The notes: generated by a model from the letters alone, not told the origin. A DNA stretch of 51,475 bases from Armatimonadota bacterium (GCA_016235455.1 JACRKZ010000045.1:2807-54281); one strand, 5' to 3'. Shown: positions 1 through 51,475, counted from the stretch's first letter. Program-made: numbers and translations.

Positions 1-1
1 G

Positions 2-1699
2 CTATTCAGGAACGACGACCCGCTTTCCGAAAGAGTGAAGCTGGCCGAGGCGACGATCTGGGAGCCCGAGGAGTGGACGGCGGCCGGGTCGAGCACCGCC
101 GGCATCCACTACCTCTACGTCTACCAGGTCGGCGACCGGCTGTGCGCCAGGCGGCTGGGACAAGGTAGCACCGGCTTCCAGCCGGTGGCCAGTCAGAGGC
201 TGGAAGCCTCTTCTACCAAAGGCCTCTGCGCCACCATCGACGGCCACCACGAACCGCTTATCGGCGGGCCGCTGCGCATCGCCGCCACCGGCCGCCTGAC
301 CGTCGGTCTGGCGCCCGAACGGCACGGCACGATCTTCGATATCGTCCGCGCGCCGATCAGCCTGCCCGAACCGTCCACCGGCGATGTCGCCCTCAGCTAC
401 GATGCGCTCAAGCCCGACGCGGTGACCATCAGCACCGACTTCCTCACGGCCACCGGCGCGCTCTACGGCGAGACTCCGCCCACGCCGCCCATCACCGGCG
501 TCGGCTGGCAGATGACCGTCAGCGGCCTGCCCGCGACGGGCCCGACCTTGCACCTGACCCGCGTCCGCTTCCAGCTCTCCGAGGCCGTCGAGGATGATGG
601 CCTGGTCGGCACCGACCTCAACACCCTCACGCCCGCGGGCATCGGCGGCAGCGGCACCATCGCCAGCGTCGAGCTGCGCCGCGGCCGCGACCCGGAGGCG
701 GTCGGCCTCAGCGCCACCATCCACACCCAGCCTGACGATGTCGCGCCTTACCTACAGCCCAATATGCGGGGCAGCTACGCGCCTGCAGGCGCGCAGACCC
801 TCGACTTCGCCACTATCCGCCCGACGGTGCGGCCCGGGCTGTATGCCGACACGCTCACGCTCGACACCACCAGCGGCCATCAGCGCCTGCGCTCGGCGCG
901 CTGGACCGATGCCCGCACCTACGGCGGCCGGCTGCTGGCGCAAGCCTACCGCGACGTGGCGCTCAAGGCCGGCCTCGAGACCACCGAGGTCGACGTCTAC
1001 ACCGGCGGCTATGAGCTGCCCGCTGAGAAGGCCGACGGCGAGCCCGTGATGGACTTCCGGCCCGGCCAGACCAACGCCGAGATCATCGCCTACTTGCGCG
1101 ATCAGTTCGGGCCCAGCGACTATCACCGCTGGGAGTCCGACGGCAAGCTCTACGCCCGCGTCGAGCCCACGGCGCTGTCCGGCGTGGTCTTCACCTGGTC
1201 GACCGACCCCGCCGACCTGGCCGACATCGCCGACCGCGCCGAGACCACGCCACGTGTCGGCGATGACTTCGAGTGGACCTGGGCTGAGGCCAGCCTGGTC
1301 AATGACGTGTGGGTCGTCGGCCGCGATCGCGACGGCAAGCCCCTCTGCGCCGTGGCCACCGATTGGCCCAGCGTGCGCGATACCGACGCGCCCAACTATG
1401 TCGCGGGCTGGCAGCGCATGACCATCATCGACGGCGAGCTGCAGACCCAGGCTATGTGCAACTGGGTGGCGCGCAGCGTGCTCGATAGGCTCTGTCGCCA
1501 GCGCCTCACGTGCTCGTTCACCAGCCTGGCCTATGAGGACCTGTACGAAGGCGACCTGGTCGAGATCGAGCCGCGCAGTGGCGAGGGCGCGAACTCGATC
1601 TGGCGCATCATCGGCTATAGCCGCACCGACGAGCTGACGGGCAGCAGCCGCGCGCGCTACGAGCTCGAATACGTGCGCGAAGGCGAGGCGCCGTCGTGA
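2..1699 (+). CDS. Phage tail tip/baseplate hub-like protein, probably 5'-truncated by the window edge
   Basis: Frame is open from base 2 (first GTG at 35). C-terminal pattern NDVWVVG...ELQTQAMCNWVARSVLDRL...LYEGDLVEI...WRIIG...YELEYV resembles siphophage Tal/hub proteins. GTGA overlap with the next gene. Confidence 0.6.
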   Translation, partial: LFRNDDPLSERVKLAEATIWEPEEWTAAGSSTAGIHYLYVYQVGDRLCARRLGQGSTGFQPVASQRLEASSTKGLCATIDGHHEPLIGGPLRIAATGRLTVGLAPERHGTIFDIVRAPISLPEPSTGDVALSYDALKPDAVTISTDFLTATGALYGETPPTPPITGVGWQMTVSGLPATGPTLHLTRVRFQLSEAVEDDGLVGTDLNTLTPAGIGGSGTIASVELRRGRDPEAVGLSATIHTQPDDVAPYLQPNMRGSYAPAGAQTLDFATIRPTVRPGLYADTLTLDTTSGHQRLRSARWTDARTYGGRLLAQAYRDVALKAGLETTEVDVYTGGYELPAEKADGEPVMDFRPGQTNAEIIAYLRDQFGPSDYHRWESDGKLYARVEPTALSGVVFTWSTDPADLADIADRAETTPRVGDDFEWTWAEASLVNDVWVVGRDRDGKPLCAVATDWPSVRDTDAPNYVAGWQRMTIIDGELQTQAMCNWVARSVLDRLCRQRLTCSFTSLAYEDLYEGDLVEIEPRSGEGANSIWRIIGYSRTDELTGSSRARYELEYVREGEAPS

Positions 1700-4600
1700 G
1701 CACCGTCACCGGCTCATGGGTGCGTGTGCCGGGCGAGACCCTGACCGTGACGGTCAGCGGCACGCTCACCGCCGCCCTCGTCGCGATGACCGAGACCGAG
1801 GGCTACGGCGCCTTCACCGCTCTGGACGAAATCGGCGTCGGGATGCTGGGCGCCAGCGTGGTGCTGCGCTGGGAACACGTCAACCGCACCGACGGCCCGC
1901 CCGACCCGGAGACCTATGGCCACCGTCGCTACTTCGTCAACGTCGGCGTGCCCGGTCCGGTCGATACGGCGGTCACCGAGGCCTGGTCGGATGAGTACAA
2001 CGTGGCCGCGTGGGACTTGCCCGGCCACCTCGGCCCGCCGTTCGACCCCGGCGCCCACGACCTGACGGTCAGCTTTGGGTTTATCATTACCGTCACCGCG
2101 GTGCTCAAGAGCCGCCTGGTGCAGATCTACCCCGACCGCCGGCAGCACATGCACCCCCGCGACGACCACTTCGAGCATACCTGGGCCATCACGCCCGACA
2201 CCACCATCAGCGTCACCTGCGCCGGCGTCACCGTCACCAGCGATGCCTACCGAGAGTGGGGCAGCGGCCTGCCGGGCTACGTCGAGCCCACCGAAGATGC
2301 CATCTGGACACCCGTGGCCGGCATCGGCGGCGCGGTCGCGGCCAACGCCGGCGCCACCGGCTACACCGAGATCGCCGGCGTGTCGCTCGGCGCCGGCTGG
2401 TCGTTCGACGGCCTCGTGGCCGGCCTGGTCGGTGGACCCAGCGGCACCGCCGAGCATCCCGGATCGCAGTGCCTCGGCAGCGGCAGCGGCATCACCATCA
2501 CCTGGGACGATGAGGCCGAGTCCAGCGCCACCGAGGGCTATGGCATCGGTCTCAACGCCACCCTCGGGCCCGTCTGGCAGTGGTCTCCGGCCTTCAGCAA
2601 GTTCGACGAGACCGACACAGCCGACAACCTGATCCCGCGGCTCAATGCCGGGTTCGCCGTGGTCCAGAGCGACCACAGCCTGCTGCCGCTCACCCACGAT
2701 GCCGACGAACTGCCCACCACCGCCGCACGCATCGGCTATGAGGTGCTCACCGGCGTCGATCACTCCGCTGGCCTGCCTGTCGGGTCGGTCACCCACAGCG
2801 GCGATACCTTCCAGGTCAGCATCGATCCCGATTGGGCGTTGGACAACGGCGTCTACGCCGCGCAGGAAGTGGACCTCACCGACACCGTCCCCATCATCGC
2901 CCAAGAGGACGACCTCTACTGCCCGCTGGACGCCCCAGGCTGCGACCACGGCGTCGGCAGTATCGATGGCCACCGCACGCCGGTCTATACCATCAGCATC
3001 AACGAGCCCAGCTTCTACCCGCTGGCCGCCGACAAGGACGCCCCGACCGCCGACCCGAACCTCCGCTGGCAGCAGACCGGCGAGCTGCCCAGCCTGCGCG
3101 ACATGCCCTCTAGCCCGCTGCGATGGGTGTTCCCGCCGACGATCTACAGCGAGACGACCGACCCCGGCGGCACCATCAGCCTGCCGATCCAGCACCGCTT
3201 CCATGACCGGCTCAACCTGCTCAAGACGCAGAACAAAGAGGTCAGCTGGCGCTGGTATTTCCACTTCGAGAGGCGCGCGGCGGGTAGCGTCGACACCGCT
3301 GACGACCCGACCTACGGCGAGGACCTGCACTCGGCTCAGCAGGCCGGTTACCTGCGCTTCCAGCTCAACAAGCCGCGCTGGTCCACGTTGACGCTCACCC
3401 TGACCATCGACTATTCCGTGGTGGACGTCCATGACGAACACTACACGGACGGCGAAGACCGCACCGACGCCTTCGACTGGTCTCGGACCGAGTCCAGTGC
3501 CACCTACACCATCGTCGTGCCCGCCGCCGGCAGCGACTTCTACGAGGGCACGGCGGCCAAGCAGCACGAAATCACTGTGGTGGTCGACCTGACCTGCCCC
3601 GACGACGGCTCGACCCCGCAGCTCCAACTGCTCGACCGCCTGACCATCTCGGGCCTGCGCCTGCCGCTCTGCACCCGCGGCGACAAGCCCACCGGCTTCG
3701 TGGAAGGCGGCGTGGTCGAGCTGTTCACGGACGGCACGAAGGGCCTCAAGCTCTCGCGCGACCAGGGATACGACCACACCGGCCGCAACACGACCGCCGC
3801 GCCCAGCGCCGAGGTGTCCGCGATCGAGACCTGGAACTTCCTGAACGACGACTGGGAGTGCGCCCGCCTGCGCAACGGGGCGGCCATGCGCTGCCTGCGC
3901 CTGCCCGGCGAGCCCTGGCGGCATGGCATCGAGGAGGCGCTGGGCTACATCGAACCGCTGCAACACGGCCTCGACTTCACCGGCGACGCGAGCCTGCTGC
4001 ACTATGCGCGGCCGCTCACCGAGTTCGGCATCGCCGGCTACAACGACGTCATCCAAGCTAGCTTGGATGACGCGGCCTACGCGGCGATGGGCCATGCCGG
4101 CTACATGTACTGGCTGGCCACCCGCAAGCGCCTCAAGGCCGGCGAGGCTGGCCCAGGCGACACGCTGGTGCTGGACGCTGCCATCCGCGTGGCCACCTGG
4201 AAACTCGCGCCTGGCATCCAGAGCGTACTCACCGTGCGCAAGGCGCTGTGGGGCTGTGCTGAGATCCTGCTCAAGGCCCCCGGCGGCCGCCGGCGCCTGA
4301 CCCCTGACTACCTGGCCGAGACAGGCCTGGCGCCGCAATACGTCATCTACCGCCGCACCGCCTACCAGGATGCCGACGGCGCGACCATCGCCGATCCTGG
4401 CGGCTCGCTGCCTGCGTCGGGCACCTGGTCGCACTACCTCGACGGCACCATCGCCACGCGCCTTGACCACCACGGCGTCTGGCGCACGCCGCCGCTGCCG
4501 CCGTCGAAGGTCAGGTTCCGCGACCCATCGCGGCCCGACGACCCGGCAGCGACCCACACCGACGTGCGTCTCACCAGCTATCTGGTGCAGGTCTGGCGGT

Positions 4601-5610
4601 CTGGTCGCTGGTCGCTCTACAACCCCGATGACCCCATCTCTGCGACCGCCGCGAAGGCCGACGCCGACTACCTCGGCGAGATCGACCTCGGCGCAAACAC
4701 CGGCAAGCGCCTCTGGCAGAGCGTCGATGGCGGCTTGACCAGCACGCTGATCTTGGGCGGCAACTTGGTGCGCCTGCGCTGTGGCGCCCACGCCATCACC
4801 CGCGGCGGCGCGGTGCACACCCGCCTCGGCTCGGGCGCGAAGTGGCGTTCGCGCCGTGGCACCAGCTCGCCTTCGCCGATGCTGCTGTGGGTCAGCGAGA
4901 CCGACGACCTGGCCCTGCTCGACGGCGCCAACGCTCGCCAGAGCCGCCGCCACGGTCGCGCCTGGTCGAACGGCCTGCCCGCCGGCGTGGCAACCGTGAC
5001 GGGCACTTGGCACGAGGCTGGCGACCTCACGGCGGCACTGCTCGACCCCGCCGACAAACTTCCCCTCGGCGCCGGCGCCAAGCTGGTCGAAGGTGGCGAC
5101 GTGGACGTCTTCGTGGTCTCCACCAAAGCCGCCGGCGGTACCGCCACGCCGACCACGGTGGCCACCCTGACGGCCGCCCAAGTCGCCGGCGACACCGTCT
5201 GGCCCTGGCCCCAACGTCTCGCCGCCGGCGGTTGGATGGTGGGTTGTCTCGCCGGCGGCCGCTACCACGAATGGCGCGCATCCGACCCCGGCGGCACCAC
5301 CTGGTCAGAGCACGGCACGGGCGATGAGGTGACCTCTGCCGCTGGCGTGAGCTACTGCGCCCACTGGCGCGGCCGCGACGGTATGGAAGCCCTGAGCGCC
5401 TATCACGGCACCGCCCGCGAGGTCCGCATCTGGTGGCGACCCGGAGCAGACGGTGCTTGGCGCGGCCCCTGTTTCACCCACGCCGCCGACCCGACGATGC
5501 CCTACATCTACATCCGCCGAGATGGCAAGGTGGAGTGCGGCTGGCTGGTGGGGACGACCTGGACGCGCTACCGCGCCGACCACCCCGAGAGCACCTGGGA
5601 GACCTGGTAA
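1696..5610 (+). CDS. Large (1304 aa) putative virion structural or receptor-binding protein
   Basis: Long ORF with host-like codon bias; rich in Thr, Gly, Asp and Trp; no signal peptide; Asp-box-like motifs near the C-terminus (SVDGGLT, ASDPGGTTW); coupled to both neighbours. Confidence 0.55.
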   Translation: MSTVTGSWVRVPGETLTVTVSGTLTAALVAMTETEGYGAFTALDEIGVGMLGASVVLRWEHVNRTDGPPDPETYGHRRYFVNVGVPGPVDTAVTEAWSDEYNVAAWDLPGHLGPPFDPGAHDLTVSFGFIITVTAVLKSRLVQIYPDRRQHMHPRDDHFEHTWAITPDTTISVTCAGVTVTSDAYREWGSGLPGYVEPTEDAIWTPVAGIGGAVAANAGATGYTEIAGVSLGAGWSFDGLVAGLVGGPSGTAEHPGSQCLGSGSGITITWDDEAESSATEGYGIGLNATLGPVWQWSPAFSKFDETDTADNLIPRLNAGFAVVQSDHSLLPLTHDADELPTTAARIGYEVLTGVDHSAGLPVGSVTHSGDTFQVSIDPDWALDNGVYAAQEVDLTDTVPIIAQEDDLYCPLDAPGCDHGVGSIDGHRTPVYTISINEPSFYPLAADKDAPTADPNLRWQQTGELPSLRDMPSSPLRWVFPPTIYSETTDPGGTISLPIQHRFHDRLNLLKTQNKEVSWRWYFHFERRAAGSVDTADDPTYGEDLHSAQQAGYLRFQLNKPRWSTLTLTLTIDYSVVDVHDEHYTDGEDRTDAFDWSRTESSATYTIVVPAAGSDFYEGTAAKQHEITVVVDLTCPDDGSTPQLQLLDRLTISGLRLPLCTRGDKPTGFVEGGVVELFTDGTKGLKLSRDQGYDHTGRNTTAAPSAEVSAIETWNFLNDDWECARLRNGAAMRCLRLPGEPWRHGIEEALGYIEPLQHGLDFTGDASLLHYARPLTEFGIAGYNDVIQASLDDAAYAAMGHAGYMYWLATRKRLKAGEAGPGDTLVLDAAIRVATWKLAPGIQSVLTVRKALWGCAEILLKAPGGRRRLTPDYLAETGLAPQYVIYRRTAYQDADGATIADPGGSLPASGTWSHYLDGTIATRLDHHGVWRTPPLPPSKVRFRDPSRPDDPAATHTDVRLTSYLVQVWRSGRWSLYNPDDPISATAAKADADYLGEIDLGANTGKRLWQSVDGGLTSTLILGGNLVRLRCGAHAITRGGAVHTRLGSGAKWRSRRGTSSPSPMLLWVSETDDLALLDGANARQSRRHGRAWSNGLPAGVATVTGTWHEAGDLTAALLDPADKLPLGAGAKLVEGGDVDVFVVSTKAAGGTATPTTVATLTAAQVAGDTVWPWPQRLAAGGWMVGCLAGGRYHEWRASDPGGTTWSEHGTGDEVTSAAGVSYCAHWRGRDGMEALSAYHGTAREVRIWWRPGADGAWRGPCFTHAADPTMPYIYIRRDGKVECGWLVGTTWTRYRADHPESTWETW

Positions 5611-5858
5611 TGGACATCCGAGAGGCAGAGCGCCTACGCCAAGCCCAACGCGACGCCGTGCTCACCAACGGCCCAGACGCCGGCCGAGTAGTCCGCCGAG
5701 TCACCCGCCGCGCCGCCCGCACCGCCGCCGAGCTGGTAGCTCTGGCCGACGCCGACCTCCCCGGTGTGAAGGTCGTGCGCCTTACCGACCCGGATAACGG
5801 CCGCTTCTTCATGTACGGCAAGAGCCCCTACGGTGGAAGCGACGTCTACGAGCCCTAG
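5610..5858 (+). CDS. Small (82 aa) phage-like protein MDIREAERL...FFMYGKSPYGGSDVYEP
   Basis: ATG overlaps the upstream TAA (TAATG). The C-terminal F-x-x-G-x-S-x-x-GG-x-D motif resembles ones seen in phage tail proteins. Confidence 0.6.
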   Translation: MDIREAERLRQAQRDAVLTNGPDAGRVVRRVTRRAARTAAELVALADADLPGVKVVRLTDPDNGRFFMYGKSPYGGSDVYEP

Positions 5859-6171
5859 AGGCCCATTCCAGCTAAGCAAGATCGCAGCAAGATCGGACGT
5901 GCCGATTCCTGTTTTTCGTCGCGGTGTGCAACGGGCATGCGCAGTTGATCAAGACCCCATCCCCCTTCGCCCATCGGCGCGAGTTCGGCTACAACAACAG
6001 GCTGCGCTGCGCCTTGGTCCACGGCGGCGGCCCCCGGGTTGCCGCTGCGTGTCCGAATGTTGCGACAGTGTTGTGTTTGGCCGGCCGCGGCACTAGACCG
6101 GTGTCTCGCAAGGAGATACAACCTGATCACGGGGTTGCGAGGCCCCGGTGAATCGCTAGGGAGGTGTCACC

Positions 6172-6864
6172 ATGAGAAGGCGAGGCGCATTCACGCTGAT
6201 CGAGTTGCTGGTGGTCATTGCCATCATCGCGATCCTGGCTGCCATTCTGTTCCCCGTGTTTGCCAAGGCTCGCGAGAAGGCGCGGCAGTCATCCTGCCAG
6301 TCCAACCTCAAGCAGATCGGTCTGGCTTTCACGCAGTACGCGCAGGACTACGACGAGCGTCTCCCGTTCTGCTATCGCGACTGCATCTACTACAACTGGC
6401 GGGCGGGCGGCGGGCTCAATCCGGCCTGCGGCAACTCGCACTACATCACGAGTACGCAGGCTTACATGAAGAGCGTGCAGATCTGGTTCTGCCCGAGCAC
6501 GAGCCCTGGCGGCTGGTGCCCACCGGGCGCCGGCGACAGTCACACCTCGTACGCCTACAACCAGCAGTGCAACGGCTCGCTGGCCAACATGCCGGCGCCG
6601 GCCGAGCGCTGGCTGGTGGTTGAGACCGGCAAGGACTGCCACGCCGCCGAGGCCGTGTACTGGGACATCAACGGCTCGGGCAACGGCCTGCCGCAGCCCT
6701 ACGGTGACTGGGGCAAACCATGGCCCGACGGCGTGCACATGGGTGGTCGCAACTACCTGTGGGGCGACGGCCATGTCAAGTGGCTGGGCGAGGCCATCGC
6801 CAAGCAGAACCACGAGACCTGGGGCCGCGACTACACCGACCAGCAGGTGTGGTGGCACCCCTAG
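6172..6864 (+). CDS. DUF1559 prepilin-type N-terminal cleavage/methylation protein (H-X9-DG)
   Basis: [45 protein letters not shown]-terminus, [13 protein letters not shown]-terminal motif, SD GGAGGTG upstream. Confidence 0.93.
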
Positions 6865-7889
6865 GGTCTGGCCAGCGCCAGCAGCCGGCGTTGCCACAGC
6901 GGCATGGCCAATGCCGCCGGCGAGGACCAGAGCAGCGCTTCGTAGGCCAGCTCGCGGGGCTGGCCTACGAGCGTTGCCGCATGACCCACCAACACGATGC
7001 GCTCGCCGCTCACCGCATGGCGTAGCCGCGCCAGTTCGGCGCCCACCGTCACGTCAGCACCCAGCGACTCGGCCAGCCCAGCGGCCAGTCCAGCCGCCGC
7101 GTCGGCCTCCGGCGGCAGTTCCACGCGCGGCAGCTCCCACAGGCCGCCCCAGCGCCCTTCGGCTGGCCGGCGGCCCAGTAGCAGTCGCCCGTCGCGCTCG
7201 ATGATCGCCACGACGTGCAGCCTGTCGCGCGGCGCCTTGGCCGGTCGGCGCTCGGGGTAGCGGGTGGCCTCGCCCGCGGCTCGCGCGCGGCAATGCACTT
7301 GTAGCGGGCAGGCGGCACAGTCGGGCGCGGGCAGACAGACTCGCGCGCCCAGCTCCATCAGCGCCTGGTTCCACTCGCCTGGCGCCTGAGCTGGCACCAG
7401 CGCCGCGGCATGGGCGCGCAGCACGCGGCGGGGCTCGCCGTCGCGCGGGTCGCCAGGCAGGGCCAGCAGGCGTGAGAGCACGCGCTCCACGTTGCCATCC
7501 ACCGCCGGCACGCGCTCGCCTTGGGCGATGCTGGCGATGGCACCGGCGGTGTAGTCGCCGATGCCCGGCAACGCCAGCCAGGAGTCGCGGTCGTCGGGCA
7601 GGGCGCCGCCGCGCTCAACCACGGCCCGGGCCGCGGCATGGAGCGAGCGGGCGCGCCGGTAGTAGCCCAGGCCCTGCCACACGGACAGCACGTCGTCGAG
7701 CGGCGCGGCGGCCAAGGCCGAGACGGTGGGGAAGGCGGCCAGGAAGCGGTGGTAGTAGTCGATGACCGTGGCCACCTGGGTCTGCTGGAGCATGATCTCG
7801 CTGACCCAGATGGCGTAAGGGTCGACCGTGTGGCGCCAGGGCAGATCGCGCGCCTCCGCGCGGTACCAGTCGAGCAGGGCCGAAACCAT
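6861..7889 (-). CDS. mutY: A/G-specific adenine DNA glycosylase
   Basis: [48 protein letters not shown], Fe-S cysteines and a C-terminal NUDIX-like domain. ATG at 7889 lies just after the ftsA stop. Confidence 0.95.
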
Positions 7890-7890
7890 C

Positions 7891-9135
7891 TCAGTCGAAC
7901 AGCCGCGTGAAGTTGCGCCAGAAGGTGCGCATGCGGGCGATGAACGACGTCTCTTCGGTGTGCTGGATGCGCTTGAGCTGGTCCATGCCGCCGATACGCA
8001 CCAGGCCGACGCCCGTGGAGAACTGCGGGCCCGCCACACGCGCCGCGTGACCGACGACATCGATGGGCTGTGCCTCGCGCACCAGCACACCAAGCACATT
8101 GCGGGCCACGGCCAGCGTGCCGGTCAGGCGGCTGGCCCCGCCGGTGAGCACGACTCCGGCGCCCAGTTGGGTGAGGTCGATGCCGGCTCGGTAGAGGTCC
8201 TTGCCGACCAACTCGAACAGCTCCTCCATGCGCGGCCCGACCACTTCGGCCAGGAAGGCATGTTCGGCCTCGCACTGCTCGCCACGCACGTTGACATACT
8301 GGATGACGCCGTCGGGATCGCACAGCTCGGGCTGTGCGCAGGCATAGCGCACCTTGATGTCCTCGGCCTTCTGATACGGCGCTTGCAACCCATAGGACAG
8401 GTCGAAGGTGACATGCGCGCCACCGACCGGGATGGCCGAGGTGTGGGCCAGCTCGCCGTCGAGGTAGACGGCCACGTCGGTGGTGCCGCCGCCCAGGTCG
8501 AGCACGGCGCAGCCCAGCTTGCGTTCGTCGGCGGTGAGCACCGCCTCGCCCGTGGCTACGGCCTCGAGGATGAGGCTGTCCACCGGCAGACCGGCCTGGT
8601 CGACACACTGCCGCACCTGGTCGAGGAAGCGATGCTCGCCGGTGACCACGTGCAGGTCGACCTCCAGGCGCTCGCCGCTCATGTGCACCGGGTCGCTGAT
8701 GCCACGCTGGCCGTCGACGGAGAACTCGCGCGGTCGCTCGAGCAGGATGTCGCGGGTGGCGGTCTGCACGCCGTTCACGGCCATGGCTTTGACGCGGTCG
8801 ACATCGGCTGGAAGGATGTCGTGGTCGGGCCGGTCGATGGTGACCGCGCCGTGGCAGACGAAGCTGTCCACGTGATCGCCGGTCACGCCGACGTAGACAT
8901 GAGCGCTGGTGAGCGGCAGGCCACACATGCGCGCCGCCTCGTCGCCGGAGCGGCGGATGGCCTCACTGGTGGCGCCGAGGTCGACGATGACGCCCTTGCG
9001 CAGCCCAACGGACGGAGCGATGCCAATGCCGCGCACCTCGACCTTGTGATCCTCGGTCAAGATGCCGACCAACGTGCAGACCTTGGTCGTGCCGATGTCG
9101 AGCCCGACAATCAGCGGAACCTGGTTGACTGCCAT
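7891..9135 (-). CDS. ftsA: Cell division protein FtsA
   Basis: GLDIGTTKV, GLRKGVIVD, DLGGGTTD, GVVLTGGAS and a C-terminal amphipathic helix FIARMRTFWRNFTRLFD. Confidence 0.95.
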   Translation of the reverse strand: MAVNQVPLIVGLDIGTTKVCTLVGILTEDHKVEVRGIGIAPSVGLRKGVIVDLGATSEAIRRSGDEAARMCGLPLTSAHVYVGVTGDHVDSFVCHGAVTIDRPDHDILPADVDRVKAMAVNGVQTATRDILLERPREFSVDGQRGISDPVHMSGERLEVDLHVVTGEHRFLDQVRQCVDQAGLPVDSLILEAVATGEAVLTADERKLGCAVLDLGGGTTDVAVYLDGELAHTSAIPVGGAHVTFDLSYGLQAPYQKAEDIKVRYACAQPELCDPDGVIQYVNVRGEQCEAEHAFLAEVVGPRMEELFELVGKDLYRAGIDLTQLGAGVVLTGGASRLTGTLAVARNVLGVLVREAQPIDVVGHAARVAGPQFSTGVGLVRIGGMDQLKRIQHTEETSFIARMRTFWRNFTRLFD

Positions 9136-9310
9136 ATCACCGCCCTGGCCTCGACCCCTGTGCCTGGGACACCCACGAGCAGCCTCCCAAAGCTATGGCG
9201 CGACGCCGTCGCCGGAACCTGCGTTCGCGATTGTGACTCAGATCCCTTGTCGAGAGCAAGTGCCTTGCCGCCGCGGCTGGTAGCCGTCGCTCGCAAGGGA
9301 CTCGTCTCGT

Positions 9311-9778
9311 TCAGTCACCAATGGACACGATGGTGTAGGTGATGGTGCCGCGCGGCGTCTCCACCTCGGTGTCGTCGCCCACGCGCAGATACATCAGTGC
9401 CTCGGCCAACGGCGCCTGCAGGCTGATGCCGTTCTCGACATAGTCGATCTCGGCCACATCGACGAACGTGTAGCGCTGCAACTCGCCGTTGTTCTCGTTG
9501 CGCACGGTGACCACGACGCCGGGCACGACCTCGTCGCAGCCGGTGTCCTCGATGATCTCGGCGCCGGCCAGCTTGGCCTCCAACGCCTGGATCTTGCCCT
9601 CGAGGAAGCCATACGACTCGCGCGCCGCGTGGTACTCGCCGTTCTCCTTGAGATCGCCGTACTCACGGGCCGTCTTGACGTCCTCGATGACGATGACCCG
9701 CTGTCGCTTCATCTCGACCAGCTCGGCCTTCAGTCGGTCGTATCCGCTGCGCGTCAGTTGCGCGTTCTCCTGTGACAC
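9311..9778 (-). CDS. greA: Transcription elongation factor GreA
   Basis: AREYGDLKENGEYHAARE; C-terminal ISLQAPLAEAL...GD..EVETPRG. Confidence 0.93.
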   Translation of the reverse strand: MSQENAQLTRSGYDRLKAELVEMKRQRVIVIEDVKTAREYGDLKENGEYHAARESYGFLEGKIQALEAKLAGAEIIEDTGCDEVVPGVVVTVRNENNGELQRYTFVDVAEIDYVENGISLQAPLAEALMYLRVGDDTEVETPRGTITYTIVSIGD

Positions 9779-10106
9779 AATTGCTCTCCGGGTGAGAATC
9801 TGTCTGCGGTCGGCTCACACACTGGACTGGACGGCGCCGCCCTGCGCGCTGTTGAGCGTGGGGCAGGCCGGGCCGAGGTGATTCTAGACCGCGCTAGGGC
9901 CGGATGATAGCATGAGATGCAGACGTTTGGGATAGCTTGCCGCGACGGCTTGGTCGTCGCGGCGGCTGATGCTGGTCGTCTGTCAGCATGAATTGCGTCG
10001 CGGGTTGGGCTGCCCCGCGCACGGTCACACGGCGCATGCCGGCCACGGGAGGGGCTGGTCGAGCGCTGTGGTGGGAACCTTGCCTGAGCGATGGGATAGC
10101 TGATCC

Positions 10107-10814
10107 ATGAGCACGTTGTTGACGATTGCCGCGCATCCCGATGATGCGTCGCTGTTCTGGGGTGGCACTCTGGCCCGCCTGGTCGATGAGGGCTGGCAGG
10201 CGGTTTCGGTCACGGTCGACGATGGCCGCGGCGCGCCGCACTCCTTCGAGATGGACGCCGACACGCTGGCCGACACGCGGCATCGCGAGTTGGCCTGGGA
10301 GAGCCAGCGGCTCGGCGCGACCATGGCCCACCTGCAACTGCAGGGCGTCAAGACCACCGAGTCGCGCGACCGCTGCCACGCCGAGTTGGTCCGGCTCATC
10401 CTTGAGCATCGGCCCGAGCGCGTGATCATCCACAATCTCAACGACAGCCACGCCACGCACGTCATGGTGGCCAAGCTCTCCTTGCGGGCGCTGGTCGCCG
10501 CGCACGTCGCCGACGCCGGCTACGCGCTGCCGGAAGTGTGGCAGGCCGATGGCTGGGAGCCGGTGCACTACCCCGACCTGCGCATCGATGTGACCCGGTA
10601 CATGAACATCAAGATGCCGGCCGTCGCCATGCACGGCAGCCAGGTGTTCGACACGCCATACCTGATGGGTGCCTGGGGGCTGGCCCTGTATCGCGCCGGC
10701 TTCGCGGCCAGCCACGAGGTGACCGACCCCGGCGTGCTGTTCGCCGAGGCGTTCCGCCGTATCGCCCCCGAGAACCTGGCCGCCGTGTCGGCCGACAACG
10801 ACCCCGAGGCCTAG
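10107..10814 (+). CDS. PIG-L/LmbE-family deacetylase
   Basis: AAHPDD motif, DSHATH second metal motif, AEAF near the C-terminus. Confidence 0.85.
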   Translation: MSTLLTIAAHPDDASLFWGGTLARLVDEGWQAVSVTVDDGRGAPHSFEMDADTLADTRHRELAWESQRLGATMAHLQLQGVKTTESRDRCHAELVRLILEHRPERVIIHNLNDSHATHVMVAKLSLRALVAAHVADAGYALPEVWQADGWEPVHYPDLRIDVTRYMNIKMPAVAMHGSQVFDTPYLMGAWGLALYRAGFAASHEVTDPGVLFAEAFRRIAPENLAAVSADNDPEA

Positions 10815-10836
10815 TCGGCCCGTTGGAGCCAGCAAG

Positions 10837-12222
10837 ATGGATTTGCCTGTTCCGCGCTTTCTGCCGCCGCTTGAGCCGGGCTTCCGCCCGGCCGTGCTGG
10901 CTAACCGTGCCTTCCGCGAAGCCGCCTCCGCTGCTGGCGGTGTGGCCTGCGCCATCGCCCTGGAGCGCGCCGACGGCTCGACCTCGCGCTACGACACCGT
11001 GGTCTTTCCCGACGGCCATCCGCGGGCCGGCGAGAACCTGAAGTACGTCGAGCGACTGGTCAAGTTCCTGCTCTGGCAGCGCGGCGGCTGGCGCGTGACC
11101 GTGGGTGGACCCGCGCGCATCGGCCAGTACGTCGCGTCGCAGTACAGCGCCGACGGCCCGCGCGCCTTCGACGCCGACCTGATGGGCCGACAGGTCTATG
11201 AGCGGCCGTTCGAGGTGGTCGTCACCGATGTCGCCAGCGTGCCGGTGGCCGCCGAGTCGACTAAGGCGCTCGGCCGGCATCTGGACGGTTGCCGCATCGG
11301 CTTCGATCTGGGCGCCAGCGACCGCAAGTCCAGCGCCGTCATCGATGGCGAGGCCGTGTTCAGCATCGAAGTGCCCTGGGACCCGCGCAACTTCGCCGAC
11401 CCGCGGCTGCACTACGAGGGCATCAACGACAGCCTGAAGCGCGCCGCGGAGCACCTGCCGCGGGTCGACGCGATCGGCGGCAGCTCGGCCGGCATCTACG
11501 TGAACAACCGGACCAAGGTGGCCTCGTTGTTCCGCGGCCTCTCGCCCGACGCCTTCGAGCAGCACATCAAGGAGATCTTCCTGCGTCTGGCCGAGGAGTG
11601 GGGCGGCGTCCCGTTCGACGTGGTCAACGACGGCGAGGTCACGGCGCTGGCCGGCAGCATGTCGCTGGGCGTCAACGCTATCCTGGGCGTGGCCATGGGC
11701 TCCAGCGAGGCTGGTGGCTACGTGACGCCCGACGGCACCATCACCGACTGGCTCAACGAACTGGCCTTTGCGCCGGTGGACTACAGCGAGACGGCGGCCG
11801 TGGACGAGTGGTCGGGCGATGCTGGCGTCGGCGCGTTGTACTTCTCACAGCAGGCCGTGGCGCGGCTGACCGACCCGGCCGGCATCGAGGTGGACAAGAG
11901 CCTGCACCAGGCCGAGCAACTCATCGAGGTGCAGAAGCTGATGGCCGCCGGCGACGAACGCGCCGCCGCCATCTTCGAGAGCATCGGCATCTACCTGGGC
12001 TACAGCGTGGCCCACTATGCCGACTTCTACGCGCTCGACAATCTGCTCATCCTCGGCCGCGTGACCAGCGGCGTCGGCGGCGACATCATCATCGACCGCG
12101 CCAACTCGGTCATCGCCGCGGAGTTCCCGGAGCTCCGGGGCGTGCACATCGGCCTGCCGGATGAGAAGGCGCGCCGTGTGGGGCAGTCCATTGCCGCGGC
12201 CAGCCTGCCTGTCATCGGCTGA
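10837..12222 (+). CDS. ROK-family sugar kinase-like protein with N-terminal extension
   Basis: IGFDLGASDRK, VVNDGEVTALAG, GVAMGSSEAGGY, WLNELAF. Confidence 0.85.
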   Translation: MDLPVPRFLPPLEPGFRPAVLANRAFREAASAAGGVACAIALERADGSTSRYDTVVFPDGHPRAGENLKYVERLVKFLLWQRGGWRVTVGGPARIGQYVASQYSADGPRAFDADLMGRQVYERPFEVVVTDVASVPVAAESTKALGRHLDGCRIGFDLGASDRKSSAVIDGEAVFSIEVPWDPRNFADPRLHYEGINDSLKRAAEHLPRVDAIGGSSAGIYVNNRTKVASLFRGLSPDAFEQHIKEIFLRLAEEWGGVPFDVVNDGEVTALAGSMSLGVNAILGVAMGSSEAGGYVTPDGTITDWLNELAFAPVDYSETAAVDEWSGDAGVGALYFSQQAVARLTDPAGIEVDKSLHQAEQLIEVQKLMAAGDERAAAIFESIGIYLGYSVAHYADFYALDNLLILGRVTSGVGGDIIIDRANSVIAAEFPELRGVHIGLPDEKARRVGQSIAAASLPVIG

Positions 12223-12242
12223 GTTCCGCTGCCAATTGGCGT

Positions 12243-12287
12243 ACGATGAGGATGGGTCGAGCACGGCCCATCCTCATCGTCATTTGT
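12243..12287 (+). terminator. Stem-loop, probable terminator after the ROK gene
   Basis: ACGATGAGGATGGGTCG-agca-CGGCCCATCCTCATCGT, a 17-bp stem with one G-U pair, followed by CATTTGT. Confidence 0.6.
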
Positions 12288-12298
12288 GGGGTTTGGAC

Positions 12299-13228
12299 AT
12301 GGCGGATGATCGCCTGCGCGCGGTGCGCGCGATGGTTGATGGCTACATCGACAGGGTTGAGGACGCGGACGAGCGGCGCGCGGCGATTCGGCACCTGGAC
12401 GGCGTGGCCAGTCTCGCCGTGCTGTTGGCCCTGCGGCGCGGGCTGGACGCTGAACTGGCGGCCGTCTGCGGCCTGGTGCATGACCTGTACTCGTATGCCA
12501 CGGGCATCCGCTGGCTCCACGCGGTCAGCGGCGCTGAGATGGTGCGGCCGATGTTGCGCGACACCGGTCTGTTCACCCCCGAGGAGGTGCTGCTGGTGGT
12601 GAGCGCGGTCTTCCACCACAGCGACAAAGCCGGCACGTTGCGGCCCGAATGGCTGGTGGCCGCCGCGCAGCCGCCACGTAGGGCGCGGACCGTGCTCCCC
12701 TTGGCGCAGCGCGTGGCCGACATCGCCGAGGCGTTGGTCGCCAGCGGCATCGAGGGTGTGCCTGGCAATGCCGACTATGAGGCCATCTGCCGGCCGTTCA
12801 CCGGCAGTGATGTGCTCGCCGAGTTCCACACAGGCTGGTGCGCGGCGTTCGTCTATGCCTGTTGCCAACGAGCAGGTCTGCGCCTGCCCCTGCGCCACCC
12901 GCGGGTGTCCTGCCGCTTCGGCGCGGTGCGCGGCTGGCTGGAATGGGCGCAGCTCGACTGCGTCGGGCTGTTCCGCGACGCCGGGTGCGAGCCGGGCCGA
13001 GGCGACATCGTCATCTACGACGATGTGCTCGGGCGCGGTCCCCATGACCACATCGGCGTCGTTCTCGAAGTGAGGTCGGCGTCCCTGCTCGTGGCCGAGG
13101 GCAACGCCGATGGCAGCAACGCGAGCGGCGTCGTAGCCCGCGACCGGCGGGGCCATATCGGCGGCTACATCCGGTTGGATGGCGACTATGTCTACGAGTG
13201 GTCGGGTGAGCCGGAGTGGTCGGTCTGA
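12299..13228 (+). CDS. HD-domain / CHAP-domain fusion protein
   Basis: N-terminal H...VHD...H...HHSDK HD pattern; C-terminal WCAAFV...GDIVIY...HDHIGVV...AEGN CHAP catalytic Cys/His/Glu pattern. Confidence 0.75.
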   Translation: MADDRLRAVRAMVDGYIDRVEDADERRAAIRHLDGVASLAVLLALRRGLDAELAAVCGLVHDLYSYATGIRWLHAVSGAEMVRPMLRDTGLFTPEEVLLVVSAVFHHSDKAGTLRPEWLVAAAQPPRRARTVLPLAQRVADIAEALVASGIEGVPGNADYEAICRPFTGSDVLAEFHTGWCAAFVYACCQRAGLRLPLRHPRVSCRFGAVRGWLEWAQLDCVGLFRDAGCEPGRGDIVIYDDVLGRGPHDHIGVVLEVRSASLLVAEGNADGSNASGVVARDRRGHIGGYIRLDGDYVYEWSGEPEWSV

Positions 13229-13235
13229 CTCGCTG

Positions 13236-14378
13236 CTAGAACGTCGTCTCGAAGCGCGTGCCCAGCACCAGCGCGTCGGCGCCGCCGCCGCCGGGATGGA
13301 TCAGGTACTGCGCGCCGGCCTTGGCGGCCAACCAGGGGCGCACCTGCGCGCTGTATAGAGCTTCGATCGCGGTCTCGGTGCTGTACGCCAGGCCCGCGCG
13401 CGGGTCGAAGCCCACCTGGAAGACGGCCAGGGCGAAGGCGTCCTTGGGCCGCGAGGGCAGGGGGCCGGTCCACTGCAGACCGAGCGCCCAGCCGGTATGC
13501 GCTGTGCTACGGTTGCGGGGCGCCCAGGCGAAGTGACCGAACAGGCCCACCCCGCGGCAGTCGTCGCCCTGGCCGCCTTGGCAGGCCACTTTCTGGTCAA
13601 AGCTCACGTAGTACCCGTAGCTGCCGCCGTAGGTGCGGGGCGTGACCGTGTTCACCGACGGATAGGGGTTGGTGTCCCACCACCAGCCGGCATAGAGGTC
13701 CCCAGGCAGGCCGTTGACGCTGTAGCGCAGGTTGGGCTGAGCGAAGTAGATGGGCTGGTGGCCGAACTTGTCGCGGAACGCGCCAGCACTGACGCTGAGG
13801 TGCGGCGTGGCCTGGACACCGGCCGACACGCCCCAGGCCTGGTCGGGCGAACTGGGCAGCGGCATCAACGGCAGGAACGCAGCGGACGAGTTGGTGCACA
13901 TGGACGAGTAGTCACATCCGCCGAAGTCATCGTTGGCTTCCTGCTTGCCGATCTTCAGCCAATGACCGCCGCGGAAGTCGTGGCGGTAGTAGAGCTGCGC
14001 CAATTGCACGAAGTCGCCACCCGTGATGTTGGAGCAACAGTGGAAGTCGCCGAGCCGATTGGACACCGTCTGCCCGTGCTGCGCCTGAACATGCAGCACG
14101 ACCGTGCCACCGCGCCACAGCTTGGCCGCCTCGGTGTTGAGGTTCATGTACAGGCTGGCATCGCCCCGGTAGTTGGCGCCCGAGCGTGCGCCACCACCGG
14201 TCACCTTGGCCGTCGCTTCGCCGGTGTAGACCAGCGACCAGTCGATGCCGGCACCTGCCAACCAGCGGTCGCCGCCCCAGAGCTGGGCCAGGCGCTCGGT
14301 CTCCGCGCGGGCCGCGCTCATCACCGACAGCCAGCAGGCAGCAACGCCGACCGCCATCCACCTTCTGCTTGCGCCCAT
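13236..14378 (-). CDS. OprB-family carbohydrate porin
   Basis: Signal peptide, amphipathic beta-strands, ETAIEALY...QYLIHPGG motif, C-terminal Phe. Confidence 0.85.
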   Translation of the reverse strand: MGASRRWMAVGVAACWLSVMSAARAETERLAQLWGGDRWLAGAGIDWSLVYTGEATAKVTGGGARSGANYRGDASLYMNLNTEAAKLWRGGTVVLHVQAQHGQTVSNRLGDFHCCSNITGGDFVQLAQLYYRHDFRGGHWLKIGKQEANDDFGGCDYSSMCTNSSAAFLPLMPLPSSPDQAWGVSAGVQATPHLSVSAGAFRDKFGHQPIYFAQPNLRYSVNGLPGDLYAGWWWDTNPYPSVNTVTPRTYGGSYGYYVSFDQKVACQGGQGDDCRGVGLFGHFAWAPRNRSTAHTGWALGLQWTGPLPSRPKDAFALAVFQVGFDPRAGLAYSTETAIEALYSAQVRPWLAAKAGAQYLIHPGGGGADALVLGTRFETTF

Positions 14379-14549
14379 CCGTTCGCTCCAATAGCCACGT
14401 CAACTTGCCATCGGCCGGAACGGGGATTGGTTCACCGTGCTAGATGAACTCTCTGTGACCCCAGCGCCGGCCAAGGTGCCATAGAGCGCCTGGCAGGCGA
14501 AATGGCACGGCGCGTAGGGCGGGCCGCGGAGAGGCGGCTGAGGCGGGGA

Positions 14550-16040
14550 TCAGGGCAGACGGACGGCCCCGGGCGCCAGCAGCGCGGGCTTCAGCGTCCA
14601 GGCTTGCCGCCGCGCATGGGCGATGACGTGGGGCGCATCGAAACCCGGCGCGAAGCACGGCCAGTGGAAGCACTCGGGGCCACCGCGGATATGCGTGGCG
14701 GGCGCCAACTCGGTCGGACTGAGCTCGACGCCGGCCGGCAGATGGCCGGTGGCCGACACGCCGCGCAGCAGGCGCAGCAGGCCCATGAGGAACTCTTCGG
14801 GGGCGATGGGCTGATTGGCCACGGGCACCGCCGCCGGCAGCGCACGGGCCGCCCGCTCACGGCCGGGCTCGCCCGCCGGCGCACAGCGGCGGCAGAGCCA
14901 GCCGGCCGCCTCGAGCAGGCTGTCGGCAGCCACGCTGACCGGTTCGCTCAGCCGCGGCCCGGCGCGATGCGGGCCGTCGACGCTCAGCGCGCGGCCCAGG
15001 CGCGGCGCCTTGGCCGGCGGCAGATCGCACGGCGCCAGCAGCCGGACAGCGGCCATGAGCAGTTCGCCGGCGCTGAGCCAGCCGCGCGACACGCGGGCAT
15101 AGCTCACCGTGTCCACCCACTCGGCGGTGGCCTCCACCAGCTCGTCCAGTCCGTAGTAGCGCCGCACGGCACGGTCGGGATAGAGATCGGGCAGGTCGGA
15201 GCAGCCGATGGACACCGCATCGGTGCGCGACACGCCGCGCAGCCAGCAGTCCAGCGCCTCGAAGCGGCGGGCGAGTTCGGCCGGGCTGGGTACCGGCGGG
15301 AGCTGGGGGTTGTAGACCAGCCGCGGGCGCACGCTGTCGCTCAGCCAGAGCGTGGCGGGGTTGCGGCCAGCGGCGAAGTTGACCGCGTCCCAGAAGGCGT
15401 CGGTGGACCACTCGCAGGGATGGTAATAGATGCTGACCACCCCGCCGCCATCGGCCTGCACGCGGCGCACATGGTCGCGCAGGCGGGTCAGGGCGTCGAG
15501 TTCGCTGCCGGGCGTGGCCGGGTCGAAGCGCGGCGCGCGGCCCAGCCGGAAGACGTGCAGCAGACCCATGAACCAGAACGGACGGTCGTCGAGCCCGACC
15601 CACGGCCCGTCATCGACATAGGTCGGGATACCCCAGTCGCGCAGCACCGGGTACATCTGCGGTGCCCAGGCGGCGCCGGCCTGGCCGAAGGTGCAGGCCG
15701 ACTGGCCGAAGATGCGCTCCACATCGTGCAGGCCAGCGGTCTCGCGGGCTCTGAACAGCTCCTCGCCCTGGTGCCAGGACAGCACCTCGCAGTACTCGGT
15801 GACCACGGGATGGGCGCTATGAAAGTCGGTGTGATAGCCAATGTCGTGGCGGGCAAGCGCATCGATGACGTCCGCGCGGCCACGGTCGGCCAGCACACGC
15901 GCCTTCTCGCCCACGACCTTGAAGGTGGCGCGCACGCCGTGCCGTTCGTGCAGTCCGGCGATGCGCAACGCCGCATCGTCCGACGCGGGATGCACGAAAT
16001 CTTCCGTGTCATACCAGACGCAGACGTACGTCTTGGCCAT
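14550..16040 (-). CDS. Polysaccharide deacetylase (CE4/NodB)-like protein
   Basis: WYDTED, ATFKVVG, HDIGYHTDFHSAHP, SIYYHP motifs. Confidence 0.65.
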   Translation of the reverse strand: MAKTYVCVWYDTEDFVHPASDDAALRIAGLHERHGVRATFKVVGEKARVLADRGRADVIDALARHDIGYHTDFHSAHPVVTEYCEVLSWHQGEELFRARETAGLHDVERIFGQSACTFGQAGAAWAPQMYPVLRDWGIPTYVDDGPWVGLDDRPFWFMGLLHVFRLGRAPRFDPATPGSELDALTRLRDHVRRVQADGGGVVSIYYHPCEWSTDAFWDAVNFAAGRNPATLWLSDSVRPRLVYNPQLPPVPSPAELARRFEALDCWLRGVSRTDAVSIGCSDLPDLYPDRAVRRYYGLDELVEATAEWVDTVSYARVSRGWLSAGELLMAAVRLLAPCDLPPAKAPRLGRALSVDGPHRAGPRLSEPVSVAADSLLEAAGWLCRRCAPAGEPGRERAARALPAAVPVANQPIAPEEFLMGLLRLLRGVSATGHLPAGVELSPTELAPATHIRGGPECFHWPCFAPGFDAPHVIAHARRQAWTLKPALLAPGAVRLP

Positions 16041-16067
16041 CGCGGACCTCGCTGGCTCGGCGTTGGT

Positions 16068-16418
16068 TCAGCCGCGCGCCTCGGGGTGATGCGCCACGAA
16101 ATGCAGCGCGAATTTGCAGATGGCCGCCGCGCGCGTGGTGGCCGTGGCCTCCAGCAGGATGGTGCCGGCCTGCACATCGGAGTAGTCGACGCGATAGCCC
16201 GCACGCGCGTCGCGCTCGTCGAGCCGGAAGCCTGCGGCCATGAAGGGCTTGAGCTTGTCCAGTACCGACTGCGCCAGGGCCTCGTCGGTGGAGTACTTGG
16301 GCGCCACGAACGGCTCCAGCGGATGGGCCTTCTGGCCCATGACCTCTTCGGCCACGTGGATGTCCATCGTGCGGCCGGGGGTCAGGCGGTTGATGGCTTC
16401 GGTAGTCAGTTGCGCCAT
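16068..16418 (-). CDS. Small protein resembling the phage ABA-sandwich (BC1872-like) domain
   Basis: GRTMDIHVAEEVMG...PKYSTD..LAQSVL...AAAICKFAL pattern; SD GGAG upstream of the ATG at 16418. Confidence 0.6.
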   Translation of the reverse strand: MAQLTTEAINRLTPGRTMDIHVAEEVMGQKAHPLEPFVAPKYSTDEALAQSVLDKLKPFMAAGFRLDERDARAGYRVDYSDVQAGTILLEATATTRAAAICKFALHFVAHHPEARG

Positions 16419-16465
16419 GGCGGTCTCCGAGCCTGCTGATTGGCCTCCGCTCGCCACGGTCCTCC

Positions 16466-16495
16466 TTGACGCGCGGTGCCTGCCCGGGCTAGCAT
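16466..16495 (+). promoter_or_regulatory. Sigma70-type promoter TTGACG-N18-TAGCAT
   Basis: Hexamer match; ATG of a small ORF lies 7 nt downstream. Confidence 0.5.
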
Positions 16496-16502
16496 GACCA
16501 GC

Positions 16503-16616
16503 ATGAGTGAGCGCCATCGCAAAGCCTGGTTCGTGGCCACCTGCCTGCTCCTCCTGGCCGCCACGATGATCACTTGGCTGTGGCTCGATCGCGCCGTCAG
16601 CGTTCTGCGCCGGTAG
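16503..16616 (+). CDS. Putative 37-aa single-pass membrane peptide MSERHRKAWFVATCLLLLAATMITWLWLDRAVSVLRR
   Basis: Basic N-terminus, about 20 hydrophobic residues, basic C-terminus; promoter positioned for a leaderless transcript. Absent from the supplied ORF track. Confidence 0.5.
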   Translation: MSERHRKAWFVATCLLLLAATMITWLWLDRAVSVLRR

Positions 16617-16851
16617 CGCCGCCGCTCGACCTTCTCCGCCGCCCGCCGTGTTACATGCGCCGACTCCCCGCGCGTTCTTCGCCCGAACAGCGTTTGCTAC
16701 ACGGCCACCCGTTCCCGCGTTTCCGCTGCAAGTCGGCTCTGTGGGCGGATTTGTGCGGCCGCCTCTGCCAGGCGCCATGCAAACACCGTGCGAACACCCT
16801 CAGGGAGTCGGGAAACCAGGTTCACCAGGCCCAGATTCGCGCCGTTTCGCC

Positions 16852-16880
16852 TTGACGAGCGATCCCCTCCTAGCTAAGCT
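16852..16880 (+). promoter_or_regulatory. dcw promoter TTGACG-N17-TAAGCT
   Basis: Canonical spacing; lies directly upstream of the MraZ boxes. Confidence 0.65.
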
Positions 16881-16885
16881 CTAGC

Positions 16886-16921
16886 TCGGGAGCGGATGGG
16901 AGCGAATGGGGCCAAAAGGGT
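16886..16921 (+). promoter_or_regulatory. MraZ operator: four GGG-core boxes at 10-bp periodicity
   Basis: tcGGGagcgg atGGGagcga atGGGgccaa aaGGG, with GGG at 16888, 16898, 16908 and 16918; matches the known TGGGN direct-repeat MraZ site. Confidence 0.75.
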
Positions 16922-16957
16922 CCTCATCCCAACCGCGGCGGACCCGGAGGCTGACAG

Positions 16958-17425
16958 GTGATCGGGACTTACGAGGCAGCGCCGGACAGCGCTGGGAGAA
17001 TCACCGTTCCGCTGGCATTGCGCCGGCGGCTGGGTGATGACCTCGTGATCTGTCGCTCGCTGCCGCCCGAGAACCATCTTCTAGTGTACGACCCGGCCGG
17101 GTTCGACGAGTTTCTGCGGCAACTCTTCCCGGTCGAGCCGGTGACGGCGCAGAGCCAGGGGCTCAAGCGCCTGGTCAGCGGCAGTGCGCACGAGGTGCGG
17201 CTGGACAAGGCCGGCCGCGTCCTGGTTCCGCCGCGGCTGCGCGAGCGCGCCGGCATCGACGGTGCGGTGGTGGTGCTGGGCATGGGCGACCACCTCGAGA
17301 TCTGGTCCGCCGAACGCTATCAGCAGTGGGAGCAGGACGCCGACGGCGAGGTGGCTGCGGCCGAGTTCACCGCCAAGCGCGAGGAGATCGAGCGCGACAG
17401 CCGGCTGCGACTGGGGGCGGCATGA
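16958..17425 (+). CDS. mraZ: Transcriptional regulator MraZ
   Basis: Two AbrB-like repeats (DSAGRITVP, LDKAGRVLVP), GMGDHLEIWS; first gene of the dcw cluster. Confidence 0.92.
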   Translation: MIGTYEAAPDSAGRITVPLALRRRLGDDLVICRSLPPENHLLVYDPAGFDEFLRQLFPVEPVTAQSQGLKRLVSGSAHEVRLDKAGRVLVPPRLRERAGIDGAVVVLGMGDHLEIWSAERYQQWEQDADGEVAAAEFTAKREEIERDSRLRLGAA

Positions 17426-18384
17426 GCACCACGCAGCATCCCTCGGCGGGCGAGCATCGGCCGGTGATGGTGGCCGAATGCATCGACGGTCTCGGCCTGG
17501 CGCCAGGCCGGGTGGTGATCGACGGCACGCTGGGCCAAGGCGGCCATGCGCGGGCGTTCCGGGACGCGGTGCTGCCCGGTGGCCAGCTCATCGGCCTGGA
17601 CCTGGATCCCGACGCCATCATGGCGGTGAAGACCTGGCTGGGCGATGACCAGGACGGCGTGACGCTGGTGCACGAGAGTTTCGAGAATCTGAGCGCGGTG
17701 GTCAAGCGCCATGCGCCGGGCGGCGTGGACGCGATCTTCCTCGATCTGGGGGTCAGTCGCGATCAGCTCATCTCGGGACGCTTCAGCTTTCAGGGCGATG
17801 GCCCGTTGGATTTCCGGCTCGACCCCACGCGGGGCGAGACGGCGGCGGACCTGCTGGCACGGCTCAGTGAGACCGAGTTGGCGGATCTGCTCTTCGAGTA
17901 CGGCGACGAGCGCTTTGCGCGGCGCATCGCGCGGGGCATCGTCGAGACGCGGCGGGACAACCCGCTGCGTACCGCCGAGCAGTTGGTTGAGGTGATCCGC
18001 CGAGCCTACCCGGCCGGTGCGCGGCATGGACGAATCCATATCGCCACCCGCACGTTCCAGGCTCTGCGCATCGCCGCGAACGGCATGATGACCGCGCTGG
18101 AGACGGCACTGCAGGACGCGCCGCGCCTGCTCAAGCCGGGCGGTCGCCTGGCCATCCTGACGTACCACAGCGGCGAAGACGGACGTGTCAAGCGGGCCTT
18201 CAGGGACCTCTTCCGCGCCGAGCATCCTGACTCGGCGGGTTTCGAGTTGGTCACTCGCAAGCCGATCGGTCCCAGCGAGGCGGAGTGCCTGGAGAACCCA
18301 GGGGCTCGTTCCGCCCGACTGCGTGTGCTGGCTGCCCGTGAGCCCGGCACCGCGTCGGCGGGCGAGGAGAGGAGATCTCGATGA
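17422..18384 (+). CDS. rsmH: 16S rRNA m4C1402 methyltransferase
   Basis: HRPVM, DGTLGQGGH, DLGVS, GPLDFRLD, ATRTFQALRIA, NPGARSARLR; ATGA overlap with mraZ. Confidence 0.95.
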   Translation: MSTTQHPSAGEHRPVMVAECIDGLGLAPGRVVIDGTLGQGGHARAFRDAVLPGGQLIGLDLDPDAIMAVKTWLGDDQDGVTLVHESFENLSAVVKRHAPGGVDAIFLDLGVSRDQLISGRFSFQGDGPLDFRLDPTRGETAADLLARLSETELADLLFEYGDERFARRIARGIVETRRDNPLRTAEQLVEVIRRAYPAGARHGRIHIATRTFQALRIAANGMMTALETALQDAPRLLKPGGRLAILTYHSGEDGRVKRAFRDLFRAEHPDSAGFELVTRKPIGPSEAECLENPGARSARLRVLAAREPGTASAGEERRSR

Positions 18385-18851
18385 GCATGGCGCAGCCGAT
18401 CCACCGCACCTATCCCGAATCCGTCACGGCGCCGGCCGTGGAGCCCCCTGCTGTGCGCCCGCGGCCACCAGCCGCGCCGCGGACCCGGTCGCGGCGCGGT
18501 GCCTGGGCCGATCTGCGGCCGATGATCACCCTGACGTTCGTGGGAGCCTGCCTGGGCCTGATGAGCGTGGTCTATCTGACCGCCTTTGCCCGCCTCACGG
18601 CGCACGGCACGCGCATCAGCGAGCTCGACCGGCAGATCGCCGCCGCCGAGGCTGACCTGCAGCGCTCCAAGGGCGAGATCTCCCGCCTCACGCGGCGCGA
18701 CCGCATCGAGCACGAGGCGCCACGTCTCGGCCTGGTACAGCTGCCCGCGGGCGAGGCCGCTGATGCCTGCGCCACGCGTGCGGTGAGCTATGAGCCCCTG
18801 CCGCGCCAGGTCTCACGCGGCGGCGGCAACCTGGTCGCCACGCGCAACTGA
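18381..18851 (+). CDS. ftsL: Cell division protein FtsL-like
   Basis: One TM segment then a coiled coil ending RIEHEAPRLGL; located between rsmH and ftsI. Confidence 0.8.
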   Translation: MSMAQPIHRTYPESVTAPAVEPPAVRPRPPAAPRTRSRRGAWADLRPMITLTFVGACLGLMSVVYLTAFARLTAHGTRISELDRQIAAAEADLQRSKGEISRLTRRDRIEHEAPRLGLVQLPAGEAADACATRAVSYEPLPRQVSRGGGNLVATRN

Positions 18852-18864
18852 GCGGAAGGCCGCC

Positions 18865-21072
18865 ATGGACCGCACGCAATCCCTGTCTCTGCGCCGCATG
18901 CGCATGGTCATCGCGGCCATGGCGCTGATCTGGGCTGGCCGGCTGGCCTGGGTCCAAGTCATCGCGCGCGATCACTATCTCAACCCGACCAACATCGACT
19001 ACAGCCCGCGCACCATTCTGCCCGCGGCCAAGGGCGAACTGCACGACCGCAACGGCAAAGTGCTGGCGCGCTGCGTCGATAGCGCCTCGGTGGTGGCCAA
19101 CCCGCAACTCATCGCCGACCCGGCCCAGGTGGCGGGTCGCCTGGCGTCGATCATCGACGAGCCGGTCGACACGCTCATCCGGCTTCTGTCCAAGCGCTAC
19201 CGCCGCGTGCTGCTGCGCGCCAACGTGCCCGACGATGTCGTCGCCACGCTCCGCGGGCTCGTCGACAAGGGCATCGTGACACTGGGCCAGGCCACGGCCG
19301 AGCCGGCCTGGACCATCACCGCCAGGCCACGCGAGGTGAAGGCCACGCCCGAACAGCGGCAGGACCTGGCTGTGCTGTTGGGCCTGCCGGTGACCGAACT
19401 GGATGCCACGCTGGCCCAGCCGGCCACCGCGCTGCGGCTGGCCGAACTGGCCGACGCCGCCACCGCCGAGCAGGTGGCGCGCATGAACCTGGACGGCATC
19501 AAGGCCGAGAAGACCGCCTCGGCGCCGTCGCGCGCGGCCTACCTGGAGCCGGTGGCCGCGGCCTTCGAGCTCAAGCTGGCCGACGGCGAGACGGTGCGTC
19601 AGCCGGTCATCAGGCCCGAGGTGTGGGCTGCACTGGCGCCGTTGTGGCGTGGCGTCAAGGCACCCGCCGCGGACGAACTGGCCAGGCGTCTCAAGGTGCA
19701 CTACGTCGCGCTCCGGCGCCAGTTGCCCGTGGCCCTGGGCGATGCGCTGCGCGCCCAGATCGACGCCGAGCATATCCCTGGCGTGCGCGTCGACCGCGAG
19801 ATGGCCCGCGAGTACCCGCAAGGCGGGCTGGCGCGCACGATGTTGGGCAAGGTGGACCGCGAGGAGCGCGGCACCGGCGGGCTGGAGCAGGCGCTCAACC
19901 AGCGGCTGACCGGCACCAGCGGCTGGATGGAAGTCACCGTCGACGGTCGCGGCCGGCCGATCCTGCAGGAGCGCGCCGAGCGCCACGAGCCGGTGCATGG
20001 CCGCAACATCGAGCTCACCGTCGATGCCACCATCCAGAGCTACGCCGAGGAGGCGGTGCGCAACGCCGTCAGCGATTTTGACGCCGACTGGGGGCTGGCC
20101 GTGGTGGCCGATCCGTTCACCGGCGAGATCCTGGCCATGGCCGACGTGTCCAACGCCAAACGCGGCATCGATGACATGTGGCGCTCGCTGAGCTTGGCCT
20201 ACGAGCCCGGCTCGGTGATGAAGCCGATCGTTGTGGCGAGCGCGCTGCAGACTGGCTCCACCAGCCCGGACGAGAGCTTCTACTGCCCCGGCACGATGAG
20301 GGTTGGCGGACGGCTCCTGACCTGCATCAAGCACCATGGCGCCGAGACGGTGCATGGCGCGGTGCGGGACAGCTGCAACATGGTCATGCTTCAGCTCTCG
20401 CAGCGTCTGGGCCAGGAGCGACTGGAGCCGATGTTCCGCTCGTTCGGCCTGTTCGAGCGCAGCGGGCTGGCGCTGGTCAGCCAGGAGGCCAAGGGCGGCA
20501 TCTACTGCGGCAACGCCGCGGGACGCTGGGGCGTGCAGAAGACGGCCACCGTCAGCTATGGCAAGGGCGTGCAGGTGTCCGCCGTGGCCATGCTGCGGGG
20601 TTACAGCGCCATCATCAACGGCGGCACGCTGCCCAACATGCACCTGATTCGCCGGTTGGTCGACCAGCAAGGCCGTGTGGTGGCCGAGTCGCCGACCAGT
20701 GGGGGCCGGCACCTGCTGGGGCCCGACGCCGCGGCCGCGGTGCGTCACATGATGCGCGACGTCATCGCCGACCCCAAGGGCACCGGCCACGACGCTGTCA
20801 GCCGGCTGTACAACCTGGCCGGCAAGACGGGCACCTCGGTGGCCTACGGCACGGGCGACAAGCGCATCGTCTCGATGGCCGGCTACGGGCCCTATGAGCA
20901 GCCGCGGCTGGTGACCCTGGTCTCAGTCTGTGAGCCGCGCGTGGGCAATCGCTGGGGTGGCGGCACCTGCGGCGGGGCCATGCGCAGCATCCTCGAGCGT
21001 AGCCTGCAGTACATGGGTGTGCCCGCGCTGGCGGGTTCGAGCGAGGACCAGAAGAAGGACAAGCAGCAATGA
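18865..21072 (+). CDS. ftsI: Class B penicillin-binding protein (FtsI-like) with expanded pedestal
   Basis: N-terminal TM, KGELHDRNG, REYPQG, GLE, EPGSVMK (SxxK), SCN (SxN), KTGT. Confidence 0.9.
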   Translation: MDRTQSLSLRRMRMVIAAMALIWAGRLAWVQVIARDHYLNPTNIDYSPRTILPAAKGELHDRNGKVLARCVDSASVVANPQLIADPAQVAGRLASIIDEPVDTLIRLLSKRYRRVLLRANVPDDVVATLRGLVDKGIVTLGQATAEPAWTITARPREVKATPEQRQDLAVLLGLPVTELDATLAQPATALRLAELADAATAEQVARMNLDGIKAEKTASAPSRAAYLEPVAAAFELKLADGETVRQPVIRPEVWAALAPLWRGVKAPAADELARRLKVHYVALRRQLPVALGDALRAQIDAEHIPGVRVDREMAREYPQGGLARTMLGKVDREERGTGGLEQALNQRLTGTSGWMEVTVDGRGRPILQERAERHEPVHGRNIELTVDATIQSYAEEAVRNAVSDFDADWGLAVVADPFTGEILAMADVSNAKRGIDDMWRSLSLAYEPGSVMKPIVVASALQTGSTSPDESFYCPGTMRVGGRLLTCIKHHGAETVHGAVRDSCNMVMLQLSQRLGQERLEPMFRSFGLFERSGLALVSQEAKGGIYCGNAAGRWGVQKTATVSYGKGVQVSAVAMLRGYSAIINGGTLPNMHLIRRLVDQQGRVVAESPTSGGRHLLGPDAAAAVRHMMRDVIADPKGTGHDAVSRLYNLAGKTGTSVAYGTGDKRIVSMAGYGPYEQPRLVTLVSVCEPRVGNRWGGGTCGGAMRSILERSLQYMGVPALAGSSEDQKKDKQQ

Positions 21073-22544
21073 CCCTGGGCGACCTGATGGCGGGCCTGGC
21101 GCCCGTGGACGCGGCGTGGGCGTCGGTCAGCATTGCCGGTGTCGCTTCGGACTCGCGCCGCGTGCAGCCGGGCATGGTGTTCGTCGCGCTGCCCTACATG
21201 GACCGCGCGGGCTTCCGCTTCGACGGCCATGACTTCGTGGCCGCCGCAGTGGCCGCGGGCGCGTCGGCCGTGGTGGCCAATCGGCCGCTGCCCGAGCCGG
21301 GCGTGCCCGTTGTCGTCGTCCCCGACACGCGCTACCTGCTGTCGCGACTGGCGGGTCGGTTCTACGGTCAGCCGAGCGACGAACTGACGCTGGTGGCCTG
21401 CACCGGCACCAACGGCAAGACGACCTCGACCTACCTGCTGGAGGCGATCTGGGCCGAGTTGGGCCTGCCCTGCGCGGTGGTCGGCACCGTCGAGACGCGG
21501 CTTGGCGCCGAGCGGCGGCCGGCGGCCACGACGACGCCCGATCCGGTGACGTTGTGGGCGTTGTGGCGCGAATGCGTCGACCGCGGGATCGGCCAGGCGG
21601 TGATGGAGGTGAGTTCGCACGCCATCCACCAACACCGTGTCGGCGGCATGAAGTTCGATGCCGCGCTGTTCTGCAACCTGACCCAGGACCATCTCGACTA
21701 CCACGTCGACATGGAGGAGTACTTCGAGGCCAAGGCCAAGCTGTTCGCCGCCGACGAGGACGGGCATCAACCGATCGCCGTCATCAACGGCGACGATGCC
21801 TACGGCCAACGGCTGCTGGCGCGCGACCTGCGCTCGCCGTTGTCGTTCGGGTTCGGCGCTGGCCATGCCATCCGCGCGCTGGCGCCGGTCTACAGTTCGC
21901 GCGGCACCGGGTTCGACGTGGTGACGCCCGCCGGCTCCTGGCACCAGACGCTGCTGACGCTGGGCGACTACAACGTCATGAACGCCCTGGGCGTGATCGG
22001 CCTGGCGCTGGCGCTCAAACTGCCCGTGGAGGCCATCCGCTCTGGCCTGGCCGGCACGCACGGCGCGCCCGGCCGCCTCGAGCAAGTGCTGGCTGGCCAG
22101 CCTTACGCGATCCTGGTGGACTACGCCCATTCGCCCGATGGTGTGGCCAAGGCCACCGCCGCGATGCGCGGCCTGACCGAGGGTCGGCTGATCACCGTGT
22201 TCGGCTGCGGGGGCGACCGCGACCGCGGCAAACGCCCGCAGATGGGGCGCCTGGCCGCCGAGACGAGCGACATCACCGTGGTCACCTCGGACAACCCACG
22301 CACCGAGGACCCCCAGGCCATCGTCAACGACATCCTGGCCGGCATCGACGCGGAGAGCACCGAACTGCACATCGAGGTGGATCGTCATGCGGCCATCGGT
22401 CTGGCGTTGAGCCTGGCGCGGGCGGGCGATGTGGTGCTCATCCTGGGCAAGGGCCACGAAGACTACCAGATTGTGGGCACAGAGAAGCACCACTTCGACG
22501 ACCGCGAGACCGCGCGCGAGTGGGTGGGGAGGCTGGCGCAATGA
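21069..22544 (+). CDS. murE: UDP-MurNAc-dipeptide--meso-DAP ligase
   Basis: TGTNGKTT, MEVSSH, NLTQDHLDYH, DYAHSPD, FGCGGDRD, DNPR (DAP specificity), GKGHE. Confidence 0.96.
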   Translation: MTLGDLMAGLAPVDAAWASVSIAGVASDSRRVQPGMVFVALPYMDRAGFRFDGHDFVAAAVAAGASAVVANRPLPEPGVPVVVVPDTRYLLSRLAGRFYGQPSDELTLVACTGTNGKTTSTYLLEAIWAELGLPCAVVGTVETRLGAERRPAATTTPDPVTLWALWRECVDRGIGQAVMEVSSHAIHQHRVGGMKFDAALFCNLTQDHLDYHVDMEEYFEAKAKLFAADEDGHQPIAVINGDDAYGQRLLARDLRSPLSFGFGAGHAIRALAPVYSSRGTGFDVVTPAGSWHQTLLTLGDYNVMNALGVIGLALALKLPVEAIRSGLAGTHGAPGRLEQVLAGQPYAILVDYAHSPDGVAKATAAMRGLTEGRLITVFGCGGDRDRGKRPQMGRLAAETSDITVVTSDNPRTEDPQAIVNDILAGIDAESTELHIEVDRHAAIGLALSLARAGDVVLILGKGHEDYQIVGTEKHHFDDRETAREWVGRLAQ

Positions 22545-23908
22545 TCGGCACGACCGCCCAACTCGCGGAGCAGATCGGCGCTGAGTTGATCGGCGCGGGC
22601 GACATCGGCATCGAGCGCGCCATCACCGATTCCCGTCTGGCCGGGCCTGGCGCGCTGTTCGTGGCGCTGGCCGGCGAGCGCTTCGACGGGCACGATTTCG
22701 TCGAGCAGGCTTGGGCCGCCGGCGCGAGCGCCGTGCTGGCCAGCCGGCCGGTGGCGTGCCGCACAGGCGGTGCGGTGCTGGTGGTGGAGGATACGCTGCT
22801 GGCCTTTGGGCGGCTGGGTGCAGCCTGGCGCGAACACTTCGCCGACCTGCTCATGGTCGCCATCACCGGCTCTTTGGGCAAGACATCCAGCAAGGAGCTG
22901 ACCTGGCAGGTGCTGAGCCAGCGCGGCGCCACGCTGCGCAGCGCCAGCAGCTTCAACAACGAGATCGGCGTGCCGACCACGCTGCTTAACCTGACCAGCG
23001 CGCACTGGGCCGCGGTGCAGGAGATGGGCATGCGCGGGCTGGGTCAGATCGCCTATCTGGCCGCCATGGTGCGGCCGAGCATCGGCGTCATCACCAACAT
23101 CGGCCATTCCCACCTGGGCGTGTTGGGCTCGCGCCAGGCCATCGCTCAGGCCAAAGGCGAACTCCTCGACGCCCTCGGGCCAGACGGCATTGCCGTGCTC
23201 AACGCCGACGACGATCATCTGCCGGGTGTGTCCAAGCGTCATGACGGCCGCATCGTCTGGTACGGCCAGTCGCGCGGCGCCGAGGTGCGCGCCGAGGCGG
23301 TGCAGGTGCTGGGCCTGGCCGGCACGCGGTTCGATTTGTGTCTGCCCGATGAGCGTGTGGCCATCGAGGCGCCCATCGTCGGTGCGCACATGGTGTCCAA
23401 CGCCCTGGCGGCGGCGGCCGTCGGCCATGCGGCCGGGCTGAGTGCCGCCGAGATCGCTGCCGGGCTGTCACTGGTGCCCGACCTGAAGCTGCGCGGTGAG
23501 CTGGTGCGACTGGCCAACGGCGCGCGGGTCATCAACGACGCCTACAACGCCGCCCCGGAGTCGGTGCGCGCGGCGCTGGCGGTGCTGGCGGCCGAGCCGA
23601 CGACCGGTCGCCGTATCGCCGTGCTGGGCGGCATTGCCGAACTGGGCGACACCACGACGGTGGAGCACATGCGCCTGGGCCGCGACGCCGCCGGACTGGT
23701 GGACATCATGGTTGGCGTCGGCCCCGAAGGCGCGGAGATCGTGTCTGGCGCGGAGCGTGGCGCGGCCAGGACGGTGGTCGTGGAGGATGTGGAGGCGGCG
23801 GGCGCCTGGCTGGCCGCGACGCTGCGCGCGGGTGACCTGGCGCTGCTCAAGGCGTCGCGCGCCTATGGCTTGGAACGGGCCCTCGACGGCCTGGAGGTGG
23901 CGCGATGA
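22541..23908 (+). CDS. murF: UDP-MurNAc-tripeptide--D-Ala-D-Ala ligase
   Basis: ITGSLGKTSSKE, NNEIGVP, EMGM, NDAYNA, LLKASR; ATG at 22541 overlaps the murE stop. Confidence 0.95.
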   Translation: MIGTTAQLAEQIGAELIGAGDIGIERAITDSRLAGPGALFVALAGERFDGHDFVEQAWAAGASAVLASRPVACRTGGAVLVVEDTLLAFGRLGAAWREHFADLLMVAITGSLGKTSSKELTWQVLSQRGATLRSASSFNNEIGVPTTLLNLTSAHWAAVQEMGMRGLGQIAYLAAMVRPSIGVITNIGHSHLGVLGSRQAIAQAKGELLDALGPDGIAVLNADDDHLPGVSKRHDGRIVWYGQSRGAEVRAEAVQVLGLAGTRFDLCLPDERVAIEAPIVGAHMVSNALAAAAVGHAAGLSAAEIAAGLSLVPDLKLRGELVRLANGARVINDAYNAAPESVRAALAVLAAEPTTGRRIAVLGGIAELGDTTTVEHMRLGRDAAGLVDIMVGVGPEGAEIVSGAERGAARTVVVEDVEAAGAWLAATLRAGDLALLKASRAYGLERALDGLEVAR

Positions 23909-25131
23909 AGCGACCGGGTCCTGACTACTGGCTGTTCGCCGTGGTCGTGGCGCTGACCACCATTGGCGTGGTTGCCGTCTACAGCGCCTCCTATCCGCGC
24001 GCCGCCGCGCGCAGCGCCGAGCAACTCAAGCTCGACCAGATCGATCCCGGCGCGACCAGTGCCGTACAACTGCTGGCCGACGCCACCGCGCGCAAACAGA
24101 TGTCCTTCATGCTCAAGCATGCCGGGTTCGCCGGCATCGGCCTGCTATGCCTGGGCCTGGCCATGGTCATGCCACTCGAGGTGTTACGCGCGCGGCGCCT
24201 GGTGCGGCTGGCCATGGGCGTCACGCTGGGGCTGCTGGCGCTCACCTACACGGCGCTCGGCGTGTCCAACCAGACCTTTGCGCACCGCTGGGTCAATCTC
24301 TTCGGGTTCACCATCCAGCCCAGCGAACTCGCCAAGGTGACTGTGGCGCTGTACCTGGCCAGCACGATGGACCGCTCGCCGCGGCGGCTCAACGACCTGC
24401 ACTGGCTCTGGCGACCGGCCCTGACCGTGCTGGCCGCGGTGGCCCTGACGCTGCGACAGCCGCACCTGGGCGGAGCCATCATGCTGGCCGGCATCACCTG
24501 CGCGGTGCTCTGGGCGGCCGGCCTGTCGCGCCGCAACTGGGCCTTGCTCGCCATCCTGGCGGTGGCGGCGGTGACCGCGTCGGTGGTCAAGGAGCCGTAC
24601 CAGTTGGCGCGACTGACGTCGTTCCTCGATCCGCTGCACGCCGAACAGCGCGAGGGCATGCACATCATCCGCTGCGGCACGGCGTTGTCGCGTGGCGGCT
24701 GGTCGGGCCGCGGCATGGGCCGCAGCATCGAGAAGTTCGACTGGCTGCCCGAGTGCCACTCCGACTCGATCCTGGCCGTGCTCGGCGAGGAGTTCGGGTT
24801 CCTGGGCACGCTGACCGTGCTGGCCCTGTTCGTCACCCTCGGCTGGCGGGGGCTACGCATCGCTCAAGCGCGGCAGGATCGCTTCGGCCGTCTGCTGGCC
24901 GTGGGCCTGACGGCCAGCCTGTTTGGCCAGGGCATGCTCAACATCGGCGTCACCAGCGGGCTGCTGCCCCAGACGGGCGTCGGACTGCCGTTCATCACCT
25001 ACGGCGGCACCTCGTTGGTGATCAGTCTGCTGACCGTGGGCCTGCTGCTCAACCTCAGCCGGGAGTCGGGGGCCGATGCGCGGAGCGGCGAAACCGAGGC
25101 GTATCTGGTAGGCTCCAAAGGTCTGAGGTAG
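23905..25131 (+). CDS. ftsW: SEDS peptidoglycan polymerase FtsW
   Basis: RW..FGFTIQPSELAK, LPECHSDSILAVLGEEFG, GVGLPFITYGGTS; multi-pass membrane protein. Confidence 0.92.
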   Translation: MKRPGPDYWLFAVVVALTTIGVVAVYSASYPRAAARSAEQLKLDQIDPGATSAVQLLADATARKQMSFMLKHAGFAGIGLLCLGLAMVMPLEVLRARRLVRLAMGVTLGLLALTYTALGVSNQTFAHRWVNLFGFTIQPSELAKVTVALYLASTMDRSPRRLNDLHWLWRPALTVLAAVALTLRQPHLGGAIMLAGITCAVLWAAGLSRRNWALLAILAVAAVTASVVKEPYQLARLTSFLDPLHAEQREGMHIIRCGTALSRGGWSGRGMGRSIEKFDWLPECHSDSILAVLGEEFGFLGTLTVLALFVTLGWRGLRIAQARQDRFGRLLAVGLTASLFGQGMLNIGVTSGLLPQTGVGLPFITYGGTSLVISLLTVGLLLNLSRESGADARSGETEAYLVGSKGLR

Positions 25132-25138
25132 TGGACTC

Positions 25139-26251
25139 GTGGCGGGGCAGCGCACTGGCACCGGGCAGGGATCGAGCGCGGCGGGCCAACGGGCCAGGCG
25201 CCGCCAGATCTCGCGTAGCCCGCGCGTGCTCGCCGCGCGGCTCTTCAAGCTCTTTGTCTGGCTCACCTTCGCCTCGATGGTGGCCGCGATAGCCATCGCC
25301 TGCAGTTGGTCGCGCATCCGGGTCATGCCCATCTTCCGCATCCAGGCCTTCAACATGGTCGGCTGCCCCGTGCCCGGCCAGCCCGAAATGCGCCGCTTGC
25401 TCGCGCCGTTCGTCGGGCGCTCCATCTTCGATGTGCCGGCGATTGCCACCAACCTGGACGCCAAGCTCAAGGCCGTGCCCGAATTGCGCAACGTTCGCTT
25501 CATCCGGCATTGGCCCAATGAGGTGGAGTTGCGCGTCAAGGGTCGCGAACCGGTGGCTGTGGCCAAGACCGGCGACACCTGGCTCAGCGTCGATTCCGAC
25601 GGCGTCGGCATGCGCTACTACCGGGTCCAGCCGAGTTGCCTGATGGCCGTGCAGGGCCTGGCCGCGACGATGGCCGACGGCAAGCCGACTGTCTCGCGCG
25701 AGCAGTTGGCGCTGACCGTGCAGGTGCGCGATGCCGCCAAGCATGTGCTCAAGGCCGAGCCGCGGTCCATCACGCTCGGCGACGGCGGCGCGGTGCTCGT
25801 GCGACTTAACAACGGCGACACCATCCGTCTGGGACAGGTGGACCAGTTGACGGCCAAGTTCCAGGTCTACAGCGCCATCCGCGCCAACCACAACCAGCCT
25901 GTGGCTTACGTCGACGTGAGCGACCCGGCCGTGCCCGCCATTCTGGCCGCGCCCAAGCCGCCGCCCCCCGCCCCGCGCGCGCCGACCCCGCCACCGGCCC
26001 CACCGGCCGAACGTCTCGAGAGCAAGGCCGTCACGCCGGCGGCCAAGACCGGCCACCTGCCCACCAAGCCCGCCAGCACGCCGAAGCCGAGCGCTGCCAA
26101 GCCCGCCAGCACGCCGAAGACGAGCGCCGCCAAGCCCGCCAGCACGCACAAGCCGGCCAAGAGCACGGCCAAGGCGGCCCCGCACGTTGCCAAGCCCACC
26201 AAGGGTGCCGCGGCGCGCCCGGCGCCTCGGAAGGAAACCAAGGGGCGGTAG
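25139..26251 (+). CDS. ftsQ: FtsQ/DivIB-like protein with Pro/Lys/Ala-rich C-terminal tail
   Basis: TM segment, POTRA-like region (RHWPNEVELRVKGREPVA), YVDVSDP end motif, low-complexity tail. Confidence 0.8.
   Translation: MAGQRTGTGQGSSAAGQRARRRQISRSPRVLAARLFKLFVWLTFASMVAAIAIACSWSRIRVMPIFRIQAFNMVGCPVPGQPEMRRLLAPFVGRSIFDVPAIATNLDAKLKAVPELRNVRFIRHWPNEVELRVKGREPVAVAKTGDTWLSVDSDGVGMRYYRVQPSCLMAVQGLAATMADGKPTVSREQLALTVQVRDAAKHVLKAEPRSITLGDGGAVLVRLNNGDTIRLGQVDQLTAKFQVYSAIRANHNQPVAYVDVSDPAVPAILAAPKPPPPAPRAPTPPPAPPAERLESKAVTPAAKTGHLPTKPASTPKPSAAKPASTPKTSAAKPASTHKPAKSTAKAAPHVAKPTKGAAARPAPRKETKGR
26064..26153 (+). repeat. 33-bp tandem repeat, about 3 copies, encoding KPASTPK-x-SAA
   Basis: CCAAGCCCGCCAGCACG starts at 26064, 26097 and 26130. 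Confidence 0.85.
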
Positions 26252-26275
26252 CCAAGACAGCGCGCGGAGACCACC

Positions 26276-28603
26276 ATGGGGCTCGGCTGGCTGCTGCTCT
26301 CGTACCTGGCCGTGGGTGCGCCCGACATCGTCGTGGCGCCTGATGGCAACGACCTGGGACCGGGCACCGCCCAGGATCCCTTCGCCACACCGGCCCGCGC
26401 TCAACTCGCCGCGCGCGAGCGCCTGGCGCGGCAGCCCGCGGTCGAGGTGACCGTCGAACTGCGCGCCGGTACCTACGCCCTGGCTGAGCCGCTACGCTGT
26501 ACGGCCGCCGACAACCGCACCACCTGGGCCGCCGCCGCCGGCGCGCGGGTGGTGTTCAGCGGTGGCCGCCGCATCGCCGGCTGGCGCCGCGGCGAGGGTG
26601 GGGTATGGTCGGCGCCCGTGCCCAAGGGCTGGGCCTTTCGCCAGTTGGTCGTCAACGGCACGCCGGCACAGCGGGCGCAGTACCCCAACACGGGTTGGCT
26701 GCGCTTGCGCGCCGCAACGCTGAGCGAAGACCGCGCCAGCTACACCGTGGATCTGGCGCCCGGCGAGGTCAAGCGCTGGCCCGGCTGGCAGGAGGCCGAG
26801 TTGGTGGCCTGCGGCAACTGGGAGATCAACCGCAAGCGCCTGTCCGCCATCGACGAGGCCACCGGTCGCGTCACGCTGCTGCCGCCGCACTCGGGCGGAC
26901 ACGATGCGCTGCGGCCTGGGCCTGGTCGACCGTGCCGCTTCGAGGGCGCCGTCTCGTTTGTCGACCAGCCGGGCGAATGGGCGGCGGATCCCGCGGCGGG
27001 CCAGGTCAGCTACCTGCCGCGCCCAGGCGAGGACCTGACCACGGCCGAGGTCATCGCGCCGCGGCTGACGCGGCTGGTCGAGCTCAACGGCACCAAGGAG
27101 GCGCCGGTCCGTCTGCTGCGCTTTTCGGGCATCACCTTCGCTCACGCCGACTGGGCCTTCCCCGAGTATGGGTTCAGCGGCATCCAGGCCGGCTGGCACA
27201 CCTGGCCCGCACCGGGCCAGAAGGGCTGGGCCTGGGACCAGTGGAAGTGTATCGAGCCGGCGGTCAGCGCCGAGTATGCCGAGGACTGCTCGTTCCGCGA
27301 CGGCGCCTTCCTGTGGCTGGGCGGCGTGGCGGTGCGGCTGGGCCGCGCCTGCCATGGCAGCGTGGTCGAGGGCAACCGCGTGCGCTGGGTGGGCAGCAAC
27401 GGCATCATGGTCGGCCACGACGCGTGGAACGCGGACTCGCCCGACGACGTACCGCGCAACGTGCTGGTGGCCAACAACCACGTCTCCGAGTGCGGCCTGG
27501 CCGACTGGGGCGCGGTGGGTATCTGGGCCAGCTTCTGCGGCGGGCTCAAGGTCAGCCACAACCTGGTGCATGGCCTGCCCTACAGTGGCATCTCCGTGGG
27601 CTGGCAGTGGAACGACAAGCCGACGGGCGCGCGCAACAACATCGTGGAAGCCAATCACGTCTACGACGTGATGAACCGGCTGTGCGATGGCGGCTGCCTG
27701 TACACCCTCGGCCTGCAGCCGGGCTCGGAGGTGGTGGGCAACCTGTTCCACGACGCCCGCCGCAGCGACTTCGCTCAGGGCGCGCCGAACAACGGCATCT
27801 TCTTCGATGAGGGCAGCACCGGCTGGCATGTCGAGGGCAACCTCATCTACAACACCAGTGCCGAGCCGATCCGCTTCAATGCCAGCGGACACGACCGGAT
27901 GACCTGGGGTGAGAACACGCTGGGCATGACCCGCATGGCGCCCGGTCGGCGCGGGCTGGCGTTGGCCTGCGACGGCGCCGCCGGCCTGACCGAGCCGCAT
28001 CGCGACGCGCTGGAGCCGGCCAGCCTGACCGCCGAGGCCTGGGTCTGGGTCGACGCGCTGCCCGGCGGCGAGGACCCGCGACGCTGGATCGTGAGCAAGA
28101 ACGACAACGAGTGGGCCGACGGTCACTGGGCGCTCATGCTGCAGGACGACCGGGTCGGCGCCTACCTGAACATCGGCGGCGGCCAGGCCAACATGCTCGA
28201 CGCCTGGAGCCAGGCTGGGCTGCTGAAGACAGGTGTGTGGCAGCACTTGGCCCTGACCTACGACGCCAAGGATCTGTTGGTCTACCTGGATGGCGCGGAG
28301 GTGGCGCGCGGGGCCATCGGCAAGCCGCGCACCCAGGGCCGCGGACCGTTCGCCATCGGCGGCCGACCAGACCGCTACATCGGGTTGCACGGCCGCGTGG
28401 ACGAGGTGCGCGTCTACGGCGAGGCGTTGAGCGCGGCGCAGGTCCGCGCGCGCTATGTCGCGGCGGGCGCCGATGCGCCCGGCGACCGGCCGACGGTTGG
28501 GCGCTGGTCGTTCGACGAACAGGCCGATGCCGCCGCCAAACTGGCGGCCATGGAGCTGAGCGCGGGGCTGGAGCCACGCTATCGGGCCCGGCTGGGTGAC
28601 TGA
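26276..28603 (+). CDS. Secreted right-handed beta-helix (pectin lyase-like) protein with LamG domain
   Basis: VAPDGNDLGPGT..PFAT start, parallel beta-helix repeats, DGGCLYTLG, GIFFDEGS, LamG WQHLALTYD...DEVRVY. Confidence 0.8.
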   Translation: MGLGWLLLSYLAVGAPDIVVAPDGNDLGPGTAQDPFATPARAQLAARERLARQPAVEVTVELRAGTYALAEPLRCTAADNRTTWAAAAGARVVFSGGRRIAGWRRGEGGVWSAPVPKGWAFRQLVVNGTPAQRAQYPNTGWLRLRAATLSEDRASYTVDLAPGEVKRWPGWQEAELVACGNWEINRKRLSAIDEATGRVTLLPPHSGGHDALRPGPGRPCRFEGAVSFVDQPGEWAADPAAGQVSYLPRPGEDLTTAEVIAPRLTRLVELNGTKEAPVRLLRFSGITFAHADWAFPEYGFSGIQAGWHTWPAPGQKGWAWDQWKCIEPAVSAEYAEDCSFRDGAFLWLGGVAVRLGRACHGSVVEGNRVRWVGSNGIMVGHDAWNADSPDDVPRNVLVANNHVSECGLADWGAVGIWASFCGGLKVSHNLVHGLPYSGISVGWQWNDKPTGARNNIVEANHVYDVMNRLCDGGCLYTLGLQPGSEVVGNLFHDARRSDFAQGAPNNGIFFDEGSTGWHVEGNLIYNTSAEPIRFNASGHDRMTWGENTLGMTRMAPGRRGLALACDGAAGLTEPHRDALEPASLTAEAWVWVDALPGGEDPRRWIVSKNDNEWADGHWALMLQDDRVGAYLNIGGGQANMLDAWSQAGLLKTGVWQHLALTYDAKDLLVYLDGAEVARGAIGKPRTQGRGPFAIGGRPDRYIGLHGRVDEVRVYGEALSAAQVRARYVAAGADAPGDRPTVGRWSFDEQADAAAKLAAMELSAGLEPRYRARLGD

Positions 28604-28678
28604 CCCGCGCGAGGGCGGTTCCCGGTTGCCGCGGGGTGTGGTACCCTATTGGCTCACTGTAATGAACAGGTGGTCTCC

Positions 28679-29581
28679 ATGGGCGAGTTCTTCAAGGTTG
28701 GCGGGCGGTATCAGAACCGCATTGGCGAGTACGAGGTGATCGAGGTCAAGACCCCGATGCTGCATATCCGGTACGTGGAAAACGGCCGGCTGCAGGATGT
28801 CGAGGAGGAGTTGCAGGAGCGCATCGTGCGCAACCTGCAGCGCGAGATCGATATCGCCAACAAGCCGCCAGAGGCCAAGCGTGTCTCCGAGCGGCCCAAG
28901 GCGCCGCGCCGCAAGCGCGCCAAGTACGAGGGCTTCCAGGCCGAGGACTTCCTCGACAAGACCACGGGCGGCTCCAACTGGCGCACCAAGGCGGGCCTGG
29001 CCGGCTGGCTGGCCGAGTCCCTGGCCGAGCGCTGTGGCACCGACTTCGACTCGTGGGCGCCGCAGAGGCAGACCACGGTCTACGTGACCACGCCCGACCA
29101 GTGCGGCTCGGAGCACCTGTCCGATTCGGTGCAGTATTTCGTCAGCACCACTGGCGCCGGCGCCACCTACGGCCTGCTGGTGCGGCGTCCCGCCGACACC
29201 GCCGAAGGCATGTCCGCCTGGGACCGGCTGCTCAGCACGCTCAGCGACGACGAATCGCTGGCCGCCTCGCTCAACGACCTGCTGACCAACGGCTCGGCCG
29301 AGCTGTCCTGGTATGGCGACACCTGGGGCCCAGGCGAGCGCGAGACGGTGCGCGGTGATGAGACCGGCCTGACCTTCGACCGTGGCAACGCCACCGAGAT
29401 GGACAGCATGGACGGCCTGATCGAGCGCCTGCAGGATGCGCCGCAGGACCAGAGCGTTACGCTGACTATCGAGAGCGGGCTCAGCGTCACCGACGCGATT
29501 GCCGCCGGCGCCGGCGTAGCCGACCAGCTTCTGGAATTGATGGTGGCGCTTAGCGGCCTGTTCGGCGCGTGCGCCGGGTAG
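28679..29581 (+). CDS. Hypothetical cytoplasmic protein
   Basis: Strong coding bias; ATG at 28679 preferred over TTG at 28649; no family recognised. Confidence 0.7.
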   Translation: MGEFFKVGGRYQNRIGEYEVIEVKTPMLHIRYVENGRLQDVEEELQERIVRNLQREIDIANKPPEAKRVSERPKAPRRKRAKYEGFQAEDFLDKTTGGSNWRTKAGLAGWLAESLAERCGTDFDSWAPQRQTTVYVTTPDQCGSEHLSDSVQYFVSTTGAGATYGLLVRRPADTAEGMSAWDRLLSTLSDDESLAASLNDLLTNGSAELSWYGDTWGPGERETVRGDETGLTFDRGNATEMDSMDGLIERLQDAPQDQSVTLTIESGLSVTDAIAAGAGVADQLLELMVALSGLFGACAG

Positions 29582-29597
29582 TCGCCGCCCAGGATTC

Positions 29598-31514
29598 ATG
29601 GCCATGAGCGAAGCCCCAGAACAGCGACTCCCCTGGCGCGGTCTGGCTCTGGGGCTCGTGCTCATTCCGCCGACCACCCTGTTCGGCGTGTACGCCTACA
29701 TCGTCGCGCAGGCCACGCTGTGGGGCCAGACCTCGCTGCTGCGCGGACCGGTCTTCCTGCTGTTTGGCCTCGTGCTGGTCAATCTGCTGGTCAAGAAGGT
29801 CAAGGCCCGGCTCGGCCTGACCGAGCAGGATCTGCTCCTCTTCTACACCATCCAGTGCGTGGCCACGGCGCTCAGTGGCATCGGCTGGAGCCAATTCCTG
29901 GTGCCCGCGCTCGGCTCCGCCAAGTACTACGCCACCAACGAAAACAACATGCAGCGCTTTTGGGAGCACATTCCCAACGGCTGGTGGATCCACGACAAGG
30001 ACGTTATTCAGGCCCTGTATCGCGGGCATTCCACGCTCTATGACGCGGGCAACTGGGCCGCCGTGTGGCGCCCCTGCCTGCACTGGGGCATCTTCATGGT
30101 GCTGCTGGCGGTCGCCGCGCTGTGCGTGGGCCAACTGCTCCGTGAGCAGTGGGTGGCGCGCGAACGGCTGACCTTCCCGCTGGCCTATCTGCCCATCGAA
30201 ATGAGCCGCGACGGCGGCAGTCGGGCGCTGTGGACCAACCGCCTGCTGTGGGCCGGCTTTGCGCTGGCGGCGTTCATCGACTGCGTCAATGCGCTGCACT
30301 TCCTGGTGCCCTCGGTGCCCGAGATCACCGTCAAGCCGATCAACGGCCTGAAGATCGACGCGGCATTCACCACTCGGCCGCTGACCGGGCTCAAACCGTT
30401 CGTCTTCGCCTTCTACCCGTTCATGATCGGCATCGGCTTCCTGCTGACCACCGATGTCTCGTTCAGTTGCTGGGCCTGGTACCTGCTGATCAAGGTGGTC
30501 AGCCTGCTCGGCGTGCAGTTCGCCTGGTGCGACAACCCGCTGCAGACCGGCGGCTTCCCGTATCTGCCCGAGCAGAGCGTCGGCGCCTTCATGGCGTTGG
30601 CCGCGCTGGCTGTGTGGCGCTCGCGCGGCGACATTCTCTCCTCGTTCCGGCCCGGCGGGCAGGTCAACCGCGTGGCGCTCGGCGGGCTGTTCGGTTCGCT
30701 GGGGCTCATCGGCTGGCTGGTCTGGCGGCAAGGACTGCCCGCCTGGACCGGCGTGGCCTGGCTCGCGGTCTACATGGTCTATTCCATCGGCTGCGCGCGC
30801 ATCGTCTCGGAGACGGGCTCGGGTTGGACCTGGTCGCCGCGCCTCAATCCACACGACGTGCTGCTGCGCATGCCCGGCGCGCCGTCACTCAATCCGCGGC
30901 AGGCCACCGTCTTCGCCTGGCTCATGCCGTTCGACATGGACTTCCGCGACAACGTGCTGCCGCAGCAACTGCAGGGCATGAGGCTGCTGCCCGACGATGC
31001 CGGTCGAGGCCGACCGTTGCTGTGGGGCCTGTTGCTGGCCATCATCATCGGTGTCGCCGCGGCACTGTGGGCGCACCTGCATGTCTACTTCCAGTACGGC
31101 ATCGATTCCGCGCTGACGCGACGTTGGCCGGCCCAGGTGGGTCGGCAGCCGTTCGACGTGCTGGTCAACCAGCTCAAGGGGCAGGCGCCGGGTCCCTACA
31201 GCCTGGGTGGCGTGGGCTTCGGCGCGGCGATGTTGTTGGCGCTGGTGGCGCTTCGTACGCACATCCTGGCGTGGCCCCTGCACCCCATCGGCTACGCCCT
31301 GGCCCTGACGCCGTCGCTGGACTACCTGTGGATGCCTTTCCTGGTGGCCTGGGCCATCAAGAGCATGGTGCTGCGCTGGGGTGGCATGAAGCTCTACCGG
31401 CAGCTCATGCCGTTCTTCCTCGGGCTCATCCTGGGTGACTACGTGGTGCCGCTGCTCTGGGCGCTGTACGGCACGCTGACCAGTCAGCAGATGTACCTGT
31501 CGTTCCCGCACTGA
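29598..31514 (+). CDS. Polytopic membrane protein, DUF6785/DUF6784-like (putative transporter)
   Basis: Many TM segments; QW..RERLTFPL, WPLHPIGY and PFFLGLILGD motifs. Confidence 0.8.
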   Translation: MAMSEAPEQRLPWRGLALGLVLIPPTTLFGVYAYIVAQATLWGQTSLLRGPVFLLFGLVLVNLLVKKVKARLGLTEQDLLLFYTIQCVATALSGIGWSQFLVPALGSAKYYATNENNMQRFWEHIPNGWWIHDKDVIQALYRGHSTLYDAGNWAAVWRPCLHWGIFMVLLAVAALCVGQLLREQWVARERLTFPLAYLPIEMSRDGGSRALWTNRLLWAGFALAAFIDCVNALHFLVPSVPEITVKPINGLKIDAAFTTRPLTGLKPFVFAFYPFMIGIGFLLTTDVSFSCWAWYLLIKVVSLLGVQFAWCDNPLQTGGFPYLPEQSVGAFMALAALAVWRSRGDILSSFRPGGQVNRVALGGLFGSLGLIGWLVWRQGLPAWTGVAWLAVYMVYSIGCARIVSETGSGWTWSPRLNPHDVLLRMPGAPSLNPRQATVFAWLMPFDMDFRDNVLPQQLQGMRLLPDDAGRGRPLLWGLLLAIIIGVAAALWAHLHVYFQYGIDSALTRRWPAQVGRQPFDVLVNQLKGQAPGPYSLGGVGFGAAMLLALVALRTHILAWPLHPIGYALALTPSLDYLWMPFLVAWAIKSMVLRWGGMKLYRQLMPFFLGLILGDYVVPLLWALYGTLTSQQMYLSFPH

Positions 31515-31520
31515 CGCCCG

Positions 31521-32150
31521 TCACACCAACGCCAGTTGCTCAGGCCGCTGCAGGGCCTCGCCGTAGCAGGCTGCCAGCAGGTCCAGCAGGCGTGCTGGGT
31601 CCTGCTCGGCCAGCGGGTGCACCATCAGATGCATCGGCAGTGGCGGCACGGATTCGCGGCCGCAGTGCTGCAAGTAGGCCACGTTGACGGCCAGTTTGGC
31701 GCCCAGACGGCGATAGAAGGTGATGCGGCGCTCGGCCTCGCCGGCCTGCTCGGCTGACCGCGCCAGGTCAGGCCGCTCCACTTCGAAGGTCAGTGCGCCG
31801 AGATTGGGCATCGTGGCGACGGCCTGGCCGAGGACCGCGCGATAGGCCCAGGCGCCAAGGCCCTGGCCGCGTCGCCTCGGGTGCACCCACAGGTACCACA
31901 AGCAGGCGAGGCCGACCGGATGGGCACTCCACATGGCCAGGCCGGCCGGCTGGTCGTCGTCGTCGAGCACCACCAGCAACGGCGTGTCCGCGGCTCCGGG
32001 TGGGTTGGCATCACCCACACCACGTGCCTTGAGCAGGCGGTGCAGGTGGCTCAGCGGCAGTTGCTCCTCGCTCGGGAAGCCGTCCTGGAAGCCGTCCAGG
32101 AAGAACTCGTAGAGCGGGTCGAACAGCGACTCCAAGCGGTGCAGCCTCAA
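31521..32150 (-). CDS. GNAT-family acetyltransferase
   Basis: YLWVHPRRRGQGLG motif A; RRITFYRRLG. Confidence 0.85.
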   Translation of the reverse strand: MRLHRLESLFDPLYEFFLDGFQDGFPSEEQLPLSHLHRLLKARGVGDANPPGAADTPLLVVLDDDDQPAGLAMWSAHPVGLACLWYLWVHPRRRGQGLGAWAYRAVLGQAVATMPNLGALTFEVERPDLARSAEQAGEAERRITFYRRLGAKLAVNVAYLQHCGRESVPPLPMHLMVHPLAEQDPARLLDLLAACYGEALQRPEQLALV

Positions 32151-32175
32151 GGTCGGGCCTCCGGCCGGGCAGGCG

Positions 32176-33861
32176 TCAGTTCTGCGCCGGATTGACGATG
32201 CGCACCTCGGCGATGTAGGCGGTCAGCGGCCTGCCGTTGGCGCTGGCCAGCACCGCGGCGCGGACCTTGGTCCAGTCCAGTCGTGGGTTCTCGGCCTTCA
32301 GGCTACGTAGCGGCACGCGGATGGTCTGCCACTCGGTGGTCACCGCGGCCAGCCGGTTGAGCGCCAGCAGCGCCATTTCGGGCTGGTCCTGACCGTCCAC
32401 CAGTCCGACGCGGAACACCTCGCCGCCGGACCCGCCGCGCACCACGATCTCCAGGCGTCCGTTCTTCAGCCAATTGCCTTCGTTGCTGAGCCGGCCCGCG
32501 GCCAGTTCCAGCCGTGCCAGCCACCAGGCGAAGCCGGCTTCCTTGACCTCGAGCTTCAGCACACCCGCCGGCTGCGCGTCGTCGGCGGTGATGGGCAGCC
32601 GGCCGTCGTCGGCCACGTCGAACGCCGTCCTCATCTCCGCGGGCTCGAACTCGCGCTCGCCGCGGTTCGTGGCCCACACTGCGCGCAGCCGCGACTCGGC
32701 GCACGGCCCGAGCGGGCCACCACCAAAGTAGACCGACACCACACTCATGGGCCGCGTGTCGCCTGGGTCGAGCCGCGGCGTGCCGCCAGTGGCCGGCGCC
32801 ACCGGCCGTGGCCCCAGCGGCACCGGGAGGGTCGGCGTCGTCGGCGTGGGCGGCGTCACTCCCGCGGGCGGATCGGTCGGTGCCGGCGGCTTGGCCCCGC
32901 CGCCATCGGTGGCCTGGACGACGCGGATCGGTGGCGTGGGTGGCGTGGGCGGCGCCGTCGGCGTGGTCGGGATGGGTCGCTGCACCAGCCGCGGTTCGGA
33001 TGCCTCGGGCGCGACCGGCACGGGCGGCAGGTCAGTGGTGCGCATGGCCGGCGGATCGGTCGGATCGGAGCTGCTGGGGCTGGTACTCTCCGCCCCGCCG
33101 GTCAAGCGTGCCGGCGCCAGGGGCGCCGCGGGCGGGATGACGGGTAGCATCGGCGGCGTCACGGGCGGAATGACCGGCGCGGGCACGGGGCGCGTCGGGC
33201 GGGTCACGGTGGGGGTGACCACCCAGGCTGGTCCTGCGTCGCCGTCGGCGGTCTGGATGAGGACCTGGTCGACATCGACGGTGCCGGCCGACGGTCGTGA
33301 CGACCCGAACACCAGGCTGGCCAGATGGTCCATGTCGAGTGCGGGCATGAGCGCCGAGAACTCGGTCAGGCGTATGCGGTAGAGCGTCCAGGCGTTGGCC
33401 ACGGGGCCGTAGCGGGCCAGCGGCAGGCGAATGGCGTGACGTGGCACCGCGCCGTCGCGCAGGCCGACCTCCAGGCCCTCGGCGGCGGCATCGCCGCGCA
33501 CGGCGAGGACCAGGACCAGGTCGCGCGCGTCGCCCAGGGGGGCCAGCGATGGCAGCGGAAGTTCGGCCTCCCAGTCGCCCCAGGCGGCCGAGGCCAGGTT
33601 GATGCGGAGGCAGACCCGGCCGGCATACGGAGCTTCATCGCTGACGGGCAGTGTGCCCGCGGCGGTGATGTGGGCGACCGTGGCGGCTTCGGCGGGGGTC
33701 ATGCGGCCAAAGCGCGCTCCGCCGTAGCCGACGGTCAGGCGCGAACCCGGCACACCCTCGGCCGGAGCTTCGTCGAAGACGGCCAGTGCCCGTGGCTGTG
33801 CGGCCCAGAGCCCGCTGGCGGCAACGACCCACAGGCAGCAGCAGATCAGACAGCGTCGCAT
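32176..33861 (-). CDS. Secreted protein with two CBM-like beta-sandwich domains and a Pro/Thr linker
   Basis: Signal peptide from ATG 33861; two homologous blocks (VRG...VGL.DG...W....I.L...LD); long PT-rich linker. Confidence 0.7.
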   Translation of the reverse strand: MRRCLICCCLWVVAASGLWAAQPRALAVFDEAPAEGVPGSRLTVGYGGARFGRMTPAEAATVAHITAAGTLPVSDEAPYAGRVCLRINLASAAWGDWEAELPLPSLAPLGDARDLVLVLAVRGDAAAEGLEVGLRDGAVPRHAIRLPLARYGPVANAWTLYRIRLTEFSALMPALDMDHLASLVFGSSRPSAGTVDVDQVLIQTADGDAGPAWVVTPTVTRPTRPVPAPVIPPVTPPMLPVIPPAAPLAPARLTGGAESTSPSSSDPTDPPAMRTTDLPPVPVAPEASEPRLVQRPIPTTPTAPPTPPTPPIRVVQATDGGGAKPPAPTDPPAGVTPPTPTTPTLPVPLGPRPVAPATGGTPRLDPGDTRPMSVVSVYFGGGPLGPCAESRLRAVWATNRGEREFEPAEMRTAFDVADDGRLPITADDAQPAGVLKLEVKEAGFAWWLARLELAAGRLSNEGNWLKNGRLEIVVRGGSGGEVFRVGLVDGQDQPEMALLALNRLAAVTTEWQTIRVPLRSLKAENPRLDWTKVRAAVLASANGRPLTAYIAEVRIVNPAQN

Positions 33862-33867
33862 GGCGCT

Positions 33868-33896
33868 AGGGTACCCCAGCGTCGAGTCGCCGGCAA
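33868..33896 (-). promoter_or_regulatory. Promoter TTGCCG-N17-TACCCT, 6 nt before the ATG (leaderless candidate)
   Basis: Minus strand reads ttgccg gcgactcgacgctgggg taccct agcgcc ATG. Confidence 0.5.
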
Positions 33897-33898
33897 TG

Positions 33899-35302
33899 CT
33901 ACTCGGGCTTGCCTGCCTCATTCTTGGGCTTCTCGGGTGCCTTGGGCTTGTCGGGCGACTTAGGCGTGCCGCCGTCGCGGCTCTTGCCGGCGGTGTCCGG
34001 TGCTTTGGTGTCGCCGGACTTGGCGCGCTCGCCGGACTTGGGGTCGCCGATGATCTTCACCTGGCCAGGCTGCGGCTCGGTATGGTGCGGCCGGGGCGGT
34101 GGTGGCGCGTGGGTGTCATCGTCGCCCGGATCGGGCTCGATGACCTCATGCTCGCGGGCCTTGCCATTGCCGTTCCCATTCGCATTGCTCTTGCCCAGCT
34201 TGGACTTGGCGTCCTCGTCGGCCTCGCGCTTGGCGCTATGGGCGGTCATGGCCACCGGTGCGGTGCGCGGGTCGAAGGCGTTGAGGATCGGCCCCTGGTC
34301 GAAGGTCACGCCAAGCGCGGTGGTCAACATGGCCACGGCTTCGGGCTTGCGGACGTACATGAACGGGCTGTGGTAGTCGCAGGGCAGCGTGTCGGTGGTG
34401 ATGGTCTGCGAGTTCACGTCCTTGAGGAAGGCCATCAGGGCCATCAGCTGGCGGTCGCTCAGATCCGTCTGCACGTAGCCGCGCACGGCCTGGAGCACCG
34501 CGGGGAACTTCACCAGATTGCCGGGCTGCAGGATCTTGGCGGCCAACTGCCGCATGCACTTCTGTTGGCGCTGCACACGGCCCAGGTCGCCCATGGGGTC
34601 GGACACGCCGTTGTTGTTCTTGCGCCAGCGCACGTAGCCCTGGGCCTGGATGCCGGTCAGATGCTGCGGGCCCTTCTTGAGGTGGACGTGGAAGTCCTGC
34701 CAGTTGTCGTCGTAGTTCATGTCGCGCTCGACATCAACGTCGACGCCGCCGACCTTGTCGACCATCTCGATGAAGCCGTGGGCGTTGGTCTTCACATAGT
34801 GGTGAACGCGGATGCCCAGGTTGGCTTCGATGGTCTCGATCAGCTTGGGCACGCCGCCGTTGCGGTGCGCCGCGTTGAGCTTGTGGCCGGTGCCCTTGAG
34901 GCCGGGAATGGTCACGCGCAGGTCGCGCGGCAGGCTCAACACGTAGACTTGCTTGGTGTTCTGGTCCAAGCTGATCAGCATGTTGGTGTCGGAACGGGAA
35001 TCTTCCTTGGTGATCTGCTGGTACTGGTTGATGGGTACGTCTTCGCCCACCAGCAGGATGTTGGCGCGCGGGCCGCGGTCGAACATCAGGCCCGCCGGTG
35101 CCATCACGTCGAGCGCGTTGTTGCGGATCGTCTTGGCGAAGCTCTCGCCGGGCTTGCGGTTCATCAGGCCGAACACCGCCACCGTCGTACCGGCCACGGC
35201 GACGAAGGTGACGAGCATGACGGCCAGGAGTTTGATGAGCTTCTCAGCGGGCGACTGGCTACGACGTCGGGGCTCGGGCTGCGGGCCGGCTTGCTGCGCC
35301 AA
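33899..35302 (-). CDS. LytR-CpsA-Psr (LCP) family protein
   Basis: NILLVGED, RSDT, LSLPRDL, KLNAA, YVRWR, DLGRVQRQQ. Start placed at the TTG with SD GGAG because the ATG at 35359 overlaps the -10 box. Confidence 0.9.
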   Translation of the reverse strand: MAQQAGPQPEPRRRSQSPAEKLIKLLAVMLVTFVAVAGTTVAVFGLMNRKPGESFAKTIRNNALDVMAPAGLMFDRGPRANILLVGEDVPINQYQQITKEDSRSDTNMLISLDQNTKQVYVLSLPRDLRVTIPGLKGTGHKLNAAHRNGGVPKLIETIEANLGIRVHHYVKTNAHGFIEMVDKVGGVDVDVERDMNYDDNWQDFHVHLKKGPQHLTGIQAQGYVRWRKNNNGVSDPMGDLGRVQRQQKCMRQLAAKILQPGNLVKFPAVLQAVRGYVQTDLSDRQLMALMAFLKDVNSQTITTDTLPCDYHSPFMYVRKPEAVAMLTTALGVTFDQGPILNAFDPRTAPVAMTAHSAKREADEDAKSKLGKSNANGNGNGKAREHEVIEPDPGDDDTHAPPPPRPHHTEPQPGQVKIIGDPKSGERAKSGDTKAPDTAGKSRDGGTPKSPDKPKAPEKPKNEAGKPE

Positions 35303-35357
35303 GTAGGTCTCCAGGGCCGTAGGGCGTGGCACGAACCAAGCCAGTGGACCCACTATC

Positions 35358-35386
35358 ATCGTATCGGCCGAGTGGCCTCATGTCAA
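35358..35386 (-). promoter_or_regulatory. Promoter TTGACA-N17-TACGAT for the LCP gene
   Basis: Near-consensus hexamers and spacing. Confidence 0.65.
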
Positions 35387-35484
35387 TTGGACGGACTCGG
35401 CGAGTATGACGTTCCGGTGGCGTCGCAATCACGCAACAAGGAGGCCGTCAGCGTGGCGCCAACTAGGCGGCGAGGAGACCGCCC

Positions 35485-36519
35485 ATGAAGGCTGCAAGAC
35501 TCCACGGACCCCGCGATCTGCGGGTGGACAGGGTGGCTCCACCGGGCCCACCGGGGCCAGGGGAGGCGGTGGTAGCGGTTCGCGCGGTGGGTCTGTGCGG
35601 ATCCGACCTGCATTACTGGCTGGACGGGCGCATCGGGGAGACCAGGCTCGAGCGGCCGCTGATCATGGGTCACGAGCCGGCCGGCGAGATCGTTGCCGTG
35701 GGTGACAACGTCACCCATGTGCGGCCCGGCCAGCGCGTGGCCATCGATCCCGCGGTGCCCTGCGGCTACTGCGAGTGGTGTGCGGCCGGCCACCCCAACC
35801 TGTGCCCGCACGTGCGCTTCTTCGGCTCACCGCCCACCGACGGCGCGCTGCGCGAGCAGCTCTGCCATCCGGCCGAGTGCCTCTTCCCGCTGCCCGAAAA
35901 CCTGACCTTCACCGACGGCGCGCTGTGCGAGACGTTGGGCGTGGCCATCCATGCCGTGGATCTGAGCCATCTGCAGCCGGGCCAGACGGCGGCCATTCTG
36001 GGCTGCGGGCCGGTCGGGTTGATGACGCTGCAAGTGGCCCGCTGCGCCGGCGCGGGGCCCATCTACGTGGCCGACGAGGTGCCCGAGCGGCTGGCCATGG
36101 CGCAGGCCCTTGGCGCCGAGCTCGCCATCGACGTGCGCATGGTGCCGTCGGAACGCGCCATCTTGGACCTGACTGATGGTCGGGGCGTGGATGCCATGTT
36201 CGACTGCGCCACGTCCTCCGAAACGCCGGCCCAATGCTGTGAGGGCACCAAGATCGGCGGCCGTGTGGTGCTGGTGGGCATTCCGCCCGAGAACAGCTTC
36301 ACGCTGCACCACGCCTCGGCCCGGCGCAAGGGCTTGACCGTCAAGTTCGCCCGGCGCATGCCCGCGGTCTATCCGCGCGCGCTGCACCTGGCGTCGCGCG
36401 GCATGGTGCAGATGGACGTGCTGGCCACGCACAGCTTCCCGCTGGACCGCGCGCCCGAAGCCTTCGCCGTGGCCGCGGAACGGCGCGACGGCGTGATCAA
36501 GGCTGTCGTCGAGATCTAG
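35485..36519 (+). CDS. Zn-dependent alcohol/polyol dehydrogenase (MDR family)
   Basis: [18 protein letters not shown]...NLC, GCGPVG. Confidence 0.92.
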
Positions 36520-36533
36520 GAGAGATACAACCC

Positions 36534-37507
<974 letters not shown>

Positions 37508-37511
<4 letters not shown>

Positions 37512-37536
37512 CAGCCACCAGCGCCATGAGTACGAT
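37508..37536 (+). promoter_or_regulatory. Promoter TTGACA-N17-TACGAT
   Basis: Near-consensus; upstream of the first TorF-like gene. Confidence 0.6.
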
Positions 37537-37640
37537 TCCGCAAGACGCAGTTGCGTTGGGGGTCGGGTGACTGGCCCCCAAGGTGTCGCTTTGGCGGGAC
37601 CCTAGCGACGGCCGCCGAAGCGCGCGAGGGAGGGACCACA

Positions 37641-38426
37641 ATGCGCAGGATCGTACTCTCGTTGGCTTGTGCGGCGCTGCTTGGCGGCGCGGCATCGGCG
37701 CAGACTGACCCGTGGATGTACCTGGACATGGCGCAGGCCGAGGCGCGCGATGGGGCGGCTCCCAAGTGGAGTGCCGCGGTGAGCGCCAAGGGCGATGCCC
37801 TATCGCAGTACACGTACCGCGGCCAGGGGCTCAGCAAGCACGTGCTGTCGGCCAGCTTGGCCGGCGCCGTGACGTACGACGGTTGGCTCACCGCGCGCCT
37901 CGGCACGCGCTACGTGGAGTCGATGCTGGCTCACAACGCGTTGGGCAGCCAGGACAACGTCTTCGACGCATCGCTCGCCGCGGCACGGCCGGAGTGGCCC
38001 GTGACGGTGACGGGTGGCTGGCGGTACCGCGCTGGGCAGATTGGCGCCAACCGGCGCGAAGCCTACCTGGGGTTGGACAGCAACCCGAAGCGCTGCAAGA
38101 TCGCCGACCTGAGCGGCGAGGTCTCGTGGGGCTACAATGCTCCCTACTATGTCGTAAGTCTCGGCGCCAGCCGGGCGTTCGGCTTCTGGAAGTCCACCAA
38201 GGTGACCAAGCCGACCCTCAGCGCTGTCTACGAGCACACCTTCGGGCCGGGCACCAACGGCACCGCGGACTTCGCGCTGCGCGCGCGCACGTCGTACAAG
38301 CTGACCGACGAGCTGCTGATCACGCCGCGGGCGGAGTTGGTCTTCCCCGGTGGCGGCACATTCGAGTCGCGCGACGTCCTGCCTGGGATAGGCGTCACCG
38401 TGGCGTACTCGCCCAAAGCCTGGTGA
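37641..38426 (+). CDS. TorF-like putative outer-membrane beta-barrel, paralogue 1
   Basis: Signal peptide from ATG 37641, SQYTYRGQGLS motif, alternating beta-strands, terminal Trp. Confidence 0.6.
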   Translation: MRRIVLSLACAALLGGAASAQTDPWMYLDMAQAEARDGAAPKWSAAVSAKGDALSQYTYRGQGLSKHVLSASLAGAVTYDGWLTARLGTRYVESMLAHNALGSQDNVFDASLAAARPEWPVTVTGGWRYRAGQIGANRREAYLGLDSNPKRCKIADLSGEVSWGYNAPYYVVSLGASRAFGFWKSTKVTKPTLSAVYEHTFGPGTNGTADFALRARTSYKLTDELLITPRAELVFPGGGTFESRDVLPGIGVTVAYSPKAW

Positions 38427-38446
38427 GTCGACGCGCATCATGGCTG

Positions 38447-38485
38447 CAACGGCCCGCCGGCACTTCCGGCGGGCCGTTGTCGTTT
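38447..38485 (+). terminator. Intrinsic terminator
   Basis: CAACGGCCCGCCGG-cactt-CCGGCGGGCCGTTG, a 14-bp stem, followed by TCGTTT. Confidence 0.75.
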
Positions 38486-38527
38486 ATGGGGTATGAGCCT
38501 CGTGGCCAGGCTGCCCGCAGCGTCGAT

Positions 38528-38557
38528 TTGACATGCACCCGGCCTTTTGGCTACGAT
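38528..38557 (+). promoter_or_regulatory. Promoter TTGACA-N18-TACGAT
   Basis: Same hexamers as the promoter of paralogue 1. Confidence 0.55.
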
Positions 38558-38659
38558 GTGGATTGATCGGTTTCTCCGGCGCACTGAGCGAGCGCCCGGG
38601 CACAAGGTTGCCGCAGCCGAGCTGAAAGAACGCAGCCGCGGCACGGAAGGAAGAGAACC

Positions 38660-39385
38660 ATGAAGCGCACGATCGCTCTCGTGCTGGGCTGTGTGGCGCT
38701 GCTTAGCAGTGCTGCCATGGCCAAGGACTTCACGTACATGGCCGGCGCCGATGCCACTGCCATGACCCAGTACACGTTCCGTGGTATGGGTCTGAGCAAG
38801 CATTTCATGGCGGCCGACGTGCACGCTGGCGTCAGCTACAAGGGCTGGCTGACCGGTCGCGCCTCGGCGTGGTACGGGCAGTCGATGCTCGCGCACAACC
38901 CCTGGGGCAGCCAGGAACAGATCTATGACCTGTCCCTGACCGCCGCGCCGTCCAAGTGGTACGTCGCCGTCACTGGTGGCTGGACCTACTACGACGGCCA
39001 GATCGGTGGCGACAACCGCGAACTGTACGCGGTGATCACCGCCGCGCCGCGCGCCCACCTGCCGTTCAACGCCGGGCTGGCCGTGATCTGGGGCTACAAT
39101 CAGCCGTACTACGCGTTCATCCCGCACGCCAGCAAGACCTGGGCGCTGCCCGACATCAGCGACAAGCTTTCCTTGACGCTGTATGGCGAGTATGCCCATG
39201 TCTTCAGCCCCGGCTTCGACTCGCTGTCGGATGCCAAGGCTTCGGTGGCGTTCGACTACCAGCTCACCCAGCGCGTGGTCATCACGCCCAAGTTCGAGCT
39301 GGTGGCCCCGGGCAACTGGGTCCCCGAGACGCGCGCGCTGATCCCCGGCGCCAGCATCAACGTGGCCTACAACACCAACTTCTGA
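38660..39385 (+). CDS. TorF-like putative outer-membrane beta-barrel, paralogue 2
   Basis: Signal peptide, TQYTFRGMGLSKH, SMLAHN shared with paralogue 1, terminal Phe. Confidence 0.6.
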   Translation: MKRTIALVLGCVALLSSAAMAKDFTYMAGADATAMTQYTFRGMGLSKHFMAADVHAGVSYKGWLTGRASAWYGQSMLAHNPWGSQEQIYDLSLTAAPSKWYVAVTGGWTYYDGQIGGDNRELYAVITAAPRAHLPFNAGLAVIWGYNQPYYAFIPHASKTWALPDISDKLSLTLYGEYAHVFSPGFDSLSDAKASVAFDYQLTQRVVITPKFELVAPGNWVPETRALIPGASINVAYNTNF

Positions 39386-39416
39386 GCCTGAGCTGCGCTC
39401 TGGCACAGAACAAACC

Positions 39417-39445
39417 GCGGCCCGTCGGCTCTGCCGGCGGGCCGT
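39417..39445 (+). terminator. Hairpin homologous to the one after paralogue 1
   Basis: GCGGCCCGTCGGC-tct-GCCGGCGGGCCGT. Confidence 0.55.
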
Positions 39446-39449
39446 TGGC

Positions 39450-39479
39450 TTGACCGGGGTCTGACCACGCGCTTACAAT
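39450..39479 (+). promoter_or_regulatory. Promoter TTGACC-N18-TACAAT, 7 nt before the GTG (leaderless candidate)
   Basis: Hexamer match; no SD before GTG 39487. Confidence 0.55.
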
Positions 39480-39486
39480 CCGCGCC

Positions 39487-41004
39487 GTGGGCAAGCAGGC
39501 ACGGCACGCAGGTCAGTCCTCAGGGAGCGCGGACGTCCCCGTTCGCGTGCCCAGGGCCGAGCTCTGGGGCGTGGCCGCCGCGGCGCTGGTGGCCTACCTG
39601 GTCTGGTCGCTCATCTGGCCTATCGGCGCGGGCCGCGACTTCGAGTCCTATGTCATGACGCTGCTCGAGCTGCCGCGTCGTGTCGCCGACTACCCCTTCC
39701 AGAGCGCCTTTCGCACACCTCTGACCCCGTTGTTCCTGGGCTTCGTGTGTGGGTCGGGCCGATGGGTTGCGGGCCTTGTGCTGCTGGCCGGTTACGTGCT
39801 GGTGGCGCTGTCGGTGCACGCCCTGGTGCGCCCTCGGCACCGCGGCGCGGCGTGGCTTGCCGTGGTCCTGTGGCTCGTCTCGCCGGCGGGCGGCTGGATG
39901 TTCCGGCATCCCGACAGCGCCACGCTCACCGCCATGCTCATCGCGCCGTGGGCCGTGGCCATCAGCCGATCCGACGAGCGGACCACGGCGGCGGGCTGGG
40001 CCGGCCGTGGTGCGCTGGCCGCCGCGCTGGTGCTGGCTCGGCCGGCCAACCTGGTGTTCGGCGGGGCGCTGCTCGCGCCGTTGCTGATCGCTGGCCTGCC
40101 GCTCGGGCGGCGACTGGGCCATGTCGCGGCGTTCGCGCTGGCCTTGGTGCTGCCGCTGCAGGCCTGGTGCTGGCACAACGCCGCGCTCTACCAGGACTGG
40201 GTGGTGTCGCGCGGGTCCGGCGCGTTCATGCCTTTGGCGCGCGTCATGGCGTTCGACGATCTGGTGCGGCCCGAGAACGGCCCGGCCAGCGCGCGGCTGG
40301 CCGAAGTGGTGCAGCGGCGCCTGCTGCCGCGCGACTTCTACCGCCGCCAGGGCATCGATGTACAGCGGTTCTTCCGGCTGCGCGCCACCGGCCCGGCGGG
40401 CGACCTCATCTCGGCTTGCGACCAGGAGTGGGGCTGGGACTGCGACTACGCGCCGTTGCGCGCGGTGGCCATGGAGGCTATCGCGCGCCATCCCGGCCTC
40501 TACGCGCGGCGTGTCGCCGCCGATGTGTGGGCGCTGTTCGCCGCGCCGCTGCCGCGCCGCGTGGCCGATGTGGACCTGAGCGGCGCGGGCGCCTGGTCAT
40601 GGCTGGAGAGCCGGCCGGCGGGCTATCCGCCGCCGCGCTGCTCCGGCCAGAGCAACGTCGTGGAACTGTACCGCGCGTCGCGGTTCGCGGCCTTCGCCGA
40701 GACCGCCGATGCGCGGCCCGCCTGGCGCTGGCTGACCTATCGATACGACAAGGCGCAACTGCCCATGCTGCCCTGGCTGGTGCTGGGCGCCGTGGGCCTG
40801 TGGCCGTACCGCGCGCGGCGCGAGCGGGCACTGGCGCTGCTGGTCTGGCTGGCGGTTGCCGGGCTCGTCATCACCGAACTGGGCATGTGGTTGATCCCCG
40901 AGTACCGGTGGCCGTTCGATTCGCTGTTCCTCGCCTATGGCACGCTCGGGCTGGCCCGATGGTTGCCTACTTCGGCGGGGTCGCCACCTTCGGCGCCTCG
41001 GTGA
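39487..41004 (+). CDS. Polytopic membrane protein, GT-C glycosyltransferase-like
   Basis: TM1 followed by D..SY...FRTPLTPLFL loop, LARPAN, large periplasmic loop, EYRWP near the C-terminus. Confidence 0.6.
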   Translation: MGKQARHAGQSSGSADVPVRVPRAELWGVAAAALVAYLVWSLIWPIGAGRDFESYVMTLLELPRRVADYPFQSAFRTPLTPLFLGFVCGSGRWVAGLVLLAGYVLVALSVHALVRPRHRGAAWLAVVLWLVSPAGGWMFRHPDSATLTAMLIAPWAVAISRSDERTTAAGWAGRGALAAALVLARPANLVFGGALLAPLLIAGLPLGRRLGHVAAFALALVLPLQAWCWHNAALYQDWVVSRGSGAFMPLARVMAFDDLVRPENGPASARLAEVVQRRLLPRDFYRRQGIDVQRFFRLRATGPAGDLISACDQEWGWDCDYAPLRAVAMEAIARHPGLYARRVAADVWALFAAPLPRRVADVDLSGAGAWSWLESRPAGYPPPRCSGQSNVVELYRASRFAAFAETADARPAWRWLTYRYDKAQLPMLPWLVLGAVGLWPYRARRERALALLVWLAVAGLVITELGMWLIPEYRWPFDSLFLAYGTLGLARWLPTSAGSPPSAPR

Positions 41005-43021
41005 TGCGCAGGGGTATGGCCGGCAGCGTCCGCGTGTAGCTGACATCGCCGATCTTGAGTACGGCACCGATGATCACATTCAGCTTCGTGCCCACCGGCA
41101 CGCCGCGGCCGACGTTGACCACCACGGGCGCCTCGTCCTTGTCCGCCGGCACGTAGCTGGCGCGCACGCCCACGCCGTTGACCGCCGACGCCGGCCGCAC
41201 GAAGACGCCGCCCTTGATGCCCTCGGCGCGGATGATCTTGACGTTCAGCGTCACTTCGCCGCCTTGGGCGATGATCAGGCCGCCGGCGGGCGGGTTGAGC
41301 AGGGCGAGCGCGAAGCCACCCGGCTCGGTGACCGTCAGGGCGATCTCGCGCGTACTCGGATACTGCTGCAGGCTGAACGCCTGCATGACGTTCTCGGCCC
41401 CGACGGCCACGCGCGCGGTGACCTGTCCGGCCTCCTCGGAGATGCCGAGGATGGTCGGGTTGAACACCTGCGGCTTGGCATCGGATGGCGCCGACACAGT
41501 CAGCACGGCCGTGTCCTGGCCTGGGTAGATGACCGCCTCGCTGGCCACGAAGCCCTTGGGCAGGCCGCGCACGACCACATTGATGGGCCCGTTGAAGCCG
41601 GCCTTGCGATTGGCCTGTACGGTGACCAGCGCGCTGTCGCCCTGCCCGGCGCGCGGGTTGTCGGGCGTCGCACGCAGCGTGAAGTCGGGTGCGGCGTCCT
41701 TGAGAATCAGCCGATAGGCGAAGTCGTCACCGCCCATGGACTGAGCATCGCGCAGTCGCAGGAAGTAGTCGCCGTCGGCCGGCACCGTGTAGACGAGCAG
41801 CGAATCGGCATGGTGGGTGAGCCACTGCGCCGTGGGGTCGGTGGTGTCGTCGTTCTCCACCAGCCGTGTGCCCTTGGCGTCAAACAGCGTCAGCATGGAG
41901 TCCAGTGGCGACAGCAACCGCCGCGCCATCACCTCGAGCACCACCTTCTGGCCCTTGATCGCGGCGAAGCGGAACCAGTCGGCGTCGCCGGCCTTGTCGA
42001 TGTGGCCATTGACGGTGACCGGCAGCGTCACCGCCTGGGCCGTCTCACGAGAGTCGTTGGGCTCGGTGTCGCTCGCCTCCGGTGTGTCGCCGACGGCGAA
42101 CGGCATGGTGTTGGCCTGCAGCCCGCCGGCCTCGGTGCCGACCCAGCGAATGCCAGAGGCGTTCGCCGGCACTTCGACGGTCTGCGTGCGCTTGGCCAGA
42201 TTGGCGCCGAACAGGGCGATGCCGGTGGATGCGCCGCGTGGTCCGCCGAGCGGGTAGATGCCGGTCACACGTGGCAACGCGCCAACGCTCAGGCGATAGA
42301 CGAAATCGGCCCGGCCGCGGCTAAGAATGTCGGTGATCTGCACCGTGTAGTCGCCATCGGCGGGCACGGGGAAGAGGATGCGCGGATCGGGCCACAGCCG
42401 GACATCGTCGACCGACGCGACCTGACGGCCCGATGCATCGTACAGCGTCAGCACGGCGTCGAACCAGCCGGGCACGGCATCCGCGATGTAGGGGATGATG
42501 GCGCGCGCGGCGATATCGCACACGAGCGTGGTGCCACCCTTGGCCGAGAAGCGGTAGCAGTCCTGGTCCTTCTCCATGACCTGCCCATTGACCAGGACCG
42601 GCAGGGCCAGCTTCTGCGCGCCGGCCCGGTTGTTGTTGGGCTCCGTCTCGATGATCTCGGGCAGGTCGCCGACCAGGAAGCGGAAGCGGTTGCTCGCGCC
42701 GGCGCGGGTCAGTAGTCGCAGTTCGTACTCACCAACGGCCGCGTCCGGCGCGATGGTCAGGGTCAGCCGTACCTTGGTGGCGTCCTCCACCTTGGCGATG
42801 GCGCCGGTGACGCCGGCGGGCAGGATACGCGCCTCGGTGGCGCTGGCCAACTGGGTGCCAGTGACCAGTGCCTCGACCTTGGTGCCGCGCTGGCCGCCGG
42901 CGGGGAAGACGTGCGCGATGTACGGGGTCAGGATCTCCGGCTTGTCCGCGGCGCGGGCGATCACCGCGCAGCACAGCGCCAGCGCCGGCCACAGCCACCT
43001 GACTCGCGGCGAGGTGCTCAT
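40967..43021 (-). CDS. Secreted PPC-repeat (pre-peptidase C-terminal-like) protein, Planctomycete type
   Basis: Signal peptide from ATG 43021, VFPAGGQRGT, repeated ETEPN...AQ...LPV.VNG...D.D.(Y/F)RF...D..LTL.D..G modules. Confidence 0.8.
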   Translation of the reverse strand: MSTSPRVRWLWPALALCCAVIARAADKPEILTPYIAHVFPAGGQRGTKVEALVTGTQLASATEARILPAGVTGAIAKVEDATKVRLTLTIAPDAAVGEYELRLLTRAGASNRFRFLVGDLPEIIETEPNNNRAGAQKLALPVLVNGQVMEKDQDCYRFSAKGGTTLVCDIAARAIIPYIADAVPGWFDAVLTLYDASGRQVASVDDVRLWPDPRILFPVPADGDYTVQITDILSRGRADFVYRLSVGALPRVTGIYPLGGPRGASTGIALFGANLAKRTQTVEVPANASGIRWVGTEAGGLQANTMPFAVGDTPEASDTEPNDSRETAQAVTLPVTVNGHIDKAGDADWFRFAAIKGQKVVLEVMARRLLSPLDSMLTLFDAKGTRLVENDDTTDPTAQWLTHHADSLLVYTVPADGDYFLRLRDAQSMGGDDFAYRLILKDAAPDFTLRATPDNPRAGQGDSALVTVQANRKAGFNGPINVVVRGLPKGFVASEAVIYPGQDTAVLTVSAPSDAKPQVFNPTILGISEEAGQVTARVAVGAENVMQAFSLQQYPSTREIALTVTEPGGFALALLNPPAGGLIIAQGGEVTLNVKIIRAEGIKGGVFVRPASAVNGVGVRASYVPADKDEAPVVVNVGRGVPVGTKLNVIIGAVLKIGDVSYTRTLPAIPLRITEAPKVATPPK

Positions 43022-44373
43022 TTGGGGGCCGTCACCTTCATCGGGCTCAGATCGCCCATGAGCGCCTGGCCCGTCATCGTGGCGTTGAGCAGCAGCGTGC
43101 CCAGATTGGGGGGCAGCGGATGCTCCTTGTCGTACAACCAAGTGAGCTGGCCGATGTTGGACGTGGACAGGAAGCCCAGCGCGCTGACGATCAGCCAATG
43201 TTGCGCCCGGGCGCCGAGTTGGACCAGCGTGGCCAGGTGCTTGCCGTCGGATAGCCGCCACAACCGCACGGTGCCATCGGCGCTGCCCGAGGCCAGGCGC
43301 GAGCCGTCGGGGCTGACGCAGATGGTGTAGATCCAGTCGCCATGGCCGACCAAAGTCTGCGTCACGTTGCCGTTGCCGGGGTCGACGGCGCGGATGACCT
43401 TGTCGCTGCACGGCACGTAGACACGGTTGTTCTTCTGGTGCCAGACGATGCCCAGCGGCGAGCCCGGCGCAATCTCGGCCTGGCGCAGGGCCCGGCCGTC
43501 GCGCGCGCGCCAGCGCACCATGCGCTCGGTGGGACCGGCCACGGCGATGGCCAACTGCGAGCCGTCGGCATTGAAGGCCACGCCCAGTGCGCTGTCGAGC
43601 TGGCGTAGCGTGATCTGCGGCTTGAACCCGTCCACATCCCAGATGCGCACGCGGCGGTCGGTGCCGGCCGTGGCGAACATCTTGCCGTCGGCGCTGAAGG
43701 CCACCGCCACGGCGCCGGGATCATGGGCCTCGATGGCCTGGAGCAGCGTGGCGTCGGCCGCGTTGAGCACATAGACCTTGCCGTCGGTGCTGCCGGCTAC
43801 GAGCAGCTTGCCGTCGGGGCTCTGGGCCAGCGACGAGATGACGTCGGTGGCTTTGTCGAACATGGCCACCGTGGTGCCGGTGCTCGCGTCGAGCAGGCGG
43901 ACCGCGCCTCGCCGGCCCGGCTCGCCCTCGCCCACGGCCAGGCGCTTGCCGTCCAGTGTGAAATGCAGGCTGCTGATCACCTCCGACAGCGCCCCGCCAC
44001 CCAGCCGCCAGGCCAGACCGGCGCGCGGCAGGTCCCATAGCAGCACCTCCTGGTAGCCGGCCTGCGCCAGCGTCTTGCCGTCGGGGCTGAAGGCCAGGGC
44101 CCGCACCGGCTCTGGCAGCCCGCACGGCACCGAGCAGGCGAAGGGGTAGGGTTGACCGGTGCGCGGGATGGTCACGGTGATGGGAATGGTCAGCGTGAAG
44201 TCGAGCGCCGGCTGCTGGGCCAGGGCGGTTGAGGCGAGGGCCAGCAGGAGCAGCGCGGCCCCCACCCCGACCCTCCCCGCGAGCGGGGAGGGAGGCGGCC
44301 AATCCGTCCCCCCGCGCGCGAGGGGACGACAGGCGGGGCTGCTCGTGACTCGCCCGAACCAGCGCAACTTCAT
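43018..44373 (-). CDS. Secreted WD40-repeat protein
   Basis: Repeats such as LAFSPDGKTLA, TDRRVRIWD, GHGDWIYTICVSPDGSRLASGSADGTVRLW. Confidence 0.9.
   Translation of the reverse strand: MKLRWFGRVTSSPACRPLARGGTDWPPPSPLAGRVGVGAALLLLALASTALAQQPALDFTLTIPITVTIPRTGQPYPFACSVPCGLPEPVRALAFSPDGKTLAQAGYQEVLLWDLPRAGLAWRLGGGALSEVISSLHFTLDGKRLAVGEGEPGRRGAVRLLDASTGTTVAMFDKATDVISSLAQSPDGKLLVAGSTDGKVYVLNAADATLLQAIEAHDPGAVAVAFSADGKMFATAGTDRRVRIWDVDGFKPQITLRQLDSALGVAFNADGSQLAIAVAGPTERMVRWRARDGRALRQAEIAPGSPLGIVWHQKNNRVYVPCSDKVIRAVDPGNGNVTQTLVGHGDWIYTICVSPDGSRLASGSADGTVRLWRLSDGKHLATLVQLGARAQHWLIVSALGFLSTSNIGQLTWLYDKEHPLPPNLGTLLLNATMTGQALMGDLSPMKVTAPK
44259..44328. repeat. REP-like palindromic element inside the 5' end of the WD40 gene
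   Basis: CCCCCACCCCGA-CCCTCCCCGC-ga-GCGGGGAGGG (perfect 10-bp stem) plus a second CGTCCCC...GGGGACG stem. Confidence 0.6.
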
Positions 44374-44374
44374 C

Positions 44375-45703
44375 TCACATGATCTCAGTCAGCGGCCCGC
44401 CAGACGGCACGTCGCCGGCGGCCAGCGGGGTCACGTAGGCGATGCAGCCTTGCGGGTGCGGCAGCTTGCCCAGCGGGTCGATGCCGAGCAGCCGGTACAT
44501 GCTTGCGGTCAGATCCCACGGGTAGACGGGCCGGCTGGCCACCTTCTCGGCCCGGCCGTCGGTGGAGCCGACCACCTGGCCGCCCTTGAATCCGCCGCCG
44601 GCCACAACCGTCGTGAAGACCTCGCCGAAGTGATGCCGACCGCCGTTCCACGGGGGCTCGGTGGCCACCTTGGGCGTGCGGCCGAACTCGCCGTTCCACA
44701 TGACGATGGTGGACTCCAGCAGGCCATGCTGCGCCAGGTCGGCCAGCAGCGTGCCAAAACCGGCGTCGAGCACCGGCAGCATCTCCTTCATGCGCTCGAA
44801 ATGGCTCGTGTGCGTGTCCCAGCCGCCCATGTTGACGGTGACAAACGGCACGCCGCGCTCCACCAGTCGGCGCGCCAGCAGGCACGACTGGCCGAACCGG
44901 TTGCGTCCGTAGCGGTTGCGCAGTTCGTCGGGCTCGGAGTTGAGGTCGAACGCGCTGCGCGCCTCGCCCAGGATCAGGCTGAACGCCTTCTGCTGGTAGC
45001 CGTCGAGTTCAGCCATGGTCGGGTCGAGGTCGGCGCGCGCGGCCAGCGCATCCATGGCCCGGAGCAGTCCTTTGCGCTCGCCCAGCCGCTTGTCGGTCAT
45101 CCAGCGCGGCGGGACGATCTCCTCGACGCTGAAGTCCTTGCTGACCGGGTCGCCGCCGGTGGCGTACGTCTTGTGCTCATTGCCCAGGAAGCCGGCCTCC
45201 GAGAAGCGGCCCAACGGCGAGGTGAGCGTGATGTAAGGTGGCAGCACACCCTTGTAGCCGCCCTCGTAGCCCTTCTTCAGGCTGACCACGGCGCCCATGG
45301 CCGGGTAGACCAGGTCGACCGACGGCAAGGTGCCGGTCTGCACGATGTAGGTGGCCGTTTCGTGCCCGTTGTTGCCATGCGTGTAGCTGCGCAGCAGCGT
45401 GTACTTGTCGGCCTGCTTGGCCATGACCGGCAGCAGTTCGCCGATGCGCACGCCGTCCGCGTTCGTCGCCAGCGGCCGCCGCAACGGACCGCAGTAATCC
45501 TCGCCGGCGTCGGGCTTGGGGTCGAAGGTGTCGATGTGCGGCGGGCCGCCGCTCATCCAGAGCTGGATGACCGCCTTGGCCCGGCCCGGCGGGGCACCGG
45601 CGGCCTGGGCCTCGGCCTGCCTGGCCAGCAGGCTGGCGAAGGCCGAGACGCCGATGGTCAGGCCGCCTACCTTGATGAACTCTCGCCGACTGACGTCTGG
45701 CAT
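44375..45703 (-). CDS. DUF1501-family protein with Tat-like signal
   Basis: SRREFIK, GGPPHIDTFDPKP, YGRNRFGQSCLLARRLVERGV, GWDTH, GEFGRTP. Confidence 0.92.
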   Translation of the reverse strand: MPDVSRREFIKVGGLTIGVSAFASLLARQAEAQAAGAPPGRAKAVIQLWMSGGPPHIDTFDPKPDAGEDYCGPLRRPLATNADGVRIGELLPVMAKQADKYTLLRSYTHGNNGHETATYIVQTGTLPSVDLVYPAMGAVVSLKKGYEGGYKGVLPPYITLTSPLGRFSEAGFLGNEHKTYATGGDPVSKDFSVEEIVPPRWMTDKRLGERKGLLRAMDALAARADLDPTMAELDGYQQKAFSLILGEARSAFDLNSEPDELRNRYGRNRFGQSCLLARRLVERGVPFVTVNMGGWDTHTSHFERMKEMLPVLDAGFGTLLADLAQHGLLESTIVMWNGEFGRTPKVATEPPWNGGRHHFGEVFTTVVAGGGFKGGQVVGSTDGRAEKVASRPVYPWDLTASMYRLLGIDPLGKLPHPQGCIAYVTPLAAGDVPSGGPLTEIM

Positions 45704-45714
45704 GACATGCACCT

Positions 45715-47982
45715 CTAGTGGATGAGCACGAACTCCTTCGTGTTCATCAGTGCCCACAGGAAGTCCTGGAAGGCCGTGGCGCGGTCACCCGCGTGGCTGG
45801 CCAGATGGGCTCGGATGGCCGCGCGCTCGGTGTCGTTGGGCAGTCGCGACAGCGACGCAAGGTAGAACTCATCGATCACCGTATCGTCCGGCTGCCCGCC
45901 GGCCAACAGTCGTTTCAGCCGCGGGCTGTTGAGCACGCGGTTGTCCACCGACGTGGAGTTGAGCAGGTGGGTCACCTGGCGCATGGAGGCGCGCGAGCAG
46001 CGGTCGGACTCATAGGGCGTGTCGCGCGGCGGCCGGCCAAAGAGCTCGAGGAACGGCGTGATGATCGAGCCATCGGCCACCTGGGCCGCGCGCGTGGTGC
46101 TGGGCAGGTAGGTATACGGCTCGGGGATGACGCTGCTGAACGACTCGTTGGTCTCGGTGATCTGGCAGATGGCGTCGATGAGCTGCTCGGCGCCCATGCG
46201 TCGCGCCGGGTAGTGGGCGAAGAAGCCCTGGTCGCCCTTGTTCTGCGCGGTCGGCGTGCTGGAGCGCTGATAGGTCTCGGAGTTGAGGATGACCCGGAAC
46301 AGGTGCCGCAGGTCGTAGTTGTGGCTGGTCAGCTCGCCCGCCAGGTAGTCCAGCAACGCGCTGTTGCTGGGCGGGTTGGTGGGCCTCATGTCGTCGGGCT
46401 CCTCGACGATGCCGCGGCCCAGCAGCCAGAACCAGACCCGGTTGGCCAGGTTGCGCGCGAACCACGGATTGTTGGGCGCGGTCAGCCAGTTGGCAAAGAC
46501 CAGCCGCGCGTCGGCGCCCGGTTCGAGGGCCGGCGCTTCGCCGCCGAGGACGGTGGGGGTCACCACCTGCTTGGTGATGGGATGCTTGAACGTGGCGTCG
46601 GGATCGAGGTAGACCACCTCCTCTTTCCATTCGCCGGTGCCCTTGAACTTGACCTGCGCGAAGAAGGCGGCCAGTCTGGCATCGTCGTCCACGGTCCAGG
46701 GCTCGTCGGGGTGCCCATGGCAACGGGCGCAACTGACGCGCGCGCCCATGAACAGCAGCGCGGCGATCTCCGCGTGGCTGAGCGGGTCTTTACTGTTCAC
46801 GCCGCGGTAGAAGTTGGCGGGTCCCGAGCGGAAGTTGCTGCCCGAGCTGACCAGCAACTCGCGGGCAAACTGGTCGTAGGGCTTGTTGGCCACCAGGCTG
46901 TCGCGCACCCAGCGGTAGTAGGTCTGCACCCCCTTGGGCCAGATCTTGACCGGGTACTCGCTCTTGATGCGCAGCAGGTCGCCCCACTTCAGCGCCCAGA
47001 AGTCGGCGAACTCGTCACGTGCCAGCAAGCGGTCGATGAGCTTGGCGCGTTTGTCCGCGGCGCTGTCGGCGGCGAAGGCGCGCACCTCGTCGGGCGTCGG
47101 CAGCAGCCCGATGACGTCGAGGTACACGCGCCTCACGAACTCGGCGTCGGTGCAGCGCGGGCTGGGCGGCAGACCCAGCAGCCGGAGCTTGGCCAGCACG
47201 GCCTGGTCCAGCGGGTTCTCGGTGGCCATCTCGGGGAACGGCTCGGCCAGCTTGTGCGGCACGAGGATCAGCGTCACCCCCGACAGGCGCCGGTAGGTGG
47301 CCACAAGCACGCTCTGGCCCGGCTCGCCGGCGGTCACCTGGCCGGCCGGCGATACCTTGGCCACACCGGGCAGCGAACTGCGGAAGGAGGCCAGCGCCGT
47401 CACATCACGGCTGGTGCCGTCGGAGAAGGTGGCGGTGACCTTCAGGTCGAGCGCCTCGCCGCTGGCCAGCAGCTTGTCGCGCAGGCCCGTGCTCACGCCG
47501 CGCAGCAGCGGCTTGGCGGGGTCGCGGTCCTCGGTGCCGCGGGCGATCCATGTCAACAGCGTCTGGTAGGCCTCGGAGTCGACCGGCGCCAGCTTGCCGC
47601 CGCCGTGGGGCAGGTCGCCCGACAGCTTGAGCAACAGCAGGCTGCGCTCGGGCATCATGCGGTTCACGCGCCGGCCGCCGGCGGCCCGCGACAAGGCGTC
47701 GCAGTCGGCTTGCGGGTCCGCGCCGAACATGGACAGCTTCATGCCGCCCTTGCCCACCGGCGCACCGTGACAGTCCAGATTGGCGCAGCCCAGCCGGCCG
47801 ATGAGCGGTGAGACGTCGTTCTCGTAGTCGGTCACCTGGGTGCGCGCGTTGCGCCGCGCCAGGGTGGTTTCCGTGGGGAGAGAGGGCACCAGCGTGGTCT
47901 TGCCGCGGGTCGTGCCCGCGGGCTGGGCGGCCAGACCAGTCGTCCACAGCACGAAGCCCAATGCCGACAGCAGCCTCAGCAC
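45715..47982 (-). CDS. DUF1549/DUF1553 protein with Ig-like domain and heme-c-like motifs
   Basis: CANLDCH, RRVYLDVIGLLPT, CARCH, NRVWFWLLGRGIVE.PDD, LNSETYQRSS, KEFVLIH. Start placed at the GTG with SD GAGG and a signal peptide. Confidence 0.88.
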   Translation of the reverse strand: MLRLLSALGFVLWTTGLAAQPAGTTRGKTTLVPSLPTETTLARRNARTQVTDYENDVSPLIGRLGCANLDCHGAPVGKGGMKLSMFGADPQADCDALSRAAGGRRVNRMMPERSLLLLKLSGDLPHGGGKLAPVDSEAYQTLLTWIARGTEDRDPAKPLLRGVSTGLRDKLLASGEALDLKVTATFSDGTSRDVTALASFRSSLPGVAKVSPAGQVTAGEPGQSVLVATYRRLSGVTLILVPHKLAEPFPEMATENPLDQAVLAKLRLLGLPPSPRCTDAEFVRRVYLDVIGLLPTPDEVRAFAADSAADKRAKLIDRLLARDEFADFWALKWGDLLRIKSEYPVKIWPKGVQTYYRWVRDSLVANKPYDQFARELLVSSGSNFRSGPANFYRGVNSKDPLSHAEIAALLFMGARVSCARCHGHPDEPWTVDDDARLAAFFAQVKFKGTGEWKEEVVYLDPDATFKHPITKQVVTPTVLGGEAPALEPGADARLVFANWLTAPNNPWFARNLANRVWFWLLGRGIVEEPDDMRPTNPPSNSALLDYLAGELTSHNYDLRHLFRVILNSETYQRSSTPTAQNKGDQGFFAHYPARRMGAEQLIDAICQITETNESFSSVIPEPYTYLPSTTRAAQVADGSIITPFLELFGRPPRDTPYESDRCSRASMRQVTHLLNSTSVDNRVLNSPRLKRLLAGGQPDDTVIDEFYLASLSRLPNDTERAAIRAHLASHAGDRATAFQDFLWALMNTKEFVLIH

Positions 47983-48105
47983 GCCAGCCTCATCTCGCCT
48001 ACCTCTATCTTGATACCCATTCGCCGCGAGCGCCACGCCTCCTGCCGCGATGCATTTGGAGTCGCGCGCGCCGTAGGCTATCATGCGCGCCTGGTGGAGG
48101 CGACC

Positions 48106-49056
48106 ATGACAGAGACACTGGACCGTTGCGTGCTGCGGGGCGGGGAGCAGGCCGAACTGGTGCTCGTGACCGCGCCGCAGGTGCCGGACGCGTTGGCCGT
48201 GCGCGCGTTGCTGGGCCACAAGGGCGGGGTGTGGGAGTACCACATCGACCAGGCCCTGGCGGGCGAGTTGGAGGGTCTGGAAACACGCTTCTACCTGGCC
48301 CTGGTCGGCGGTCGGGCGGTGTCCAACGTTATGACCGTCGAGAGCGGCGGCGTGGGCATCCTGGGCCATGTCTGGACGGTGCCCGAACAGCGCCGCCAGG
48401 GCCTCTGCGATGCCATCTTCGCGGTGCTGCAGCCCCACTTCCTCGCGCGCGGCGGGCGCCGGTTGCTGCTCGGCACCGGCTACGACAGCCCGCCGTACCA
48501 CATCTACCTGCGCCACGGCTGGCGGCCGATCCTTGAGCGCCGAGGCTTCATGGATTGGCAGCCGGTGCCGACACCCGCTGCCGGACCGCCCACGCGCGTC
48601 GTGCCCTATGCCTGGCGCCACTGGCCGGCGCTGGCGCCGCTGTTTGCCGACGGCGGCGCCGATGGCCTGCAGGCGCTCGGCTTCCGCTACTTCGGACCGG
48701 AGAACTTCGAGTGGCCCGGCCTGGACCTGCGGCAGCGAGTAGCCGAGCGCGACGACACCTTCGCCTTCGTGGCCGAGGCCCAGGACGGACGGCCCGTCGG
48801 CCTCGTCGTCCAGGCGCCCGACGCGCGTTGGCAGGGCAATACCAACGTCGATCTCGTCTGCCTGCCAGGCTCCGAAGCGGCGCTGGGAATGATGCTGGCG
48901 GCGCTGCCGGCAGCGGAAGGCAAGCGCCAGTGCTGGCTGCCGAGCGTCAGCGCCCCGCGCCGCGCCGCGCTGGAAGCGGCTGGTTGGCGGCTCGAAGCCA
49001 CGCTCGCGGCACAACTGCCCAACGGTGGCGACGTGGTGGTCTACAGAGGACGATAA
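48106..49056 (+). CDS. Tandem GNAT-family acetyltransferase
   Basis: HVWTVPEQRRQGL, YHIYLRHGW, second GNAT-like lobe; SD GGAGG. Confidence 0.8.
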   Translation: MTETLDRCVLRGGEQAELVLVTAPQVPDALAVRALLGHKGGVWEYHIDQALAGELEGLETRFYLALVGGRAVSNVMTVESGGVGILGHVWTVPEQRRQGLCDAIFAVLQPHFLARGGRRLLLGTGYDSPPYHIYLRHGWRPILERRGFMDWQPVPTPAAGPPTRVVPYAWRHWPALAPLFADGGADGLQALGFRYFGPENFEWPGLDLRQRVAERDDTFAFVAEAQDGRPVGLVVQAPDARWQGNTNVDLVCLPGSEAALGMMLAALPAAEGKRQCWLPSVSAPRRAALEAAGWRLEATLAAQLPNGGDVVVYRGR

Positions 49057-49130
49057 ACGGTGTCAGGGACCTTTTCGCACGCGAAAAGGTCCCTGACACC
49101 GTTTATCGTCCTCTGTAGACCACCACGTCG
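49029..49130. repeat. Inverted repeat with perfect 50-bp arms and a 2-nt spacer, spanning two convergent stop codons
   Basis: 49029-49078 is the exact reverse complement of 49081-49130. Confidence 0.97.
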
Positions 49131-51256
49131 GCAAACTCGCACAGCCCCAGGTCGCCCGGCTCGGTGTGGTCGGTGCGGCCCGCGTCGAAGGGCACCTTGC
49201 CCACCATCAGGCGCCTGGGCTGGGTCTCGCCCGAGAGGCGGTCGATGCGCAGCCGCCGCCAGGTGATGCCGTCGCGCGATGACTCGGAGACAACGTAGTG
49301 GCCGGCCAGGCGCAGGCGTAGCCAGACCCACTCGCCGGCCGGGTAGCCGTCATAGAGTACCTGCTCGCCCGGCCGGTCGGTCTGCAGCCGGTTGTCTGAG
49401 CGCAGGCCGAGGCGCGCGCTGCTGGTGCCCGCCCAGAGGGCCATGGCCGGCCCCCACGACATGCCGCTGTCGCTGGTCATGCGCAGGCGGCAGGTGACCG
49501 CTGTCGCCTCAGGCGGCAGGTCGCGCTCGATCCAGGCGACGGTGTGGCGGTTCGCCGCGATCCTCAGCACCTTGTCACCGCCCCTCAGACTGCCCGCGCC
49601 GCGCGGGCTGAGGTAGGCGCGCCAGCCACCGGGCAGGGCGGTCTCGAGCCCCTTGGGCGGACTGGGGTCGGGTAGCCTCACGGCCAGTGCCGGGTCGGCG
49701 AAGTCCTCGCGCCAGAGGGCGGTCAGGCCGGGTTGGTCGTCGGCCAGGACGCGCGCATACTCGCGCCGCTCCGCCTCGAACGCTGCCTGGCGCGGCGCCT
49801 GCCGCGCTGCCACGCGGGCCTCCAGCTCGGGCGTGAGTGCCGGCCAGTAGTACTTCTTCATGCCGGCCAGGCGCTGGTCATCGTCCGCCGCGGGCAGGAA
49901 GTGCAGGCGGATGTTGTTGTCCAGCAGCGTGCCGACGAAGCTCTCGGTCAGTGGATACTGGTTGTTGTTGCATAGCACGCCGATGGCATTGCTGATGTTG
50001 TGGGTGGAGACGAAGTAGCGCAGGTAGTCGGGGTCGGAGTACTGGGCCTCGGTGCCCTCGCCGCGCAGCACGTAGTCGTAGTACGTGTCCATCTGCGGCA
50101 GGTAGACGCCACCGCCCGGCGGGCTGCCAGTGCCGTGGAACTCCAGCAGGCCCTTGTCGCCGACTATCTCGCGGGCCTTGCGGCTGACCAGATACGAACG
50201 TACGACGCTGCCATAGATGCCGTCGAAGTACAGGCCCGCGGGCTTGTACTCGCGCATCACGCGGCCGATCTCGGCGACGAAGATGGGCCAGTTCATGCCG
50301 CGCGGATCGCCCGGTGAGAAGCCGGTCTCGGCGAAATGGTCGAAGCTGTTCATGGCCTTCGATTCGAGATCGGTGCCGGCCAGGAAGTACAGCGGCGAGG
50401 TGTAGACGATGTTGCGCATGCCCAGCCGCGCGCAGGTGGCGTTGACGCGCTCGAACTCGCCGACGCCCAGGCGCGGCACGAAGCGCAGGCTCCAGTCCTT
50501 CCACAGCATGACCTCGGCCTGCTGCAGCAGGATGTTGGCATACTGGCTCCAGGCCCGGATGGCGTCGTCGGCCGGGTAGGCGTTCTCGCTCGACCAATGC
50601 CAGGCCACGCGCTCGCGGAGCGACTGCGCCCAGGGATAGGGGCGCGGCGGGCCTACGGCCAGCCACCAGATCTGCCCCGCCTGCAGAGCGCTGGTGTGCC
50701 CGCGATCGCCGGGCAGGTCGACGGTGTGGCCCTCGCCCGTCGCGAAGTACGTGCCGACGTAGCCCCACTCGTCCAGCAGCAGGCGGTCGCCGACGATGGC
50801 GCGGGCACTGGCCGGCTGGAAGGCGAGCTCGCAGCGCAGTTCCATGGCCCGCTCGGTGCGCAGCATCAGCAGCGAGTCACCATTGATGCGCAGGCGCAGA
50901 CCGCCCGCGGCGCCGGTCAAGCTGACCGCGCCCGAGCCCAGTCGCTCCGCCTTCAGCCCGGCCAGTGCGCCCGCGGCGAACGTGACTCGCACCACCTGGC
51001 GGGCGCGCGCCAGCAGCTGCCGGACAGCCAGCGTGCCGGCGGTCGTGTCGAACGTGAACTCCGCACCGGTGGTACGAACCACGATGCGCCCGGCTTCGCT
51101 GCGCAGACCGGTGATGGCCATGCCATACTGCGCGTCGCGGAAGTCGGTGGTGGTAAGCAGGTAGTCCGCATCGGCCTCAATCGACGGCGACAGCGTCGGC
51201 TCGGCCGCCGACGCACAGCCGCACCATGCCACCAGGACCCAGGCAACCCACCTCAT
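49103..51256 (-). CDS. Secreted glycoside-hydrolase-like protein (putative TIM barrel plus C-terminal beta-sandwich)
   Basis: Signal peptide from ATG 51256, IVYTSP, GLYFDG, LRGE, C-terminal WLRL...SRDGITW...FADVVVY. Confidence 0.55.
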   Translation of the reverse strand: MRWVAWVLVAWCGCASAAEPTLSPSIEADADYLLTTTDFRDAQYGMAITGLRSEAGRIVVRTTGAEFTFDTTAGTLAVRQLLARARQVVRVTFAAGALAGLKAERLGSGAVSLTGAAGGLRLRINGDSLLMLRTERAMELRCELAFQPASARAIVGDRLLLDEWGYVGTYFATGEGHTVDLPGDRGHTSALQAGQIWWLAVGPPRPYPWAQSLRERVAWHWSSENAYPADDAIRAWSQYANILLQQAEVMLWKDWSLRFVPRLGVGEFERVNATCARLGMRNIVYTSPLYFLAGTDLESKAMNSFDHFAETGFSPGDPRGMNWPIFVAEIGRVMREYKPAGLYFDGIYGSVVRSYLVSRKAREIVGDKGLLEFHGTGSPPGGGVYLPQMDTYYDYVLRGEGTEAQYSDPDYLRYFVSTHNISNAIGVLCNNNQYPLTESFVGTLLDNNIRLHFLPAADDDQRLAGMKKYYWPALTPELEARVAARQAPRQAAFEAERREYARVLADDQPGLTALWREDFADPALAVRLPDPSPPKGLETALPGGWRAYLSPRGAGSLRGGDKVLRIAANRHTVAWIERDLPPEATAVTCRLRMTSDSGMSWGPAMALWAGTSSARLGLRSDNRLQTDRPGEQVLYDGYPAGEWVWLRLRLAGHYVVSESSRDGITWRRLRIDRLSGETQPRRLMVGKVPFDAGRTDHTEPGDLGLCEFADVVVYRGR

Positions 51257-51289
51257 GTCGCATCTCCCCGCTACGATCTGGCCCGATCG

Positions 51290-51319
51290 AGTGTAGGCTT
51301 CGCCTTGTGTGGGCGTCAA
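51290..51319 (-). promoter_or_regulatory. Promoter TTGACG-N18-TACACT
   Basis: Hexamer match upstream of the 51256 start. Confidence 0.5.
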
Positions 51320-51335
51320 GGTGCTGTCTCTTTGG

Positions 51336-51475
51336 GGGTGCGAGTCACGCTGCGGGACTCACGCGGCCGCCTTCCAACGCACGACGGGGTCGGACAGGTC
51401 GTTGGCCAGCACGGCCAACACCGCGTTGAGCCCCTCGCGGCTCCAGCGCATGCCCGCGCCCTTGACCCGCTGGCC
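51336..51475 (-). mobile_element. 3' end of an ISKra4/ISLre2-like insertion sequence (transposase fragment 51359-51475)
   Basis: Minus strand reads GQRVKGAGMRWSREGLNAVLAVL...AAA*, matching the R-x-K-x-x-GMRW-S motif; candidate terminus GGGTGCG at 51336. Confidence 0.75.

Follow-up and report, generated by a model that had tools for sequence, protein, structure and literature searches.

REPINs consist of two inverted REP units that form a hairpin, and in Pseudomonas fluorescens SBW25 they are linked to RAYT genes (PMC3116915). The repeat family described here resembles the SBW25 elements by its short repeat with an invariant core, its occurrence as inverted doublets in intergenic DNA, its hairpin formation and its variable but complementary spacer (PMC3116915). 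A single-copy Y1 (HUH) transposase gene adjoining copies of the repeat is probably a further common trait (PMC3116915). The dimensions differ, with units of ~23 nt and a spacer of 8-22 nt in this family and 71 bp between cores reported for SBW25 (PMC3116915). Furthermore, the host, unlike SBW25, looks like a member of the Armatimonadota, several phyla have a core that is almost identical, and at one locus the stem extends 24 nt into two coding regions.

Inverted-repeat arms can be changed by template switching, which is described as a cause of their correction and concerted evolution in Proteobacteria (PMC5941160) and of quasipalindrome mutation (also PMC7202029; Ripley 1982 and Lovett 2017 as cited in that literature). 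In the quasipalindrome cases, an imperfect inverted repeat is perfected via two template switches that leave clustered multi-nucleotide changes (PMC5941160), a pattern that the present locus may share. The experiments described there concern arms of ~5-20 nt within one gene or an intergenic hairpin (PMC5941160), whereas here REPIN arms of 26 nt would be the seeds, the tract would measure at least 24 nt, and the stop codons of two genes are spanned. Yeast studies report homogenization of arms by template switching, in which a single gene can acquire as many as five adjacent amino-acid replacements (PMC8604942), and arm expansion and the one-step creation of long perfect stems or hairpins have been described as well (PMC13100816, PMC8794818). 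Unlike those eukaryotic cases (yeast, RNA genes), the present one involves a bacterial mobile repeat and two convergent genes with a shared C-terminus.

Two-way intrinsic terminators occur between convergent genes. The hairpin studied here is similar in that it follows directly after both stop codons, and differs in that the stops and the last eight codons lie inside the potential stem. Rickettsia palindromic elements are inserted in protein-coding genes, with the element in frame. Here palindromic repeat DNA is likewise translated, but the translated stem would be copied native gene sequence, except for the TAA of the flank. REP elements close to stop codons reportedly affect translation, a result attributed to Liang, Rudd and Deutscher in 2015. 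A literature search in a limited collection returned nothing relevant on the overwriting of gene ends by REP or REPIN stems, or on such stems at convergent genes. Both the element type (REPIN) and the mechanism (template switching) are known; the instance is new and unusually legible.

The palindrome and its REPIN family

The window, i.e., the whole stretch of 51,475 nt that was analyzed, contains a 102-bp palindrome between two convergent genes (Table 1). An earlier note on this DNA had described mismatch-free arms of 50 bp, a 2-nt spacer and 28 coding nucleotides in each arm, and it was right in all these details. According to a script, 49029-49078 and 49081-49130 are reverse complements with 0 mismatches over 50 nt, and a repeat finder reported slightly longer arms (49026-49078 and 49081-49133) with 98% complementarity. 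In each arm, 28 nt made up of one wobble base, eight codons and TAA precede a 22-nt stretch of repeat. The claim that the two encoded proteins share the end DVVVYRGR followed by TAA, with identical synonymous sites, is likewise borne out by the ORFs, which end ...GGDVVVYRGR and ...FADVVVYRGR. The stop of the GNAT-like ORF is at 49054-49056, with the last eight codons and the stop lying within the left arm, and that of the GH-like ORF is at 49103-49105.

Table 1. Positions of the genes and palindrome segments, counted from the first nucleotide of the window.
Feature	Position	Strand	Description	Basis
GNAT-like acetyltransferase gene	48106..49056	+	316 aa + TAA	ORF; 131 homologues, many with precomputed PF00583/PF13508
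Left arm	49029..49078	.	50 nt, perfect palindrome arm	Sequence read, repeat finder, script
Outer left arm	49029..49052	+	Wobble base and codons D V V V Y R G R of the GNAT gene; putative donor	k-mer uniqueness, GNAT relatives
REPIN proper	49053..49106	.	Two inverted REP units with core GGTGTCAGGGACC, short inner stem, spacer AC	Genome-wide core count
Spacer	49079..49080	.	AC, asymmetric, 2 nt	Sequence read, repeat finder
Right arm	49081..49130	.	50 nt, perfect palindrome arm	Sequence read, repeat finder, script
GH-like gene	49103..51256	-	717 aa with the start ATG of the database entries (738 aa from an upstream TTG at 51319)	ORF
Outer right arm	49107..49130	-	Codons D V V V Y R G R of the GH-like gene; putative recipient, presumably overwritten	Ends of GH-like relatives; X1 and X2 contigs

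Folded as RNA, the palindrome forms a 50-bp stem of -107.3 kcal/mol (z -16.5), and none of 200 shuffled sequences did equally well; folded as DNA it reaches -70 kcal/mol. Only 0.08 copies of the 13-nt core are expected by chance in the window. Because of this low expectation and the extreme folding energies, a chance origin is ruled out. We regard the palindrome as genuine. An Rfam scan of 48800-49400 returned only four microRNA-precursor models, all below their gathering scores, as for any long hairpin.

The genome searched for related elements is a 185-contig MAG of 6.5 Mb (93% complete, 69% G+C) with groundwater as the source of the runs. It contains 55 matches to the core GGTGTCAGGGACC, which form 24 inverted pairs and 7 singlets. 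The exact hairpin pattern is present in 24 copies, compared with none for a reversed control pattern, and it was absent from 40 relatives, among them one same-genus genome that is 80% complete. A single REP unit already forms a small, imperfect palindrome, and the hairpin arises from a pair of inverted units. Most copies lie directly 3' of the stop codons of flanking ORFs. At the present locus, both stop codons are held in the ATAAAC and GTTTAT flanks of the REPIN, a flank variant common to four pairs, with the TAA sitting within the variant. Thus, the REP doublet proposed in the earlier note holds for the inner ~54 bp (49053-49106), which is a REPIN belonging to this 24-copy family.

The core pair also occurs exactly at seven loci in other species, i.e., in a Burkholderiales MAG (two loci), Neobacillus, three Planctomycetota MAGs and a Gammaproteobacteria MAG. 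A resemblance of the core to a repeat from Planctomycetes had been suggested; the three Planctomycetota MAGs agree with that, but the host itself looks like Armatimonadota from the names of its GNAT homologues.

Symmetry beyond the core is widespread among the copies. The genome has 20 perfect palindromes in which the arms reach 25 nt or more and the spacer does not exceed 8 nt, and all 20 contain the REP unit of the 49053-49106 REPIN, 16 with the exact core and 4 with a variant core. Their perfect arms measure 26-52 nt; the longest palindrome is a 106-bp copy on contig C131 and the 102-bp palindrome is second. We compared arms in 24 pairs, after dropping one of 25 paired rows located at a contig end. 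Positions 4-19 outside the core have low information content between loci, i.e., they are not conserved, and there the arms of the same pair agree in 42-100% of pairs as compared to 24-58% for arms of different pairs. Because same-pair arms agree where loci do not, arm-to-arm symmetry past the conserved element is a habit of this REP family, of which the 102-bp palindrome is the extreme case.

Other doublets, for which the earlier note had proposed such a check, extend into their flanks too, and some arms reach stop codons. In the C84 copy both convergent ORFs end GGC-TAG within the arms, in the C131 copy the arms reach stop codons, and in the copy at C18:11192 the TAA of an ATAAAC-type flank terminates a 932-codon ORF. 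Some copies (C131, C174, C18 and C130) have nested extra REP units on both sides. All long perfect palindromes here are REPINs with arms that agree beyond the core, which suggests that arm-to-arm homogenization is an ordinary part of REPIN evolution.

A RAYT gene had been named as something to look for, and a RAYT-like Y1 gene does adjoin one copy. The genome has three matches to Pfam Y1_Tnp. One of these, a protein of 227 residues encoded on C129, scores 43.5 bits against a cut-off of 23. Among NCBIfam families it matches 'REP-associated tyrosine transposase' (REP_Tyr_transpos) best, with 62.5 bits, below the cut-off of 80. Its gene has a REPIN and a singlet 50-110 nt upstream of the start and none downstream, so that REP units are present on one side only. 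A sequence search of solved structures with this protein gave no match. In two MAGs of other phyla (G044 and G045), inverted units one mismatch off the core flank a Y1 gene on either side, while two Y1 loci of G041 are without flanking units and the Neobacillus genome (G042) has no Y1 match. The family is therefore probably RAYT-associated.

Native ends of the two gene families

The outer part of the palindrome has a different nature. Words of 14 nt or more that start within about the outer 20 nt of the arm (14-mers at arm offsets 2-23, 16-mers at offsets 0-23) all occur exactly twice in the genome, both times at this palindrome. The outer 24 nt of each arm are locus-specific and constitute the coding end of the two genes. 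The tail codons and stop are also rare in this genome, with AGA accounting for 0.9% of Arg codons, CGA for 5.2% of Arg codons, GGA for 3.2% of Gly codons, and TAA for 223 of 3096 stops. Because the same rare codons, stop, REP spacing and flank are found in both genes, an independent origin is implausible.

With 16.7 bits, the GNAT-like protein of this locus falls short of the Pfam cut-off of 20.7 bits. Most of its 19 aligned relatives end GGDV(V/A/L)(V/L)Y plus 2-4 residues, and 8 of the 19 have V at the middle position of the D-V-x-V-Y motif. The nearest relatives (P0134 and P0002, ~77% identity) end DVVVYTG and DVVAYTG, and these Y-T-G-stop tails are one residue shorter than the Y-R-G-R-stop tail in the window. 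In a genome of a different genus (G002), a GNAT gene (L012) with 50% identity has identical nucleotides for PNGGDVVVY and then continues with another tail. Codon bias alone would produce such identity over five codons with a chance of ~7%, as estimated from codon frequencies, and the match may lend supportive but weak evidence for a GNAT donor.

For the GH-like protein no Pfam or NCBIfam family was matched. Its AlphaFold model (mean pLDDT 75) predicts an N-terminal beta-sandwich, a central alpha/beta barrel and a C-terminal beta-sandwich, in which the putatively rewritten end would form the last strand; the last long strand spans residues 703-715. The top Foldseek matches of the model were GH31-type glycosidases, with E values of about 1e-11 but TM scores of only 0.25-0.29. 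Ten database relatives, sharing 53-62% identity over the last 259 residues, have the end motifs ADVKVY (three), ADLKVY, AEVKVF, ADVRVY, DDVTVY, AEVTVY, ADVSVY and TAVKVY, followed by 3-12 unrelated residues. Six more distant copies in relatives have ARVEVY, AQVEVY, GAVTVY, SEVRAW, SEVRVY and LGVRAY, and one distant relative ends YARVF. None of 16 GH-like relatives has V at the middle position. The window GH-like end aligns to these relatives without an indel, which indicates that a replacement would have been in register. Three strain variants of the GH-like protein that differ at 1-4 residues all end ADVVVYRGR.

By these comparisons the shared C-terminus is largely native, since both families already end in D-V-x-V-Y and a short tail. 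The earlier note had set its proposal against the case that both families natively end this way with divergent codons; the native ends are indeed similar, yet the synonymous sites here are identical. This identity, together with the four rare codons, the stop and the 3' flank, still seems to call for a copying event. At the one discriminating position the window version is GNAT-like, and its tail resembles the nearest GNAT tails. These family alignments make the GNAT end the likely donor and the GH-like end the likely recipient. The claim that one C-terminus was rewritten thus survives in part: the orthologue ends point to an overwritten GH-like gene, but the result is not a wholly foreign C-terminus. 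The change in the protein would amount to about one internal residue and a 3-residue tail.

The opposite direction, in which the GH-like end served as donor and the GNAT end was overwritten, is unlikely. GH-like relatives also have D-V-x-V-Y with a short basic tail (...VYAGRR, ...VYRR), and a tail of rare codons is atypical for either gene. The middle V that is missing from the GH-like relatives is common among the GNAT relatives, however, and the GNAT gene of G002 has the same DVVVY codons. The nearest GNAT tails, which lack just one residue of Y-R-G-R-stop, argue against this direction as well.

Proposed copying from arm to arm and competing explanations

The explanation that best accounts for these observations is that the REPIN stem was lengthened outward by 24 nt through templated arm-to-arm copying, i.e., a quasipalindrome template switch that transferred the GNAT end onto the GH-like end. 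We assign this reading a probability of roughly two in three. DNA synthesis would have paused or folded back at the REPIN hairpin, upon which the opposite arm became the template. The GNAT 3' end, including DVVVYRGR, TAA and the REP flank, would then have been copied in reverse complement, and synthesis would have resumed, in register, on the original template where the GH-like gene has its own D-V-x-V-Y codons. By this route the last codons, stop and 3' spacer of the GH-like gene would have been replaced. The net change in the GH-like protein, about K/T/R to V and a new 3-residue tail, would be small and tolerated because both families already end in D-V-x-V-Y and a short tail. We infer the event and its direction from the product, and among the sequences compared no ancestral or sister strain showed the earlier state. 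Of the options listed in the earlier note, the first, a REP doublet from which symmetry spread into both genes by template switching, gives the best fit to the REP family, the locus-only outer arms and the orthologue ends.

If this is correct, the locus is a clean natural example of a mobile hairpin repeat that seeded a template switch and thereby rewrote the C-terminus and stop of one gene with those of its neighbour. C-termini that are identical down to the synonymous level would then be possible without selection or gene transfer. The locus also holds a caution for annotators, as coding sequence can form part of REPIN stems.

Copying in place leaves one feature to be considered. The tail motif DV.V[YFW] is found in 4 of 6052 high-GC3 ORFs, two of which are the neighbouring GNAT and GH-like genes. 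That two neighbours both natively end in D-V-x-V-Y is a rare coincidence, for which in-place conversion accounts only by hindsight. A tentative extension, which we regard as possible, is that the palindrome is the scar of a fold-back, microhomology-guided rearrangement, and that REPINs of this family may routinely copy flanks from arm to arm, donating stops and overwriting 3' ends. In such a rearrangement, the nascent strand would have copied the GNAT end in reverse and landed on another gene with a D-V-x-V-Y end, creating the adjacency. This would account for two of the four ORFs with such tails being neighbours, and it would explain why the GH-like gene was not found beside GNAT at the other loci surveyed.

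A metagenome scan with the GNAT alignment yielded 80 loci, the best with 54% identity over the full length. None of these was from the same species or had a GH-like homologue, and the pre-event state was not found among them. The DNA downstream of seven relatives' GNAT loci was read by eye and no GH-like gene was seen. At the loci inspected in the 40 relatives' genomes, GNAT and GH-like genes have other neighbours. Either the coincidence is a matter of hindsight, in that only such a pair tolerates conversion and gets noticed, or the same fold-back created the adjacency.

An assembly artefact had been raised as an alternative in the earlier note. In this case the MEGAHIT contig would have joined two loci, or folded back, at a shared REP hairpin, and the perfect outer arms would lie on different molecules. 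This reading draws on the fragmentation of the MAG into 185 contigs, on the position of the palindrome 2.3 kb from a contig end, and on contig C88, which ends exactly in a 90-bp REPIN palindrome. Read support was taken from Logan k=31 contigs of public runs, and no contig record among the runs bridges the whole palindrome. In runs X1 and X2, a 62-nt unitig perfectly matches 49049-49110; its depth is 4.6 compared with 25-31 for the flanks in X1, and 5.2 compared with 8-11 in X2. The ratio of flank depths differs between these runs (1.2 in X1, 0.69 in X2). The low central depth and shifting ratio could reflect under-sequencing of the hairpin or unseen heterogeneity.

The same records nevertheless confirm both junctions and the centre. 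The GNAT-side contigs of X1 and X2 stop at 49058 and their GH-side counterparts at 49101, each 30 nt into the arm with no mismatch, which are exactly the positions expected where two flanks merge into a shared arm. Because these contigs run 30 nt into each arm, the shared 28 coding nucleotides are present in reads on both sides. In X3 a single contig spans 48771-49078. Run X4, which belongs to an independent study, contains a strain of about 98% similarity, and its contigs cover 49158-49471, outside the palindrome. No alternative flank is recorded, since the genome has the outer 24 nt at this locus only, and the same end is found in the three GH-like strain variants. Furthermore, 58 contig-end overlaps in the MAG measure exactly 141 nt, which shows assembly at k=141, and any k above 52 resolves the palindrome, since the spacer is asymmetric and each flank is then linked to it in a single orientation. 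We thus consider an assembly artefact improbable.

A gradual origin without copying is also conceivable, in which selection favoured a longer stem in RNA or DNA and point mutations made the similar native ends identical. In its favour are the native D-V-x-V-Y end common to the two families, the compensatory changes described as common in REPIN stems (PMC3116915) and the agreement of arms outside the core in other copies. Stepwise matching of at least 12 further nucleotides in two coding ends would nevertheless be needed, including four of the rarest codons, the stop and the spacing, and the inner stem with its U-rich tail is already terminator-like without the outer 24 bp. This makes such an origin very unlikely.

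Somewhat harder still to accept is the insertion of all 102 bp as an extended, mobile form of the REPIN that carried both gene ends with it. The nested extra REP units of some copies (C131, C174, C18, C130) and the stop codons that REP flanks provide elsewhere (C18:11192, C84) are compatible with mobile units of greater length. The outer 24 nt have no other genomic copy, however, and encode exactly the conserved native GNAT C-terminus, in frame and in register.

A hairpin telomere or a resolvase or recombinase site, the remaining suggestion of the earlier note, has only perfect symmetry and the inability of a k=31 graph to separate a fold-back end from a join in its favour, and is hardly credible as the 93%-complete genome has no match to the ResT/TelK family (PF16684), 23 other copies of the hairpin lie inside contigs between ordinary genes, and the palindrome is internal to a contig that continues through it and has genes to either side.

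Predicted termination at the hairpin, and its persistence

A consensus scan identified a 20-bp inner stem (12 G-C pairs) followed by TTTATCGT on both strands, i.e., two sites versus 0.2 expected in shuffles. From this pattern, the inner stem and the UUUAU behind it probably stop transcription in both directions before the outer arm is reached. The outer extension would be nearly neutral at the RNA level, as both transcripts may end before the outer arm. For other copies of the REPIN, outer stems might be older terminator stems that were hit by the element; this does not apply to the 102-bp palindrome, the outer stem of which is coding. Because the genome encodes an SbcD homologue scoring above its cut-off and an SbcC-like protein scoring below it, palindromes of ~100 bp appear to persist here despite a probable hairpin nuclease.

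Palindromes of the REPIN family elsewhere in the genome

The palindrome of the window has relatives in the same Armatimonadota MAG. A 106-bp perfect palindrome of its REPIN family lies outside the window; each side carries a nested second REP unit, and an arm encloses the TGA of the right-hand ORF (375 codons). The C84 REPIN, with two convergent ORFs ending in its arms, is a miniature of the 102-bp case in the window, and its left ORF, only 89 codons long, may be a non-gene. The repeat also has a second sub-family, built on the core GGTGTCAGGACCC; its copies likewise make perfect palindromes, whose arms measure 28-37 nt. Because C88 stops precisely where a 90-bp palindrome ends, the data suggest that some REPIN hairpins interrupt the assembly. 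Perfect palindromes of about 100 bp are kept in this genome despite genes for an SbcD homologue and an SbcC-like protein, which lie on separate contigs.

Features in the window and on other contigs of the MAG
Feature	Location	Strand	Remark
GH-like protein gene	window 49103-51256	-	
Very long ORF	window 45715-49014	-	overlaps next
Very long ORF	window 45718-47811	+	
106-bp perfect palindrome	C131:44527-44632		52-nt arms
REPIN with two convergent ORFs	C84:34265-34326		both GGC-TAG ends within arms
90-bp REPIN palindrome	C88:80152-80241		contig terminus at palindrome end
GGTGTCAGGACCC-core copies	C169:72139, C146:158, C176:5001, C8:72548		
SbcD homologue	C74:13232-14017		above cut-off
SbcC-like protein	C85:15408-18404		below cut-off
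Adjacent ORFs with DV.V[YFW] tail	C3, offsets 4855-5929 and 6500-7556	-	script offsets from the reverse-complement end of the contig, not plus-strand coordinates

Coding sequences around the palindrome

No Pfam or NCBIfam family matched the GH-like protein. Its predicted fold is a beta-sandwich, an alpha/beta barrel and a second beta-sandwich, and in Foldseek this model only loosely resembled GH31-type glycosidases (E about 1e-11, TM 0.25-0.29). Besides the GNAT and GH-like ORFs, just two ORFs in the genome have the DV.V[YFW] tail, ending in …DVCVWLEAC and …DVCVWLAPAAKG.

Very long ORFs overlapping on both strands, as found in this part of the window, are usual at 69% G+C. The minus-strand one appears by eye to contain planctomycete-type DUF1549/DUF1553-like sequence, and its listed 5' extension, which overlaps the GNAT gene, is probably untranslated.

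The REP core in other phyla

REP sequences are as a rule lineage-specific, and a nearly identical core across unrelated phyla is unusual for them. Exact core pairs occur among loci L118-L124 in Burkholderiales, Neobacillus and Planctomycetota genomes, and a near-identical 13-nt core brackets Y1 transposase genes in a Planctomycetota MAG (L127, G045) and a Gammaproteobacteria MAG (L128, G044).
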